Shown here: in pieces, positions 1 through 64,000 of the stretch | Layout: each line of letters starts with the position of its first letter | Position numbering within the stretch: position 1 is the stretch's first letter | Source of the DNA: Phycisphaerales bacterium | Lineage (GTDB): Bacteria; Planctomycetota; Phycisphaerae; Sedimentisphaerales; UBA12454 | Reading direction: 5' to 3' | Assembly: GCA_039679715.1 (NCBI GenBank) | Contig: JBDKUM010000239.1 | Span: 32,060 to 96,059 of the forward strand | DNA: 64,000 bases | Notes under the pieces: generated by a model | Seen by the model: only the letters and a program-made list of their open reading frames with translations | What the model was told of the DNA's origin: nothing | Databases searched by the model: none | Translations under genes and position numbers: made by a program

Positions 1-1635
1 TTCTGGGCGGCTTTAATCGTATCCGTTCAGCTTTTGACAGGATTGCAGGAATCGGCTTATTCTGTTCGGGGCGATGAAGGACGCGGATTCGAGTTCGCAG
101 GATTCTTTTCTTTTCCGCCTGAAAATCTGCTTACGTTAATAGCGCCGAAATTTTTTGGTGAAATTGGAAATTCCAGTTACTGGGGCAGATCATATCTTTG
201 GGAAATGTCCGTATTTTTCAGCGTGACAGGACTTGTGCTTGCGATATACGGGCAAATATACGGCAACAAATCACACAAGCGTTTTTGTATGACACTGATT
301 ATTATTTTATTTATACTAGCGCTGGGGGCACATACGCCATTATTCAAAATTCTTTACAATTTTGTTCCAGGCTTTGATAAATTTCGCGGGAACTCGAAAT
401 TTATTTACCAAATGACAGTTTTTGCTGTGATGCTTGCGGCTATCGGTTTAAATAGCTTAATAACTACAAAATCGAAACCTTCCATGCGTTGGATATTGGC
501 ACTTGCCGTTGCGACAGTTATACTTTTTATTACTGCGGAAATAATAAATTATTCAGCGCAGAACTCCGGCTTAAACGGTGTTTGGTATAAATGTATGAAA
601 TTTGTGCAATCGCAGGGCGATAAATTTAAAGAAGCTTATTTTCAGCATTCATTATATGATAACGTTGAATTTATAAAATATGCGGCAGCCAAAGCCGCAC
701 AATCATTATTCATTTCCGGCTGTTTGATTTTTATTTTGTCAGGTCTTTTTGCAGCCAGACGCCGCTGGAGTTTTGCGGTTTATGGAATTATTGCTTTAGC
801 CTTTTGCGAATTAATTTTATTTGCTCTTGGGCTTCGGCCGACATTTGAATTGTCAGACCAGAAAATGCCGCCTGGAATAAAGAATGAGATTTCCAGTCAG
901 TCTGGTGATTTCAGAATTTTTAATATGTACGATAAAAACGGCGCGATGATGGATGGCATGTACGATATCTGGGGCGACGATCCGGGTATTATAAAAAGAT
1001 ATGCTTATTTCATGGCCTATACTGAAGATTTGACCAAAACGCAAAAAGATTTCTCGCATCGTTTCTATTCTTTAGTGCGTTTAAAATATGTGGCCAGGAA
1101 AGATAATGGAGAGTACACACTTCAGACATTGAAGAATCCAATTTTACCGCGTTTGCTGCTGGTTCGTGATTTTCAGGTTGAGTCAGAACGGCAAGCAATT
1201 TTTGAATTAATAAATGCTCCTGCTTTTGACCCGAATAAGACGGTAATACTTGAATCACAGCCGATGTATTTACCGCAGCCCTCGACTCAACAGGAGATTA
1301 TCAAAATTGTTGACGAATCTACCGACCATTTAACTATCGAAGTTGAAATAAACAGCCCTGCGATTCTGCTAATTACAGACGCATATCATCCTAACTGGAA
1401 AATTAAATCGCTGCCGGGAAGTTCGCAATCGAAATATGAAATAATGCCCGCCGATTATGTTTTGCGAGCGGTTCCGCTTGAAAAAGGCAAACATCTGTTC
1501 CGCATGGAGTATAGGCCAAGTGTCTTTATAGTCGGCATGTGGATTTCTATTATTTCACTCGCAACTTTTGTTTGTTTATGCATCAGGCAGTTGTATTTAC
1601 ATAAGAAATATAAACTATCCTGCGTAAAGGATTAA
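1..1635 (+). CDS. YfhO-family polytopic membrane protein, 5' end outside the window
   Basis: Frame 1 is open from nt 1, with no stop before the listed TTG at 34. Many hydrophobic helices. C-terminal DAYHPNWKIK...GKHLFRMEYRP resembles the YfhO C-terminal signature. Confidence 0.6.
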   Translation, partial: FWAALIVSVQLLTGLQESAYSVRGDEGRGFEFAGFFSFPPENLLTLIAPKFFGEIGNSSYWGRSYLWEMSVFFSVTGLVLAIYGQIYGNKSHKRFCMTLIIILFILALGAHTPLFKILYNFVPGFDKFRGNSKFIYQMTVFAVMLAAIGLNSLITTKSKPSMRWILALAVATVILFITAEIINYSAQNSGLNGVWYKCMKFVQSQGDKFKEAYFQHSLYDNVEFIKYAAAKAAQSLFISGCLIFILSGLFAARRRWSFAVYGIIALAFCELILFALGLRPTFELSDQKMPPGIKNEISSQSGDFRIFNMYDKNGAMMDGMYDIWGDDPGIIKRYAYFMAYTEDLTKTQKDFSHRFYSLVRLKYVARKDNGEYTLQTLKNPILPRLLLVRDFQVESERQAIFELINAPAFDPNKTVILESQPMYLPQPSTQQEIIKIVDESTDHLTIEVEINSPAILLITDAYHPNWKIKSLPGSSQSKYEIMPADYVLRAVPLEKGKHLFRMEYRPSVFIVGMWISIISLATFVCLCIRQLYLHKKYKLSCVKD

Positions 1636-2429
1636 TATGGCGGGAACTTTTTTCTCGCCTTATATTTTTTGGAAAATCTTTTAACTCGCCTGATTAATGC
1701 TTCGATGTCTTTGAATTTCATCTCTTCGGCGTAAGTTTCTATCAGCAGTCTTCGCAGAGATTTATCGAAATAATTTTCCTGCATGCTGAACAGCAGCCGA
1801 CCGAGGTTTTTCATTCTCTCACTTTGACCGTAACAGTTCCGCTTCATCCTGTTAAGGTCAATGAATGCGAAATCATAATCACCTTTTTCTGTTTTGCTTA
1901 TGTAAATGTGCCAGACATATAAATCGGTCAAACCAATCCCGATTTTATGGATTTTCGATAATGTTCCGGCAAGAGCAATGATTATTTTTTCTTTTTCGTC
2001 CTGCGGCAATGATGCCCAATTCTGATTTACAAAATCAGTAAAGCATTGCTTATTCAGTTCGAGTGTTATCATAAAAGATTGCCGCTCCAACCCGAACGGA
2101 ACATCTTCACCATAACAGATACAATTCGGCACACCAATATTATTTTTTTCGAGCAGTTTCATATTGCTCCATTCATAGCCTGCCTGGCTCATGAATTTTC
2201 CTGTATTAAGGAAAGTAAAGAGCGTATCTTTAAAGTGAGAATTGCGAAAACGTTTTAAATAAAAAGTTTTTTCGCCCGCATCAGTGTTTAATTTAATACG
2301 GCTTACGTTTCTTTTTTGATTACGATTTATACATGTTTTATTTTCATTGTGATAAAAGTCTTCAAACGTTTTCATACCGTTTGCGGCCAAAACGCTTTTC
2401 CATGAATCTTCGATAAATATTTTTTGCAT
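1632..2429 (-). CDS. Lipopolysaccharide kinase (Kdo/WaaP/InaA) family protein
   Basis: FYLKRF...EWSNMKLLEKNNIGVP...SFMITLEL...LSKIHKIGIGLTDLYVWHIYIS...FIDLNRM follows the Kdo/WaaP kinase-fold pattern. Its 3' end overlaps the convergent YfhO-like gene by 4 nt. Confidence 0.6.
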   Translation of the reverse strand: MQKIFIEDSWKSVLAANGMKTFEDFYHNENKTCINRNQKRNVSRIKLNTDAGEKTFYLKRFRNSHFKDTLFTFLNTGKFMSQAGYEWSNMKLLEKNNIGVPNCICYGEDVPFGLERQSFMITLELNKQCFTDFVNQNWASLPQDEKEKIIIALAGTLSKIHKIGIGLTDLYVWHIYISKTEKGDYDFAFIDLNRMKRNCYGQSERMKNLGRLLFSMQENYFDKSLRRLLIETYAEEMKFKDIEALIRRVKRFSKKYKARKKFPPY

Positions 2430-2524
2430 AGAATCTTTCTAAGTTTTATCAACATGTTAATGATTTTCAGCGATTTATCAATTTTATTTTGCTTTTCCGA
2501 GTTTTTCTCATTATTTTATCCTTT

Positions 2525-2938
2525 ATGCAAAACGCTCATCTTGTCATATTGAAAAAATGTTATCTTGATAAGATACTTGACGGAAGTAAACCTGTAGAAC
2601 TGCGTCTCTTGAAAGCCGCATTTCCGCCTTACGGTTCGATAAACGTTGGCGACAAATTATTTTTAAAGCAATCCAGCGGCCCAGTTTGTGCAACGGCCTA
2701 CGTTTCATCTTTTCAGGAATTCAAAAATTTAACACCGACACAAATCAGCCAACTAAAAGCCGTCTATAATCATCTTGTCTTGGGTACGGATGAGTACTGG
2801 CAAATGAAGTCAGATAGTAAATATGCTGTTTTTATTTGGATGAAAAATGTTATAAAAATCGATCCGGTGATGATAACTAAAAAAGATTGGCGTGCCTGGG
2901 TTGTCTTGAGCAGAAAAAATAATTTCGGCCTACTTTGA
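2525..2938 (+). CDS. ASCH-domain (PUA-like) protein
   Basis: N-terminal LVILKKCYLDKILDGSKPVELRL matches the ASCH opening motif. I prefer the ATG at 2525 to the TTG at 2489 listed in the ORF track. Confidence 0.5.
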   Translation: MQNAHLVILKKCYLDKILDGSKPVELRLLKAAFPPYGSINVGDKLFLKQSSGPVCATAYVSSFQEFKNLTPTQISQLKAVYNHLVLGTDEYWQMKSDSKYAVFIWMKNVIKIDPVMITKKDWRAWVVLSRKNNFGLL

Positions 2939-4162
2939 TCTCCCGATATTATTGACTAAGCCGACAGCGAGAATATTTGCTACGAGACTCGATCCGCCAT
3001 AGCTCACCAGCGGAAGCGTAATTCCCGTAATCGGCATAAGGCCGATATTCATGCCAATATTTACAATGACTTGAATCGCAAAAATGATGCTGATGCCCGC
3101 AGCGACAAATCCGCCGAACATATCCGTACTGGCGGCAGCTATTTCCAGCCCGCAGGCAATCAAAAGAGCGTATAAACCTATAACAAGCAAAGCTCCCGCG
3201 AAACCCCATTGATGACTGATGAAAGCGAAAATAAAATCGTTATGTTTTTCGGGGAGAAATTTATAATATTTTACAAATGGGCCGTTGCGGTATCCCTGGC
3301 CGCTCAAACCGCCTGACGCGATCGCGAGTTTCGATCTTGTCAGCTGATAGCCTTCGCCCGCTTCCCATGTTCGCAGTCTTTCTGATGAAACACCCAGCAG
3401 CTTGGCCAGCCAGGGCCTTTTACTGCTTTGCTGTTTGAGCCAGTTATCGCTGCCGTCAAGGTTATTTTGCAGAAGAACTGAACTGACCCGCATACGCTGA
3501 TAGTCGTGCATATTGAGCCAGAGAATCGGCGCTGCCAGAATCGCGACAGATATGATTAAGACAATATGTTTGACCTTAGCTCCTGCCAAAAAAAGCATTG
3601 AAAGAAAAACCGGCATCATCAGCAAAGTAGTTCCCAAATCAGGTTCGAGAAAAATAAGCCCGATAGGTATAATTGTAAGTATAAATGGAGGAAGCAGCGA
3701 AGACAAATTTCTATAATTGCTTCGATACCGCAAATGCCAGCCGAGTGCGATTATGTAAATCAGTTTAAAAAATTCCGAAGGCTGAATCTGCAAAAATGAA
3801 CCGAATGTAATCCATCTGCGCGAACCTTTTTTCAATGGAACAAAAGGAATATCGATAAACGCATCTAAAAGTAAAAGAGCGAGCACGATTACAATACCGA
3901 TGTAAAGCCAGCCGCTCATGGAACCAAGTTTTTTATAGTTGAATGAGTTGATGAAAATCAAACCAATAAATCCGCCTGCCGCGAAGATCGCCTGCTTTTT
4001 CCAGATATCGTTAACGCCGCCCAGTGAAGCGGAAAAATCGTAAGGATTGCCCGATGCGTAAATCATCAATATGCTGATGGCGACAAGACCTGCGGCGGAT
4101 GCGAGCATGATCATCCGTGTAAAAAAAAGCCTTCCGCGCAAAAAATCAAACATATCGAACAT
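2930..4162 (-). CDS. SEDS-family peptidoglycan polymerase (RodA/FtsW/SpoVE)
   Basis: About 10 TM helices. HNDFIFA and C-terminal MPITGITLPLVSYGGSSLVANILAVGLV are hallmark SEDS motifs. It is not in a dcw cluster, so RodA and FtsW cannot be told apart. Confidence 0.85.
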   Translation of the reverse strand: MFDMFDFLRGRLFFTRMIMLASAAGLVAISILMIYASGNPYDFSASLGGVNDIWKKQAIFAAGGFIGLIFINSFNYKKLGSMSGWLYIGIVIVLALLLLDAFIDIPFVPLKKGSRRWITFGSFLQIQPSEFFKLIYIIALGWHLRYRSNYRNLSSLLPPFILTIIPIGLIFLEPDLGTTLLMMPVFLSMLFLAGAKVKHIVLIISVAILAAPILWLNMHDYQRMRVSSVLLQNNLDGSDNWLKQQSSKRPWLAKLLGVSSERLRTWEAGEGYQLTRSKLAIASGGLSGQGYRNGPFVKYYKFLPEKHNDFIFAFISHQWGFAGALLVIGLYALLIACGLEIAAASTDMFGGFVAAGISIIFAIQVIVNIGMNIGLMPITGITLPLVSYGGSSLVANILAVGLVNNIGRSK

Positions 4163-4262
4163 AGCGGAAACAATAATAACAAAAAAGCGGTAAAGAAAAA
4201 AGTATATTTAAAAGCTTTAACCCCAAATATTTACAGGATTTTTTTGAGAAAATTATCGATTC

Positions 4263-4303
4263 TACGAATTTTTTCGTTGACTTTACGAATTAGTTCGTAT
4301 AGG
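4263..4303 (+). promoter_or_regulatory. Two TACGAA-N4-TTCGTA operator-like dyads overlapping a sigma70-like promoter (TTGACT at 4277-4282, TATAGG at 4298-4303)
   Basis: TACGAAttttTTCGTt at 4263-4278 and TACGAAttagTTCGTA at 4284-4299, centres 21 bp apart, directly upstream of a BlaI/CopY-family repressor gene. Confidence 0.6.
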
Positions 4304-4337
4304 CTCACTTTAAATGAGGTATTCGGAAAGGAATTTT

Positions 4338-4742
4338 ATGGCAAGACATAAAATGGCAGGGCCGACAGATAAAGAACTTCAAATTTTGACAGTTCTATGG
4401 GAAATCGGCTCGGCTACAGTTCGCAAGGTGAATGAGGAAGTTAATAAACAGTATAAAACAGGCTACACAACTACCCTGAAAATTATGCAGATCATGACCG
4501 ACAAAGGTTTGTTGATTCGCAATGATTCCGGTTTCCAGCATATTTACAAACCGGCGATTACTGAAGAAAATACCCAAAAGCAATTGGTGGGAAATCTTCT
4601 CGAAAGGGCTTTTGCAGGTTCCGCTGAAAAATTGGTCATGCGTGCGCTGTCCGCGAAGAAAGTTTCAGCCGAGGAACTTGCGAGAATCAAAAAAATGCTT
4701 CAACAAATAAATAGCCACGAAGACACAAAGGCACAAAAATAA
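4338..4742 (+). CDS. blaI: BlaI/MecI/CopY-family winged-helix transcriptional repressor
   Basis: LTDKELQILTVLWEIGSATVRKVNEEV...YTTTLKIMQIMTDKGLL is the family signature. The ATG at 4338 has a GGAAAGGA RBS, and the track start at 4314 is in frame upstream. It sits next to an M56 peptidase gene, as in bla/mec operons. Confidence 0.85.
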   Translation: MARHKMAGPTDKELQILTVLWEIGSATVRKVNEEVNKQYKTGYTTTLKIMQIMTDKGLLIRNDSGFQHIYKPAITEENTQKQLVGNLLERAFAGSAEKLVMRALSAKKVSAEELARIKKMLQQINSHEDTKAQK

Positions 4743-4809
4743 AAAGTGTCATTCCCGCGAAAGCGGGAATCCAGTCCTAAATTATTTCGTGTTTTGGTGC
4801 CTTAGTGGC
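4716..4809. repeat. Composite palindromic intergenic element: imperfect terminal inverted repeats flanking a perfect hairpin
   Basis: GCCACGAAGACACAAAGGCAC (4716-4736) resembles the reverse complement of TTCGTGTTTTGGTGCCTTAGTGGC (4786-4809). The centre is ATTCCCGC-GAAA-GCGGGAAT (4751-4770). The left arm encodes the last residues and stop of blaI. Confidence 0.5.
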
Positions 4810-4825
4810 AGATAGGAGAAATAAA

Positions 4826-7800
4826 ATGCAAACGCTTCAAAATATCTTGTCGCAGCAGAATATACAAACCATCGGCTGGACACTAATCAATTTTATTTGG
4901 CAGGGGACTTTAATCGCTTTTCTTCTTGCGATAGTGCTGAAATTTTTGCGCAATAAAACATCTAATACCCGTTATGCAATAGCCTTTTTAGCTTTGGCTA
5001 TAATGATATTTGCCCCGATTTTTACATACAGAATGATCTATCATATTCCTGTTGCCGGTGTTGATTCAGAAAAATTGGCCAATCATCAGGTTCAAATAAT
5101 AGAACCGATGAAGGTTGTTAAATTGGATCTGCCGCAAGATAATATCAAACCCGTCGCACCTGTCAAAAAAACGATTACAGAAAAATTTATTCAGGCAACA
5201 GAAACCTTTTTGCCGCACATCGTTTTATGCTGGCTTGTGGGCGTGATAATTTTAAGCGTATGGCATCTGGGCGGCTGGATGCAATTGCAAAAATTGAGAA
5301 AGCAGATGATTTCGCCTGTTGCAGATGAAATAAAAAACAAACTTCTGCATTTGTCAAAAATCCTCGGCATAAATAAAGCTGTAAATATTTTCCAATCTGT
5401 ATTGGTAAACGTTCCTGCCGTTATTGGCCATTTCAAGCCTGTTATTCTGCTTCCCGCAAGTGCGCTTACAGGTTTAAGCAGCCGGCAAATAGATGCGATT
5501 TTAGCGCACGAGCTTGCGCATATAAAGCGATGTGATTATTTAATTAATATTTTGCAAACAGTCGTGGAGATTCTTGGCTTTTATCATCCGGCCGTGTGGT
5601 GGGTATCAAACAAAATCAGGCAGGAAAGAGAAAATTGCTGCGACGATATCGCTGTCCAAATCACCGGCGATGAAATCAGTTATGCTCATGCGCTCACAAC
5701 TATGGAAGAAATTCGATTTTTAGCCACAGAGAACACAGAGACCACAGAGGATATAAATAATAAAAAACTTGCCGTCGCGGCATCGGGCGGAAATTTATTT
5801 CAGCGAATCAAAAGGCTGGTCACAAAAAATTCTCACGAAAACGAAAAAGCCGGCTGGCTGCCGTCAGCGATTACGTTCGTATTGATCGCCGCTTTGTTGA
5901 TTCCTATGAGTTTAACTTTGATTAGCTGCAACCAGGAAAAAATTGTACAGCATGAAATGAACCAAAAGCTTAGCAAACTTGATATCGATACGGCAACTAG
6001 AGAAGATGTGATAAAAGTCTTCGGCGAACCTGAAAAATATATGTGGGGTAATGAAAAAGTCGGAACATTCCAGTATTACCAAAAAGATAATCTTCCCGAT
6101 AAATACGTTATGTTTTATCCGAATGATTTTCGAATATTCATTGCTAATAATCAAATTGTGGAATTCCGCTTTGAGGGGCAAAGTGATTATGTTTTTGATG
6201 GCGAATTGGTCGTAGGATCTTCGCTGGAAAAGGTGATCAAAGTACTTGGCGAACCGAACGAAATTCTTGATGGAGAAAAAATTGAATTTAAGGATAACGT
6301 TCTTTATAAGAACATACAGGATAAACCCAAAGGAATCGGCTATTACGCTGTCCCCCAAAAACATGTCAGGATCTGGCTGAACAATGATGAAGTCAGGGCG
6401 ATATACGTCACGCGCAGCGATTATAGCGATGGAGGGCCTTTCAACAAAAAATTGAAAGACAGCGAATTGCCCAAAGGCAGTACAATCGATGCAAAAGGCC
6501 ATATCGTGGACAAAATCGACTACCCATTTGTTAACGACCCGGAAGTGCTCGGCGGCTGGGAAGCTGTAGATTTTGTAAATGATATTAATAATTTTAAACC
6601 AGGCAAAAGATCATGGGATGGAGATTTGTTCTTAAAAGAATTGTTCTTTTTGGATGAAGGTAAAACAAATTGGGCATTTTCATGGACGAAAGGATTGCTG
6701 CTTCACAGCGGAGATAAGACCGCTTCGAAATATATCATTAAAGAAATAAACGGCTCAAAATATATGTTTATGGAATGGAAAAGCGGAGATTACACAATCC
6801 GCCACATGAAGCCAAGTTATTATGTTCTTAAAAAAGTTGAAGATAGTAACGTTGCTGAAGTTCCGCCGCATCCTACCCGGCCTAAAGAGCCGCCTCCTCC
6901 GCCAAGACCCTATGATCCGCCAACAAGAGAAATGGTAGTGTACGAAGTAAATAAAAGCGTAAGTGATTTCCCTGCTGACGATTTTTCAACACCGCAGGCT
7001 GCTTATGCTGCAATAAACAAAGTCTCAGCAAACGGCGATTCAGACGGCTGGCAAAGAGTGAGCGTAAAGAAACTTGCACAAAGTTTGGCCGCAGAAAAGA
7101 AAAATGGCAAAATGAAAACTGATCCCGAATGGTCGCAGGTTCTTTTGAATGCTAAAATCAATGAAGTAAGAATATGGAACAATAAAAAAGCGATTGTAAT
7201 GGCCGAACTGCCCCAAAGTTTTTGCAGCAAAAAAATAAAAGCGCCTATCGACGTTCGCTGGCTTGAATTTGAAAATAATAAATGGCTCAACAGCGGCAAT
7301 GACCGAACCTGGACAATCGAAGAAGCAAGAGCTAAATTTGATAATAGCTTCAATGATAACACGCAAGAGCCTGATAGAACCAATCAGCAAAAAATAAGTG
7401 ATGAGAAATTAAATAAGATTTTTAATAAACCTGATGAAGTCATTGTACAAGCAAAAGAGCTTTTTGAAAAAATTAAAAATGCGGACTATGTGAAATTTCT
7501 GAATTATTATAATGATGGCCAATGGAAAGCGGATGAATGGCAAAAATGGCCTACAATAGGTTATTACATGGTACATACTGCTTATCCTGATTTTGTACTT
7601 TGGACATGCAGAACTTTTAAAGATAATCCCATTGTTAATGTTGAACTTGGTGAGGTATATAAGGGAGATCGAATTATCATTGGAAAAACGGGATGGCCGA
7701 CCGTGCCTTATAAAATTACGTTAAAGGATGGAAGTTTTATTCAGGGAGATTTGCCTTTTGAATACAATTTTGATGGCGGAAAAGGTCATTGGCATGGCAT

Positions 7801-10800
7801 GGAAGGTATTGATTGGCATTTGCAGGATGATCCAATTAAAAAAGCTCCGTCAATAGAAGATGAGGTCGAACAACTTACAAAAAATGCAGAAGATTTTTAT
7901 AAACAAGTTATTAAGAAAAAGTCTGAATTCAAGAATAATAAAGATGCAATTGCTTTACAGAAATTAACAAAGAAAGAATTAGAGAAGTTAGATCAGAAAT
8001 TTGAAACGCAAATTGAACCTGCTTTAAAACAACTCCCTGTTGAACAGCAGAAAAACTTGAATGTACAACTTGATAAAATGGTTGCTGCAATGAAGCAATT
8101 GTCAGAACAGTTAAAAGAATTGCCGAGTGAAGACGTAGTGTTGCAATCTGCTGACTCAAATAGTCCAAATGATGCGATTACTTCTGCGTTTAATGAATTT
8201 ATAAAGGCAGTGCAAATAAATGATAACCAAGCAATTACAAGGATAGCAGTAAGGCAAGCCAATGCATATAATTTTATCGAGCCACAAAGGCTAAATGCGA
8301 TTAATTCACTACAACGTGATGCAATGGCATTGACAAGCTACAAAGGCTTTGAAAACTTGACAATTGCTTCAATTCAAGATGACAATCAAACCAAGTTAAA
8401 AAATGTTATTACAAGCGGGGTTGTTGATGTCAGGGGAATCAGAGGCAGACTTTCTTTTGGTTTTTCAATGAAAGATAAACCAATTTTAGAGACCATACAC
8501 TTTGTTGAAGATAATGGAAAACAGATTCTTTTAAGGCCGCAGGTGCTTATCAGTGCAAGGATTGTTAGTGTTCCGCAGAATTGGCCGAGATTAAAAGAGG
8601 TTACCGCTCCCGACAAATTCTTTACGCCAGAAGAATTAAAGCAGCTTTTGTCAGAAATTCAAAATGTAGACAAGGCGAAAGTTCTTGCCGCTCCCAGGGT
8701 TTTACTGAATGACGGCGAAGAAGGCCTGATTACAACAAAAAATGTGGAGTTTAAAGTTAAATGCAATGTTTCGCAGGGAAGGCAGGTAATAACCGGAGAT
8801 TATAATTTAAAATATGTCTGCCGTAATTCGATTGGCACGATTAGTAGCAAAATAACGATGTCTTCTAATATGGCCGCTGCAATAAAAGGCAAAACGATTT
8901 ATGACGGCAATGAACTAATTTTAATCGTTCAGCCCAAAGTTCTTGAAGCAGGCGAAAAATTGGAAACCGGCGTTGCAGCGGAAAATAATTCCGTGCCGCA
9001 GAAAGAGACAACATTCGGCCCAAGAAGACCAACAGGCAATTGTTCAATCAGCGGAAAAGCTGTATCCGCAGAAACTAATGAACCTGTTGCAAACGCAAGA
9101 ATGTATTTGTTCTGCAATGAAACTCATGATGCTATTTTTATAAATACCGCAACTGATGGAACGTTTGAGTTTCAAAATATTCCAAGTGGCTCATTTACAT
9201 TAAGGAGTTCTCATGTTGCCGGCTATCAGGACTGCGTTTATGATCCTGAAAATAAATCAGTCGAATGGCCGCCTTTTTCACTGAAGGATGGTGAACAAAG
9301 AAAAAATCTTATTTTTAAACTTAAACCTGCATACAGTATCTCCGGGAAAATCCTGGATGAAAATGGCCGGGTTCCGGCGGAAGGTTTTGAAGTTTTAGCA
9401 TGGTTAAAAAAAGACGGTCAAAAGTATGATGTCATAAATAACAGGATAAACAGTAAAGACGGCACATTTTTAATTGATGGGCTTGAAGGAACGCCGGTAT
9501 ATGTTATGGCTATTAACTGGCAAGCGGAGGTAGACGGAAATGCATATCCGCCTATTTATTATCCTGGAACCTTTTCGAGAGATGAAGCCAAGTTGATTAC
9601 ATTTGACAATGAGAAAGAAATTAAAAATATAGAGATAAAATTAAAAAAGAATGGTGGAATTGTTCTGGAAGGTACGGTAACCGATGAAAAAGGACAACCC
9701 GTCTCACAAGCCTTTGTAGTTGTCCATCATAGCGATATGCTTGTCGATTTTTCTGCGGCTTATACAGATCAAAATGGAAAGTATAAAATTGAGGCTTTGG
9801 GACCCGGCAATTTTTTGGCTCACGTTGATGCGGTACACAAAGGATATGTACGTATGAGGATACCTCTTGAAATAAAAGCCGCAGATAAAGAAATCAATAT
9901 GAATTTTAAATTAAACAGAGGTGTTTCCATATCAGGCAAATTTGTTGATGAAAATGGCAATGAATGGAAGAACTTAAATGGCTATGGAAATGTATACGTT
10001 TCGAATAAATCTGTCAAAGACAGTAATTCAGATGTATCAAGTTTTAGTCTTACCAATTTTAGAAATAAATACAGACCAAAAAGCAATGAAAGGTCTGGAG
10101 GATATTTTGCTTTAGGAGAAGGTGATTACAATAATGGCGAAATGATTTTTCCAACCAGCAGCACTTTTATATTGCAGGGAATAATGCCGGGCAAAACCAA
10201 AATTTCTTTCGAGCCGAAGGAAAAAGGCAGTTCAGCTAAAGAAATTCTCTATAACGGCCAAAACATAAAAGATACAGGCCTTGAAACCAACCCCGGCCAG
10301 GAAATTAAAGATGTAACGATTGTAATAGGTAAAGAAGACACGAAACAAAAAACGGAAAAAAATATTTCGGATAATTTTGAAATCCTCGATGTAAACTTCG
10401 AGCCGATTCATCAGGGCAAAAACATTGTCTGGATTACAGTGAAAAATACCGCCGATAAGGAACAGTTTTTCAGTGTTAATGTTTATTCACGTTCCGTAGA
10501 TTACGGTCAAGGCGGCGTTGGCTGGGGCACATCCTTTCGTGAAAAATTTGATGCGGAACAAACAAAAAAATTACAATATTTTTATAAGATTCAGGGACCG
10601 ATTACAAAAAATACATATACAAGATTATCGTTTTATAAAGTTAATTCTTTAAGTTTTGATGATGATAAAGATGCCAAAGCTTTTGCGGTTAAACAATATT
10701 CGATAAATGATTTAAAGATTGCCGCCGAAAATAAACCATCTATTAAAGCCTCAAAACAACAATTTGATGCAGTTGCAAAAACTCTTGCTCAAATGCAGGA

Positions 10801-12511
10801 ATATATAAAAAACAAAGATTACCAGAACGCATGGAATATATTTACAGAGCAATGTCAGGAAACTGATTACCAAACACGAGGATTTAAAGGCTTTAAATTG
10901 CAAATGGAACCCCAGCATCGATTAGATTCTGCGTTTCTCTGGGAGAAGCAGGATTTTCTTAAACTTAAGCCTGTAAATGCTTTTTTGCAAAATGATAAAA
11001 TCGCATTAATAACTGAAAAAGATACTGATCAATGGACGATCACTTTTGTTCAGCAAAACGGCAAATGGAAAATTGATTGGATAGCTGGTTATGCTCCTGC
11101 TGTTATTCAAAATTGGGAAGATAAAGTCTTGCCTGATATGCAAAAATATGAAAGTAAGCATTTTGACATTTATTACAAGAAAGACGCTTTAGCTGAAAAA
11201 GATATTGAAAGTATTTCTGTAAATCGTGATCAGGCTCTTGAGAAAATATGTGAATTCCTGGGAACGAAATTTGATAAACGTATCAAATTAATTTTCTTTG
11301 AGGATGCGAATACGAAAATGGTTATGACCGGTCATCAAGGTGATGGGTGGTCTTACGATCTTACAATTGTTGAGGTTTACAATAAAACTACTCAATTAGA
11401 TCCTTTTACTTCAACCAGTTATATCGTTAAAAGTTATCTCGGTGATCCGCCTGCATTGTTCAACTACGGTTTTTCATTATATATGGTAGAGCAACTTGGC
11501 CAAAAGCCCCTAAAATATTTAGGCGGCGACGACCTATCATTGCATCAAAGAGTAAAACAGCTTAAAAAAGAAGGCAATTGGATACAGCTACAAGAGCTGA
11601 TAGCTTTTAGTGATATTGGCCCATGTGAGAGCCAGCCAACAATTTCTTATGCTGAAGCAGGCTCATTTACGAAGTTCCTGATTGATAATTTTGGTCAGGC
11701 TAAATTCCTCCAGGCCTATCAGCAGCTAAAAAATTCAGATGATAAAACTATCCAGCAGCAAAATATAAAAAAGCTTGAGCAAATATATAATGCTTCATTA
11801 AGTGAACTTGATAACCAATGGCAAACTGCTATTGGCATTGAACGGCATGTGCAAAAAGAACCGATGAAGAAATCTTCTCAAACCGTAAACGGTTACGCAA
11901 TTAGCTCAACCTTTACGGATGAAAAGCCAATAATTGATATTGAGGCAAGATTTGTCTTTGTGAATGAAAATTTTCTTGCGAATATAAAGGATGCTAATTT
12001 CACAATAGATGTAAATAATGGCAGCATATTAAATGAAAATCAATCCGCCTATTTGCTTAGCAAAATACGAAACAGCAATGATGCAAATCTGCTCACAGCT
12101 CCGAAAGTAACTGTTAATGATGGAGAAACTGCGAATATAAGTGTTATTCGAGAAACAGCTTATATTTCGGATTACAATGAAACTTCTTCTGAACCATCGC
12201 CCGATATAAAATATTTGCAAACAGGTCTAATTATGAAGGTCTCTCCGAAATTGCAAGATAGAGAGCTTGTAAGATTGGATTTGAATTTTGAATATACAGA
12301 TGTGAATTTAGAAAATAAGAAATTATATAAAGAAAAATATGAGTATATAGTTCCTGAAACAAAGAAAACAACTATTTCAAACAAGGTTACATTATACAAT
12401 GGTCAGACGATTTTTTTAGGTGCTAAGAAAGTAAAAATCAAAGATGACTTAAAAGATATCCTGATTTTAATAAAAGCGCAGAAAGTTACACCGCCGAAAT
12501 TAAATGTTTAA
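4826..12511 (+). CDS. Giant M56/BlaR1-family membrane metalloprotease-type signal transducer with a roughly 2200-aa multidomain extracytoplasmic extension
   Basis: N-terminal TM helices plus HELAH (nt 5507-5521) followed by KRCDY...HPAVWW, which is the M56 core. A further TM lies near 5850-5930, then a long soluble region (see findings). The ATG at 4826 has an AGGAG RBS, and the track GTG at 4805 is in frame. The reading frame is uninterrupted to 12511. Confidence 0.8.
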   Translation: MQTLQNILSQQNIQTIGWTLINFIWQGTLIAFLLAIVLKFLRNKTSNTRYAIAFLALAIMIFAPIFTYRMIYHIPVAGVDSEKLANHQVQIIEPMKVVKLDLPQDNIKPVAPVKKTITEKFIQATETFLPHIVLCWLVGVIILSVWHLGGWMQLQKLRKQMISPVADEIKNKLLHLSKILGINKAVNIFQSVLVNVPAVIGHFKPVILLPASALTGLSSRQIDAILAHELAHIKRCDYLINILQTVVEILGFYHPAVWWVSNKIRQERENCCDDIAVQITGDEISYAHALTTMEEIRFLATENTETTEDINNKKLAVAASGGNLFQRIKRLVTKNSHENEKAGWLPSAITFVLIAALLIPMSLTLISCNQEKIVQHEMNQKLSKLDIDTATREDVIKVFGEPEKYMWGNEKVGTFQYYQKDNLPDKYVMFYPNDFRIFIANNQIVEFRFEGQSDYVFDGELVVGSSLEKVIKVLGEPNEILDGEKIEFKDNVLYKNIQDKPKGIGYYAVPQKHVRIWLNNDEVRAIYVTRSDYSDGGPFNKKLKDSELPKGSTIDAKGHIVDKIDYPFVNDPEVLGGWEAVDFVNDINNFKPGKRSWDGDLFLKELFFLDEGKTNWAFSWTKGLLLHSGDKTASKYIIKEINGSKYMFMEWKSGDYTIRHMKPSYYVLKKVEDSNVAEVPPHPTRPKEPPPPPRPYDPPTREMVVYEVNKSVSDFPADDFSTPQAAYAAINKVSANGDSDGWQRVSVKKLAQSLAAEKKNGKMKTDPEWSQVLLNAKINEVRIWNNKKAIVMAELPQSFCSKKIKAPIDVRWLEFENNKWLNSGNDRTWTIEEARAKFDNSFNDNTQEPDRTNQQKISDEKLNKIFNKPDEVIVQAKELFEKIKNADYVKFLNYYNDGQWKADEWQKWPTIGYYMVHTAYPDFVLWTCRTFKDNPIVNVELGEVYKGDRIIIGKTGWPTVPYKITLKDGSFIQGDLPFEYNFDGGKGHWHGMEGIDWHLQDDPIKKAPSIEDEVEQLTKNAEDFYKQVIKKKSEFKNNKDAIALQKLTKKELEKLDQKFETQIEPALKQLPVEQQKNLNVQLDKMVAAMKQLSEQLKELPSEDVVLQSADSNSPNDAITSAFNEFIKAVQINDNQAITRIAVRQANAYNFIEPQRLNAINSLQRDAMALTSYKGFENLTIASIQDDNQTKLKNVITSGVVDVRGIRGRLSFGFSMKDKPILETIHFVEDNGKQILLRPQVLISARIVSVPQNWPRLKEVTAPDKFFTPEELKQLLSEIQNVDKAKVLAAPRVLLNDGEEGLITTKNVEFKVKCNVSQGRQVITGDYNLKYVCRNSIGTISSKITMSSNMAAAIKGKTIYDGNELILIVQPKVLEAGEKLETGVAAENNSVPQKETTFGPRRPTGNCSISGKAVSAETNEPVANARMYLFCNETHDAIFINTATDGTFEFQNIPSGSFTLRSSHVAGYQDCVYDPENKSVEWPPFSLKDGEQRKNLIFKLKPAYSISGKILDENGRVPAEGFEVLAWLKKDGQKYDVINNRINSKDGTFLIDGLEGTPVYVMAINWQAEVDGNAYPPIYYPGTFSRDEAKLITFDNEKEIKNIEIKLKKNGGIVLEGTVTDEKGQPVSQAFVVVHHSDMLVDFSAAYTDQNGKYKIEALGPGNFLAHVDAVHKGYVRMRIPLEIKAADKEINMNFKLNRGVSISGKFVDENGNEWKNLNGYGNVYVSNKSVKDSNSDVSSFSLTNFRNKYRPKSNERSGGYFALGEGDYNNGEMIFPTSSTFILQGIMPGKTKISFEPKEKGSSAKEILYNGQNIKDTGLETNPGQEIKDVTIVIGKEDTKQKTEKNISDNFEILDVNFEPIHQGKNIVWITVKNTADKEQFFSVNVYSRSVDYGQGGVGWGTSFREKFDAEQTKKLQYFYKIQGPITKNTYTRLSFYKVNSLSFDDDKDAKAFAVKQYSINDLKIAAENKPSIKASKQQFDAVAKTLAQMQEYIKNKDYQNAWNIFTEQCQETDYQTRGFKGFKLQMEPQHRLDSAFLWEKQDFLKLKPVNAFLQNDKIALITEKDTDQWTITFVQQNGKWKIDWIAGYAPAVIQNWEDKVLPDMQKYESKHFDIYYKKDALAEKDIESISVNRDQALEKICEFLGTKFDKRIKLIFFEDANTKMVMTGHQGDGWSYDLTIVEVYNKTTQLDPFTSTSYIVKSYLGDPPALFNYGFSLYMVEQLGQKPLKYLGGDDLSLHQRVKQLKKEGNWIQLQELIAFSDIGPCESQPTISYAEAGSFTKFLIDNFGQAKFLQAYQQLKNSDDKTIQQQNIKKLEQIYNASLSELDNQWQTAIGIERHVQKEPMKKSSQTVNGYAISSTFTDEKPIIDIEARFVFVNENFLANIKDANFTIDVNNGSILNENQSAYLLSKIRNSNDANLLTAPKVTVNDGETANISVIRETAYISDYNETSSEPSPDIKYLQTGLIMKVSPKLQDRELVRLDLNFEYTDVNLENKKLYKEKYEYIVPETKKTTISNKVTLYNGQTIFLGAKKVKIKDDLKDILILIKAQKVTPPKLNV
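5724..5750 (+). repeat. In-frame tandem 9-nt repeat x3 (CCACAGAGA ACACAGAGA CCACAGAGG)
   Basis: Read directly. It encodes TENTETTE just after the M56 domain. Confidence 0.8.
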
Positions 12512-14304
12512 TCGCTTGTGTCCAAAATGCTCATAAAGGCTTTTTGCGGGATTTCAACGTTGCCGATGTTCTTCATTCGCTTTTTGCCTTCTTTTTGTTT
12601 TTTCAAGACTTTCATTTTTCGCGTAACGTCGCCGCCGTAAAGCTTGGCCGTAACGTCTTTTCTGAATGCCTTGATTGATTCACGTGCGATGATCTTTCCG
12701 CCTATTGCCGCCTGCAATGGAATTTCAAATTGATGCCTTGGAATTGCTTTACGCAATTTAAGCAGCAGTTTTCTGCCGCGTGCTTCCGCGTTAGAGCGGT
12801 GTACAATCAAACTCAACGCGTCGACCACATCTTTGTTTATGAGAATATCTATTTTGACAAGGTCAGCGGCTTCAAATCCCAGAAGCTCGTAATCCATTGT
12901 CGCATAACCTTTACTGATGCCTTTTAGCTGATCATAAAAATCATAAACGATTTCAGCAAGCGGTGCACGAAATACCATCATCACACGCGTAACGCTTATA
13001 TAATCGGTTTTCTGCAGAACGCATCTTCGCTGCTCGGCAAGCTGCATAATTCCGCCAATACTATCTTTAGGCGTAATGATTTCAAGTTTAACAATCGGCT
13101 CGCGCAGCTCTTCAATTTTTGTAACATCAGGAAGCTGGCTAGGCGAATCAACTTTTAGAACTTCGCCGTCTGTGGTCAAAACTTCATAAGTTACCGTAGG
13201 CGCTGTCTGCACAACTTCAATATCGTTTTCGCGTTCAAGCCGCTCCTGAATTATTTCCATGTGCAGCATACCCAAAAATCCGCAGCGGAAACCGAATCCA
13301 AGAGCAGGACTGTTTTGCGGGAAATATGAAAAGCTTGCGTCATTGAGCGAAAGCTTTTCAAAAGCTGTACGGAGGTCTGTATATTCAGTATTATTGCCGG
13401 GATAAAAATCGCTGAAAACCATCTGCTGTGGTTTTTTATATCCGGGCAGCGGTATTTCCGCAGGATCGCTAAGCAACGTTATCGTATCGCCGATCGTTAC
13501 ATCCGAAAGATTCCTGATGTTGGCGATTACATAACCTACTTCGCCCGCTCCCAGCGAATTAGTTTTTTTCATAGATGGCGTGAATTTGCCAAGTTCAGTG
13601 ATAAGATACGGACGCGCCGTTCCCATCATTTTTATTTTCTGCCCGGGTTCCAAAGTACCTGAAAAAACTCTGACGTAACAAATAACGCCGCGGTAATCAT
13701 CGAAATGACTATCGAAGATAAGAGCTTTAATGTGCTTATCGGGATCCGGTTTTGGCGGCGGCATTAGCATCGTAATCGCGTTAAGCAGTTCATCAATACC
13801 TATGCCGCTCTTTGCGCTGATTTTAAAACATTCATTCCGGCTGATGCCAAGCGTATGTTCGATCTCCTCCGCTACAACATCTGCCTGTGCGGCAGGTAAA
13901 TCAATTTTATTAATAACCGGAATAATTTCCAGTCCGCAATCAACCGCCAGATACGCATTTGCGAGGGTCTGTGCTTCGACACCTTGTGTCGCATCGACAA
14001 CGAGCAGCGCACCTTCGCAAGCTTTCATTGAGCGTGAAACTTCATAATGAAAATCAACGTGCCCCGGCGTGTCTATAAGATTAAGCATATAATCTTTATC
14101 TTCATGATGAAAATTCATCGTAACGGCAGACGCTTTTACAGTAATGCCGCGTTCACGTTCAATGTCCATGCTGTCGAGCATTTGATCTTTGAACTCGCGC
14201 TTACTGACAGTGCCCGTCATGAGCAGCAGCCTATCAGCCAATGTGCTTTTGCCGTGGTCTATATGTGCTATAATGCAGAAGTTTCGTATATTTTCTATAT
14301 TCAT
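12508..14304 (-). CDS. lepA: Translation elongation factor 4 (LepA)
   Basis: NFCIIAHIDHGKSTLADRLL, DTPGHVDF, NKID G-domain motifs, and the LepA-specific C-terminal region (KLYGGDVTRKMKVLKKQKEGKKRMK). Confidence 0.95.
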   Translation of the reverse strand: MNIENIRNFCIIAHIDHGKSTLADRLLLMTGTVSKREFKDQMLDSMDIERERGITVKASAVTMNFHHEDKDYMLNLIDTPGHVDFHYEVSRSMKACEGALLVVDATQGVEAQTLANAYLAVDCGLEIIPVINKIDLPAAQADVVAEEIEHTLGISRNECFKISAKSGIGIDELLNAITMLMPPPKPDPDKHIKALIFDSHFDDYRGVICYVRVFSGTLEPGQKIKMMGTARPYLITELGKFTPSMKKTNSLGAGEVGYVIANIRNLSDVTIGDTITLLSDPAEIPLPGYKKPQQMVFSDFYPGNNTEYTDLRTAFEKLSLNDASFSYFPQNSPALGFGFRCGFLGMLHMEIIQERLERENDIEVVQTAPTVTYEVLTTDGEVLKVDSPSQLPDVTKIEELREPIVKLEIITPKDSIGGIMQLAEQRRCVLQKTDYISVTRVMMVFRAPLAEIVYDFYDQLKGISKGYATMDYELLGFEAADLVKIDILINKDVVDALSLIVHRSNAEARGRKLLLKLRKAIPRHQFEIPLQAAIGGKIIARESIKAFRKDVTAKLYGGDVTRKMKVLKKQKEGKKRMKNIGNVEIPQKAFMSILDTSD

Positions 14305-14435
14305 TTGTCTCTTTATGAAAAATCGGAAAAGCTATTATAGCTTTTTGTATTATCAAAGCAATATTGCTCTTTGAAGTAGTATAAGTATTTATTTCAACTG
14401 ATACGTGTTTGTTCGCTGAAACTTAAAATAAATAG

Positions 14436-15560
14436 TTAATCAGTTTCAGCAAAGTCGCTTAAAACGGTATCTGCAATCGGAAGGGCACTTCTTGTTAAAC
14501 TTAGTCGATTATCTTTTATTTGCAGGAGATTTGCTTTTAAGTTTTTCTCCATTGAATTTTTGAAGATTTTGAAAATATCATAACCCGTTTTTTGCTGGTA
14601 TTCGTTTAAGTCAATACCTTTTACCAATCTAAGACCCAGAACAGCCGTTTGGCAGGCCTTTTCGATTTCAGAAATTACAGTTTTTTCTGCCTTTTTATCT
14701 TTTTGCTCGATGTATTTATTTATATCGTTAATGTTTTCATATCTTAAACCTTCGATATATCCGCATGCAGCAGGGCCAATGCCAATGTAATAATCATTTT
14801 GCCAGTAAGTAATATTGTGTTTGCATTCAAAGCCGGGTTTGGCGAAATTTGAAATCTCATATTGCTCAATTCCCGCCCCGGCAAGCACGTCGATTGTCAT
14901 TTCATACATCTGCCGGTCTTCTTCTTCGCTGACAACATTTACTTTGCCCGCTGCCCTGATTTTTTCCAGCGGCGTATCTGTTTCATATGTCAAACTATAT
15001 GCGCTTATATGCTGAACATCGGTTTTAATTGCAGTTTCCAAATTCTGCTTCCATTTTTCAAGATTTGAACCGGGAACAGCAAATATCAAATCAATACTTA
15101 TATTTTTAAAGCCGATTTGTTTGCATATCCCTATCGTTTCAAGAGCCTGTTTAGTTTTATATCTTCTGCCGAGAAAAACAAGCTCATCATCATGAAATGA
15201 TTGAATACCGATGGATATTCGATTTACGCCGGTTTCAAAAAGTTTTCGCAGGAAATTTTCATCGACATCAGCAGGATTAATTTCGATTGTAAATTCTTCT
15301 GCCTTGCCTGTTATTTTCTGTACTTCGGATAAAAATCCACAAAGAGCAGCGCAGCCGATGGAGGCAGGGCTTCCGCCGCCGATGTACAAGGTTTTTATTG
15401 GTTTGCTGAAATTAGAATTTGTCAATTCCTCGATTTCAGAATCTAAAAGTTTTTGAATATCAAATTGTCCCGGCGGTTTCGAATAAAAGCCACAATACAA
15501 ACATTTTGATTTGCAAAATGGGATGTGAACGTAAACGGATTTTGGGAATCTTTCAATCAT
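14436..15560 (-). CDS. hemW: Radical SAM heme chaperone HemW (HemN-like, oxygen-independent coproporphyrinogen oxidase family)
   Basis: VYVHIPFCKSKCLYCGF CxxxCxxC motif, then the HemN-like core. I prefer the start at 15560 (MIERF...) because a GGAG lies 9 nt upstream. The track start at 15614 is in frame. Confidence 0.8.
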   Translation of the reverse strand: MIERFPKSVYVHIPFCKSKCLYCGFYSKPPGQFDIQKLLDSEIEELTNSNFSKPIKTLYIGGGSPASIGCAALCGFLSEVQKITGKAEEFTIEINPADVDENFLRKLFETGVNRISIGIQSFHDDELVFLGRRYKTKQALETIGICKQIGFKNISIDLIFAVPGSNLEKWKQNLETAIKTDVQHISAYSLTYETDTPLEKIRAAGKVNVVSEEEDRQMYEMTIDVLAGAGIEQYEISNFAKPGFECKHNITYWQNDYYIGIGPAACGYIEGLRYENINDINKYIEQKDKKAEKTVISEIEKACQTAVLGLRLVKGIDLNEYQQKTGYDIFKIFKNSMEKNLKANLLQIKDNRLSLTRSALPIADTVLSDFAETD

Positions 15561-15620
15561 AATGGGAATCTCCATTATTTTAACGGCTAAGGCAGGATTG
15601 TGCAAGATACTCAAAGTAAT

Positions 15621-16538
15621 TTAATAATATTGTTCGACTACCTGTCTTGTAGCTTGCGGATTATTCGAAGTTATGCCCATGACGCCTTTACCTATTTCTG
15701 CCTGCACATCTGCAGTACCGTCTACCGTCCAAGCCCATGCCTTAAGGCCTACAGAATGAATTTTATTCACATTATCTTGAGTTGTTCCTTTACGAGATAT
15801 ATCTGCAATGCTAATACCATTAACCGCTAAACTTACCAATTTGGAATCGTCGAGAGCACTTGATTTGAGAAAACCTAATTCTATATCCGGAGCTATTGCA
15901 TGAAGCGCGAGCAGAAAAGATTCGGTAAATGAAATAACTATAACCTTATCACGTACACCCATCGCATCGAGTAAATCGAGGTATTGTTGAGCTGTCCCTC
16001 CTTTTTGTTCAATGACAGGAGTCATATCAGGAAGGATAGCGTTAATAGATTCCTCAAGAGTTGGAATTCTTTCACCTGCAAATGCTGCCGATTTCGATGA
16101 ACCGGCATCAAGCTGTTTTAATTCCGCCAGTGTAAAATTGTATATATAGCCCGTGCCATCGGTTGTTCTTACCACATTTGCGTCGTGCATTACGACCAAT
16201 ACTCCGTCAGCAGACGAATGTACATCCAGTTCAACCATGTCGGCATAACCTCGAGCGAGGTTAAAAGCGGCCAGCGTGTTTTCAGGTGCTATCGATGAAA
16301 AACCTCTATGTGCGGCGATCTTTGCTTTGTTAAGCCTTTGACAGTTTTGTTCTAAAGGGTTTGAACACACAAGCCATTGTTCACAGAATTTTGCAAAATC
16401 TTTTATATTTACAACGCAATCCTTATTAAAGTCCATTTGCGCATATCCCCAATCGCCGCATTCAGAATACGCGCCGGCGTTAAACATCAATAAGAATACT
16501 AATAGAGTTAAATACTGGCCGAATTGAAATTTATTCAT
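15621..16538 (-). CDS. Secreted glycerophosphodiester phosphodiesterase (GDPD) with dockerin-like N-terminal segment
   Basis: Signal peptide, DFNKDCVVNIKDFAKF dockerin/EF-hand-like stretch, then IAAHRGFSSIAPENTLAAF...ELDVHSSADGVLVVMHD, the GDPD catalytic motifs. Confidence 0.8.
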   Translation of the reverse strand: MNKFQFGQYLTLLVFLLMFNAGAYSECGDWGYAQMDFNKDCVVNIKDFAKFCEQWLVCSNPLEQNCQRLNKAKIAAHRGFSSIAPENTLAAFNLARGYADMVELDVHSSADGVLVVMHDANVVRTTDGTGYIYNFTLAELKQLDAGSSKSAAFAGERIPTLEESINAILPDMTPVIEQKGGTAQQYLDLLDAMGVRDKVIVISFTESFLLALHAIAPDIELGFLKSSALDDSKLVSLAVNGISIADISRKGTTQDNVNKIHSVGLKAWAWTVDGTADVQAEIGKGVMGITSNNPQATRQVVEQYY

Positions 16539-16676
16539 CGTTCCTCCTTACCTGTAAAATTTTAATCTTTAAGACAATAATACCAATAAAGGTATAAAAA
16601 AGCAAGTATTTTATTGATGAAATAGATCCAGGAAATGCCTATAAAAGTTCGGCCATTTAAAGCCGTCTTTTAAAAA

Positions 16677-16752
16677 TGGGTGAGAGACGGGGTTCGAACC
16701 CGCGACCCTTAGAACCACAATCTAATGCTCTACCAGCTGAGCTACTCCCACC
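16677..16752 (-). tRNA. tRNA-His (anticodon GTG)
   Basis: The reverse complement folds as a cloverleaf: G-1 + GTGGGAG acceptor, GCTC/GAGC D stem, TTAGA-TTGTGGT-TCTAA anticodon arm, GCGGG-TTCGAAC-CCCGT T arm, CTCTCAC + C73. The extra 5' G pairing with C73 is His-specific. Confidence 0.9.
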
Positions 16753-16758
16753 GTCGAA

Positions 16759-16784
16759 ATTTAAGATTTAATATTTTAAATTTT
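16759..16784. repeat. AT-only intergenic repeat, core ATTTAARATTTAATATTTTAWATTT (copy a)
   Basis: ATTTAAGATTTAATATTTTAAATTTT, next to tRNA-His. Near-identical cores occur at 43308, 45442 and 49300. Confidence 0.7.
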
Positions 16785-16870
16785 AAATTTGTCAAATAAA
16801 AGGGTGTGCCAGTTTTTTTACCAACACACCCTTATTTTAGTCATTTGACAGCAATCTGTCAATAATTAAG

Positions 16871-19591
16871 CTATTTGCTCTTTTTCGCAGCTTTTTTGGC
16901 TTTTGGAGCATTCTTTTCAGCGATAACAGCTTGTGCAGCGGCCAATCTTGCGATTGGAACTCTATACGGTGAGCAGGAAACGTAGTTCATGCCAACTCTA
17001 TGGCAGAACTTAACGCTTTCAGATTCGCCGCCATGTTCGCCGCAGATACCGACCTTAAGGTCTTTGCGTGTTGAACGGCCTTTTTCAATTGCCATCTTAA
17101 CGAGCATTCCAACGCCATCCTGATCCAGACTCTGGAATGGGTCAGCCTTGAAGATTCCCTTGCCACCTTCTTTTTCATTTGCAACGTAAAGCGGCAGGAA
17201 TCTGCCCGCGTCGTCACGTGAAAGGCCAAGCGTCATCTGTGTCAAATCGTTTGTACCGCATGAGAAGAATTCAGCGACTTCCGCTATCCTGTCAGCGAGT
17301 AATGCGGCACGCGGAATTTCAATCATTGTACCAACCATATATTTGACTTTTGATTTCGCTTCTTTAATTAAACCATTAGCAATCGCGCGAGCCTGGTCAA
17401 CCTGAATTGAAAGCTCTTTCTTATCGATTGTCAAAGGAATCATGATTTCCGGCGATACCTTTACGCCTGCTTTAGCAACAGCTATCGCGGCTTTGATTAT
17501 CGCAGTTACCTGCATATCGAGAATTTCCGGATATGTGATGCAAAGTCTGCATCCGCGGTGACCGAGCATCGGGTTTGTTTCATGCAATTGTTCGCAGCGA
17601 TGTTTAATCTTATTAACAGCCATACCTGTAACTTTGCTTAATTTCTCAAAGCCTTCTTCATCTTTTGGCGTGAACTCATGCAATGGCGGGTCAATCAGAC
17701 GAATCGTAACTGGTTTGCCGTTCATTGCTGTGAAGATACCTTCGAAATCTTTTTGCTGAATCGGAAGCAGCTTATTCAAAGCGGCCTTGCGTACATCGAC
17801 TGTCTCGGCTACGATCATTTCCTGTATTGCAAGACGTCTTTCTTCTGTATCGAAGAACATGTGTTCAGTTCTGCAAAGACCGATACCTTCTGCACCCATC
17901 TTAATTGCGTTCTGGGCATCATAAGGTGTATCAGCATTTGTACGAACTTTAAGAGTACGAAGCTGATCAGCGAATTTCATAATTGTCTGATAAGCTGCCG
18001 GTTGTTCAGGCATTTGCAATGGAAGCTGACCTTCATAAACATCGCCTGTATTGCCGTCAAGTGTCAGGAAATCGCCTTGCTTGATTGTTTTACCGGCTAC
18101 TGTCATTTTCTTGCCTTCTGTGTCGATATCCAGTGCTTCGCAGCCAACAACGCAGCATTTACCCCAGCCGCGAGCAACTACAGCAGCGTGACTTGTCTTT
18201 CCGCCTGTGGCTGTCAAAATACCAACTGCAGCGTGCATACCGCCGACATCTTCCGGACTTGTTTCTTTTCTAACAAGCAGCACTTTTTCATTCAGCTCTG
18301 CCATTTCTTCAGCGTCGGCAGCGGTAAATACAACTTTACCCGATGCTGCGCCTGGAACAGCGTTAATGCCGGTTGCTAATTTTGTCGAAGATTTTGCCGC
18401 TTTTGCGTCGAGCTGCGGATAGAACAGTCTTTCGATATCTTCAGGTGTAATTCTTGCGACAGCTTGTTCTTTTGTAAGAAGTTTTTCTTTAACCATGTCA
18501 GCGGCAATTTGGAATACCGCAGCGGCTGTTCTCTTGCCTGTTCTGCACTGAAGCATGTACAACTTTTCTTCCTGAACTGTGAATTCCAAATCCTGCATAT
18601 CTTTGTAGTGTTTTTCAAGCTGCAAACGAACCTGGCACAATTGTTTGTAAGCCTTTGGTAAAAGCTTGCCGAGTTCAGCAAGTTTCATCGGTGTTCTGAT
18701 ACCTGCGACAACGTCTTCGCCTTGTGCGTTGATAAGGCAATCGCCGTAGAATAGGTTTTCGCCAGTGTTGGGGTCACGTGTGAAGCAAACGCCCGTACCG
18801 GATGAATCGCCCATATTTCCAAACACCATTGTCTGAACGTTAACAGCTGTACCTTTAAGATTGCTGATTTTTTCTACTCTTCTGTATGTAACAGCTTTAT
18901 CAGCTTCCCAGCTTCCGAATACTGCGCCGATAGCTCCCCAAAGTTGTTCATAAGGATCCTGCGGGAACTGCTGACCTTTCATTTTTTCTGAATAAAATTT
19001 CTTGAATTGTCCGCAAAGATCTTTCAGAGATTCTGCGTTTAATTCAGGGTCGGTCTTTACGCCGGCTTTTTTCTTTGCTTCTGACAGCATTTCTTCCATT
19101 GGCTCTTTTGAAAGACCCATAGCTGTTGTGCTGTACATCTGAATGAATCTGCGATAAGCGTCATAAGCGAATCTTGCATTTCCGGTTTTCTTTGCCAGAC
19201 CTTCGACCGATTTATCGTTCAAGCCGAGGTTCAGAATTGTTTCCATCATACCAGGCATCGAACGTGCCGCGCCTGAACGAACCGAGAAAAGCAGCGGGTC
19301 TTTAACATCGCCGAATTTTTTGCCCATCTGTTTTTCAACTTTCGCCATATTTTCGCGAACTTGTTTTTTCAGAGCTTCAGAAATTTTTCTGCCCTGTTTG
19401 TAATAACTTTCGCATTCGCCAACTGAAATTGTGAAACCCGGAGGTACCGGCAGACCAGCCGATGTCATATCAGCCAAACCTGCGCCTTTACCGCCAAGAA
19501 TCATTCTTCGTTCAGCGTCTGTCTTCGCGACTTTCATACCCTCGGCTGTTTTAGCGCCGAAGAAGAAAACAGTTTTTTCACTTTTAGCCAT
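16871..19591 (-). CDS. ppdK: Pyruvate, phosphate dikinase
   Basis: 906 aa. GGKGAGLADM ATP-grasp N-terminus, phosphohistidine loop GGKTSHAAVVARGWGKCCV, and C-terminal LCRTEHMF and GICGEHGG PEP-utilising motifs. Confidence 0.95.
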   Translation of the reverse strand: MAKSEKTVFFFGAKTAEGMKVAKTDAERRMILGGKGAGLADMTSAGLPVPPGFTISVGECESYYKQGRKISEALKKQVRENMAKVEKQMGKKFGDVKDPLLFSVRSGAARSMPGMMETILNLGLNDKSVEGLAKKTGNARFAYDAYRRFIQMYSTTAMGLSKEPMEEMLSEAKKKAGVKTDPELNAESLKDLCGQFKKFYSEKMKGQQFPQDPYEQLWGAIGAVFGSWEADKAVTYRRVEKISNLKGTAVNVQTMVFGNMGDSSGTGVCFTRDPNTGENLFYGDCLINAQGEDVVAGIRTPMKLAELGKLLPKAYKQLCQVRLQLEKHYKDMQDLEFTVQEEKLYMLQCRTGKRTAAAVFQIAADMVKEKLLTKEQAVARITPEDIERLFYPQLDAKAAKSSTKLATGINAVPGAASGKVVFTAADAEEMAELNEKVLLVRKETSPEDVGGMHAAVGILTATGGKTSHAAVVARGWGKCCVVGCEALDIDTEGKKMTVAGKTIKQGDFLTLDGNTGDVYEGQLPLQMPEQPAAYQTIMKFADQLRTLKVRTNADTPYDAQNAIKMGAEGIGLCRTEHMFFDTEERRLAIQEMIVAETVDVRKAALNKLLPIQQKDFEGIFTAMNGKPVTIRLIDPPLHEFTPKDEEGFEKLSKVTGMAVNKIKHRCEQLHETNPMLGHRGCRLCITYPEILDMQVTAIIKAAIAVAKAGVKVSPEIMIPLTIDKKELSIQVDQARAIANGLIKEAKSKVKYMVGTMIEIPRAALLADRIAEVAEFFSCGTNDLTQMTLGLSRDDAGRFLPLYVANEKEGGKGIFKADPFQSLDQDGVGMLVKMAIEKGRSTRKDLKVGICGEHGGESESVKFCHRVGMNYVSCSPYRVPIARLAAAQAVIAEKNAPKAKKAAKKSK

Positions 19592-19858
19592 TTTTGTAAA
19601 ACTCCTTATAGAAAATTTAAAATATTAAATTTAAAAGATTTTGTTAGTGAAACTGTACCTTGATAATTTAATGTAACTTCATTTTTAAATAGGACGCAAG
19701 TATAGGTCTGTAGTTATCGCCTGTCAACCATTTTCAGTACTGTTAAAGCCTAAAATAAAGCAAAAAGCCAAAGTAGTGTTCTTTTGTCTCTTTATTCTCA
19801 ACTCTAAACTTGAATATTTGCGTTTTTACGGTATAAAAGCTTCAAAAGAGCAAAGATA

Positions 19859-20992
19859 ATGAAGCTTAAAAGGACTTTTTATACATTTTTGTTACTGGCA
19901 GCCTTGTTATTATCGGGCTGTACGCCAGTGCGGAAGGCTGTGCCTGAAAAACTAATTTGCAGTGCGTCTATTGAAGGGATGCCCGCAAACATCAGGACTT
20001 TTGATCAGGATTTTTATCCCGATTTCAAACAGAACACAGCAGATTCCAATGGCTGCGCTATACTTGCGCTTTCTGGAGGAGGCGCAAACGGCGCCTTCGG
20101 CGCAGGCGTACTTTACGGCTGGACTCAAAGCGGTTGTCGGCCGCAATTTCAGGTTGTTACGGGAATAAGTACCGGCGCTCTTATAGCACCTCTTGCATTT
20201 CTTGGCTCCGATTGCGATGAAGAGCTGAAACAAATATATACTTCGATTTCCGACAAAGATATTTTCAACGTGAAAGATTTACTAGGCCTTGTTGGTATGC
20301 TGTGGAATGAATCTTACGCCGATACAACTCCTCTTTCCATGCTGATAGAAAAAACTCTTACGAAAGAAAAAATACAGGCAATCGCATGTGAACATGCCAA
20401 AGGCAGACGTTTATATGTTGGGACAACGTACCTTGATGCTCAGCGTTTTATCGTTTGGGATATGGGAGCGATAGCATCGAGCGATAATCCAAATGCACCG
20501 GAGCTTTTCAGAAAAGTGCTTCTGGCATCTGCCGCATTTCCCGGCGCATTCCCGCCTGTGTGTTTTAATGTCGAAGCTGATGGACAAAAATATGATGAGA
20601 TGCACGTTGACGGCGGCGTAGTTACAGGAGTGTTCTGTTATTTCAAACCAATGAATGAAGCAGGTCAAAATCCCGCAAAGCCCTGTAAAATTTATGTTAT
20701 TAAAAATGGAATCGGTTCGCCCGACCAGAAAGAAGTTAAGAGAAATGCGATAAAAATTCTTGAGCATTCTTTTTATACGATGATGAAGATGCAGACATGG
20801 AGCGATCTGAATCGCATTTATTGGCTGGCGAAATCGGATAATGCCGAATTTGCGTACATGTGCATTCCAAAGGATTACCTCCCCAAGAGCAAAAAAATGT
20901 TTGACCGGAAAGAAATGGAAGAATTATTCGATATTGGCGTTGAAAAAGGCTTTAATTGCCAATGGAAGAATAAGCTTATAATTGACGATTAA
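19859..20992 (+). CDS. Patatin-like phospholipase, probable lipoprotein
   Basis: Signal peptide ending LLSGC, glycine-rich GGGANGAFGAGV oxyanion loop, GISTGA nucleophile elbow (GxSxG), and DGG near the C-terminal part. Confidence 0.8.
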   Translation: MKLKRTFYTFLLLAALLLSGCTPVRKAVPEKLICSASIEGMPANIRTFDQDFYPDFKQNTADSNGCAILALSGGGANGAFGAGVLYGWTQSGCRPQFQVVTGISTGALIAPLAFLGSDCDEELKQIYTSISDKDIFNVKDLLGLVGMLWNESYADTTPLSMLIEKTLTKEKIQAIACEHAKGRRLYVGTTYLDAQRFIVWDMGAIASSDNPNAPELFRKVLLASAAFPGAFPPVCFNVEADGQKYDEMHVDGGVVTGVFCYFKPMNEAGQNPAKPCKIYVIKNGIGSPDQKEVKRNAIKILEHSFYTMMKMQTWSDLNRIYWLAKSDNAEFAYMCIPKDYLPKSKKMFDRKEMEELFDIGVEKGFNCQWKNKLIIDD

Positions 20993-21597
20993 TGGGTTTT
21001 AACTTTTCGCAGGCTTAAATATCCGCTCATAACAGTTACAAAAATTGTAGCGATGTATGTGATCGTTGTAAACCAATAGCCCCAGGTTGCTGTTTGGACA
21101 TGCGCCATTTTTACCAATACTGTTCCGACCGCGAACGCCTGAACAAACATTTTTAATTTTCCGCTCCACGTCGCTGGAAACTTTATGCCCCGAGACTCCA
21201 TCAAATGCCGTACGACAGTAACCGTCGCTTCTCTTAACATAAGGATGGATACAAAGCCCCATTGAACAACAGAATTTTGAAATGGCGTTAAACTAAATAA
21301 TTTGGGTTCGCCTATAATGGCAAAGACTATAAATGAACCAACAATAAGAATTTTATCAGCGAGCGGATCGACAATCCTTCCGAACTTGCTTGCGACGTTT
21401 AGCTTTCGAGCCGCATATCCGTCGAATAAATCCGTCAAACCGGCGATTACGAAAAGAATAAAAGCGTAATCAAGATAACCAGGGAATGAATAATCCCTGT
21501 CTTGCGGTAAAGTCGGTTCGATTAGAATCATTATGAGAAATATTACCGCAAGTACGAGTCTTCCGCCAGTCAGGATGTTTGGTATTTGTTTTATCAT
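20989..21597 (-). CDS. pgsA: CDP-alcohol phosphatidyltransferase (PgsA-like)
   Basis: PNILTGGRL N-terminus and DLFDGYAARKLNVASKFGRIVDPLADK, which is the D(x)2DG(x)2AR...G(x)3D(x)3D motif. Confidence 0.7.
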   Translation of the reverse strand: MIKQIPNILTGGRLVLAVIFLIMILIEPTLPQDRDYSFPGYLDYAFILFVIAGLTDLFDGYAARKLNVASKFGRIVDPLADKILIVGSFIVFAIIGEPKLFSLTPFQNSVVQWGFVSILMLREATVTVVRHLMESRGIKFPATWSGKLKMFVQAFAVGTVLVKMAHVQTATWGYWFTTITYIATIFVTVMSGYLSLRKVKTH

Positions 21598-21629
21598 TAA
21601 TCAAAAGATATAAAAAGTTACTTAAAAAA

Positions 21630-22991
21630 TCAAATCTTTTCCGTAAGCAAATCATAATCTTTAAAACCGGTTATTTTAGCTTTAACAAAACTTCCCGCAG
21701 GCTCATCGCACCTTCCGATAAAACAAACGCTGTCAATATGCGGTGCTTGGCCATAATATCTGCCAACAGCGAGCTGGTCTTCCTGGTTTTCATCGATCAA
21801 ACACTCGAATGTTTGGCCTTTAAGCGCCTGATTTTTCTCGAATACTATTCTTTGTTGAGCAAGCATCAACTTTTCAAGACGTTTTTGTTTGATTTTTTCC
21901 TGAATTTTGCCCTTAAGTTCCGCAGCTTTTGTACCTTCTTCGGGCCAGAACGCAAAACATCCCAGCGCATCAAACTTTATACTTTTTACAAAATCCAAAA
22001 GCTCATTATATTGCTGTTCGGTTTCGCCCGGGAATCCGACAATTACCGTTGTTCGTAAAACGACATCGCTTATGACCTTTCGGATTTTCTCAATCAAGCC
22101 TGAAATTTTTTCCTTCGTATCAGGCCTGTGCATTGCTTTAAGAATGTCATTATTAATATGCTGAATAGGCATATCAATATAGTGAAGCACTTTCTTACTT
22201 TTGGAAACAACATCTATTAGCTCATCGGAGATGCCGGTAGGATTGAGATACATCAATCTTATCCACTTGAGTTTTTCAATTTTTTCAAGTTCTGTTATTA
22301 CTTTTATTAAACCTTCTTTTTCGCCAAGGTCTCTGCCCCAATAAGTGCAATCCTGTGCAATAACAGAAATCTCGACAATGCCAGAATCGGCAAGTTGTTT
22401 GGCTTCTTCGACAATCGTTTCAAGCGGTTTGCTTCTGAATTTGCCTCTTATCGATGGAATAGTGCAGAACGAACAGTTCCTGTCGCAGCCTTCCGAAATT
22501 CGCAAGTATGCCCAGTGTGCGGAAGTTACCAGCAGCCTGTCTGCATCGCTCTGGATAATGCTTTCCCAGTTTGCAGGGCTTTTATGTATTCTTTCCTGTT
22601 TGTCTTCTAAAACATCTTTTACAACATTCGCGATGTTATCTCTTGCGCCAAGACAGACCATTGCATCGATATTTGGGAATTTCTCCAGCAGTTTTTCCTT
22701 CATTCGTTCCGCCAGGCAGCCTGCGACAATAACTTTTTTAATTTTTCCTTTTCTTTTTTTCGCAAGCACATGGCTTATCGTTTCCATTGCCTCATCGGCG
22801 GCAGGCTTTATAAACCCGCACGTATTAATCACAACAACATCCGCGTTTTCAGTGTCATAATCGATAACAAAACCTGCTTCGGCAATCAGCGCAAGCATTT
22901 TTTCAGAATCGACCATGTTTTTCGGACAGCCAAGTGAAATAAAACCTACTGACGATTGTTTTTGTTCTTTTTTCATAACAACAGGATACAA
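21630..22991 (-). CDS. rimO: Ribosomal protein S12 methylthiotransferase RimO
   Basis: VGFISLGCPKNMVDSEKM N-terminal MTTase motif, radical SAM CDRNCSFCTIP, and a C-terminal TRAM-like domain. Its target residue context ([10 protein letters not shown] in S12) is present at 53669-54034. Confidence 0.85.
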   Translation of the reverse strand: MYPVVMKKEQKQSSVGFISLGCPKNMVDSEKMLALIAEAGFVIDYDTENADVVVINTCGFIKPAADEAMETISHVLAKKRKGKIKKVIVAGCLAERMKEKLLEKFPNIDAMVCLGARDNIANVVKDVLEDKQERIHKSPANWESIIQSDADRLLVTSAHWAYLRISEGCDRNCSFCTIPSIRGKFRSKPLETIVEEAKQLADSGIVEISVIAQDCTYWGRDLGEKEGLIKVITELEKIEKLKWIRLMYLNPTGISDELIDVVSKSKKVLHYIDMPIQHINNDILKAMHRPDTKEKISGLIEKIRKVISDVVLRTTVIVGFPGETEQQYNELLDFVKSIKFDALGCFAFWPEEGTKAAELKGKIQEKIKQKRLEKLMLAQQRIVFEKNQALKGQTFECLIDENQEDQLAVGRYYGQAPHIDSVCFIGRCDEPAGSFVKAKITGFKDYDLLTEKI

Positions 22992-23057
22992 ATATTTTCA
23001 GCAGAATAAAGAAGAACTTTCTCGCTAAAAAAAATAAGATATTTTTATAGTTTAAGT

Positions 23058-23087
23058 TTGACGGATGATGAAAAAACATACTATAAT
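23058..23087 (+). promoter_or_regulatory. Sigma70-like promoter TTGACG-N18-TATAAT upstream of the secretin gene
   Basis: TTGACG at 23058-23063 and TATAAT at 23082-23087, read directly. About 40 nt upstream of the ATG at 23129. Confidence 0.4.
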
Positions 23088-23128
23088 ATACACAAATTAA
23101 ACAGTATTATTGGTAAAGAAAATAAATC

Positions 23129-25024
23129 ATGAACATAGATGGGGCCGACCGAAAATTCAAATTGATTTCTATGATATGCGTTGCATGCGCATTTCTCTTC
23201 GTCGGCTGTGGTAAAACCCAGGAATTTTTTGATAGAAAACCGGTCGAAATTCATTCCAGAGATATTATCCGCGATGTCAGCCAAATACCTGTTATTCCGG
23301 ACACTAATAATCCTATGCCGGAATTCTTCGTTGCTCCTCCTGAAATTAAAACTTTCAGTCCGCAGGATACCAAACTTTATTATTTTTCAAAAAATCATCC
23401 CCCGGAAAAACTTGCCGAACTGGTCAAATCCCAGCTTGGCTATCAGGTTGATATCAACCCTGCGACCAATCAATTGATTATCAAAAGTTTGTTGCCGGAA
23501 GATGCGCTGGTAGCACTCGAATTTCTACAGCAGGTCGATGTTCCGCCAATTCAGGTTCGTATAGATTGTCTTATTTCGGAAATTTTTGCGGATTCAACTA
23601 TGGATTGGGAAACTTCACTTGCAATCGGTGATTTGTTCGGTGACGGCCAAGGCGGCATCAGAAAAGTTGGTGACACAATCGCGGAAACCATCAGCTTAAC
23701 TGGCGGCGGTAAGGATAATCTCGCTTTCCCCGGTGCATCTGCGCGTGACACCGCAAGGGCCAATTCCGGTTTGCAGATTGGGATGGCTTCCAAAAGCGGA
23801 TCATTCAAAGCCGTTGTCGATTTGCTCTCAAGCAGGGGATACATGAAAATCGTTATGAATCCTACCCTGCGTACTGTTAACGGCAAAAAGGCTATTATTA
23901 CTACTGAAGACGAAGTCCCGATTTCTAAAACTGTTTTTACTCCCGGCATCCAGCCTTATGAAATTACAGAATATGTTCCTGTTACCGATTCGCTTGAAGT
24001 TGTTCCCAATGTGTATGCTGACGGCTCTATAGGTCTTAAAACAAAAGCGGTTATTGGTTCAAGCTCCACGCCCGCAGGCTCAAGTCAGAAAACAATTATT
24101 ACAAGACGTGAAGTCCAGATTGAAGAAAACAGAATTCGTCCTGGCGACAGCCTAATTATCGGTGGTATAAGAAAATCTGAAAACCTCGGCATTATTCGCG
24201 GCGCTCCAGGCCTTGAAGATATTCCTGTCCTGGGGATATTATTCTCAAGCAAAGACCAGGAAGAAAAAGTTAAGGAAATCATGTTCATCCTGACTCCAAG
24301 CATTTCATCAGGCGGAATGGATTACGAGACAATGGTTGCCGGAATCAGGCAAAAACACATGAAGCCGCAGGACGACCCAAATATTGTTAAATCATTTATG
24401 GAACCGTTCTGTAAAAGTAAATACGCAGAGTATGTCGAAACCAAAGCTGCGGAATCCGAAGTCGCCAGAATTAAAGCAGAAGCTTTGACGGTAAAAACAC
24501 GCGAGGAAATGGGCAGACTTGTTGAAGAAACAAATGCTGAAAAGGTCAAAGCTCAAAATGATATGAATTTGGCCGAAAAAACAAAAGCGGAAGCCCAAAC
24601 CATCAAAGCACAGGCTGAACAGGTCAAAGCGGAAACTGAAAAAATTAAAATTGAAATTGAACTGCTAAAGAGCCAGGCCGAAGCAAAGAAGGCAGAAGCT
24701 GAAAAAGCCCAGGCAGAAGCAACTAAAGCAATGACTGAAGCTCTGAAAAAAGAACATGACGCAAACCAGGCTATGACAGACGCGGAAAGTAAAATTGCTG
24801 AAGCTGAACAAAAAATTAATGAATCAACGAACGCAAAGGCCGAAGCTCAGCTAAAACTGGCAGAAGCAGAAAAAGCTAAAATCGCAGCCGAACAGGCTAA
24901 AGCTGAAGCGGAAAAACTAATTGCGGAAGCTGAAGCTGCCAAAGCACAAGAGGAGGCGACTATGCTCGATGTCAATGACCCGAATAATATCCCTGACCCC
25001 AACGACCCCAATAGGCCTGTATAA
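23129..25024 (+). CDS. Secretin-family outer-membrane protein (GspD/PilQ-like) with a long C-terminal coiled-coil tail, probable lipoprotein
   Basis: Signal ending FLFVGC. Secretin core IQVRIDCLISEI..., MKIVMNPTLRTVNGKKAIITT, IIGGIRKSE...GAPGLEDIPVLGILFSSKD...IMFILTPSI. After about residue 430 there are roughly 200 aa of A/E/K-rich heptad-like sequence, ending in PNDPN repeats. Confidence 0.8.
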   Translation: MNIDGADRKFKLISMICVACAFLFVGCGKTQEFFDRKPVEIHSRDIIRDVSQIPVIPDTNNPMPEFFVAPPEIKTFSPQDTKLYYFSKNHPPEKLAELVKSQLGYQVDINPATNQLIIKSLLPEDALVALEFLQQVDVPPIQVRIDCLISEIFADSTMDWETSLAIGDLFGDGQGGIRKVGDTIAETISLTGGGKDNLAFPGASARDTARANSGLQIGMASKSGSFKAVVDLLSSRGYMKIVMNPTLRTVNGKKAIITTEDEVPISKTVFTPGIQPYEITEYVPVTDSLEVVPNVYADGSIGLKTKAVIGSSSTPAGSSQKTIITRREVQIEENRIRPGDSLIIGGIRKSENLGIIRGAPGLEDIPVLGILFSSKDQEEKVKEIMFILTPSISSGGMDYETMVAGIRQKHMKPQDDPNIVKSFMEPFCKSKYAEYVETKAAESEVARIKAEALTVKTREEMGRLVEETNAEKVKAQNDMNLAEKTKAEAQTIKAQAEQVKAETEKIKIEIELLKSQAEAKKAEAEKAQAEATKAMTEALKKEHDANQAMTDAESKIAEAEQKINESTNAKAEAQLKLAEAEKAKIAAEQAKAEAEKLIAEAEAAKAQEEATMLDVNDPNNIPDPNDPNRPV

Positions 25025-25076
25025 AAGCATCCCGTCGAAGACGGATTCCTCAATTTTGATATTTAATTTTTGATTT

Positions 25077-25706
25077 TTAATTTTTTTTAAATGCTATTGT
25101 GTTTATATTTCTCTTCTCTTTTATATATTTCCTCTCGAAATTTGTTCCAACCATTTCGTTTTCTTTTGCGCCTGCCGGTTTTATAAAATCAATTTTTGTA
25201 AGTGCGTTTTCAAAACCTGTAAATTCATTTTCCATCCACTCAAAATATTCTTTATGGTCAGTTGCGATGTTAATGATTCCGCCTTGTTTCAGACATCGAA
25301 TAATATGCGTGATATTTTGAGCGCAGATAAATCTTCGCTTGTGATGAGCTCTTTTAGGCCAAGGATCAGGAAAATAAATATGAAAACAATCAACGCTTTG
25401 GCTCTCAATATTTTTTTCAATAAATGATGCTGCTTCAGTTCGTATCAGCCGAACATTCTGCAATCCTCTTCGCCCCATTCTGTCTACCGCAAACCTGTAA
25501 TATTTGCGTGCCCATTCGATGCCAATAAAATCAATATCCGGGTAAGCTGTCGCCTGGCTGGCTAAAAACGTACCTTTTCCGCTGCCGACCTCGATATGGA
25601 CAGGTTTTTTACGTCCGAAAATATCTGCAAAGCACAATTTGGCTTCTTTAATATCATCGAAGATTAAAGCGTTTTTTTCGTATTCTTTAAGTTTTTTCGC
25701 TGTCAT
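25077..25706 (-). CDS. trmB: tRNA (guanine46-N7)-methyltransferase TrmB
   Basis: HIEVGSGKGTFL SAM-binding motif, IGIEW, and FPDPWPKRAHHKRR, which is highly characteristic of TrmB. Confidence 0.85.
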   Translation of the reverse strand: MTAKKLKEYEKNALIFDDIKEAKLCFADIFGRKKPVHIEVGSGKGTFLASQATAYPDIDFIGIEWARKYYRFAVDRMGRRGLQNVRLIRTEAASFIEKNIESQSVDCFHIYFPDPWPKRAHHKRRFICAQNITHIIRCLKQGGIINIATDHKEYFEWMENEFTGFENALTKIDFIKPAGAKENEMVGTNFERKYIKEKRNINTIAFKKN

Positions 25707-25834
25707 ATAAGTAAATAGCCTATTTTACAGAATCTCTGGTAAAGTCAAGAATGATAATATTCGATACAGATTTTGCGGAACTTTAAGGAAAGTTCCTACG
25801 TAATTGTTTATAGCGAGTTATAGGGATATTTAAA

Positions 25835-26521
25835 ATGATAAGACCAATAAAATTACGACGCAAACGTATATTGGTTGATATTGACACCCAGAATGACTTG
25901 TTGATTGCTGCCGGAGCCAACTGCATCAGGAATCATCGCAGAGTTTTGATGAATATCAGAAGAATCTACGCCTGGGCCAGAGCAAAAGATATCAAATCCG
26001 TTTCTACAGTTTTATGCAGACCCAAGAACAGCGGCCATGTATGCTGCATTGAAGGCAGCTTTGGTCAGAAAAAAGTTTCATATACCCTCCGCAGCAAACG
26101 TATCGCATTTGAAGCAGGCAATTCTACCGATTTATTACGTGATCTTTTCACTCGTTTTGAGCAGATAATCCTGGCTAAGCGGCTTGATGACCCCTTTGAA
26201 GAACCGCGTGCTGAAAGATTGCTCACAGAATTGCGTGCGGACGAATTTATCATAATAGGCGCACCGGCCGAAGGTGCGGTTTCATCGACCGTACTCGGCC
26301 TATTGCAAAGAGGCAAGAGGGTGATTGTCGTTACCGATGCTATCGGCGTTTACGACAGGAAAATTGCGGAAGTTGCATTCCGTAAATGGCAGGCAAAAGG
26401 TGCGATTTTGATGGAAACTAAGGATTTGGCCGGTGCTACACATCTGAAAACCGCCGGTATTTGCGATTGTAAAATCTGCAAATTGACCGAAAAAGAGTTC
26501 CAAACCCAAGCCTCAGCTTAA
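25835..26521 (+). CDS. Isochorismatase/nicotinamidase-like (cysteine-hydrolase fold) protein, possibly non-catalytic
   Basis: RILVDIDTQNDLL resembles the family N-terminal Asp motif, and FIIIGAPAEGAVSSTVL...VIVVTDAIG resembles the strand-Cys-helix region but lacks the Cys. Weak assignment. Confidence 0.35.
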   Translation: MIRPIKLRRKRILVDIDTQNDLLIAAGANCIRNHRRVLMNIRRIYAWARAKDIKSVSTVLCRPKNSGHVCCIEGSFGQKKVSYTLRSKRIAFEAGNSTDLLRDLFTRFEQIILAKRLDDPFEEPRAERLLTELRADEFIIIGAPAEGAVSSTVLGLLQRGKRVIVVTDAIGVYDRKIAEVAFRKWQAKGAILMETKDLAGATHLKTAGICDCKICKLTEKEFQTQASA

Positions 26522-26538
26522 ATTCTCAACTGTCAGGC

Positions 26539-26554
26539 TGGCAGGAGAACTGCA
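26539..26554 (+). promoter_or_regulatory. Weaker sigma54-like element TGGCAG-N5-CTGCA
   Basis: GG at 26540-26541 and GC at 26552-26553, with exact GG-N10-GC spacing. It lies 115 nt upstream of the stronger element. Confidence 0.3.
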
Positions 26555-26653
26555 ATTTTGCCAGTAAAAGGCATTTCTGAAAAGGTGCCTAACACCTATT
26601 ATCTTATTGTACTAAAAGAACTTACATTTCCTTAAATCTCCATCCTTATTCAA

Positions 26654-26669
26654 TGGCACATTATTTGCA
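26654..26669 (+). promoter_or_regulatory. Near-consensus sigma54 (-24/-12) promoter TGGCAC-N5-TTGCA
   Basis: TGGCACattatTTGCA read directly, matching TGGCAC-N5-TTGCW at every conserved position. About 32 nt upstream of the ATG at 26701. Confidence 0.6.
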
Positions 26670-26700
26670 CTTAAAGAATCGCATTAGTTAGAGATTCTAT

Positions 26701-27099
26701 ATGACCATAGATGGCGTAAAAGTGTTGATTAACGGTTTCGACTGGGCTTGGCCGCAGGCTATAAAGCAGATTTTCGAAACCCGCAGCGTTGAACTGCTGA
26801 TGGTACACCGCCCTGACGAAGCGTTGAACGTAATCCAGCAGCGCAGAATCCATACCGCCATCGTTGATATGGAATCAAAAGCTCTTAGCGGTTTGAGTAT
26901 GATAAAAATCATACGAAGCAGCTTCCCGGCTCTGCCGTGCATTTTGCTCGCCGACCAGGCCGAAGAAAAACTGCTTTCAGCCGCACTTGAATTGGATGTC
27001 TTTAGCGTTATGAACAAACCAGTTGATATAAGTTTGCTCCAGAACCAGCTAAACAGGTTATTTGTAAAAAGATATGATAGTAATTTATTTAATAGTTGA
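26701..27099 (+). CDS. Single-domain receiver (REC)-like protein with a non-canonical acidic pocket
   Basis: Beta-alpha pattern KVLINGFD / AIVDMES (phospho-acceptor Asp position) / PCILLAD / VMNKPV (conserved Lys-Pro). The usual DD after strand 1 and the T/S after strand 4 are absent. It ends 13 nt before groES. Confidence 0.55.
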   Translation: MTIDGVKVLINGFDWAWPQAIKQIFETRSVELLMVHRPDEALNVIQQRRIHTAIVDMESKALSGLSMIKIIRSSFPALPCILLADQAEEKLLSAALELDVFSVMNKPVDISLLQNQLNRLFVKRYDSNLFNS

Positions 27100-27112
27100 A
27101 AGGAAATAGGAA

Positions 27113-27403
27113 ATGAAAATCAGACCATTGGCTGCCAAGGTGCTTGTCGAACGCATCGAGGCTGAAAGCAAAACAGCAGGCGGTATTGTTCTGCCCGATT
27201 CAGCAAAGGAAAAACCGCAAAGAGGAAAAGTCGTCAGCGTTGGCGAAGGCAGAATGCTTGATGACGGTTCACGCAGCGCTATGCAGGTTGCGAAAGGCGA
27301 TGAAGTGCTCTTCACAAGTTATGCCGGTACTGAAATTAAACTCGACGGCAAAGAGTATCTCATCATGGAAGAAACAGACATTATGGCAGTAATTGAGAAA
27401 TAA
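27113..27403 (+). CDS. groES: Co-chaperonin GroES
   Basis: [44 protein letters not shown] is canonical GroES, including the mobile loop. Confidence 0.95.
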
Positions 27404-27417
27404 TAGGAGAATATAAA

Positions 27418-29043
27418 ATGGCAGCAAAAAAAATAGCATACAGTACCGAGGCTCGTGAAGCCATCCGCCAGGGCATTAAGAAACTTGCCGCTGCGGTAAA
27501 GGTTACACTTGGTCCTTGCGGACGAAATGTCGTCCTTGAAAAATCTTTCGGCTCACCAACCGTTACAAAAGACGGCGTTTCAGTCGCGAAAGAAATCGAG
27601 CTTGAAGATTCTTACGAAAATATGGGCGCACAGATGGTTAAGGAAGTCGCCAGCAAAACCAGTTCAGTCGCAGGCGACGGCACAACAACCGCGACAATCC
27701 TCGCAGAAGCGATTTTCGAAGAAGGTCTGAAAAACATCACTGCAGGCGCTAACCCGATGCAGGTTAAACGCGGCATCGATATGGCAGTAGAGAAAATCGT
27801 TGACGAGCTCAAGAAAATGAGCACAAAAGTCGAATCAAGCAAACAGGTCGAACAGGTCGCTACATGCTCGGCAAACCAGGATGCTGAAATCGGCAAAACA
27901 ATGGCACAGGCAATGGACAAAGTCGGCAAAGACGGCGTTATCACAGTCGAAGAAGGCCAAAGCCTTGAAACAGTTGTCGAACTCGTTGAAGGTATGCAGT
28001 TCGATAAAGGTTACATCAGCCCGCACTTCATCAATAATTACGATGAGATGACATGCGTTCTTGAAAAACCATATATCCTGATTAACGAAAAGAAAATCAG
28101 CTCAATCAAATCGCTCGTTCCGATGCTCGAAAAAGTCGCCAAATCAGGCAGACCTCTGCTCATCATCGCAGAAGACATCGAAGGCGAAGCACTTGCCACA
28201 TTAGTCGTTAATAAACTTCGCGGTGTTCTCCAGTGCGCAGCAGTTAAAGCTCCGGGCTTTGGCGACAGACGCAAAGCTATGCTCGGCGATATCGGCGTAC
28301 TCACCGGCGGCGAACCAATCTTCGAAGATCTCGGCATCGACCTCGAACACATCGAACTTTCACAGCTCGGTCAGGCTAAACGCGTTACAATCGACAAAGA
28401 AAACACAACAATCGTCGAAGGCGCTGGCAGCACAGATGAAATCAAAGGCAGAATCGACCAAATCAGACGTGAAATCGATTCCACAACAAGCGATTACGAT
28501 ATCGAAAAACTTCAGGAAAGATTGGCAAAACTTTCAGGCGGCGTAGCTCAAATTAATGTTGGCGCTGCTACTGAAGCTGAAATGAAAGAGAAAAAAGCAC
28601 GCGTTGAAGACGCACTCCACGCTTGCCGTGCAGCCGTTGAAGAAGGTATCCTCCCCGGCGGCGGCGTTTCAATGCTACGTGCTTTGAAAGCTCTCGATAA
28701 AGTAAAAGCAAAAGACGATGAAAAGGTTGGCGTTGACATTGTCAAACGTGCAGTAGTTGCTCCAATCAAGCAAATCGCATTAAATGCAGGCCTTGATGGC
28801 TCTATCGTCGCTCAAAAAGTTGTGGAAAGCGCAGACCAGAATTTCGGTTATGACGCACTGCGAAAAGAATACGGCAACATGATCGAATTCGGCATTATCG
28901 TTCCGACCAAAGTCGAACGCACTGCTCTGCAGAATGGTGCTTCAATCGCTTCGCTGCTCCTGACAACAGATGCTGTCGTAAGTGAAATTCCTGAAAAGAA
29001 GGAAGCTCCTCCAATGCCACCACACGGCGGCGGAATGTACTAA
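27418..29043 (+). CDS. groEL: Chaperonin GroEL
   Basis: AAKKIAYS..., [21 protein letters not shown], and the C-terminal GGM-type tail (PPHGGGMY). Confidence 0.97.
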
Positions 29044-29059
29044 GCCTTAATTGAAATTG

Positions 29060-29092
29060 AAGGGCAGGCCTTAAAACCTGCCCTTTATTTTA
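29060..29092 (+). terminator. Rho-independent terminator after groEL
   Basis: AAGGGCAGG-ccttaaaa-CCTGCCCTT followed by TATTTTAT, read directly. Confidence 0.75.
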
Positions 29093-29103
29093 TAGGATGA
29101 AAA

Positions 29104-29382
29104 ATGTTATTTAATTTTTATTCAAACTCATTCAGCGGCATCTCGAAAAACTTCGCTAAAGGACTTTTTGTAACAGGCCTTTTGATTTTCGGTTTTGGCT
29201 TGTTAGTCTGGATTTTCAGACAGGTTCTCGCAGTGATTGCCGCAGCTATTTTCATGGCCGTTGGCGTTGGCCTCTGTTTGAAGGCGATTAGAATTTATTA
29301 TATCGAATGGAAATCAGGCAGACACGATGACGATGATGACAATTCCGGCCGAAGCTCTAACGTCCGAATCCACATTAAATAA
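29104..29382 (+). CDS. Small two-TM membrane protein with an acidic/basic tail, function unknown
   Basis: AGGA RBS, two hydrophobic helices (GLFVTGLLIFGFGLLVWIF, AVIAAAIFMAVGVGLCL), and tail RHDDDDDNSGRSS. Its base composition matches the flanking chromosome. Confidence 0.45.
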   Translation: MLFNFYSNSFSGISKNFAKGLFVTGLLIFGFGLLVWIFRQVLAVIAAAIFMAVGVGLCLKAIRIYYIEWKSGRHDDDDDNSGRSSNVRIHIK

Positions 29383-29439
29383 TAAAATTTATATTGTTAT
29401 GGAAGATAAATTATAATGTGAATCAAGGAGAGATGTGCA

Positions 29440-30531
29440 ATGACAAATGAAGAGGCAATTTCAAAACTACAAGATATATTAAATGACATTCCCCGATTAA
29501 AAAATTTAAACATTGAACATGAAGAACTTGAGATCTGGCATGAAAAAATAAACATCCTTATTCGTGCAATATTTGTGGATGATTATAAAGAACGAATAGC
29601 CTCTTTCCAAAAGATTTATTTATATAATGTTTATGCTAAATTGGGTAAAGGTGACGTATGTGCTACATTTAATGCATATTTGGATACAGCAGAAATAAAA
29701 CTCAAAAAAATGATAGATGAATTAGAACTATTGGAACCAACAACAAAAAACTCCACATCTCCGAATTCGCAACAAGTAGTTATAAATGGCAACAACAATG
29801 TCGTCGCCAATGGTGATATAGCTATTAATAATGTATTACAAGAAAATCAAAAAAATAAAACACCATGGTATAAAAAAGCATGGGCAATAATTAGTGGAAT
29901 AACTATTTTATTAGGAGGAATCCTTACTATTATACAAATTTATGAATCTAAAACATTTAGTGAGGGTTTGTTGGAAAAAAAAGAGAACTATATAATGGCA
30001 GAAACTATAGATTACAATAATTGGATAACTCCGTTGAATGTACGAACTCATAAACGAATAGATGATTTATATAAAAAAATTGAAAATGAGAAGTTGAATC
30101 CTTGGTTATTTATTAATGCTGGTTTAAAAGTCGAATTAACACGGTTTGATGGAAAAATTATCTCTTGTCAAGGAGTTCTATTTGAAGGTTCACCAAGGCT
30201 TGTTTTTTGGAGTGATGATTTTATACCACCTTTTATTGAAGATACAATAAAGAAGGTTTTTGATCAGACCTTAGAAGAATGTAGAGCCAATAATTTGCAT
30301 CCTCAACGTTACCTCTATGAAACTAAATGTTTATTAATGGGATTTGTTGGTAAAGTATATAATCGAATGGCTGAAATTGATTACGAACTTATGAAGAAAA
30401 ATAGTGAGAAGAAGATAAAATTCAGAGATGTGATTTTAGAAAATAAAAAAATGGATGAACTTATAGAGAAATATTATCAAGCAGCTATATTGTTAGGAAC
30501 AAAAAAAAATGATGTAAATGTATCAAGATAA
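29440..30531 (+). CDS. Hypothetical protein A of the AT-rich cassette: helical N-domain, Asn-rich linker, one TM helix, C-terminal domain of about 190 aa
   Basis: AAGGAG RBS 8 nt upstream. TM helix AWAIISGITILLGGILTIIQIY in the middle. I recognise no family motif. Confidence 0.5.
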   Translation: MTNEEAISKLQDILNDIPRLKNLNIEHEELEIWHEKINILIRAIFVDDYKERIASFQKIYLYNVYAKLGKGDVCATFNAYLDTAEIKLKKMIDELELLEPTTKNSTSPNSQQVVINGNNNVVANGDIAINNVLQENQKNKTPWYKKAWAIISGITILLGGILTIIQIYESKTFSEGLLEKKENYIMAETIDYNNWITPLNVRTHKRIDDLYKKIENEKLNPWLFINAGLKVELTRFDGKIISCQGVLFEGSPRLVFWSDDFIPPFIEDTIKKVFDQTLEECRANNLHPQRYLYETKCLLMGFVGKVYNRMAEIDYELMKKNSEKKIKFRDVILENKKMDELIEKYYQAAILLGTKKNDVNVSR

Positions 30532-30557
30532 TAAAAATGTGAATGAAGGAAAATTAA

Positions 30558-31025
30558 ATGGAAAAAAAAGATAATTATACATTGGAAGAGATAGAACCTT
30601 CACAGAATTGCTTGGACTTCATTGAAAACTCGGAAGGTGTCTTTCTTTCAGCAGAAAAGAATTTTAGAAAAGAAAATGAAGTACTTAAACAAGATACATT
30701 TAAATTTGCTAAATGGATGAGGCAAAATAAACCAGAAATTAAGGTAGAAATCGAAAAATGTAATAATATAATCAATTTAAGATCTCATGAAGTTTGGATT
30801 CCTTTAATTTTTTTGGGAACTAATGTTGCATTGCCTCTTTTCCTAAACGCAGTTTATGATTATTTAAAATTTGTTTTTAGAGGGAATCTTTCGGAAGATA
30901 GTTCAAGAGTGCATTTAAAAGTTATCTATAAGGATAAAGAAAAATATAAAGAGCTTGATTATAACGGCAGTTTAGAAGGGTTTGAAAAAATTAAAAAATC
31001 TACCATAGATAGTATTGTAAAATGA
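30558..31025 (+). CDS. Hypothetical protein B of the AT-rich cassette, small membrane protein
   Basis: GAAGGA RBS and hydrophobic segment VWIPLIFLGTNVALPLFLNAVY. Its stop overlaps the next start (ATGA). Confidence 0.5.
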   Translation: MEKKDNYTLEEIEPSQNCLDFIENSEGVFLSAEKNFRKENEVLKQDTFKFAKWMRQNKPEIKVEIEKCNNIINLRSHEVWIPLIFLGTNVALPLFLNAVYDYLKFVFRGNLSEDSSRVHLKVIYKDKEKYKELDYNGSLEGFEKIKKSTIDSIVK

Positions 31026-31918
31026 CTAATGTATTATTCCATACTGAGGAATTAGAGAAGTGTTGGATTGATTGTACTGGTATACTCAAATCATATTTTC
31101 AAAATATAATTGATTACAAATTTGATTTAGCAGGACAATCGACTGAAAAACTTATCAAATTTGTAAATGATTATGAAAATCTTAACAGCATCGGTCATCC
31201 TGATAAATTTTATAATGATTGCTTTATTTTTAAAGAATATGCAAATCTTCTGAGTTCTTATGCACAATATTGGTCACAAATTTGTTCTAATAAATATGAA
31301 CAATCTTGGGATACTCTCCAAGATATTTTAGATTCTTTAAGAAATATCAAAAAATTTACATTATTTGATAAAACTATTTTATTTAAGTTTTTGGAAAAAC
31401 AAGCACTAGGATTAGAAAAACTTTATCCTTACAGATTTTTTGCAAGTACCGAAATAGTTGTTAGTCAAATAGAATGCAGTATCTGTGGAAAAAACATTAA
31501 TAGTAATGAATGCAATCATATTAAAGGAGAACTTTATAGAGGAAAAATGGCTTATGGTATAGTTAAAGAAATAAAAGATTGCTTGGCTATTGCCTTAGTT
31601 GAAAATCCAGCAGATAAAAGATGCAAAATGCAATCTCTAGATGGCAAACCTTTTAAATTTCCTTGTGTTGAATATTTAACGAAATTAATATTAACCCAAA
31701 AAATCAATCCTTTATATATTTCTCATGCAGAAGAAACCATTCATAGAATTCCGATAAAAGACAGTAAAATCGGAAGAAATGAAATATGTCCGTGTGGAAG
31801 TGGTAAAAAATTAAAAAAATGCTGCATAAATAAAGAATTTGCCCAAAAAAATCATATAGAAATTATACTTAAGAAAGACGGTATATTAACGTCCAATGAT
31901 TTAATATCCTTGAACTAA
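31022..31918 (+). CDS. Hypothetical protein C of the AT-rich cassette: Zn-ribbon-like CxxC...CxH plus C-terminal SEC-C motif
   Basis: CSICGKNINSNECNH cluster and CPCGSGKKLKKCC (SEC-C metal-binding motif C-x-C-x8-C-C). Start overlaps the upstream stop by 4 nt (ATGA), which implies translational coupling. Confidence 0.55.
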   Translation: MTNVLFHTEELEKCWIDCTGILKSYFQNIIDYKFDLAGQSTEKLIKFVNDYENLNSIGHPDKFYNDCFIFKEYANLLSSYAQYWSQICSNKYEQSWDTLQDILDSLRNIKKFTLFDKTILFKFLEKQALGLEKLYPYRFFASTEIVVSQIECSICGKNINSNECNHIKGELYRGKMAYGIVKEIKDCLAIALVENPADKRCKMQSLDGKPFKFPCVEYLTKLILTQKINPLYISHAEETIHRIPIKDSKIGRNEICPCGSGKKLKKCCINKEFAQKNHIEIILKKDGILTSNDLISLN

Positions 31919-31975
31919 AAATATTTAAATTGTTGGGGATTAAGCATGGTATTTGACATTTTTTTCCTCGTTCTG

Positions 31976-32674
31976 TCAGTAATTATTTGCGATGAGCGTA
32001 TCTAAAATCTCCGACATCTTTAAATTAATATTTTCAAACTTATTCAAATCCGAAAGAGCAATCCGCGCATTTTGAATGTATTGTTCCTTTTTGATTTCAT
32101 TTGGAAAATTATCGTACAATGCTTTGGCATATTTATAATTAGTTTCAAGGTGGAATTGGAAACCAATTACCTTGGTGCCGATTATAAACCCCTGGTTTTT
32201 TGTTACCTTGCTCGAGGCAAGCAAAGTTGCGCCTTTGGGTAAATCAAAGGTATCGCCATGCCAGTGGTATGCATTTATTTTTTCCGAAAAACAAGACGCG
32301 AGAATAGTATTTTTTGCTTCGCTTGAAGGAATTAAATCAAACCATCCGATTTCTTTATTTTCATTTTTATAAACTTTCGCACCGAGACATGCAGCTATTA
32401 GCTGCGCGCCTAAACAAACGCCTATAACTACTTTTCCCGCATCGATTGCCTGTTTGATAAATTTTTTCTCGTCCGCAAGCCATGAATATTTGTCATCGTC
32501 ATTCGCGCTCATTGCGCCGCCCATAATTATCAGCCAATCGAAACTGTCGATACTCGGCAATGATTGATTCAGATAAAAATGAGTCGATGTTGAAGGGATA
32601 TTTTTCTCATTAAAATATTCCCCCATACTTCCAAGCCCTTCAAACGGCAAATGTTGTAACCAATGTACCTTCAT
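31976..32674 (-). CDS. Class I glutamine amidotransferase-like protein (GMP-synthase-type GATase1 domain only)
   Basis: GVCLGAQLIAACLG nucleophile elbow, HWHGDTF, and FQFHLE (His-Glu of the triad). Confidence 0.7.
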   Translation of the reverse strand: MKVHWLQHLPFEGLGSMGEYFNEKNIPSTSTHFYLNQSLPSIDSFDWLIIMGGAMSANDDDKYSWLADEKKFIKQAIDAGKVVIGVCLGAQLIAACLGAKVYKNENKEIGWFDLIPSSEAKNTILASCFSEKINAYHWHGDTFDLPKGATLLASSKVTKNQGFIIGTKVIGFQFHLETNYKYAKALYDNFPNEIKKEQYIQNARIALSDLNKFENINLKMSEILDTLIANNY

Positions 32675-32686
32675 TATTTATTTCTT

Positions 32687-32739
32687 TTCCGTGTTAATCC
32701 GTGTAAATCCGTGTCTAAGATTCAGTGTGAATCCGCGTC
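32687..32739. repeat. Short tandem/dispersed 10-nt repeat AATCCGTGTn (3 adjacent units plus AATCCGCGTC)
   Basis: ttCCGTGTT AATCCGTGTA AATCCGTGTC ... AATCCGCGTC read directly. The last unit supplies the final codons (DADSH-stop) of the minus-strand gene 32722-33456. Confidence 0.7.
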
Positions 32740-33456
32740 TTTTAAAATTTTAGCAAGAGCATCCATTGCTTGTTTCGCATTCCCAATTGGCTCACCGACA
32801 AATGTTCCATCTGCAAGCCTGTTCCAGTTTGGCGAGCCTTCGCCATCACGATTAACAATTATATGTTTGTAATTTTTGGAAGCTTTGATTTCCAAAACCG
32901 AATCGTTAATGCGTTTTTGAACATCTTTCAAAAATTCCGCATCAATATTTCTTTTATGAAATTTTATCCGCTGAAATTGTTTGTCTGCCATCAAAGATTT
33001 AATAAAAAGCTCAACATCCATTCCGATTGATTTTATAAAATCAAGTTCATCCCAGCTTACCGGCGATACAAAAACAGTCTCAATTATAATATCTTTCAAT
33101 CTTTCAGCCGCAAGAAGTGGCGGCACAATCGGATAATACATCTCCATAAGAATCGTATCTTCGGGATAGTTGATAATCAAATCGAGATTGATCGCCTGGC
33201 TGTAACCAAAACATTTACCTATCACGAAATGATCATTTTTTGCAAGCGCTGCAATTTCATCTTCAGTCCGCCAGCAATCAGGATTATTCCAAACACTATG
33301 TTCATCCGGCCGAGGAATATGATTTCTCGAATGTTTGCTTTTGATAACCTGCAATTTTGTAAATTTTACATCAGGCCGGAATTGCTTTACAGCCGCCGTC
33401 AACGGCCCTTTGCCGACGCAGCTCGGCCCGGATAATAGTATTAATCTTTTTCCCAT
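32722..33456 (-). CDS. Divergent guanylate-kinase-like P-loop protein
   Basis: LILLSGPSCVGKGPL P-loop in the Gmk position, and loosely Gmk-like spacing downstream. Not a canonical gmk. Confidence 0.4.
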   Translation of the reverse strand: MGKRLILLSGPSCVGKGPLTAAVKQFRPDVKFTKLQVIKSKHSRNHIPRPDEHSVWNNPDCWRTEDEIAALAKNDHFVIGKCFGYSQAINLDLIINYPEDTILMEMYYPIVPPLLAAERLKDIIIETVFVSPVSWDELDFIKSIGMDVELFIKSLMADKQFQRIKFHKRNIDAEFLKDVQKRINDSVLEIKASKNYKHIIVNRDGEGSPNWNRLADGTFVGEPIGNAKQAMDALAKILKDADSH

Positions 33457-33560
33457 GTGATATTATTTATATTGTTCCTGAATCTTTCGCAATAAAAAAA
33501 ACTGCATCCCCGACGAAGTCGGGAAACTACATTTTTGCATTTTAAATTTTGATTTTTTAA

Positions 33561-36173
33561 TTATTTTTTAATTATTCCCGTCAATCCTCCCGAATTGATT
33601 GTAACGATATTTGTCAGAATTCTGGGCAGCATTAATCCTCTCGGACACGCAAGATATTTTGCTTTCCATTCCGGGTTGAACTTTTCCTTATATTGCCGCA
33701 AGCCCTGGAAGTTATAAAAATGTTCACCCTGCTTGAAAAGAAAAGTTCCAAATTTGTGCCACATCGGTGCAAGTTCCTTATCAACAAGCCCGGATAGCGG
33801 CGCGATTCCGAAATTAAATGTTTCATATCCTTGTTCTTTCCCCCAAAGCAGCAGCTCGGCAAACAAAAAATCCATAATTCCATTCGGACAATCCGCCACA
33901 TGCCGCATCAAATCTATTGATAATTCTTTTTTCTTTCCGGTTGTCCAGATATTAGCGAAGGCCGCAATTTGCCCATCCTTGTTTATCGTTGCGATTGGAA
34001 AATAACTAATGTACTTACTGCTGAAGTTTCCGATAGAAAATCTTTTCTCACGAGTGTTTTTTTCTTTCAGCCACGAATTTGAAATCTCTTCCAGCCTGCC
34101 AATGATATTGCCTGTATCTTCCGCGGGCACAACGTTAAAAGTGTATCCAAGTTTTGTGATTTTATTATGTTCATTGCGCAAATTTTTGTTTGCGGCTCCT
34201 GCCAGTGAAAAATTCTTCAAATCTACGATCGCTTCTTCACCTAATTTTAAAAATGAAAGACCGATATCCAGATAATAATCCAGATGAGCATTCTCTATAT
34301 GATAAAACACCGTCCAGCCGTCATAATAATCGCTTAGTTCACGAAATTTCCAAATCAGTTCATTCCATTCTTCCTCAGGCCCCACAGGCCCGCCCATCGT
34401 TATCCAACTCCTGCCCTCCACACCGTACATAATAAACGCGTTTTTCTTTTCATTGAATAAAAATTCCTTATCGCCCAGCAGCGCGATATTCCCTTCCGTT
34501 TTTTCAGAATCGTTTATAATTTGCCGTACAGTCTGCAAAACTTCGTCCGTAGGCTCTGTGATTTTAGGTTTGGTGGGCAAAAGTAGTTGCATAACAGAAA
34601 ATAAAAGCACAACAACGGTAACTCCGCAGCTTGCACGCAAAAATCTCGGCGCATCACTGTGAAATGCGAACCGCCACCAAAGCTCGCTGGAATATTCGAT
34701 ATGCCTGTAAGAAAAAAATCCAATCCATATCGAACAGGCTATAACGATAAAAATCAAAACGAACCAAAACATCTCGAACTTCCGCGAAAAAATTGCCGCA
34801 TGCCTGTAAAATTCTTTTCTGCATGGTAAAAATGTTATGAGAATAACTGAAAGAATTATTGCCTCTTCGTAATCGAAACCTTTCATCAGCGAAAAAACTA
34901 TACCCGCACTTAAAAGTGCAACTGTTAAATGATATGCAGCGTTTATTCTACGCTGAAGACTTCTTGCAAGCAAAAGCAAAAGGGTGCCGGCTATGCTCGC
35001 TAAAAAATGTGAAAGTTCTATTGCCCCAAGCGGAAGAATATCTTTTAAAAATTGCATTCTTCCTCGTGTCGCCGGCAATGCACCTGATATCAGAAGGATC
35101 ATACCTCCTATAAAACTGCTTAATGCCAGTATCCCAGGCGTTACTATTGAAGACCATTTCTCAAAAATATCGCCCGCCTCTCGTATAATGTGTTTGCTTT
35201 CAAGCAGTTCATGTATCGCTAGCGCCGCGGCACCGAATGAAAATGGAATAATATAATAAATCAGCCTGTAAATAAGTAGAGAACCGAATACCGCCGACGA
35301 TTGATCGAAAGGCGCAAGAAGCAGAAGCATGATTGTTTCAAACACGCCAAGCCCGCCCGGCACATTGCTGAAAACTCCCGCGATTTGGGCCAGAAGGAAC
35401 AATTCTACAAAATGCACAAACCCTATTCCGATATCATTAGGCAAAAGAACATAAAGAACTCCGCTTGCGATGATCCAATCTGCGCTCGAGATAAATATCT
35501 GCCCAAGCAAAATGTGAACCGAAGGTTTTTCAAGTTCCCATCCTCCGATTTTGAGCATTCTTTTACCGGTAAGAACGTAAGCGATATAAATAGAGACTAT
35601 TATCAGGAAAACAATACCTATTGATTTAAGCAATGATTGTGATATATGCAAATTCGCCGGCAGTTTATCATTGAGTAGAATAAAAGAAATTCCTGAAACA
35701 CCAAGAAACCCCAGCCAGAAAGTTATTGAACAAAAAACAACGAGTTTTGCGATATGTGTCGATGAAATGCCAAGAGCTGAATATATCCTGTATCTTACCG
35801 TGCTTCCGCCGAGGATATTAAGATTATGGGTGAATGAGTAGCTAACGAATGATACCGCTGCGATTTTCGAATATTTCAAAGGTTCGCCAAGATATTTGAT
35901 TGCAAGGGTATCATAAAATGTCAAAACGAAATAATCGATGATTGTAAGTCCAATTGCACACAGAAGCGATATCGAGGGTATCTGATGAATATTGGAGATA
36001 ATATCCGCTAGCCGGTACTGCTTAAGCCTGTGATGAATTACAAATAATGCGACCAAGAACAGGCAAATGCCTGCAACGCTGCCAACATAACGCATTATTT
36101 TATTTTTGTTCATATCCGTAAGATATAGTCCAAAAAGCCTGATTATTTTGCCTACATAGTTCGTTTTTGTCAA
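33561..36173 (-). CDS. mprF: MprF-like bifunctional aminoacyl-phosphatidylglycerol synthase/flippase
   Basis: About 14 TM helices in the N-terminal 520 aa, then a C-terminal cytoplasmic domain with motifs like the MprF synthase domain (GDKEFLF...AFIMYGVEGRSWITMGGPVG...RFSIGNF...YNFQGLRQYKEKFNPEW). The exact start is uncertain. Confidence 0.75.
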   Translation of the reverse strand: MTKTNYVGKIIRLFGLYLTDMNKNKIMRYVGSVAGICLFLVALFVIHHRLKQYRLADIISNIHQIPSISLLCAIGLTIIDYFVLTFYDTLAIKYLGEPLKYSKIAAVSFVSYSFTHNLNILGGSTVRYRIYSALGISSTHIAKLVVFCSITFWLGFLGVSGISFILLNDKLPANLHISQSLLKSIGIVFLIIVSIYIAYVLTGKRMLKIGGWELEKPSVHILLGQIFISSADWIIASGVLYVLLPNDIGIGFVHFVELFLLAQIAGVFSNVPGGLGVFETIMLLLLAPFDQSSAVFGSLLIYRLIYYIIPFSFGAAALAIHELLESKHIIREAGDIFEKWSSIVTPGILALSSFIGGMILLISGALPATRGRMQFLKDILPLGAIELSHFLASIAGTLLLLLARSLQRRINAAYHLTVALLSAGIVFSLMKGFDYEEAIILSVILITFLPCRKEFYRHAAIFSRKFEMFWFVLIFIVIACSIWIGFFSYRHIEYSSELWWRFAFHSDAPRFLRASCGVTVVVLLFSVMQLLLPTKPKITEPTDEVLQTVRQIINDSEKTEGNIALLGDKEFLFNEKKNAFIMYGVEGRSWITMGGPVGPEEEWNELIWKFRELSDYYDGWTVFYHIENAHLDYYLDIGLSFLKLGEEAIVDLKNFSLAGAANKNLRNEHNKITKLGYTFNVVPAEDTGNIIGRLEEISNSWLKEKNTREKRFSIGNFSSKYISYFPIATINKDGQIAAFANIWTTGKKKELSIDLMRHVADCPNGIMDFLFAELLLWGKEQGYETFNFGIAPLSGLVDKELAPMWHKFGTFLFKQGEHFYNFQGLRQYKEKFNPEWKAKYLACPRGLMLPRILTNIVTINSGGLTGIIKK

Positions 36174-36286
36174 ACAGGATTATGATTGCTCTTTTTACAA
36201 TTTTTGATAATCTGTTGTCGCATCATTCCTAACTTATTTTTGTAATTTGTTCCTTGGTTATTAATTGGTTATTGGTCATTTAGATT

Positions 36287-37192
36287 ATGTGGCTTTATCT
36301 TGGCGTATTTTCTGCCCTTTTTTTGGGCCTTTATGATATTAGTAAAAAGCATTCATTAAGACATAACGCTGTTTTGCCGGTGCTGCTCTATTCATGCCTT
36401 ACCGCAACCATTATATTTATTCCTTTTATCGTACTGTCATACACGCATCCGGATTTATTAATAAATAAAGGGTTGTATGTCCCGCCAGTAACAACTTTTA
36501 CAGGTCATTGGCACCTGTTTTTAAAATCGCTTATCGTTTATATTTCGTGGATTTTGAGCTATTCTGCTCTTAAACATCTTCCAATCTCGATCGCAACTCC
36601 AATCGGTGCTTCCGCTCCATTATGGACGCTTATCGGTGCGGTTATTGTTTTTCATGAGCATCCTAATTCAATGCAATACCTCGGTTTAGCTGTCATGATT
36701 GCCTCATATTATTTTTACTCTATTATCGGCAATAAAGAAGGGATACGCTTTTCGCGCGATAAATGGGTCGCGTTTATTTTCGCCGCGACTCTAATTGGCA
36801 CCTTGAGCGGCCTATATGACAAACATCTCATTCAAACCCTTAAATATCATCCGCTTACAGTACAGGCATGGTTCTTCGTTTATCTCGTGGTTCTTTTTAT
36901 TCCAACACTGCTTATAACAAATTGGAAACAGTTGGGAGGGCCGAAAATCCCCTTCATTTGGCGATGGAGTATTCCTTTAATAGGTATATTTCTGATTATC
37001 GCCGATTTTGCGTACTTCAAAGCTTTAACTTATACAGGCTCATTAGTTTCAATGCTGGCAACACTTAGATGCAGTTGCGTTGTAATTTCATTCCTCGGCG
37101 GCATTATACTTTTCAACGAACTTCGCCCCGGCTACAAAGCCGTCGCCCTCACCGGCGTCCTTGCCGGCACATTCCTGATCCTAACTTCGTAG
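36287..37192 (+). CDS. EamA/DMT-superfamily transporter
   Basis: Ten predicted TM helices arranged as two 5-TM halves, and a length of 301 aa typical of EamA. Confidence 0.65.
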   Translation: MWLYLGVFSALFLGLYDISKKHSLRHNAVLPVLLYSCLTATIIFIPFIVLSYTHPDLLINKGLYVPPVTTFTGHWHLFLKSLIVYISWILSYSALKHLPISIATPIGASAPLWTLIGAVIVFHEHPNSMQYLGLAVMIASYYFYSIIGNKEGIRFSRDKWVAFIFAATLIGTLSGLYDKHLIQTLKYHPLTVQAWFFVYLVVLFIPTLLITNWKQLGGPKIPFIWRWSIPLIGIFLIIADFAYFKALTYTGSLVSMLATLRCSCVVISFLGGIILFNELRPGYKAVALTGVLAGTFLILTS

Positions 37193-37436
37193 AACTCTTT
37201 GTTATTGACAAGACACTGTCATTTCAACCGTAGGCGACGAGGTCGCCGGAGTGGTTGGAGCGTAGCGTCGAAGCGCAAGCGTAAACCCCCGATTCTTCAG
37301 GAATTTTATGCTTACAATCCCCCATGTGGGGACTTGAGAACAAAATTCAGAGGGGGAGAAATCTTTTAAAACAGTAATTCCAATTTTGAAAAGTGTTAAT
37401 TCGCGGTTAAAACGCTAATTGTAACCGGAAATTATC

Positions 37437-37465
37437 TTGAGCCGTTTTTTATACGATAGTATAAT
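37437..37465 (+). promoter_or_regulatory. Sigma70-like promoter TTGAGC-N17-TATAAT
   Basis: TTGAGC at 37437-37442 and TATAAT at 37460-37465, read directly. 17 nt upstream of the AAGGAA RBS and ATG at 37483. Confidence 0.45.
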
Positions 37466-37482
37466 TCTCAAGAAGGAATTTC

Positions 37483-38082
37483 ATGCAAGAGAGCACGGAT
37501 AATAAGACGGAATTCAAAACATTAGGCCAAAATCAAATCATTGCCAAAACTCTGCTCATTATCTTTGGAATGTTCATCATTTTTAGAATCGCAAATTTTT
37601 CTCTGGTCGTATACCCGATTCTTTCTCGGTCAATGGTACCCCAAGAACAAAATCTTCTAATTTTGAATTTAGTATACTTCGGTTTGCTTATAGCCTTATT
37701 TGCCTGCGTGTTATACTATTTTATAATTAACAATAGCTGGCTGATAAAGAAGATCGTACCAGCCGAAGAGCCTCTAAAAAATCCCGCATTATGGTTTATT
37801 GTCCTTCTTCGTGCTGCCCTTGTGCTAACAGGTTTGATTTTACTTTCATCGAATCTTGACACGATTATCACTGCCGCAAGATTCATCATTCATTTGCCGC
37901 CCGCGCTGCGGGAAATGATTACTAATATAATTCAGGGCAATAAAGTTTTTGGACCTGTTCATACAATGGAAATTTATAAATTTAGCATGACGATACTAAG
38001 CATCTATCTGATTGCCGGCTGCCCCGGATTCGTAAAATGGCAGGTGAATAAAAATTTAAAGCAGGAGATAGACAATGAATAA
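37483..38082 (+). CDS. Four-TM membrane protein, unknown family (paralog 1)
   Basis: Hydrophobic helices. The C-terminal motif IYLIAGCPGFVKWQVNKNLKQ is shared with the next gene. Confidence 0.5.
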   Translation: MQESTDNKTEFKTLGQNQIIAKTLLIIFGMFIIFRIANFSLVVYPILSRSMVPQEQNLLILNLVYFGLLIALFACVLYYFIINNSWLIKKIVPAEEPLKNPALWFIVLLRAALVLTGLILLSSNLDTIITAARFIIHLPPALREMITNIIQGNKVFGPVHTMEIYKFSMTILSIYLIAGCPGFVKWQVNKNLKQEIDNE

Positions 38083-38581
38083 AATGCAGTCACTTGCGAA
38101 AACAGTTATAACTTTGTTTTGCATCTATTGGCTAATAGCTTTGATATTGGGAATGTTCCATTTCGTATTTTTTACATTACAAACACGTACGAAAGTAATG
38201 AATATAGGCATGATTTTAGTTGCCCTGGTCTATATTATCATTATTCTGGTTGTGATAGGGGTACTTCAAAAACGAAACAGTTTAGCTCTGAAAATTGCCA
38301 ATGACGACGAATTAAAAGAGGTAGATGTTCAGATAAAATGGATTCCTTTCACATATCGGCTTGTATCTGTAATCGCTGGACTGTTTTTCCTTTTCAAGGC
38401 CGCAACCTACCTGCAAAGAATAGGCATCAGTAGGTTTAGTTCTGAATCGGGCATTTTTGAAATTACCTTAACTATTATAATCCTGATTGCTGCCGGTATA
38501 TATTTTCTCTGCGGTGCGCCGCATTTCGTTAGATGGCAAATTAAAAAGACACTCCAACTCTGCACGAAAAATAATTTTTAA
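38075..38581 (+). CDS. Four-TM membrane protein, unknown family (paralog 2)
   Basis: Start overlaps the upstream stop by 8 nt. The C-terminal IYFLCGAPHFVRWQIKKTLQ matches paralog 1. Confidence 0.5.
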   Translation: MNKMQSLAKTVITLFCIYWLIALILGMFHFVFFTLQTRTKVMNIGMILVALVYIIIILVVIGVLQKRNSLALKIANDDELKEVDVQIKWIPFTYRLVSVIAGLFFLFKAATYLQRIGISRFSSESGIFEITLTIIILIAAGIYFLCGAPHFVRWQIKKTLQLCTKNNF

Positions 38582-38621
38582 AAAATGACTGCCCCGATTA
38601 AATCGGAGTAGATTCCATTTC

Positions 38622-39050
38622 TTATTTTCTGCGTCGCAGCAGCAGCCCGCCAATAGCTAACAGGCTTATTGATACCGGTTCCGGAATTGTACTCATCGGA
38701 ACCGACCATTCGGTTACATTGCCAATGTTGTCTTTTGCGCGCACTCTATATACAGAGTTGCATACGGCCCAAAAAGGTCCGGACGTATACGATGGCGTTA
38801 AAATCCAACCGCTACTAATACCGTCACCTTCAATACAATCAAAAAAATACGATATTGGCGGATCATTATCAATTGCCGTCATAGCCGACATTGTATGATA
38901 GTAATAAATCCCATCCGATATTACACACGGCGGAATTGACCATTGAGCAGGATTCGGAGATGGCGGGATAAAGTTTGGATCTTCATACGCAAAAGATAGA
39001 CTGGTAAGTGAAATAGTTAAAACGATGGTTGCAATTAACCCCTTCTTCAT
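38622..39050 (-). CDS. PEP-CTERM sorting-domain secreted protein
   Basis: N-terminal signal peptide. C-terminal IPEPVSISLLAIGGLLLRRRK is a PEP motif, a TM helix and a basic tail. Confidence 0.75.
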   Translation of the reverse strand: MKKGLIATIVLTISLTSLSFAYEDPNFIPPSPNPAQWSIPPCVISDGIYYYHTMSAMTAIDNDPPISYFFDCIEGDGISSGWILTPSYTSGPFWAVCNSVYRVRAKDNIGNVTEWSVPMSTIPEPVSISLLAIGGLLLRRRK

Positions 39051-39166
39051 TTTCTTCTTCTCCTAAATTAAATAAAATACCTAAATTAACAACGGGGAAA
39101 TAATATCTTTTTTTATACTATCTGTCAAGTCGAATTAATTCTTTTTCTTTAGCAGACCGAATTTTT

Positions 39167-39196
39167 TTGTAAAAAGAGATGCAAATATGGTATAAT
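39167..39196 (+). promoter_or_regulatory. Extended -10 promoter-like site TTGTAA-N18-(TGg)TATAAT with no obvious downstream gene
   Basis: TTGTAA at 39167-39172 and TGGTATAAT at 39188-39196, read directly. The next annotated plus-strand feature is tRNA-Thr, about 560 nt downstream. Confidence 0.3.
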
Positions 39197-39281
39197 ATAT
39201 CCGTAATTAAACGATAAATTGGCTCTTTAACATTCTTCTTTACCCATTCACCCATTGACTCATCTACTCATCTACCACCTG

Positions 39282-39340
39282 TTTTTTCGGGTAAAAAGTT
39301 GAATTTTTTGGGTAAATAAACAATCTTTTAGGTAAAAAGG
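39282..39340. repeat. Three phased T-tract + GGTAAA(A/T)A direct repeats (20-21 bp period)
   Basis: ttttttcGGGTAAAAAG, ttttttGGGTAAATAA and cttttAGGTAAAAAGG, with GGTAAA starting at 39290, 39311 and 39331. Confidence 0.6.
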
Positions 39341-39593
39341 TGTTTTTTTGAAGCAAAAACGAGGTTTTTTGTGTTCCTTTTCTCATTTAGCCTTGGTTTT
39401 CTAAGTCTTTTTGACCAAAAGTGGCATCAATGTGGCATGGTTGCGACATGAAATGACATAAATGAAGCAAAATTCGACACTTTTGAGGCAACAATTTTTG
39501 GAGAATATTAATATATCTTCTAAAAGCTTTGTATAAGTTTTTAATTATAGGAAAATTCAAAAGAAAATTTTTTATAATTTTTTTTTAATTAAT

Positions 39594-39621
39594 TTGCATT
39601 TTTTTCGTAGTTCCATATACT
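39594..39621 (+). promoter_or_regulatory. Sigma70-like promoter TTGCAT-N16-TATACT with an A/T-rich UP-like tract, candidate promoter of tRNA-Thr/tuf
   Basis: TTGCAT at 39594-39599 and TATACT at 39616-39621, preceded by aaaattttttataatttttttttaattaa. Confidence 0.45.
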
Positions 39622-39757
39622 GTTGAATTCGCTTTTTGCGGAAAATGAGTTAGGGAGTCCCTTTGCATTTTCCGAATGTGAGCGAAAATCCTGCGTTTCA
39701 GTATTAAAAACGCATTTGTAAATTTGAAATTTCAAATTTGAGATCTCAAATTTTATT

Positions 39758-39830
<73 letters not shown>

Positions 39831-39973
39831 AAATTAAAAATAAATCTTGCCAAAAGGATGGCGGGGTAAAACAAGGTTATAAACGTTTTTAAAGCCAATG
39901 AGGCTTTTAAAGTTATAAAAGTAAAATAGAAAATTAATTAGCTTAATTACTTAACGTTGGAGGTTAGTACAAA

Positions 39974-41200
39974 ATGGCTAAAGCAGTATTCGAAAGAAAA
40001 AAACCGCACGTGAACGTCGGTACAATCGGACACGTTGACCACGGCAAGACGACTCTTACCGCGGCAATGACAAAAGTAATGGAACTCAAAGGCTTCAGCA
40101 AATTCAAATCTTACGATGATATTGCAAAAGCATCAGAATCACAGGGTAGAAGAGACCCAACGAAGATTTTGACAATCTCCACCGCACACGTAGAATATGA
40201 ATCAGAGACCAGGCACTACGCACACGTTGACTGCCCAGGCCATGCTGACTATGTAAAGAACATGATTACAGGAGCCGCCCAGATGGACGGAGCTATCCTT
40301 GTAGTTAGTGCTTATGATGGTCCAATGCCGCAGACAAGAGAACACATCCTTTTGGCACGTCAGGTAAACGTTCCAAAAATCGTTGTATTCCTTAATAAGG
40401 TTGACCTTGTCGATGACCCAGAGCTTCTCGAACTCGTTGAGATGGAAGTTAGAGACCTGCTCAATAAATACGACTTCCCAGGCGATAAAACACCAATTAT
40501 CAGAGGCTCTGCCAATACCGCTATGGCCGCTACAAAGATTGATGATCCTGCTTGTGCACCGATAGTTGAGTTGATCAAGGCTATGGACGAATATATTCCG
40601 ATTCCAGAGCGCGAAATTGATAAGCCGTTCCTTATGCCAATCGAAGACGTGTTCAGTATTAAAGGCCGTGGTACAGTAGGTACAGGCCGTATCGAACGCG
40701 GTGTTGTAAAGGTCGGCGAAGAAATCGCAATCATCGGCTTGAACAAAGAAACCAGAAAAACGATTGTTACAGGCGTTGAAATGTTTAACAAAACATTGGA
40801 TCAGGGACAGGCGGGCGATAACGTTGGCTTGCTGATGAGAGGCGTTGAAAAGAACGAACTCGAACGCGGCATGGTTGTTGCGGCTCCTGGCTCCATTACT
40901 CCTCACACACACTTCGAAGCAGAAGTTTACGTTCTGACAAAAGACGAAGGTGGAAGACACTCACCGTTCTTCGCAGGATATAAACCACAATTCTATTTCA
41001 GAACAACAGACGTTACCGGCGCGGTAAAGGCAATCAAGAGCCGTGAAGGTAAACCTGCTGAAATGTGTATGCCGGGCGACAACATCGCGATGGAAGTAGA
41101 AATTATTTCCCCAATCGCTATGGAAGAAGGCCTTAGATTTGCTATTCGTGAAGGCGGCAGAACAGTAGGCGCCGGCGTTGTAGTAAAGGTTATTAAATAA
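39974..41200 (+). CDS. tuf: Elongation factor Tu
   Basis: [56 protein letters not shown], and [10 protein letters not shown] at the C-terminus. GGAGG RBS. Confidence 0.97.
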
Positions 41201-41273
41201 GTTCAAAGTTAAAAGTGTAAAACTTTGGATTCGGCCTTATGGCCGAGACTATTTAAGTTTAGATTACAAATAT

Positions 41274-41306
41274 CGTCCTTCTTTGGTTTAAAGCTAAAGA
41301 AGGACG
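41274..41306 (+). terminator. Strong 11-bp hairpin downstream of tuf, with no clear U-tract
   Basis: CGTCCTTCTTT-ggtttaaagct-AAAGAAGGACG read directly. It may be a terminator, attenuator or processing site. Confidence 0.45.
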
Positions 41307-41350
41307 GTGTTCTAAAAACTAAAAATTAATACAGTAAAGAAATAAAAACT

Positions 41351-41518
41351 ATGGCAAAAGCAAAAAAAAGAGAATATGCCTGGCTCGAATGCAAGGACTG
41401 CGGGCAACGAAATTACAGAACGGAAATTAATGTTGCGCAAGGAACCCCGAAATTCGAATTGACGAAGTTCTGCAAGCACGAGCGTAAAAGAACAGTTCAT
41501 AAGATTAGACGTAAATAG
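41351..41518 (+). CDS. rpmG: 50S ribosomal protein L33 (55 aa, missing from the ORF track because it is under 60 aa)
   Basis: My translation is MAKAKKREYAWLECKDCGQRNYRTEINVAQGTPKFELTKFCKHERKRTVHKIRRK. It shows the L33 pattern (CxxC...KFCxxxxKHxxHKE/I) in the conserved tuf-rpmG-tRNA-Trp-secE context. Confidence 0.9.
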   Translation: MAKAKKREYAWLECKDCGQRNYRTEINVAQGTPKFELTKFCKHERKRTVHKIRRK

Positions 41519-41608
41519 TAATCCAGTATCTTTTAATTGGCCGTTTGTCGTCCAAATGGATGGCGAGCATTCAATGAAGAATAACGGCGGATTTTCCGCT
41601 GGAGTGAT

Positions 41609-41681
41609 AGGCCAGTAGCTCAATTGGCAGAGCGGCGGTCTCCAAAACCGCAGGTTAGGGGTTCGATTCCTCTCTGGCCTG
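41609..41681 (+). tRNA. tRNA-Trp (anticodon CCA)
   Basis: AGGCCAG acceptor / CTGGCCT, GCTC-AATTGGC-AGAGC D arm, GCGGT-CTCCAAA-ACCGC anticodon arm, and AGGGG-TTCGATT-CCTCT T arm. Confidence 0.9.
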
Positions 41682-41741
41682 CTATCGAAGACCAAGTAAG
41701 GGTTAGTAAGCGAATAGGATTTTGGGATTTCGAGGTTTTTA

Positions 41742-42140
41742 ATGTTAGAAAAATATAAATGGGGTCAGGGTAAGGATACCCGACTTTACAGTGCGGTATC
41801 GCTTGGATTATTGGCTGCGATCGGCTGCTGGAGATTGTACAAACTTCTGCAGGCATCGCTTGATTTAACTCAAACGCTTGGACTTTGGCTAAGTATAACC
41901 GTTCCGCTGGGATTGATGGTAATCTTTGCGGGACTTTTGTATTGGCTTGTTAATCGTCCAACCATAGCTGATTTTTTAATTGCCGCGGAAGGCGAGTTAA
42001 AAAAAGTGAGCTTCAGTTCAAAACGCGAAATAGCGGTATCGACTTTTGTCGTTATCATTGTTGTATTTTCGATGTCGGCAATGCTTGGCATTGCTGATTT
42101 TGTTTTTGATATGTTCTTCACGAATGTCATTGGAATATAA
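41742..42140 (+). CDS. secE: Preprotein translocase subunit SecE (three-TM form)
   Basis: IADFLIAAEGELKKVSFSSKREIAVSTFVVIIVV matches the SecE conserved amphipathic/TM3 region. Position between tRNA-Trp and nusG. Confidence 0.85.
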   Translation: MLEKYKWGQGKDTRLYSAVSLGLLAAIGCWRLYKLLQASLDLTQTLGLWLSITVPLGLMVIFAGLLYWLVNRPTIADFLIAAEGELKKVSFSSKREIAVSTFVVIIVVFSMSAMLGIADFVFDMFFTNVIGI

Positions 42141-42227
42141 ATAGCTTAAAACTCAAAGCTAAAAACCAAAAATTGTTGATTCGGCCAACTGGTCGAACTT
42201 TATTATTAATTAGAAACTAAGGTATTT

Positions 42228-42776
42228 ATGCGTTGGTATGTATTACGAGTAGCCTCTAATAGAGAGGAACAAGTCAGAGAAGCACTTGTACGCAAGGTTA
42301 CGCTCGAAGGTCTGCAGGCTGATATCGGTAGAGTCGTTGTTCCTGTCGAGCAGGTAAAACGAATCCGCGGCGGCAAACAGAAAGTGCAAAAACGTAAACT
42401 TTACCCGGGCTATGTATTTATGGAAATCGAGCCTGATGCCAACGGTAAGATAAGTGAAAAGGCCTGGTTCCTGATTAAGGAAACAATGGGCGTAGGCGAT
42501 TTCGTCGGAACCGAAGGTATGCCTGTTCCAATGAGCGATACAGATGTAGCCAAGATGCTCAACGAAGTTGAAAAGGTAAGCGAACAGACAGCGGCAAATA
42601 TTAAAGTCGATTTCGCAAAAGGTGATGTAGTAAAAATCCGCGAGGGTGCTTTTGAGAACTTCGAAGGCAGCGTGGATTCGATAGATGCAGAACGCGGCGT
42701 TGTTCGAGTAATTGTTACAATTTTCGGAAGAAGCACGCCGTTGGATATAGAATACTGGCAGATAGAGAAAGTATAA
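42228..42776 (+). CDS. nusG: Transcription termination/antitermination factor NusG
   Basis: MRWYVLRVASNREEQV NGN opening, YPGYVFMEI, and a C-terminal KOW (GDVVKIREGAFENFEGSV). Confidence 0.93.
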   Translation: MRWYVLRVASNREEQVREALVRKVTLEGLQADIGRVVVPVEQVKRIRGGKQKVQKRKLYPGYVFMEIEPDANGKISEKAWFLIKETMGVGDFVGTEGMPVPMSDTDVAKMLNEVEKVSEQTAANIKVDFAKGDVVKIREGAFENFEGSVDSIDAERGVVRVIVTIFGRSTPLDIEYWQIEKV

Positions 42777-42875
42777 ACGTCTATTGGCTGCGATTTCGAT
42801 GCTCGTTTCGGTTGCGTGAAACGGTAACGTGTAAAGTTCGCAGCATTTGGATGTAAAACGAAAGGTTAGTAAAAG

Positions 42876-43301
42876 ATGGCAAAACAAATAACAGGTAAGA
42901 TTAAATTGCAGGCACCAGGCGGGTCAGCAACACCTGCACCGCCAATCGGACCGGCTCTGGGCCAACATGGCGTTAATATCGGACAATTTGTTCAGCAGTT
43001 CAACGCAAGAACAAAAGAACTCAACGGAATGATAGTTCCTGTAGAAATTACAGTTTTTTCAGACAGGACATTTGAATTCATAGTTAAAAGCCCGCCGGCT
43101 GCGGTTCTTCTTAAGGATGCGGCACAATGTGCAAAAGGCAGCGGCACGCCAAATAAGGAAAAAGTCGGCCAAGTTACTAAAGAACAAGTTAGGAAGATTG
43201 CTGAACGTAAACTTGAAGACCTCAATGCTTTCGATGTTGAGCATGCAGTAAGGATTATTGAAGGTACTGCACGCAGCATGGGAATCGAAATAGAGAAATA
43301 A
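42876..43301 (+). CDS. rplK: 50S ribosomal protein L11
   Basis: [34 protein letters not shown] is the canonical L11 N-domain. Confidence 0.95.
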
Positions 43302-43307
43302 TCTAAT

Positions 43308-43333
43308 ATTTAAGATTTAATATTTTATATTTG
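43308..43333. repeat. AT-only intergenic repeat (copy b)
   Basis: ATTTAAGATTTAATATTTTATATTTG. An inverted related copy lies at about 43385-43420 (tttaaattttcaattttaaatattaaat). Confidence 0.65.
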
Positions 43334-43512
43334 AATTATTTTTAGAAGTGTAAATTGAATTTTACGATTTTTTGAGACGTCAAAAATTTTAAATTTTCAA
43401 TTTTAAATATTAAATATGAAAGCTTACCACGGCGAATTCGCCAGAGTGGCGGATAAGTGGGAGCGAAATTTAACCTTCCGCCAAGGCGGATAAATTTTGC
43501 GGAGTGAATAAA

Positions 43513-44208
43513 ATGAAAATCGTAAGAAGCAAGCGTTATAAAGCAGCGGCCAAGGAATGGTCGCCGGCACCAATGAAATTGGCCGATGCGGTTAAAAAAC
43601 TCAAAACTTTTAACCCGACAAAATTCGACCAAAGCATCAACTGTGTAGTTCATCTTGGTATAGATACTAAAATGTCTGACCAGTTAATCAGAGGAGCGAT
43701 TTCTCTTCCTCATGGTATCGGCAAGAGCAAAAAAGTTGTGGCATTCTGCGAAGAGTCAGATATTGAGGCAGCGAAAAAAGCAGGTGCTATCGAGGCAGGC
43801 AGCGACGATCTTATTAAGAAAATCAACGATGGCTGGATGGATTTCGATGTTGCGGTAGCTTCGCCTAAGGTTATGGGCAAGGCCGGCAGACTCGGTAAGG
43901 TACTCGGCCCACAAGGTAAAATGCCTTCTCCAAAGAACGGTACTGTAACAGCAGACATCATGACAGCGATTCGGGAATTTACGGCCGGTAAAACAGATTT
44001 CAAAAACGATACAGGCGGTAATGTTCATACAGTTGTTGGTAAATTCAGCTTTGATGAAAAGAAACTTGTAGAAAATATTCAGGCGTTTTTGGGTGTTATC
44101 AGAAAAATGAGACCGCAGTCGGCAAAAGGCACATATATGAAGAAAATAGCCATTAGCTCGACCATGAGTCCGTCTGTGATAGTAGATGCATCTGAATTTA
44201 ATATGTAA
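43513..44208 (+). CDS. rplA: 50S ribosomal protein L1
   Basis: RSKRYKAA..., IRGAISLPHGIGKSKKVVAF, and VAVASPKVMGKAGRLGKVLGPQGKMPSPK are L1 motifs. The ATG at 43513 has a GGAG 9 nt upstream, and the track GTG at 43504 is in frame. Confidence 0.93.
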   Translation: MKIVRSKRYKAAAKEWSPAPMKLADAVKKLKTFNPTKFDQSINCVVHLGIDTKMSDQLIRGAISLPHGIGKSKKVVAFCEESDIEAAKKAGAIEAGSDDLIKKINDGWMDFDVAVASPKVMGKAGRLGKVLGPQGKMPSPKNGTVTADIMTAIREFTAGKTDFKNDTGGNVHTVVGKFSFDEKKLVENIQAFLGVIRKMRPQSAKGTYMKKIAISSTMSPSVIVDASEFNM

Positions 44209-44214
44209 TTTACC

Positions 44215-44232
44215 GGTGGGTTAAAACCCACC
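44215..44232 (+). repeat. GGTGGG-ttaaaa-CCCACC hairpin (family GTGGGyTrAArCCCACCCT), 23 nt upstream of rplJ
   Basis: Read directly. A second copy lies at 63683-63698 upstream of rplE. Confidence 0.65.
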
Positions 44233-44254
44233 CTTTAAAAGATAAAGGTGAAAT

Positions 44255-44803
44255 ATGAGTAAACAAGTAAAACAATTATTATCTAACGAACTTCAAAGCA
44301 AGTTCAATGGGATAAATGAATTTATCGTTGTTGATATAACAGGTATCGACGGCATAGCGAATAACCAGCTACGCGAAAAATTACGCGAGAAGAACATAAA
44401 AATCACAATGGTTCGCAACGCAATGATGCGTGAGGCAATGAAGAGCCTGAACATGACCAAAGCTATGGATCTGTTTCTTACAGGTTCGAGCACGGTAGCA
44501 GTCGGCGGGGCAAGCATTGTCGATTTAGCTAAAGAAATCGATAGTATTTCAAAAACAATACCACTCAAGTTTAAAGGAGCTTATCTCGAAGGTTCGGCTC
44601 TTGACGCGACAGCCGCAAAGAACCTGATCAATATGAAAACCCGTGCTCAACTGCAGGGTGATATTATCATGTTGGCGAAATCACCGGCAAGCAGATTGGC
44701 ATCTCAGATTATGGCACCGGCAAGCAAAATCGCAGGCTGCATAAAGACTATTATCGAAAAGGGCGAAAAAGAAGCTCCTGCTCCAGCTCCAGCTGCGGCA
44801 TAA
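44255..44803 (+). CDS. rplJ: 50S ribosomal protein L10
   Basis: Position between rplA and rplL. L10-like N-terminal domain (FIVVDITGIDGIANNQLREKLRE) and an Ala/Pro-rich C-terminal end. Confidence 0.9.
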   Translation: MSKQVKQLLSNELQSKFNGINEFIVVDITGIDGIANNQLREKLREKNIKITMVRNAMMREAMKSLNMTKAMDLFLTGSSTVAVGGASIVDLAKEIDSISKTIPLKFKGAYLEGSALDATAAKNLINMKTRAQLQGDIIMLAKSPASRLASQIMAPASKIAGCIKTIIEKGEKEAPAPAPAAA

Positions 44804-44816
44804 CAATAAAAAATAG

Positions 44817-44859
44817 ATTCCCGGTTTCGCGGGAATGACAGCTCCGCCAAAAGGCGGAG
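44817..44859. repeat. Two adjacent REP-like hairpins: ATTCCCG-gtttcg-CGGGAAT and CTCCGCC-aaaa-GGCGGAG
   Basis: The first (44817-44836) is the inverted copy of the hairpin at 4751-4770, with 23 of 24 nt identical including the GTC/GAC flank. The second is at 44842-44859. Confidence 0.7.
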
Positions 44860-44870
44860 ACGAATTAGAA

Positions 44871-44905
44871 AATTTAAAATTTAATAATGAATATTTAAAA
44901 TTTTG
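44871..44905. repeat. AT-only intergenic repeat (copy e, split by ATGA)
   Basis: AATTTAAAATTTAATAatgaATATTTAAAATTTTG read directly. Confidence 0.6.
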
Positions 44906-44986
44906 CATATGCGAGTGTACCGCAAGGATTAAATGGGATGGCGTAATTCCAGCAGGCGCAAGCAATAGATTAATAGGAGTATTACA

Positions 44987-45385
44987 ATGTCAGATAAAAC
45001 ATGGAGTCCAGAAATCACACAATTAGGCGATGCAATCGTAAAGCTGACCCTTATGCAGGCAAAAGAACTGGGCGATTATCTTAAAGAAGTACATGGAATC
45101 GAACCGGCAGCAGGCGGAGCCGTAATGGTAGCAGGTCCTGCAGCAGGCGGAGAAGCAGCGAAAGTTGAAGAAAAAACATCTTTCGACGTCATCCTTAAAG
45201 CCGCAGGCGATAAGAAAATCCAGGTAATCAAAGAAGTTCGCGCTCTGACAGGTTTAGGCCTGAAAGAAGCAAAGGACCTCGTTGATGGCGCTCCAAAGCC
45301 AGTTAAAGAAGGCGTTACAAAAGATGAAGCCGAAGCTATGAAGAAACAAATCGAAGCAGCCGGCGGCACTGTTGAGATTAAATAA
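44987..45385 (+). CDS. rplL: 50S ribosomal protein L7/L12
   Basis: Ala/Gly-rich hinge, then [56 protein letters not shown], the canonical CTD. Confidence 0.96.
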
Positions 45386-45400
45386 GTAATTGAAATCAAT

Positions 45401-45431
45401 CAGGGTGCCTGGTTTAAAGCCGGGCACTCTG
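45401..45431 (+). terminator. rplL-rpoB intergenic hairpin (attenuator-like)
   Basis: CAGGGTGCCTGG-tttaaa-GCCGGGCACTCTG forms 12 pairs, including 2 G-U in RNA, and is followed by an A/T-rich tract. Partial termination between rplL and rpoB is well known in E. coli. Confidence 0.5.
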
Positions 45432-45441
45432 AATATTTAAT

Positions 45442-45467
45442 ATTTAAAATTTAATATTTAAAATTGG
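45442..45467. repeat. AT-only intergenic repeat (copy c)
   Basis: ATTTAAAATTTAATATTTAAAATTGG. A related inverted copy lies at about 45491-45517. Confidence 0.65.
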
Positions 45468-45536
45468 GAACCGGATTCGAAGTTAAATAGTAAATTTTAG
45501 ATATTAAATATTAAATTAGTTTACGGGAGTCTGTAA

Positions 45537-48500
45537 ATGGGTAATAAAACGATTCGCGATTTCGGAAAGATTCCAGATGCTATAGAAGTACCAAATCTTA
45601 TCGAAGTCCAGCGGGCAAGCTATGATAGATTTCTTCAAGCTGATGTAAATTATCAGAAAAGAAAGCTTAACGGTTTGGAAGCTCTGTTTAAAGAGATATT
45701 CCCAATCGAAAGCTATGACAAGACGATGAGTCTTGAATATATCGGTTATGAACTGGATAAACCGCGCTATAATCCAAACGAATGCAGAGAACTTCGTCTG
45801 ACTTACGGCTATCCGTTAAAAATACGGTGCAGACTGAAACGCAAAGACGCTGATGAAATCGCGGAACAAGTAGTTTATCTGGCTGAAATACCAGTGATGA
45901 TAGGCGGCGGAGAATTTATTGTCAACGGAGCTGAGAGAGTAATTGTAAATCAGCTTCACAGATCGCCTGGCGTTGACTTCCTTATCGAAAGTAAAGAAGG
46001 CGATAGAGTTCTGCACGGCGGAAGAATAATTCCGGAACGCGGAAGCTGGATTGAAATTTCAGTTACACGAAAAGACGTTTTAATAGTACGTATCGACCAG
46101 TCGAGCAAAATTCCTGCTACGATGTTCCTTCGCGCAATGAGCGAAGACTACGGCAAGGTGGATCAGATTTTGAGACTGTTCTACGAAACAAAAACTGTAG
46201 CAGTAGATAAACTCGACCCATTGATGTGGGCAGTAGGACCAATCGTCGATACCGAATCAGGCGAAATAATAGTCGAAGGCGGAACGCAAATCGGCGATCG
46301 TATCGGTCAAATCGAGAGAAGCTCAATAAAGAAACTGGAAGTAATTCCGAAAGCGATAGATCCGCTTGTTCTTAATACACTGGCGGAAGATGATTGTGAA
46401 AGCCATGAAGAAGCATTGCTGAAACTTTACGCAAGACTTCGTCCGGGCAATCCGCCGAATATCGAAAAAGCAAAGTTGCTGTTCAAAGAAAAATTCTATG
46501 AGGCAGACCGTTATAGATTGGGCAGAGTCGGCAGATTCAGATTGAACCGCAAGTTCAAACAGAACATCGATGAAAACGAAATGACTCTTAAGCCTGATGA
46601 TTTTCTGAATACAATAAAATATATCATCGGACTTAGAAATAGTCAGGGCGTTATTGATGATATTGACCATTTGGGCAACAGAAGACTGCGTACAATTGAC
46701 GAGCTTGCCGCTGATGAAATCCGCAAAGGCTTGTTGAAACTTCGCAGAACAGTTCAGGAACGCATGAGTATGAAAGAGCCGGGACAGATTGAAAGAATCG
46801 CCGACCTTGTAAACTCAAAGAGCGTTTCGAGCAGTATCGAATACTTCTTCGGCAGAGGCGAATTGAGCCAGGTTGTAGACCAGACAAACGCGCTTAGCCA
46901 GCTTACTCACGAAAGAAGATTATCAGCTTTGGGACCGGGCGGCTTAAACAGAAAACGCGCGGGCTTTGAAGTTCGTGACGTTCATATCAGCCATTACGGC
47001 AGAATTTGCCCGATTGAAACACCTGAAGGTACGAACATCGGTCTTATCGCTTCATTGGCGATTTTCTCGAAGGTTGACGAATACGGTTTCCTTCTTACGC
47101 CATATAGCAAAGCTGAAAAAGGCAGACTTACTGGTGACATTGTTTACCTGCGAGCTGATGAAGAAATGGAAGTAACATTCGCGCCACCGACAGCTATACA
47201 TCCGGGAAGCCAAAAACTTCAGGATGGCGTTGTGCTGGCATTGAAATATGGCGAATTAACGCAGATAGACAGCAAAGAAATAAATTATGTCGACGTATCG
47301 AGCAGGCAAATCGTCGGCGTATCAGCCGCGTTGATTCCTTTCCTCGAACATGACGACGCGAACAGAGCGTTGATGGGTTCAAACATGATGAGGCAGGCTG
47401 TGCCGCTCTTGATTACTGATCCGCCTCTTGTAATGACAGGTATGGAACCGCATGTTGCGGCCAACTCGAGCATGGTTGTTCGCAGCAGACAAGCCGGAAC
47501 GATTACAGCTGTTGACGCGAAAAAGATTATCATCAACGATACTGATATTTATGAACTTGAAAAATTCGTCGGACTTAACGAAAGAACATGTCTGAACCAG
47601 GTCCCGTTGGTATCGCTTGGACAGAAAGTTAAGAAAAATGAGATAATCGCAGACGGCGGCGGAAGCGGAAGAGGCTCATTGGCATTGGGCAAGAACGTTC
47701 TTGCGGCATTTATGACATTTGACGGCTTCAATTTTGAGGACGCTATTTTAATAAGTGAAAAACTCGTAAAAGAAGATGTTTTCACAAGCATACACATTGA
47801 CGAATTCAGTGTTGAAGTTCGTGAAACGAAACTGGGACGCGAAGAATTCACACGGGATATTCCAAATGTCGGCGAAAAGGCATTGAGAAATCTTGATGAA
47901 AGCGGAGTAGTACGTGAAGGTACACGCGTTGACGCAGGAGACATCCTTGTCGGTAAAGTATCTCCGAAGAGCAAGACAGAACTTACACCTGAAGAAAAAC
48001 TTCTTCATGCTATATTCGGCAGAGCGGGCGAAGACGTAAAGAACGATTCTCTTGAACTGCCAAGCGGTTATAACGGAGTTGTCATTAAGACAAGCAGGTT
48101 TACACGCAAAGGCGCAGGCAGCGACGATCTGAAAAAGGCTCAAAAGCAGAAGATGAAAGAATTCGAAGCAAAGATGAAAGAACATCAGAGCTTAGTCTTC
48201 AAGCAGATGATTGCTGAAATCAGTGAGAAAAACCCTGATGTATCGATGATCGACCCGACGACAAGACAAAAAGTCGGTGCCAGCGAAGATATCGAAGTTA
48301 TATTTGAGCAAATCCAGAACTTCGATGTAATATGGTGCAAACCGGCAGGCTCGCGAGCAAATGCGCAGCAGGTCATTGATAAATATATGCCAAGGATTAA
48401 AGACCTTGCAGAAGAAACAAAAATCAAACTTGAACGCATGAAGCATGGCGATGAATTGCCAAGCGGCGTTCTTGAAATGGTGAAGATTTACGTAGCAACC

Positions 48501-49295
48501 AAACGAACATTGAGCATCGGCGACAAGATGGCAGGCCGACATGGAAATAAAGGCGTTATCGCAAGAATTATGCCAGTCGAAGATATGCCATTTTTGCCGG
48601 ACGGTACACCAATCGATATCTGCTTGAATCCGCTGGGCGTACCAAGCCGTATGAACGTTGGCCAGATTCTTGAGACGCATCTTGGCTGGGCAGCGAAAGT
48701 TCTTGGTTTCGACGCAGTTACACCTGTATTCGCAGGCGCAACTGAAGAAGAAATCAAACAAGTGTTGATGGATGCGAATGTACACGTACAAAATAGAACT
48801 AAAGAACTTGTAGCGTCAAAACAGGCTCCGCCGGCGAATGAAATATTCGCAGAAATCGGCGAAGATATGAAAACAAGATTGTATGACGGCAGAACGGGTC
48901 AGCCATTCGAGCAGACTGCGACAGTCGGATACATATATATGATGAAACTGCATCACCTTGTTGACGACAAGATTCATGCCCGTTCGACAGGTCCATACAG
49001 CTTGATTACACAGCAGCCTTTAGGCGGTAAAGCCAGAACCGGCGGCCAGAGATTCGGCGAAATGGAAGTTTGGGCACTTGAAGCTTATGGCGCGGCCTAT
49101 ACATTGCAGGAATTGCTGACAGTCAAGAGCGACGACGTCGAAGGCAGAACGAAAATATATGAGTCGATGGTAAAAGGCAAGAATACTCTCGAGGCTGGCA
49201 CACCGATTTCATTCGACGTGCTTTGCAGCGAAATTCGCGGTCTTGGTTTGAATATCCAGCTTGAGAAAAAGCAAATAGGCAATAAAGGGATATAA
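45537..49295 (+). CDS. rpoB: DNA-directed RNA polymerase subunit beta
   Basis: 1252 aa. Contains [15 protein letters not shown], the rifampicin-cluster region (SQLSQFMDQ-like: [28 protein letters not shown]), GRHGNKGV and [11 protein letters not shown]. Confidence 0.98.
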
Positions 49296-49299
49296 ACTA

Positions 49300-49332
49300 A
49301 TTTAAAATTTAATATTTTAAATTTAAAATTGG
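49300..49332. repeat. AT-only intergenic repeat (copy d)
   Basis: ATTTAAAATTTAATATTTTAAATTTAAAATTGG between rpoB and rpoC. Confidence 0.65.
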
Positions 49333-49362
49333 AATCTTATAAATAGTCAGGAGTAAGCTTAA

Positions 49363-52300
49363 ATGGCTGAAAGTATTTATGATAAAATAAATGATTACGG
49401 TTCGGTAAAAATTAGTCTTGCCAGTCCCAATGATATTAGGAGCTGGTCTTTCGGCGAAGTACGCAAGCCGGAGACGATCAATTATCGAACATATCGTCCG
49501 GAAAAAGACGGTCTTTTCTGTGAAAGAATTTTCGGGCCTGAAAGGGACTGGGAATGTTCATGCGGAAAGTATAAAGGCACAAAATTCAAAGGTATCATCT
49601 GCGACAGATGCGGTGTAAAAGTTACACACAGCCGAGTCCGCAGAAAAAGAATGGGCCATATCAATCTGGCTGCTCCGGTAGTGCATATATGGTTCTTCAA
49701 GGCAATGCCTTCGAGACTTGGCTCATTGCTGGCGATGAAAACGATTGACCTGGAAAAAGTCGTTTATTTCCAGGATTACCTCGTAACAGACCCGGGCCAA
49801 ACCCCTCTGAAATACAGACAGCTTTTGAATGAAGAAGAATATCGTGATGCTGTAACAAAATACGGCAACACGTTCAAAGCTACAATGGGCGCTGAAGCTG
49901 TTAAAGAACTTTTGGTTCAATTAAACCTTGATTCTGTCGCGGGTGAACTTAAGGCCGGGATGAGCAAGACAAGCAGCAAGCAAAAGATTAAAGATCTTAC
50001 AAAGAGACTGAAAACAGTCAACGCGATTAAAGGCAGCCCGAATAAAGCGGAATGGATGGTTCTTGATGTAGTGCCGGTGATTCCGCCGGATTTGAGACCA
50101 TTGGTTATGCTTGAAAGCGGAAATTTCGCGACAAGCGATTTGAATGATCTTTATAGAAGAATCATCAATAGAAATAATAGATTAAAAAAACTGATGGACC
50201 TCAATGCTCCTGAAGTTATTATCCGCAATGAAAAACGAATGCTTCAACAGGCTGTCGACGCATTGTTCGATAACGGCAGATGCAGAAGACCTGTACTGGG
50301 CAGCAATAACAGACCGCTCAAGAGCTTGACTGATATGATTAAAGGCAAGCAGGGAAGGTTCCGTGAAAACCTGTTGGGTAAAAGAGTGGACTATTCAGCC
50401 CGTTCAGTTATCGTCGTTGGTCCGCACCTTAAATTACATCAGTGCGGTCTGCCGAAGAAAATTGCTTTGGAACTTTTCCAGCCGTTTATCATTCGTGAAC
50501 TGAAAGACAGGGGCTTTGCAGATACAATCAAGAGCGCAAAGAGAATGCTTGAAAGACGCGATGAGCAGGTATGGGATATTCTTGAAAAGGTAATTCATCA
50601 GCATCCTGTAATGCTTAACCGTGCACCGACATTGCACAGAATGGGTATCCAGGCATTTGAGCCTGTTCTTGTCGAAGGTAATGCTATTATGCTTCACCCG
50701 CTGGTATGCAAAGGCTTTAACGCGGACTTCGATGGTGACCAGATGGCTGTTCACCTTCCACTTTCGGTTGAGGCACAGATTGAAGCTCATACATTGATAA
50801 TGGCAACCAACAACGTATTTTCACCTGCGAATGGTTCACCAATGGTCGGCCCTTCACAGGATATCGTGCTTGGCAACTACTATATATCAGTAGCAAGAAA
50901 AGATGAAAAAGGCAGCGGCATGCTTTGTGGTTCACCGAAGGAAGCAATTACATTTTACGAGCTTGGTAAAGCATCAATTCATGCATTGCTGAAAGTCGCT
51001 ATTCCAAAAGGAAAGAAAGTTGTAACTGACAGCGGCGTTATTGAAAGTAAGGGCGTTATCGAGACTACGCCGGGAAGATGCATCTTTAATGAAGTGCTTC
51101 CTCCTGAAATGTCGTTCTATAATATCCTTATGGGACAGAAATCATTAAAACGAGTTATTAATGATTGCTTTGCAGTAACAGAAGGCGCTAAGAGCCTTGA
51201 ACTTCTGGATAACTTAAAAGAGCTCGGTTTTAAATATTCGACGCTTGCAGGTTTAAGCTTCGGTTTGACGGATTTAAGAGTTCCGCCTGAAAAACAGGGT
51301 ATCATCGATCGTACACAAAAGATTGTTGATAGAATTCAAAAGAGCTTTAATGACGGCGTATTGACCGAAGGTGAAAGATATAACCAGGTAATCGATGCAT
51401 GGACTCACGCTCGTGTGCAGGTAACCAGCGCAATGATTACGGGTATGAAAAATGATACACGCAACGGAAAAGCATATTTGAACCCGATTTACCTGATGAG
51501 TGACTCTGGTGCGAGAGGCAGCATCGACCAGATTCAGCAGCTTGCAGGTATGCGTGCTTTGATGGCCAAGCCAAGCGGCGAGATTATTGAAACACCAATT
51601 AAATCAAACTTCCGTGAAGGCTTGAACGTTCTGGAATATTTCAGTTCAACTCACGGTGCACGTAAAGGTTTGGCTGATACAGCGTTGAAGACAGCGGACT
51701 CGGGTTATCTTACAAGAAAACTTGCGGACGTTGCACAAAACGTGATTGTCAATGAAATAGATTGCGGAACATTACAAGGTATCACAAAGAGCGCCTTGTA
51801 TAAAGGTGAACATATTGAAGTTCCGTTGAAAGAATTGATCATCGGCAGAACGGCTCGCGATAATATTCGTAACCCGATTACCGATGAAATGATTGCTCGC
51901 GAGAACGAAGTTATTACTCCGCAGGCAGCAGAGAAAATCGAAGCCCTCGGACTTGAATCAATTCGTGTAAGAAGTGCTCTTACCTGCGACAGCGCACTGG
52001 GCATTTGTGCTAAGTGCTATGGCTGGGATATGGGCAAGTCAAAACTGGTTGAAGAAGGTATGGCGGTCGGCATTATCGCGGCTCAATCAATCGGTGAGCC
52101 TGGTACACAGTTGACAATGCGTACGTTCCACACGGGTGGTGTTGCTTCTCGTGCGATTCTTGAAAATGATCAGAAGTCGCCAAGAGACGGTATTGTACAA
52201 TATCGCGAGTTGAATGTTGTAACAATCAAACTTGAAGATGGTACAGAACAGCAAATTGCTCTGAAACGCAACGGTGAAATGGCACTTGTTGATGAAAAGG

Positions 52301-53634
52301 GCAGAGAGTACGATAAATTCAAAGTACCTTATGGTGCTGTTATAGAGGCAAAAGACGGCCAGGAAGTAAAGGCAAGAGCAAGATTATTCAGTTGGGACCC
52401 GCACAGAGTTCCTATCTTAGCTGAAATCGGCGGCACGATTCGCTTTGTAGATATTATCGACGGCGAAACAATGCAGGTCGAAGAAGAACGCAAAGGCCAG
52501 AGAGGCAAACCTGTTGTTATCGAACATAAAGGCGATAAACATCCGCAGGTCATCATCGAAGATGAAACTGGTAAGATTCTTGATGTTCACTATCTGCCTG
52601 CAAAGGCTCGTATTGAAGTTGTCGAAGGTCAGAAGGTTCAGGCCGGTCAGCTTCTTGCAAGGCAACCTCGCGGTACCTCCGGTACACAGGATATTACCGG
52701 CGGTCTGCCTCGTGTAACAGAAATTTTCGAAGCACGCAAGCCGAAAGAACCGGCAGCAATGGCTGAAATCAGCGGACGTGTTGAACTCAAAAGTGATAAA
52801 CGCCGTGGTAAGATGACGATTATCATCCGAAGCGAAAAGATGGAAAAGGAACACCATGTTCCCCGTGACAGACATCTTAATGTTCATACAGGCGACAATG
52901 TGGAAGCGGGCGATCCGTTGACAGATGGTCCATTAGTCCCGCATGACATCCTTAGAATTAAGGGTGAAGAAGCATTGCAGAGATACCTGCTTGCTGAAGT
53001 TCAAAATGTTTATCGTTCACAAAATGTAACGATTAATGATAAGCACATTGAAGTGATTTTGTCACAGATGCTGCAAAAAGTAGAAATCGATACGGTCGGC
53101 GATAGCAATTTCCTGCCGGGCGATATTATACCGAAACATACGTTCCGTGTAACAAATGAAGAATTAGCTCAAAGTTTGAAAATATCAGATGCCGGCGAAA
53201 CAGACCTCGTAGTAGGCAATGTTTATACCAAACAGCAAATCGAAGCAGCTAATGAAAAGGTCGAAAAACTTGGTGGAAATACCGCCAAAGGCAAGAAGCC
53301 AAGACCTGCTACAGCCAAGACCTTGCTGATGGGTATCACAAAAGCTTCATTGCAGTCTGAAAGCTTTATTTCTGCAGCGAGTTTCCAGGAGACAACTAAG
53401 GTCTTGACGGAAGCGGCTCTGGGTGGTAAAGTAGACGACTTGCTCGGTTTGAAGGAAAACGTCATACTGGGCCATCTGATACCGGCTGGTACTGCTTTCA
53501 GGCCTCATCTTGAGATGAGGGTGAAACACCTTGCTAAGGCTCCTCTGCCGAAAGAACTGGCAGAATTGAAGGAAACACATGAAGCCGAAGCACAGGCCGA
53601 AGCAGCAGCAAGAGCGGCATTAGGTTTGGAATAG
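49363..53634 (+). CDS. rpoC: DNA-directed RNA polymerase subunit beta'
   Basis: 1423 aa. Zn-finger [21 protein letters not shown], catalytic [12 protein letters not shown], and the trigger-loop/bridge-helix regions. Confidence 0.98.
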
Positions 53635-53668
53635 TAAAGATTATTTAAAATATAAAATAAGGAAAAAT

Positions 53669-54034
53669 ATGCCAACGATTAATCAGTTAGTGAAAAAAGG
53701 CAGAGGCTCAAAGGGCAAGAAGCGTGTATCCGATATTTCGGGCAGCCCTCAAAAACGCGGAGTTTGTCTGATAGTAAGAACGCAGACCCCGAAGAAACCA
53801 AACTCGGCTTTGCGTAAAATTGCTCGTGTACGTTTGACTAACGGCAAAGAAGTAACTGCCTATATTCCGGGTATAGATCATAACCTTCAGGAACACAGTA
53901 CCGTTCTTATCCGCGGCGGCAGAGTAAGAGATTTGCCTGGCGTTAGATATCATATCGTTCGCGGTACGCTTGATTCAGCAGGCGTTGCAAACAGAAAACG
54001 CAGCCGCAGCAAATACGGTGCAAAGAGGTCGTAG
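53669..54034 (+). CDS. rpsL: 30S ribosomal protein S12
   Basis: [12 protein letters not shown]..., [10 protein letters not shown], and [17 protein letters not shown]. Confidence 0.97.
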
Positions 54035-54062
54035 TAAAGACAAAATTTAAAAAGGTATAAAA

Positions 54063-54536
54063 ATGGCAAAAAAGTTTACATCTTCCGCAAAACAGTTAAA
54101 ACCAGACGGAAAATTCAACAGCAAACTGGTATCCAAGTTCATTAATTCAATGATGTGGCAGGGAAAGAAGTCAACTTCTACACAGATTTTCTATAATGCA
54201 TTGGATATAGTAAGTGGCAAAATAAAAGAAGTACCACCTCTTGAAGTATTTGAGACAGCAATAAACAATGTCAAGCCTCACCTTGAAGTTCGCTCCAAAA
54301 GAGTCGGCGGTGCAAGCTATCAGGTTCCAATGCCTGTAAACCCAAGAAGGCAGCAGTCACTTGCTTTCAGATGGATTCTTGCATCAGCTAGAGGCAAAAA
54401 AGGCAAAGCAATGCACGAAAGACTGGCAGCGGAATTTATTGATGCTTTCAATAAACAAGGCGGAGCCATGACCACACGCGAGAATATACACAAAATGGCC
54501 GAGGCAAATAAGGCCTTTGCACATTTCGCCTGGTAA
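54063..54536 (+). CDS. rpsG: 30S ribosomal protein S7
   Basis: [38 protein letters not shown], and C-terminal [18 protein letters not shown]. Confidence 0.96.
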
Positions 54537-54551
54537 CAACGTAATAAAAAC

Positions 54552-54598
54552 ATGCCACGGTTGGAGTTCTTTAAAATTTAACCGTGGCATTTTTCTTT
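54552..54598 (+). terminator. Strong intrinsic-terminator-like hairpin between rpsG and fusA
   Basis: ATGCCACGGTT (54552-54562) pairs with AACCGTGGCAT (54580-54590) as a perfect 11-bp stem, followed by TTTTTCTTTATTT and preceded by AAAAAC. Confidence 0.65.
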
Positions 54599-54658
54599 AT
54601 TTAAAATAAAAGTATTTAACTATACCCGGTAAGGGTTCATTTTCATTTTTAGAATTAT

Positions 54659-56740
54659 ATGCCAGAATCATTAGCAAAAATCAGAAATATCGGAGTAATG
54701 GCTCACATCGATGCGGGTAAAACGACCTTCAGCGAAAGAGTTCTATATTATACAGGTAAAACTTATAAAATGGGCGAAGTACATGAAGGTACGGCCGCCA
54801 TGGATTACCTTGAAGAAGAACAGCAGAGAGGCATTACCATAACAAGCGCCGCAACGACATGTCCATGGAAGAAATGGATATTCCACCTTATCGATACTCC
54901 GGGACACGTAGATTTTACGGCGGAAGTAGAACGTTCGTTAAGAGTGCTTGATGGTGCTATAGCTGTTTTCGATGGCTCCGAAGGTGTTCAGGCGCAGAGT
55001 GAAACTGTATGGCGTCAGGGACAAAAATACCATCTGCCGTGTATTTGTTTCATTAACAAGATGGATAAAATCGGCGCAGATTTTGAGATGAGCGTTAATA
55101 GTATTAGAGAAAAACTTGACGCTCACCCGGTATGCCTTCAGATTCCAATCGGAGCAGATTCGACCTTTGAAGGTTTGATTGATCTGATTGGAATGAAAGC
55201 TGTTTATTTCAAACCGGAAAAACTCGGCGCAAGCATGGAAGAAGTCGAGATACCTGAAGAAATGATAGCCAATGCAAAAAAATGGCGTCACGACATGCTT
55301 GAGATTCTTGCAGAGTTCGATGACAAACTAATGGAAAAGTATGTTCATGATGAACCTGTTGACGAAGATACGATTCATAAAGCCGTAAGAAAAGGCACTA
55401 TCGCGGGCAAATTACATCCCGTCTTTGTTGGTTCTGCCTTACGTTATATCGGCGTACAAAGGGCTTTGGACGGAGTTGGAAGATATCTGCCATCTCCAAT
55501 GGACAAACCCGAAATTCATGCTCATGAGCCAGGCGATGATAAAAAACCAATCATTGTAAAATGCGATACCCACAAACCTTTTGTCGGACTTGCCTTCAAA
55601 ATCATCGCAGACAAACATGGCGATTTATATTTTGTGAGAATTTATCAGGGTATATTGAAAAACGGCACAAGAGTGCTAAATGCTAATCGCAATAATAAAG
55701 AAAATATTACGCGATTATTTAAAATGCATGCAGGTAGCCGGGAAAGCGTAGAAACGGCTAAAGCAGGCGATATCGTAGCTTGTATTGGTTTGAAAGATAC
55801 GATGACGGGCGATACGATTTGTGATACGAAGCATCCCGTGCAGCTTGAGAACATTAAATTCCCAGATGCTGTTATAAGCATGTCAATCGAACCAAACAGT
55901 GCATCGGATAGAGATAAACTTCCTCAAGGTCTTGCGGCTCTTCGCAAGGAAGATCCAACTTTTCAATATAAATATGACCCTGAAACCGGCCAGACAATTA
56001 TTAGAGGCATGGGTGAGTTGCACCTTGAAGTATTGCAGCATAAACTTACACGAGACATGAAAATCAATGTCAAAGTGGGAAGGCCTAAAGTTGCGTATAG
56101 AGAAGCGTTCACTAAGAAAATCGAACAGGAAGCTAAGTTTGTACGGCAGACAGGCGGACGCGGCCAATATGGTCACGTTGTTATTATTTTGGAGCCGCTG
56201 CTTGACGAAAATGGAAGATTTTCAAAAGAAAATGTATTTGAGAACAAAATTATCGGTGGTGCAATACCTAAAGAATATATCCCTGCTGTAGAAAATGGCG
56301 TAATGGAAGCACTTACAAGCGGCGAATTGGCAGGTTATCCTGTTGTTGGCGCTAAGGTTTCTTTGATTGATGGCTCTTTCCATACAGTCGATTCATCTGA
56401 ATTGGCTTTTGAACAGGCCGGTGCGCTTGCAATCAGGGAAGGGCTTAAAAAAGCGGGTACTGTGCTTCTCGAACCCATTATGAAACTGGAGGTAACTGTA
56501 CCAGATACCGAATTCGGTACTGTACAGGGCAATATAATAAGTAAGCGTGGAATGATTACCGACAGCAGAATGCACGGTAACTTAAGGACCATAGACGCAA
56601 ATGTACCCCTTTCGGAGATGTTCGGTTATTCAAGTGAATTACGGAGTGCAACCAGCGGAAGAGGCACTTTTGTGATGGAACCGCTTACTTATGAAAAAGT
56701 ACCAGAACAAATTGCAGAAAAAATTTTAACAGGCTATTGA
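54659..56740 (+). CDS. fusA: Elongation factor G
   Basis: IRNIGVMAHIDAGKTTFSERVLYYTG, DTPGHVDFTAEVERSLRVLDGA, NKMDK, and EF-G domains IV/V (GGRGQYGHVVI). Confidence 0.97.
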   Translation: MPESLAKIRNIGVMAHIDAGKTTFSERVLYYTGKTYKMGEVHEGTAAMDYLEEEQQRGITITSAATTCPWKKWIFHLIDTPGHVDFTAEVERSLRVLDGAIAVFDGSEGVQAQSETVWRQGQKYHLPCICFINKMDKIGADFEMSVNSIREKLDAHPVCLQIPIGADSTFEGLIDLIGMKAVYFKPEKLGASMEEVEIPEEMIANAKKWRHDMLEILAEFDDKLMEKYVHDEPVDEDTIHKAVRKGTIAGKLHPVFVGSALRYIGVQRALDGVGRYLPSPMDKPEIHAHEPGDDKKPIIVKCDTHKPFVGLAFKIIADKHGDLYFVRIYQGILKNGTRVLNANRNNKENITRLFKMHAGSRESVETAKAGDIVACIGLKDTMTGDTICDTKHPVQLENIKFPDAVISMSIEPNSASDRDKLPQGLAALRKEDPTFQYKYDPETGQTIIRGMGELHLEVLQHKLTRDMKINVKVGRPKVAYREAFTKKIEQEAKFVRQTGGRGQYGHVVIILEPLLDENGRFSKENVFENKIIGGAIPKEYIPAVENGVMEALTSGELAGYPVVGAKVSLIDGSFHTVDSSELAFEQAGALAIREGLKKAGTVLLEPIMKLEVTVPDTEFGTVQGNIISKRGMITDSRMHGNLRTIDANVPLSEMFGYSSELRSATSGRGTFVMEPLTYEKVPEQIAEKILTGY

Positions 56741-57251
56741 CGGATTAATAAAGTTCTGGTATAACTCTCGATTCCTTGGCCGTAGCGAGCGTTCTGGACA
56801 CAGGATGCGTTTCGAGTTGGGCTGATACGATAGCGTATCACTACTATCAAAAGATAGTAAACTTCTGGTTAGCTTCGCAGTAGCGAAAAGATTTCAGTTG
56901 AATACCACTGGTATTTTTTAATATCGCGTCTGATGAGCCGTAAGTCATTGAGCCAGCTTCGCTAAGCCACTAATTAAGGGCGCAGTTATTTAATGCCGTT
57001 GGTATAAGCCTTTTTTATACAAAAATCAATAAACTGACGGAATTTGCGGCCTTAAAGACAGCAATATTGAAAAAGAGACGATTATAGGACTATAAAGTCT
57101 TTTTTGTGTAAAAAAATGTATCGTTTTTAAGAAAAAAGCGAATTTTCAATATTATTATAGTTGATTTTGGGAAATAAAACAGTATGCTCTTATGTTTTCG
57201 CCTCTGAACGGCGTAGGCGAAACGCAAAATTGTAGCATAGGACATTGTAAG

Positions 57252-57566
57252 ATGGCAGTAGATACCGAAAGAATTAGAATAAGAATGGAAGCGTACGACC
57301 CGCGTGCGCTGGATACATCAGCACGTGAAATAGTAGAACAGGCTCGCAGGACGAATGCCCGCGTAAGCGGTCCAATTCCCCTTCCGACACGTATCGAAAG
57401 ATACACTGTTTTAAGAAGTCCGCATGTTGATAAGAAAAGCCGTGAGCAGTTTGAAATGCGCACTCATAAGCGTTTGATTGACATTTACGAAGCTAACGCA
57501 AGAACAGTAGAAGCATTGAACAGGCTCGTAGTGCCAGCAGGCGTATTTGTAAAGATTAAAGCATAG
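57252..57566 (+). CDS. rpsJ: 30S ribosomal protein S10
   Basis: [16 protein letters not shown]...[41 protein letters not shown] aligns along the full length of S10. I prefer the ATG at 57252 to the in-frame track start at 57192, which would add 20 non-homologous residues. Confidence 0.93.
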
Positions 57567-57581
57567 AGTGAAAATAAAAAA

Positions 57582-57618
57582 ACGTAAAGTTGAAATGAAC
57601 TTTACGTTTTTCTTTTTA
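57582..57618 (+). terminator. Strong intrinsic-terminator-like hairpin between rpsJ and rplC
   Basis: ACGTAAAGTT-gaaatg-AACTTTACGT is a perfect 10-bp stem, flanked by AAAAAA upstream and TTTTTCTTTTT downstream (bidirectional shape). Confidence 0.65.
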
Positions 57619-57663
57619 AAGTAAGAAGGTTTACCCTTAATTAGAAAATAGGATCAGCATAAC

Positions 57664-58311
57664 ATGATGCTTATAGGTAAAAAAGTTGGAATGACGCAGA
57701 TATATGACGAAGCAGGGAAAATTCTGCCGGTTACAGTTATACAGGCAGGCCCATGCACCGTTATGCAGGTAAAGACCGTTGAAACAGACGGATATAATGC
57801 AATTCAGCTTGGCTTTGATGATGTTAAGGCTTCGAGATTGATTAAATCTGAAGAAGGGCACGCAAAGAAAGCTAATGCAACCGCAAAAAAATGCGTTCGT
57901 GAAGAACGCCTGGATGCCAAATCAGCACCTTCCTGTAATGCCGGCGATACAATCACAGTAGAATCGTTTGCCGAAGTGAAGTATGTAGATGTTACCGGCA
58001 CGAGCAAAGGTAAAGGCTACCAGGGTGGTATGAAACGTCATGGCTTCGGCGGTATGCCTGCAAGCCACGGTACCGAACGGAAGCACCGTTCACCAGGTTC
58101 GATAGCAGGTCATGCGGCAAACAGAGGCTGGGGCGGCAAGCCTTCAAAGGGCAAAAGAATGGCCGGTCATATGGGGGATGTAAGAATAACAAGCAAAAAT
58201 CACGCACTCGTTAAAGTAGATGCTGAAAATAATCTTATAGTTGTAAAAGGTGATGTTCCCGGAGCAGCGGGCGGATACGTAATAATCAAACAAAGTAAGG
58301 GCAAGAAATAA
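57664..58311 (+). CDS. rplC: 50S ribosomal protein L3
   Basis: MLIGKKVGMTQIYDEAGKILPVTVIQ and GKGYQGGMKRHGFGG are L3 motifs. Confidence 0.96.
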   Translation: MMLIGKKVGMTQIYDEAGKILPVTVIQAGPCTVMQVKTVETDGYNAIQLGFDDVKASRLIKSEEGHAKKANATAKKCVREERLDAKSAPSCNAGDTITVESFAEVKYVDVTGTSKGKGYQGGMKRHGFGGMPASHGTERKHRSPGSIAGHAANRGWGGKPSKGKRMAGHMGDVRITSKNHALVKVDAENNLIVVKGDVPGAAGGYVIIKQSKGKK

Positions 58312-58326
58312 TTTAAGTCTAGACCT

Positions 58327-58956
58327 ATGATAACTATACCAGTACATAACAGAGAAGGTAAAGAAATCGATAGCCTGAAAGTCGATGAAGCGATTTTCGG
58401 TGGCCGTGTAAGACATGCACTGCTTAAACAGGCAATCGTAATGTATAACGCCAACAAGCGAGTCGGAACAGCAGCGACCAAGAGCAGAGGTATGGTCGAA
58501 GGCTCAACGAGAAAGCTTTACAAGCAAAAGGGAACCGGTAACGCTCGTGCAGGTACGGTTCGCACGAACATACGCAGAGGCGGCGGTGTCGCATTTGCCA
58601 AGTATTGGCGTGATTTCGGCAAAGATATGCCAAAGAAACAAAGACAACTGGCAACCGATTCAGCAATCCTTGCTAAATTGAAAGTCGGCAATGTCGTTGT
58701 TGTTGACGAATTAAAGTTTGAAAAACCAAAGACAAAAGATTTTGCCAAGGTTCTTGGAAATTTGAAAATTGAAAGAAGCTGCGTTGTTGCAATCAATGAG
58801 GCTGATAACAATATTTATATGTCTGCCAGAAATGTTCCTGGCATTAATGTTATGAAATCAATCGACCTTAACGCAGGCATTATTTTGAATAAGCAGAAAA
58901 TGCTTTTCACAAAGGATGCATTTATGGGTTTGATTGAAAAAGGCAAGAAAGATTAA
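58327..58956 (+). CDS. rplD: 50S ribosomal protein L4
   Basis: Position in the operon, and KQKGTGNARAGTVRTNIRRGGGVAF, the L4 loop motif. Confidence 0.95.
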   Translation: MITIPVHNREGKEIDSLKVDEAIFGGRVRHALLKQAIVMYNANKRVGTAATKSRGMVEGSTRKLYKQKGTGNARAGTVRTNIRRGGGVAFAKYWRDFGKDMPKKQRQLATDSAILAKLKVGNVVVVDELKFEKPKTKDFAKVLGNLKIERSCVVAINEADNNIYMSARNVPGINVMKSIDLNAGIILNKQKMLFTKDAFMGLIEKGKKD

Positions 58957-58983
58957 TTTCGAACGAGTAAATCGGATATAAAT

Positions 58984-59262
58984 ATGGACGATCATGAAAT
59001 AATAGTAAAGCCGTTGATAACAGAGCAGAGCACGCATTTGGCAAATACGAAGAATGCTTACGCGTTTGAAGTAAATACGAGTGCAAGCAAGCCAATGATA
59101 AAGGCTGCAATCGAACGTTTGTATGAAGTAAAAGTAAAAGATGTTCGTACGGCAAACCGCATTGGCAAGAAAAGCCGAAGAGGCAGATTTTACGGACAAA
59201 AGTCAGATTGGAAAAAAGCAGTCGTTGTGCTTGATGAACAATATCATATAGATTTATTTTAA
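58984..59262 (+). CDS. rplW: 50S ribosomal protein L23
   Basis: IVKPLITEQSTHLANTKNAYAFEVNTSASKPMIKAAIERLYEVKVKDVRT is the L23 pattern. Confidence 0.94.
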   Translation: MDDHEIIVKPLITEQSTHLANTKNAYAFEVNTSASKPMIKAAIERLYEVKVKDVRTANRIGKKSRRGRFYGQKSDWKKAVVVLDEQYHIDLF

Positions 59263-59364
59263 TACCCTTAAAGGGTAGAAGCTTTCGCGAGGGCGTAAAA
59301 TTTTTTTTAAAGGTTTTACCCGCGGATTAACAGAAATATAAAAATAGGATAAAGAGTTGCTAAT

Positions 59365-60216
59365 ATGGGTATAAGAATATACAGACCAACATCGAATGGA
59401 CGCCGGAATTCGTCAGTTAACGATTACGCTGATTTGACGACGACAACTCCGCAGAAGAATCTTTGCGTAAGAATAAAAAAACGCGGCGGAAAAAATAATC
59501 ATGGTGTAACGACTTGCAGATTTCGCGGCGGCGGTGCAAGAAAATTATATAGAGTAATTGATTTCAAACGCAATAAAGACAATGTATCAGCGACAGTTGA
59601 TACGATTGAATATGATCCAAACAGAAATTGTTTTATTTCTTTAGTCAGTTATGAAGACGGTGAAAAGAGATATATACTTGCTCCGCAGGGGTTGACTGTT
59701 GGACAGAAGATACAGAGCGGCCTTGAAGTTGAACCGAAAGTCGGCAACACAATGCCTTTATCAGCGATTCCGGTCGGAGTCGAAATTCATAATGTCGAAA
59801 TGACGGCGGGCCAGGGCGGCAAACTTGTGCGAGGCGCAGGGTTAGCAGCAAGATTAATGGCACGTGAAGGTGATTGGGCGACAGTCGTTTTACCAAGCGG
59901 CGAAATGAGAATGCTGCGAGTAGAATGCAGAGCGACAATCGGAACATTAGGCAACGCAGATTATCAGAACGTTAAAATTGGAAAAGCCGGAAGATGGCGT
60001 CATACCGGCAGACGACCGCATGTTCGCGGTAAAGCCCAGAACCCAGTCGCACATCCGATGGGCGGCGGTGAAGGCAGAGCGAACGGCGGTAGACATCCTT
60101 GCTCACCAACTGGTGTTCTTGCTAAAGGCGGCAAGACCAGAAATCCGCGTAAGGTAAGCAACAGGAAAATAGTTCGCAGAAGAAAAACTAACCGCGGTGA
60201 ACAATTAGTTCTTTAG
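59365..60216 (+). CDS. rplB: 50S ribosomal protein L2
   Basis: GRRNSSV..., IEYDPNRNCFISLVSYEDGEKRYILAP, and GKAGRWRHTGRRPHVRGKAQNPVAHPMGGGEGR. Confidence 0.97.
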   Translation: MGIRIYRPTSNGRRNSSVNDYADLTTTTPQKNLCVRIKKRGGKNNHGVTTCRFRGGGARKLYRVIDFKRNKDNVSATVDTIEYDPNRNCFISLVSYEDGEKRYILAPQGLTVGQKIQSGLEVEPKVGNTMPLSAIPVGVEIHNVEMTAGQGGKLVRGAGLAARLMAREGDWATVVLPSGEMRMLRVECRATIGTLGNADYQNVKIGKAGRWRHTGRRPHVRGKAQNPVAHPMGGGEGRANGGRHPCSPTGVLAKGGKTRNPRKVSNRKIVRRRKTNRGEQLVL

Positions 60217-60242
60217 TCAATTTTGAGGTAATGAGGTAATTA

Positions 60243-60527
60243 ATGGCTCGTTCATTAAAAAAAGGACCGTTTGTTGACGCAAAACTTTTGCAAAAAGTTA
60301 TGAAGCAGATTCAGACTGGTGTTAAAGACCCTATAAAGACCTGGTCAAGAAGAAGTACAATCGTGCCGGAATTTGTAGGTTATACGTTCATGGTTCATAA
60401 CGGAAAGATGTTTAATAAAGTATTCGTAACAGAAGAAATGGTCGGCCACAAGTTAGGCGAATTTTCAATAACTCGAGTATTCAGAGGTCATTCGGGTGTT
60501 AAATCAGCCGCGGCCGCTGCTGAATAA
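60243..60527 (+). CDS. rpsS: 30S ribosomal protein S19
   Basis: [19 protein letters not shown], and [28 protein letters not shown]. Confidence 0.96.
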
Positions 60528-60536
60528 GGTGGAACA

Positions 60537-61088
60537 ATGTTAAGCGCAAAAAAGCTTGATAATTTAATTAAGTCTTCGGGCACAAACGTAACAGATCTTG
60601 CCGAGAAAATTGCTCGTACAGGACTGGAAAAGAAACAGGCGGCAACAGCATTGAAGAACTGGCGCAAAGGTTTGAATAGCCCGATTGCAAGAAAAGCGGA
60701 TATCGACGCGATCTCCAATGCATTAGGTGTTGAAACCACAGCAATTTCTGAATGGAAATGTACTGTGAAGTATGCACCGTCAACTCCGAGAAAAGCCGGG
60801 CTTGTTACCAAATTAATTGCCGGTAGAAATGCACAGGAAGCTCTGGATTTGCTCAAGTTCACTCATAAAAGAGCATCTTATATGGTTGACAAAGCATTGA
60901 AGAGCGCAATTGCCAACGCAGATGAAGATTCAGCTGATGTTGAAAGCCTTTATGTCAGCGAAGCCAGAGTTGACGGAGCTGGTATAAGAGTTGGAACAAA
61001 AAGATTTATTGCCAAAGACAGAGGCAGAGCACATAGTTTACAAAAATTAGCTAGTCACATTCATATTACCGTGACAGAAGCAAAATAA
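60537..61088 (+). CDS. rplV: 50S ribosomal protein L22 with an N-terminal HTH-like extension of about 75 aa
   Basis: The L22 core starts near residue 73 (KYAPSTPRKAGLVTKLIAGRNAQEALDLLKF...KSAIANA...GRAHSLQKLASHIHITV). The ATG at 60537 lies 5 nt after a strong AAGGTGG RBS and 9 nt after the rpsS stop. The extension is in frame with no stop. Confidence 0.85.
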   Translation: MLSAKKLDNLIKSSGTNVTDLAEKIARTGLEKKQAATALKNWRKGLNSPIARKADIDAISNALGVETTAISEWKCTVKYAPSTPRKAGLVTKLIAGRNAQEALDLLKFTHKRASYMVDKALKSAIANADEDSADVESLYVSEARVDGAGIRVGTKRFIAKDRGRAHSLQKLASHIHITVTEAK

Positions 61089-61102
61089 TTTAAGGATTTA
61101 AT

Positions 61103-61909
61103 ATGGGTCAAAAAGTACAGCCAGTTGGTTTTAGAACAGGCATCAGGTTGCCTTGGCAGAGCACATGGTTTGCTCCAAAAGCAAGTTACGGGCAGATGCT
61201 GGTTGAAGACGAACGAATCCGAAAATATGTAGATGATAAATTTAACAAGCAGCCTCCATTCGCTGCGGTTTCAAAGGTTGAAATCGCAAGGACGAGAAAT
61301 GAAGTGAAAGTAACGCTTCATACTGCAAGGCCGGGCATGGTGATCGGACCAAGAGGCGCTGAAGTAGATAAATTAAGACAAGACCTTGAACAGTTGATTG
61401 ACAGACAGGTAACTGTCAATGTTATGGAAATAAGAGAACCGTCTTTAGACGCAAGGCTTGCCGCTGAAGCGATTGCAGAACAGATGAAGAAAAGAGTCGC
61501 GTTCCGCAGAGCTATGAAACAGCAGACAGAGCTTTCAATGCAGGCAGGCGCAAAAGGCGTTAAAATTATTTGCTCGGGTCGTCTTGGCGGAGCTGAAATG
61601 GCACGCAAAGAAACCCAGATGGAAGGCAGTATTCCTCTTCATACTATAGATGCCGATGTCGATTACGCATCAGTTGGTGCTATTACGACTTACGGTGTTA
61701 TTGGTATAAAGGTTTGGATTTATAAAGGGAAATTCGGCGCACAGGTTGAAGAACAAGGCGCAGAGGCTCCAAAGAAAACACTGCACAGACCAAGAGCAGC
61801 AAGAAGAATGGAACGTAATGCAGGCCCAAGACGTGAAAGTCAGCCGCATGCCGCACCAGCAAAGCCGGGTGAAACAGCACCAGGTCAGGAACAAACAAAA
61901 AAAGAATAA
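61103..61909 (+). CDS. rpsC: 30S ribosomal protein S3 with a low-complexity C-terminal extension
   Basis: MGQKVQPVGFRTGI, KH domain, and GRLGGAEMARKETQMEGSIPLHTIDADVDY. About 45 extra Pro/Ala/Glu-rich residues at the C-terminal end. Confidence 0.95.
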   Translation: MGQKVQPVGFRTGIRLPWQSTWFAPKASYGQMLVEDERIRKYVDDKFNKQPPFAAVSKVEIARTRNEVKVTLHTARPGMVIGPRGAEVDKLRQDLEQLIDRQVTVNVMEIREPSLDARLAAEAIAEQMKKRVAFRRAMKQQTELSMQAGAKGVKIICSGRLGGAEMARKETQMEGSIPLHTIDADVDYASVGAITTYGVIGIKVWIYKGKFGAQVEEQGAEAPKKTLHRPRAARRMERNAGPRRESQPHAAPAKPGETAPGQEQTKKE

Positions 61910-61941
61910 AGTAAATTCGTAATTGAAACAGGGAAACAGTT

Positions 61942-62361
61942 ATGGCTCTAATGCCAAAAAGAGTTAAATATCGTAAAAGCCAGCGCGGCCGAATGAAAGG
62001 CAACGCGACAAGGCAGAATTATGTAGCGTTCGGCGAATACGGACTGCAGGCACTGGAATTAAGCTGGATAACCGGCAGACAGATAGAAGCTGCAAGAGTT
62101 GCGGCAACACACTTTCTGCAGAGAACTGGTAAAGTTTATATTCGAATTTTCCCGAGCAAATCCATATCAAAGAAACCACTCGAAACAAGAATGGGTAAAG
62201 GTAAAGCGGAAGTTGAACAATGGGTAGCTGTTGTGAAACCGGGTATGGTGATGTTTGAAATGGGCGGAATTGGTGAAGATGTAGCGAAGCGTGCAATGGC
62301 AAGAGTCGCTCACAAAATGCCGATTAAATGCAGATTTGTTACCAGAAGACATACGGTATAG
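61942..62361 (+). CDS. rplP: 50S ribosomal protein L16
   Basis: [41 protein letters not shown]. Confidence 0.96.
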
Positions 62362-62366
62362 GTGTA

Positions 62367-62555
62367 ATGATGAAAGCGTCCCAGATAAGAGAAATGAAAC
62401 CGGAAGATAGAAATGCTGAACTGGAAAAGCTCGAAAAAGAACTTTTCACACTGCGTACAAGAGCAGAAACAGAGAAGCTTGAAAATACACATCTCCTGCG
62501 AAATATCAAACGTGATATTGCCAGGTATAAAACAATAATTCGGCAGGCAAAATAA
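62367..62555 (+). CDS. rpmC: 50S ribosomal protein L29
   Basis: MMKASQIREMKPEDRNAELEKLEKELFTLR is the L29 pattern. The ATG at 62367 follows an AGGTG RBS. The track start at 62328 lies inside rplP. Confidence 0.9.
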   Translation: MMKASQIREMKPEDRNAELEKLEKELFTLRTRAETEKLENTHLLRNIKRDIARYKTIIRQAK

Positions 62556-62828
62556 ATGGCAGATGAACAGAGAAAACAACGTAAAACGATACGCGGCACA
62601 GTGGTAAGCCGCAGCGGCGATAAAAGTATCAGGATTGAATTGAATTTTAAAGTTCGACACCCTGTATACGGAAAATTAGTAAAAAGAACCACCAGACTTG
62701 GTGTTCATGATGAAAAGAACGAAGCCGGTATTGGCGATTTGATTGAAGTTATCGAATGCAGACCAATGAGCAAAACAAAATCATGGAGATTGGTTCAGAT
62801 AGTGCAGAAGGCACAAGAAAAGATATAA
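62556..62828 (+). CDS. rpsQ: 30S ribosomal protein S17
   Basis: RKTIRGTVVSRSGDKSIRIELNFKVRHPVYGKLVKRTTRLGVHDEKNEAGIGDLIEVIECRPMSKTKSWRL. The ATG directly abuts the rpmC stop. Confidence 0.95.
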   Translation: MADEQRKQRKTIRGTVVSRSGDKSIRIELNFKVRHPVYGKLVKRTTRLGVHDEKNEAGIGDLIEVIECRPMSKTKSWRLVQIVQKAQEKI

Positions 62829-62903
62829 AGAAGAAACCTTTTAATTGTTATAAGAATTAAAAGGAAAACTAAGGAATTAAAATATAGTTTAAAGGACAGA
62901 GCT

Positions 62904-63293
62904 TTGATTCAGCAAAGAACAATGATAGATATAGCCGATAACTCCGGTGTTCGCAGAGCACAATGTGTTAATGTGCTTGGACGAAGTGCGGCCAGTACCG
63001 GAAAATACAGACGCTGTACCGCATCGGTAGGCGACACGATTTGTGTAGCGTTAAAGAAGTATCTGCCCACCTGTCAATTGGACAGGAAAAAGGTTTACAG
63101 ATGCATAGTAATCAGGACAAAGAGACCAATCCGCAGACCTGATGGAAGTTATGTTCGATTCGACAGCAATGCGGCAGTAATTATCGATGCAGACGGCAAT
63201 CCAATCGGGACAAGAATTTTCGGCGCAGTTGCGAGAGAATTAAGAGAAAAAAATCAGATGAAAATCGTATCTCTGGCGAGCGAGGTCGTCTAA
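62904..63293 (+). CDS. rplN: 50S ribosomal protein L14 (TTG start)
   Basis: MIQQRTMIDIADNSGVRRAQCV..., RRPDGSYVRFDSNAAVII, IGTRIFGAVARELR. A small insertion relative to E. coli near residues 27-40. Confidence 0.93.
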   Translation: MIQQRTMIDIADNSGVRRAQCVNVLGRSAASTGKYRRCTASVGDTICVALKKYLPTCQLDRKKVYRCIVIRTKRPIRRPDGSYVRFDSNAAVIIDADGNPIGTRIFGAVARELREKNQMKIVSLASEVV

Positions 63294-63625
63294 TGGCAAA
63301 GAATGTAAAAAAAGGTGATATGGTTGAAATCATAGCCGGCGCAAGTAAAGGTACAACCGCTAAGGTAATGAAAGTAATACCATCAAAAGATAGAGTAATT
63401 GTTGAAGGCATCAACAGAAGATTTAAACATGTAAAGCCGTCACGCAAATATCCGCAGGGCGGAAGAATTCAGGTTGAAGAACCTATTCATATCAGCAATG
63501 TTCTTCCGGTCGATCCGAAAAGCTCTGCTGGTACGAGAGTAAGATTCGTAACCGACAGCAAAGGTGTAAAAAAACGTGTTTCTGTTGGTGGTTCTGAAAT
63601 TGGAATTTTAAGAAAAGCAAAATAA
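63293..63625 (+). CDS. rplX: 50S ribosomal protein L24
   Basis: KKGDMVEIIAGASKGTTAKVMKV (KOW) and operon position. Its start overlaps the rplN stop (TAATG). Confidence 0.93.
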   Translation: MAKNVKKGDMVEIIAGASKGTTAKVMKVIPSKDRVIVEGINRRFKHVKPSRKYPQGGRIQVEEPIHISNVLPVDPKSSAGTRVRFVTDSKGVKKRVSVGGSEIGILRKAK

Positions 63626-63682
63626 TGAAGTTTTGAGTTATGAGTTAAATTTAAAACTCGAAACTAAAAACTAAGATACAGC

Positions 63683-63698
63683 GTGGGCTGAAGCCCAC
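63683..63698 (+). repeat. GTGGGC-tgaa-GCCCAC hairpin (second copy of the GTGGGyTrAArCCCACCCT family), 22 nt upstream of rplE
   Basis: Read directly. Shares the GTGGG...CCCACCCT core with the copy at 44215-44232. Confidence 0.65.
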
Positions 63699-63719
63699 CC
63701 TACATTAAAGGTTTTTTAG

Positions 63720-64000
63720 ATGGCAAGGTTAAAAGATTTATATAAGTCGAAAGTAGTTGCAGCACTTAAAGAAAAGTACAAATATCAAAGTGCAATGGCA
63801 GTGCCTCGTATGCAGAAGATAGTAATATCTATGGGTGTAGGCAAAGCGACACAAGATAAAAAGTTCATTGAAAGTGCAATAGCTGATTTGACACAAATAT
63901 CAGGTCAAAAACCTTTGCTTTGCAAAGCAAAGAAAAGCGTGTCGAATTTCAAAGTTCGCCAGGGCGATCCAACCGGATTGAAAGTTACACTTCGCGGATT
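63720..64000 (+). CDS. rplE: 50S ribosomal protein L5, 3' end outside the window (not in the ORF track because it is unterminated)
   Basis: My translation from the ATG at 63720 is MARLKDLYKSKVVAALKEKYKYQSAMAVPRMQKIVISMGVGKATQDKKFIESAIADLTQISGQKPLLCKAKKSVSNFKVRQGDPTGLKVTLRG. It is collinear with the E. coli L5 N-terminus. Confidence 0.92.
   Translation, partial: MARLKDLYKSKVVAALKEKYKYQSAMAVPRMQKIVISMGVGKATQDKKFIESAIADLTQISGQKPLLCKAKKSVSNFKVRQGDPTGLKVTLRG

Follow-up and report, generated by a model that had tools for sequence, protein, structure and literature searches.

An N-terminal domain related to XRE/Cro-C1 helix-turn-helix regulators on ribosomal protein uL22 of Phycisphaerae

Results

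The uL22 gene and its neighborhood

The window analyzed in this work is a stretch of 64,000 nucleotides from a Phycisphaerales bacterium. Its ribosomal protein genes follow the order of an ordinary S10/spc cluster (S10-L3-L4-L23-L2-S19-L22-S3-L16-L29-S17-L14-L24), and within the S10 operon the gene for ribosomal protein uL22 is flanked by rpsS and rpsC (Table 1). The S19-L22-S3 order is also found in locus L081, from a divergent lineage described below. The uL22 open reading frame (60537 to 61088, forward strand) is free of stops and encodes 183 amino acids. The first-pass annotation of this DNA had described a 183-aa reading frame that starts with an ATG at 60537, 9 nt from the rpsS stop; the sequence bears this out, and the peptide quoted there is exact.

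Table 1. Features of the uL22 locus and tRNA genes of the window. Positions are those of the window; residues are those of the long uL22.
Feature	Position	Strand	Remarks
rpsS (ribosomal protein S19)	60243-60527	+	Upstream gene; TAA stop at 60525-60527
Shine-Dalgarno-like AAGGTGG	60526-60532	+	4 nt between the last G and the ATG
ATG start of the long (183-aa) uL22	60537-60539	+	9 nt past the rpsS stop
N-terminal XRE/Cro-C1-type five-helix domain (predicted), residues 1-70	60537-60746	+	AlphaFold2, Foldseek, hhalign, Pfam on orthologues, dN/dS
Helix 1, residues 4-14	60546-60578	+	AlphaFold2
Helix 2, residues 18-25	60588-60611	+	AlphaFold2
Enlarged turn and N-terminally lengthened helix 3, residues 26-35 (ARTGLEKKQA)	60612-60641	+	hhalign, column conservation
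Helix 3, residues 32-43	60630-60665	+	AlphaFold2
Best-conserved patch, residues 40-55 (K/R40, N41, W42, K44, G45, L46, P49, P51, R52, D55)	60654-60701	+	Column conservation
Helix 4, residues 53-63	60693-60725	+	AlphaFold2
Helix 5, residues 67-70	60735-60746	+	AlphaFold2
uL22 core, residues 71-183, and stop codon	60747-61088	+	Pfam match at residues 77-179 (60765-61073)
Trp73 at the domain/L22 junction	60753-60755	+	Invariant among orthologues
Internal GTG, codon 77	60765-60767	+	Alternative start named earlier; unconserved
rpsC (ribosomal protein S3)	61103-61909	+	Downstream gene
tRNA gene	16679-16751	-	Rfam
tRNA gene	39758-39830	+	Rfam
tRNA gene	41609-41681	+	Rfam

Two other features of the cluster deserve mention. 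The gap that separates the end of fusA (56740) from rpsJ in the window (56741-57250) consists of about 450-500 nt of AT-rich, non-coding sequence and lacks tuf. An Rfam scan of the window matched the three tRNA genes alone and found no rRNA, known riboswitch or leader, and the gap itself had no Rfam match; it may be an uncharacterised leader or promoter region of the S10 operon. In the S3 protein (268 aa), encoded downstream of uL22, the last 45 residues or so (…APKKTLHRPRAARRMERNAGPRRESQPHAAPAKPGETAPGQEQTKKE) form a low-complexity tail with many Pro, Ala, Lys, Arg and Glu residues. It is possibly another lineage-specific extension of a ribosomal protein.

A complete L22 core follows 70 added residues

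The L22 core was recognized in the second part of the protein. The Pfam family Ribosomal_L22 (PF00237) matched residues 77-179 with an E-value of 1.5e-24 and a score of 86.6 bits (cut-off, 28), and TIGR01044 (rplV_bact) matched residues 78-179 with 82.5 bits, above its equivalog cut-off of 73.65. When solved bacterial L22 chains from the PDB were aligned with the query, their own residues 2-8 fell on residues 70-78. The AlphaFold2 model of the core has the alpha/beta fold of L22 with its long beta-hairpin: Foldseek comparison with solved L22 chains yielded E-values around 1e-9 and TM scores, computed against the target, of 0.85-0.90 over some 113 aligned columns. The pLDDT of the model is lower in the hairpin region (residues 150-170). 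An L22 core that begins late in the reading frame had been noticed in the first reading of the sequence, and all these searches agree with it. As L22 is complete from about residue 71, residues 1-70 are an addition, and no solved L22 chain covered them in either the PDB sequence search or the Foldseek search.

In the model, the added domain is joined to L22 without a linker. Helix 5 leads straight into a beta-strand formed by residues 73-79, which is beta-strand 1 of L22.

The added residues are predicted to form an XRE-type five-helix domain

AlphaFold2, run on an alignment of 29 sequences, gave the full-length protein a mean pLDDT of 81.5, with values of 83-88 across residues 1-70. The extension was thus predicted with confidence as a domain of five helices (Table 1), and the same fold was obtained when the domain was modelled alone. 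Because a Foldseek search with the full-length model matched the L22 core alone, the domain was searched separately. The top 50 matches in the PDB were all lambda-repressor-like, with TM scores of 0.6-0.73 over 67-76 columns and probabilities of 0.9-1.0. They include a LexA-annotated XRE protein, CapH, SinR, P22 c2, C.BclI, the 434 and lambda repressors, DdrO, and the N-terminal domains of HppE and HEPD. The E-values were modest (0.02-0.2) because the domain is small.

Profile comparisons pointed in the same direction. When an alignment of the N-terminal domain (A2) was compared by hhalign with an alignment of HTH_3 repeats (A3), the probability was 97.8% and the E-value 7e-13 over 58 columns; the 13 repeats of A3 all score as HTH_3, with the caveat that they were chosen among matches to the A2 profile. 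Some orthologues are recognized by Pfam directly: P0343 (26.9 bits) and P0346 (29.6 bits) exceed the HTH_3 cut-off of 23, and P0256 (28.6 bits) exceeds the HTH_31 cut-off of 27. The window's own domain stays under every Pfam HTH threshold (HTH_26, 13.1 with a cut-off of 22; P22_Cro, 13.6 with a cut-off of 30.2), and Pfam and NCBIfam scans of residues 1-76 produced sub-threshold matches alone (P22_Cro, HTH_26, carph-isopro, Pil1 and DarG). Therefore, its assignment to the XRE type relies on profiles, orthologues and fold.

A profile search against 1.84 billion representative sequences returned 75 matches, mostly the N-termini of L22 proteins. The remaining matches were ordinary proteins with tandem XRE repeats and one stand-alone regulator, P0184, encoded in a phage-like early region. 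Two giant proteins of unusual architecture, made of tandem helix-turn-helix units, were also found: in P0129 (1927 aa), HEAT-like repeats come after no fewer than 13 HTH_3 repeats of the XRE type, and P0158 (1312 aa) has about 15 Cro-like units with the motif ELA..LGVS..TI..WL.

Other assignments were considered. The best matches of a PDB sequence profile search (XPH1/Cro), which align with residues 52-75 alone, would place the helix-turn-helix at helices 4-5; the alignments of the full domain obtained with hhalign and Foldseek were preferred. Matches of the extension to the N-terminal domain of TniQ (E around 0.1) were discarded as too weak. Judged by sequence profiles and by the predicted fold, residues 1-70 are a diverged member of the XRE/Cro-C1 superfamily, and the XRE-type character claimed for the extension in the first-pass annotation stands.

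The extension is translated and subject to purifying selection

The window carries a GTG at codon 77, and some public annotations of related L22 proteins are short (P0077, 114 aa; P0118, 120 aa; P0319, 122 aa; P0384, 108 aa). Both facts would suit the view that the extension is an annotation artefact, translation beginning near codon 77 (GTG 60765) and the 228 nt upstream being an untranslated or vestigial in-frame leader. The first-pass annotation had itself named this GTG as an alternative start. When related loci were compared, the following observations were made:

(i). Each of the 80 related loci fetched has the extension in frame with L22 and, with the exception of a locus cut by the end of its contig, a reading frame of 182-183 aa. 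An ATG was found at the aligned position of the motif MLS in 79 of the 80 loci, so that the start codon and the motif are almost invariant, which argues against the artefact. The sole shifted start occurs in a single-cell genome (L056, 2498-2503), where the codon at the M of MLS is ATT and an ATG lies one codon upstream.

(ii). The GTG at 60765 is not a conserved start. Of 81 sequences, 52 have TAT or TAC at codon 77, and no more than 2 have a codon there that could act as a start. A conserved internal start is absent, and none of codons 53-84 could serve as a start in more than 31% of the sequences. Shine-Dalgarno-like matches of at least 4 nt precede the conserved ATG in 41 of 81 sequences and codon 77 in 17 of 81.

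(iii). The median dN/dS was 0.20 for the N-terminal domain and 0.10 for the core, as calculated from the 114 sequence pairs with unsaturated synonymous change. The value of 0.20 speaks against a mere leader, as does the confident prediction of a fold.

(iv). The loci of two of the short-annotated records, L001 (2501-3052) and L002 (2501-3049), hold a full in-frame reading frame of 182-183 aa with the N-terminal domain. Hence, P0077 and P0118 are start-codon mis-calls. A systematic mis-call of this kind seems to affect P0319, P0384 and P0351 (146 aa) as well.

On these sequence comparisons, the artefact explanation is effectively refuted. In-frame retention in every locus, conservation at the protein level and the low dN/dS place the extension far beyond chance, and show, as far as comparative evidence can, that it is translated, maintained by purifying selection and functional.

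The fusion is found throughout the sampled Phycisphaerae

In a search that covered 5.8 billion proteins, 692 relatives were recovered. Among the 120 matches listed, 118 were 181-199 aa long and covered 88-100% of the query, mostly 99%; the nearest relative of the window L22 among them belongs to Planctomycetes bacterium GWF2_42_9, with 90% identity. When one genome per GTDB species was scanned, the N-terminal domain was detected in at least 177 species genomes. The named matches are attributed to Phycisphaerae, Phycisphaerales, Sedimentisphaerales or Anaerohalosphaeraceae, or carry unspecific labels ("Planctomycetes bacterium" or "Planctomycetota bacterium"); both Anaerohalosphaeraceae and Sedimentisphaerales fall within the class Phycisphaerae.

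Two more divergent branches were also found. Both have the same architecture with the variant motif RNWM.GRDHPRCK: one is typified by P0160 (181-187 aa) and the other by P0150 (177-181 aa), whose gene is likewise located between rpsS and rpsC. The extension, which the first reading had left as a feature of a single genome to be compared with its relatives, is thus lineage-wide. All carriers of the fusion appear consistent with Phycisphaerae and, as far as the class has been sampled, the fusion seems to extend to the whole of it.

A spread into another class, Planctomycetia, was considered on account of metagenome-assembled genomes (MAGs) labelled as uncultured Pirellulales or Planctomycetaceae. 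The L22 proteins of these MAGs are 68-98% identical to L22 proteins labelled as Sedimentisphaerales or Phycisphaerae, and the labels therefore provide no evidence for another class.

Two additional observations concern individual genomes. In L081, which represents the P0150 lineage, the L24 protein (6756-7250) reaches 164 aa, with KOW and ribosomal_L24 matches, and thus makes a second exit-site protein with an extension in this branch; its counterpart in the window (63293-63625) has 110 aa. In addition, two contigs of one MAG (SRP068000_co1_139), CAYNKI010000112.1 (L029) and CAYNKI010000302.1 (L065), each contain a gene for L22 with the helix-turn-helix domain, an indication that the bin is mixed or contaminated and that the gene is not truly duplicated.

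The domain departs from canonical helix-turn-helix geometry

The first-pass annotation had attributed to the extension the helix-turn-helix spacing of Cro/C1 domains. The spacing is in fact not the canonical one. Compared with HTH_3 by hhalign, the domain has three extra residues after helix 2, four at the start of helix 3 and two after helix 3; the first seven are inserted within the helix-turn-helix, between LAEKI and ATALKNW. In the AlphaFold2 model, the canonical succession of helix 2, short turn and helix 3 is replaced by a 6-residue loop, which includes R27 and G29, and a helix 3 of 12 residues.

Conservation was examined in 80 sequences. Residues A38, N41, W42, K44, G45, L46, D55 and W73 are invariant, and L2, S3, K6, L21, A22, R27, G29, A35, P49, P51, L59, A60 and L63 are almost so. 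Where helix 3 begins, residues 32-37 are variable, save for the near-invariant Ala35. The mean net charge of the N-terminal domain is +5.2. The window copy is atypical: residue 51 (60687-60689) is Ala, compared with Pro in 79 of the 80 sequences; residue 47 (60675-60677) is Asn in place of the usual Phe, Met or Tyr; and residue 60 (60714-60716) is Ser, compared with Ala in 77 of the 80.

Judged by the complexes of the 434 and lambda repressors, the start of helix 3 (32-37) is the place where XRE repressors read bases, and the best-conserved patch overlaps the region with which classical repressors touch the DNA backbone. The domain thus has a conserved, basic surface of the backbone-binding type, whereas its reading residues vary and its turn is rebuilt, a pattern that fits a fixed, structured partner better than a conserved operator.

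This pattern bears on the idea that L22, either free or bound to the ribosome, might moonlight as a DNA-binding regulator or tether, autoregulating ribosomal protein operons or linking ribosomes to the nucleoid. The ancestry of the domain is compatible with such an activity, as it is homologous to sequence-specific DNA-binding repressors and P0184, the stand-alone protein closest to it, is a regulator of phage type; the domain is also basic, and its conserved patch overlaps a DNA-backbone-contacting region. However, seven residues interrupt the helix-turn-helix, the putative base-reading positions vary among orthologues, which would be unexpected for a conserved operator, and a dimerisation element is not evident. 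In the window sequence, a search for operator-like palindromes upstream of rpsJ disclosed weak AT-rich inverted repeats alone, none of them convincing. Access to DNA would also be restricted by the zero-length linker to a strand embedded in rRNA. Altogether, we consider a DNA-binding role of this kind quite unlikely.

Discussion

The fusion described above raises the question of what an XRE-type domain may be doing on L22, a protein with roles in lining the exit tunnel and in nucleating the assembly of the 50S subunit. The reading that we favor, with a probability of roughly 0.6, is that the domain is a permanent module of the 50S surface near the tunnel exit, where it would contact rRNA or a neighboring protein or factor. 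The proposed history is simple. An ordinary XRE/Cro-C1 helix-turn-helix regulator would have given rise to the five-helix domain, which a single fusion event would have placed at the N-terminus of L22 and which would then have been kept throughout Phycisphaerae. Such an event would amount to the repurposing of an operator-reading repressor as a permanent ribosomal accessory module.

Position is the main element of this proposal. As the domain passes without a linker into beta-strand 1 of L22, it would have to enter the 50S subunit together with L22. Residues H7, R8 and R11 of Escherichia coli uL22 are located where uL22 meets 23S rRNA (bioRxiv 10.1101/2022.04.20.488877). In our alignment, M1 of E. 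coli uL22 corresponds approximately to residue 71, and the counterparts of H7, R8 and R11 are residues 77, 78 and 81, so that a few residues separate the attachment point of the added domain from rRNA-contacting positions. The domain would lie on the solvent face, beside the globular part of L22, with 23S rRNA and the rim of the tunnel exit nearby. There, the basic patch (K6, R27, K/R40, N41, K44 and R52) may grip the rRNA backbone, or else a neighboring protein or factor, and the outcome could be either an aid to assembly or stability of the 50S subunit or the shaping of a docking surface near the exit. What points to contact with rRNA is the zero-length linker together with the charge of the domain; no structure of a Planctomycetota ribosome was among the matches of our PDB searches. 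We thus infer, rather than observe, the presence and position of the domain on the ribosome, its preference for RNA over DNA as a partner, and its role.

A related possibility is that the domain sits on the ribosome as a docking platform whose partner is a protein and not rRNA. In such a case, it would create or alter a binding site at the tunnel exit, and the client of this site would be a factor that acts on nascent chains (deformylase, a chaperone, or the machinery for targeting or membrane insertion) or one that acts in hibernation or assembly. The location lends itself to this function: the globular part of uL22 is surface-exposed and forms, together with bL32 and rRNA, the groove by the tunnel exit in which the C-terminal helix of peptide deformylase docks (bioRxiv 10.1101/2022.04.20.488877). 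In addition, domains with the XRE fold that serve in non-DNA roles exist among the structural matches (the N-terminal domains of HppE and HEPD), and the invariant exposed residues N41, W42, K44, G45 and L46 would suit a protein interface as well as an RNA one. Against a protein partner, a mean net charge of +5 and an attachment point near rRNA-contacting residues both favor nucleic acid, and neither the window nor L081 shows a candidate partner gene linked to the locus. We therefore regard a dedicated protein-docking platform as unlikely, albeit an explanation with some merit.

Binding of the helix-turn-helix to nucleic acid beyond the ribosome's own rRNA is, in our opinion, doubtful to the point of being a long shot. 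Were it to occur, its consequences would be far-reaching. Every 50S subunit of Phycisphaerae, or every free L22, would bear a DNA- or mRNA-binding head, and that head would either tie ribosomes physically to the chromosome or to particular transcripts, or permit L22 to autoregulate ribosomal protein operons. Transcription and translation would then be coupled in a new way, and this in a class of bacteria already known for the unusual organisation of its cells.

Under the favored reading of a permanent 50S module, the significance of the fusion is of another kind. A transcription-factor fold carried by L22 and kept under selection across a class would make the ribosomes of Phycisphaerae structurally distinct. 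Since the surface of uL22 is part of the docking site of deformylase, the domain may alter nascent-chain processing. The L22-XRE fusion would also provide a clean synapomorphy. A practical consequence is that the annotation of L22 in Phycisphaerae needs a fix, because several public records drop the domain.

Comparison with known systems

To our knowledge, core ribosomal proteins of bacteria rarely acquire whole folded domains. Our literature searches found no paper on an L22-helix-turn-helix fusion, and the class-wide fusion is apparently an undescribed case of lineage-specific appendage on a ribosomal protein. Its resemblances to known proteins and its differences from them are outlined below.

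The protein encoded in the window does not differ from bacterial uL22 (PF00237/TIGR01044) in its core, which is complete, scores above the family cut-offs, has the fold of the solved chains and is encoded at the usual place between rpsS and rpsC. The difference lies in a folded N-terminal domain of 70 residues. Other uL22 proteins with a core plus a lineage-specific appendage belong to the same general kind. Examples are the C-terminal tail of the mycobacterial protein, the N-terminal extensions of about 20-25 aa in Deinococcus and Bacteroidota, chloroplast uL22c, mitochondrial uL22m, and the NCBIfam family NF008917 ("L22/unknown domain fusion"). In contrast with what is seen here, the L22 part of NF008917 is N-terminal (positions 13-109 of 311), and its extra domain is therefore C-terminal. 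None of the other solved uL22 chains with extensions aligns with residues 1-70 of the protein studied here.

With XRE/Cro-C1 domains (HTH_3, PF01381; HTH_31, PF13560; SinR, P22 c2, the 434 repressor, CapH and C.BclI), the L22 domain shares the predicted five-helix fold, homology at the profile level and the signature W-x-x-G ... P ... L..IA.ALGV. It differs from them in its 3 + 4 + 2 extra residues and in the variability of the positions that would read bases. A further difference is the nature of the partner domain, a ribosomal protein instead of an oligomerisation or sensor domain.

The closest functional precedent is MBF1/EDF1, of archaea and eukaryotes. The helix-turn-helix of EDF1/Mbf1, which belongs to the Cro/C1 type, is clamped between helices h33 and h16 of 18S rRNA (PMC7486125; bioRxiv 10.1101/2020.10.31.363135), and provides an example of an XRE-type helix-turn-helix that contacts rRNA helices on the ribosome. 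The likeness with the L22 domain is at the superfamily level, and Pfam found no match to the MBF1 family in the uL22 reading frame. Architecture differs as well: MBF1 is a stand-alone protein with an MBF1/zinc-ribbon N-terminal domain and a C-terminal helix-turn-helix, whereas the helix-turn-helix is N-terminal and fused to L22 in Phycisphaerae. MBF1/EDF1 is also a separate factor, transiently recruited to the 40S or 30S subunit near the mRNA entry, while the domain described here is a covalent part of a 50S protein located near the exit. Bacteria, as far as we know, lack MBF1. If the favored reading is correct, the L22 domain of Phycisphaerae would be a bacterial case of an XRE-type helix-turn-helix recruited to the ribosome, in parallel to MBF1/EDF1.
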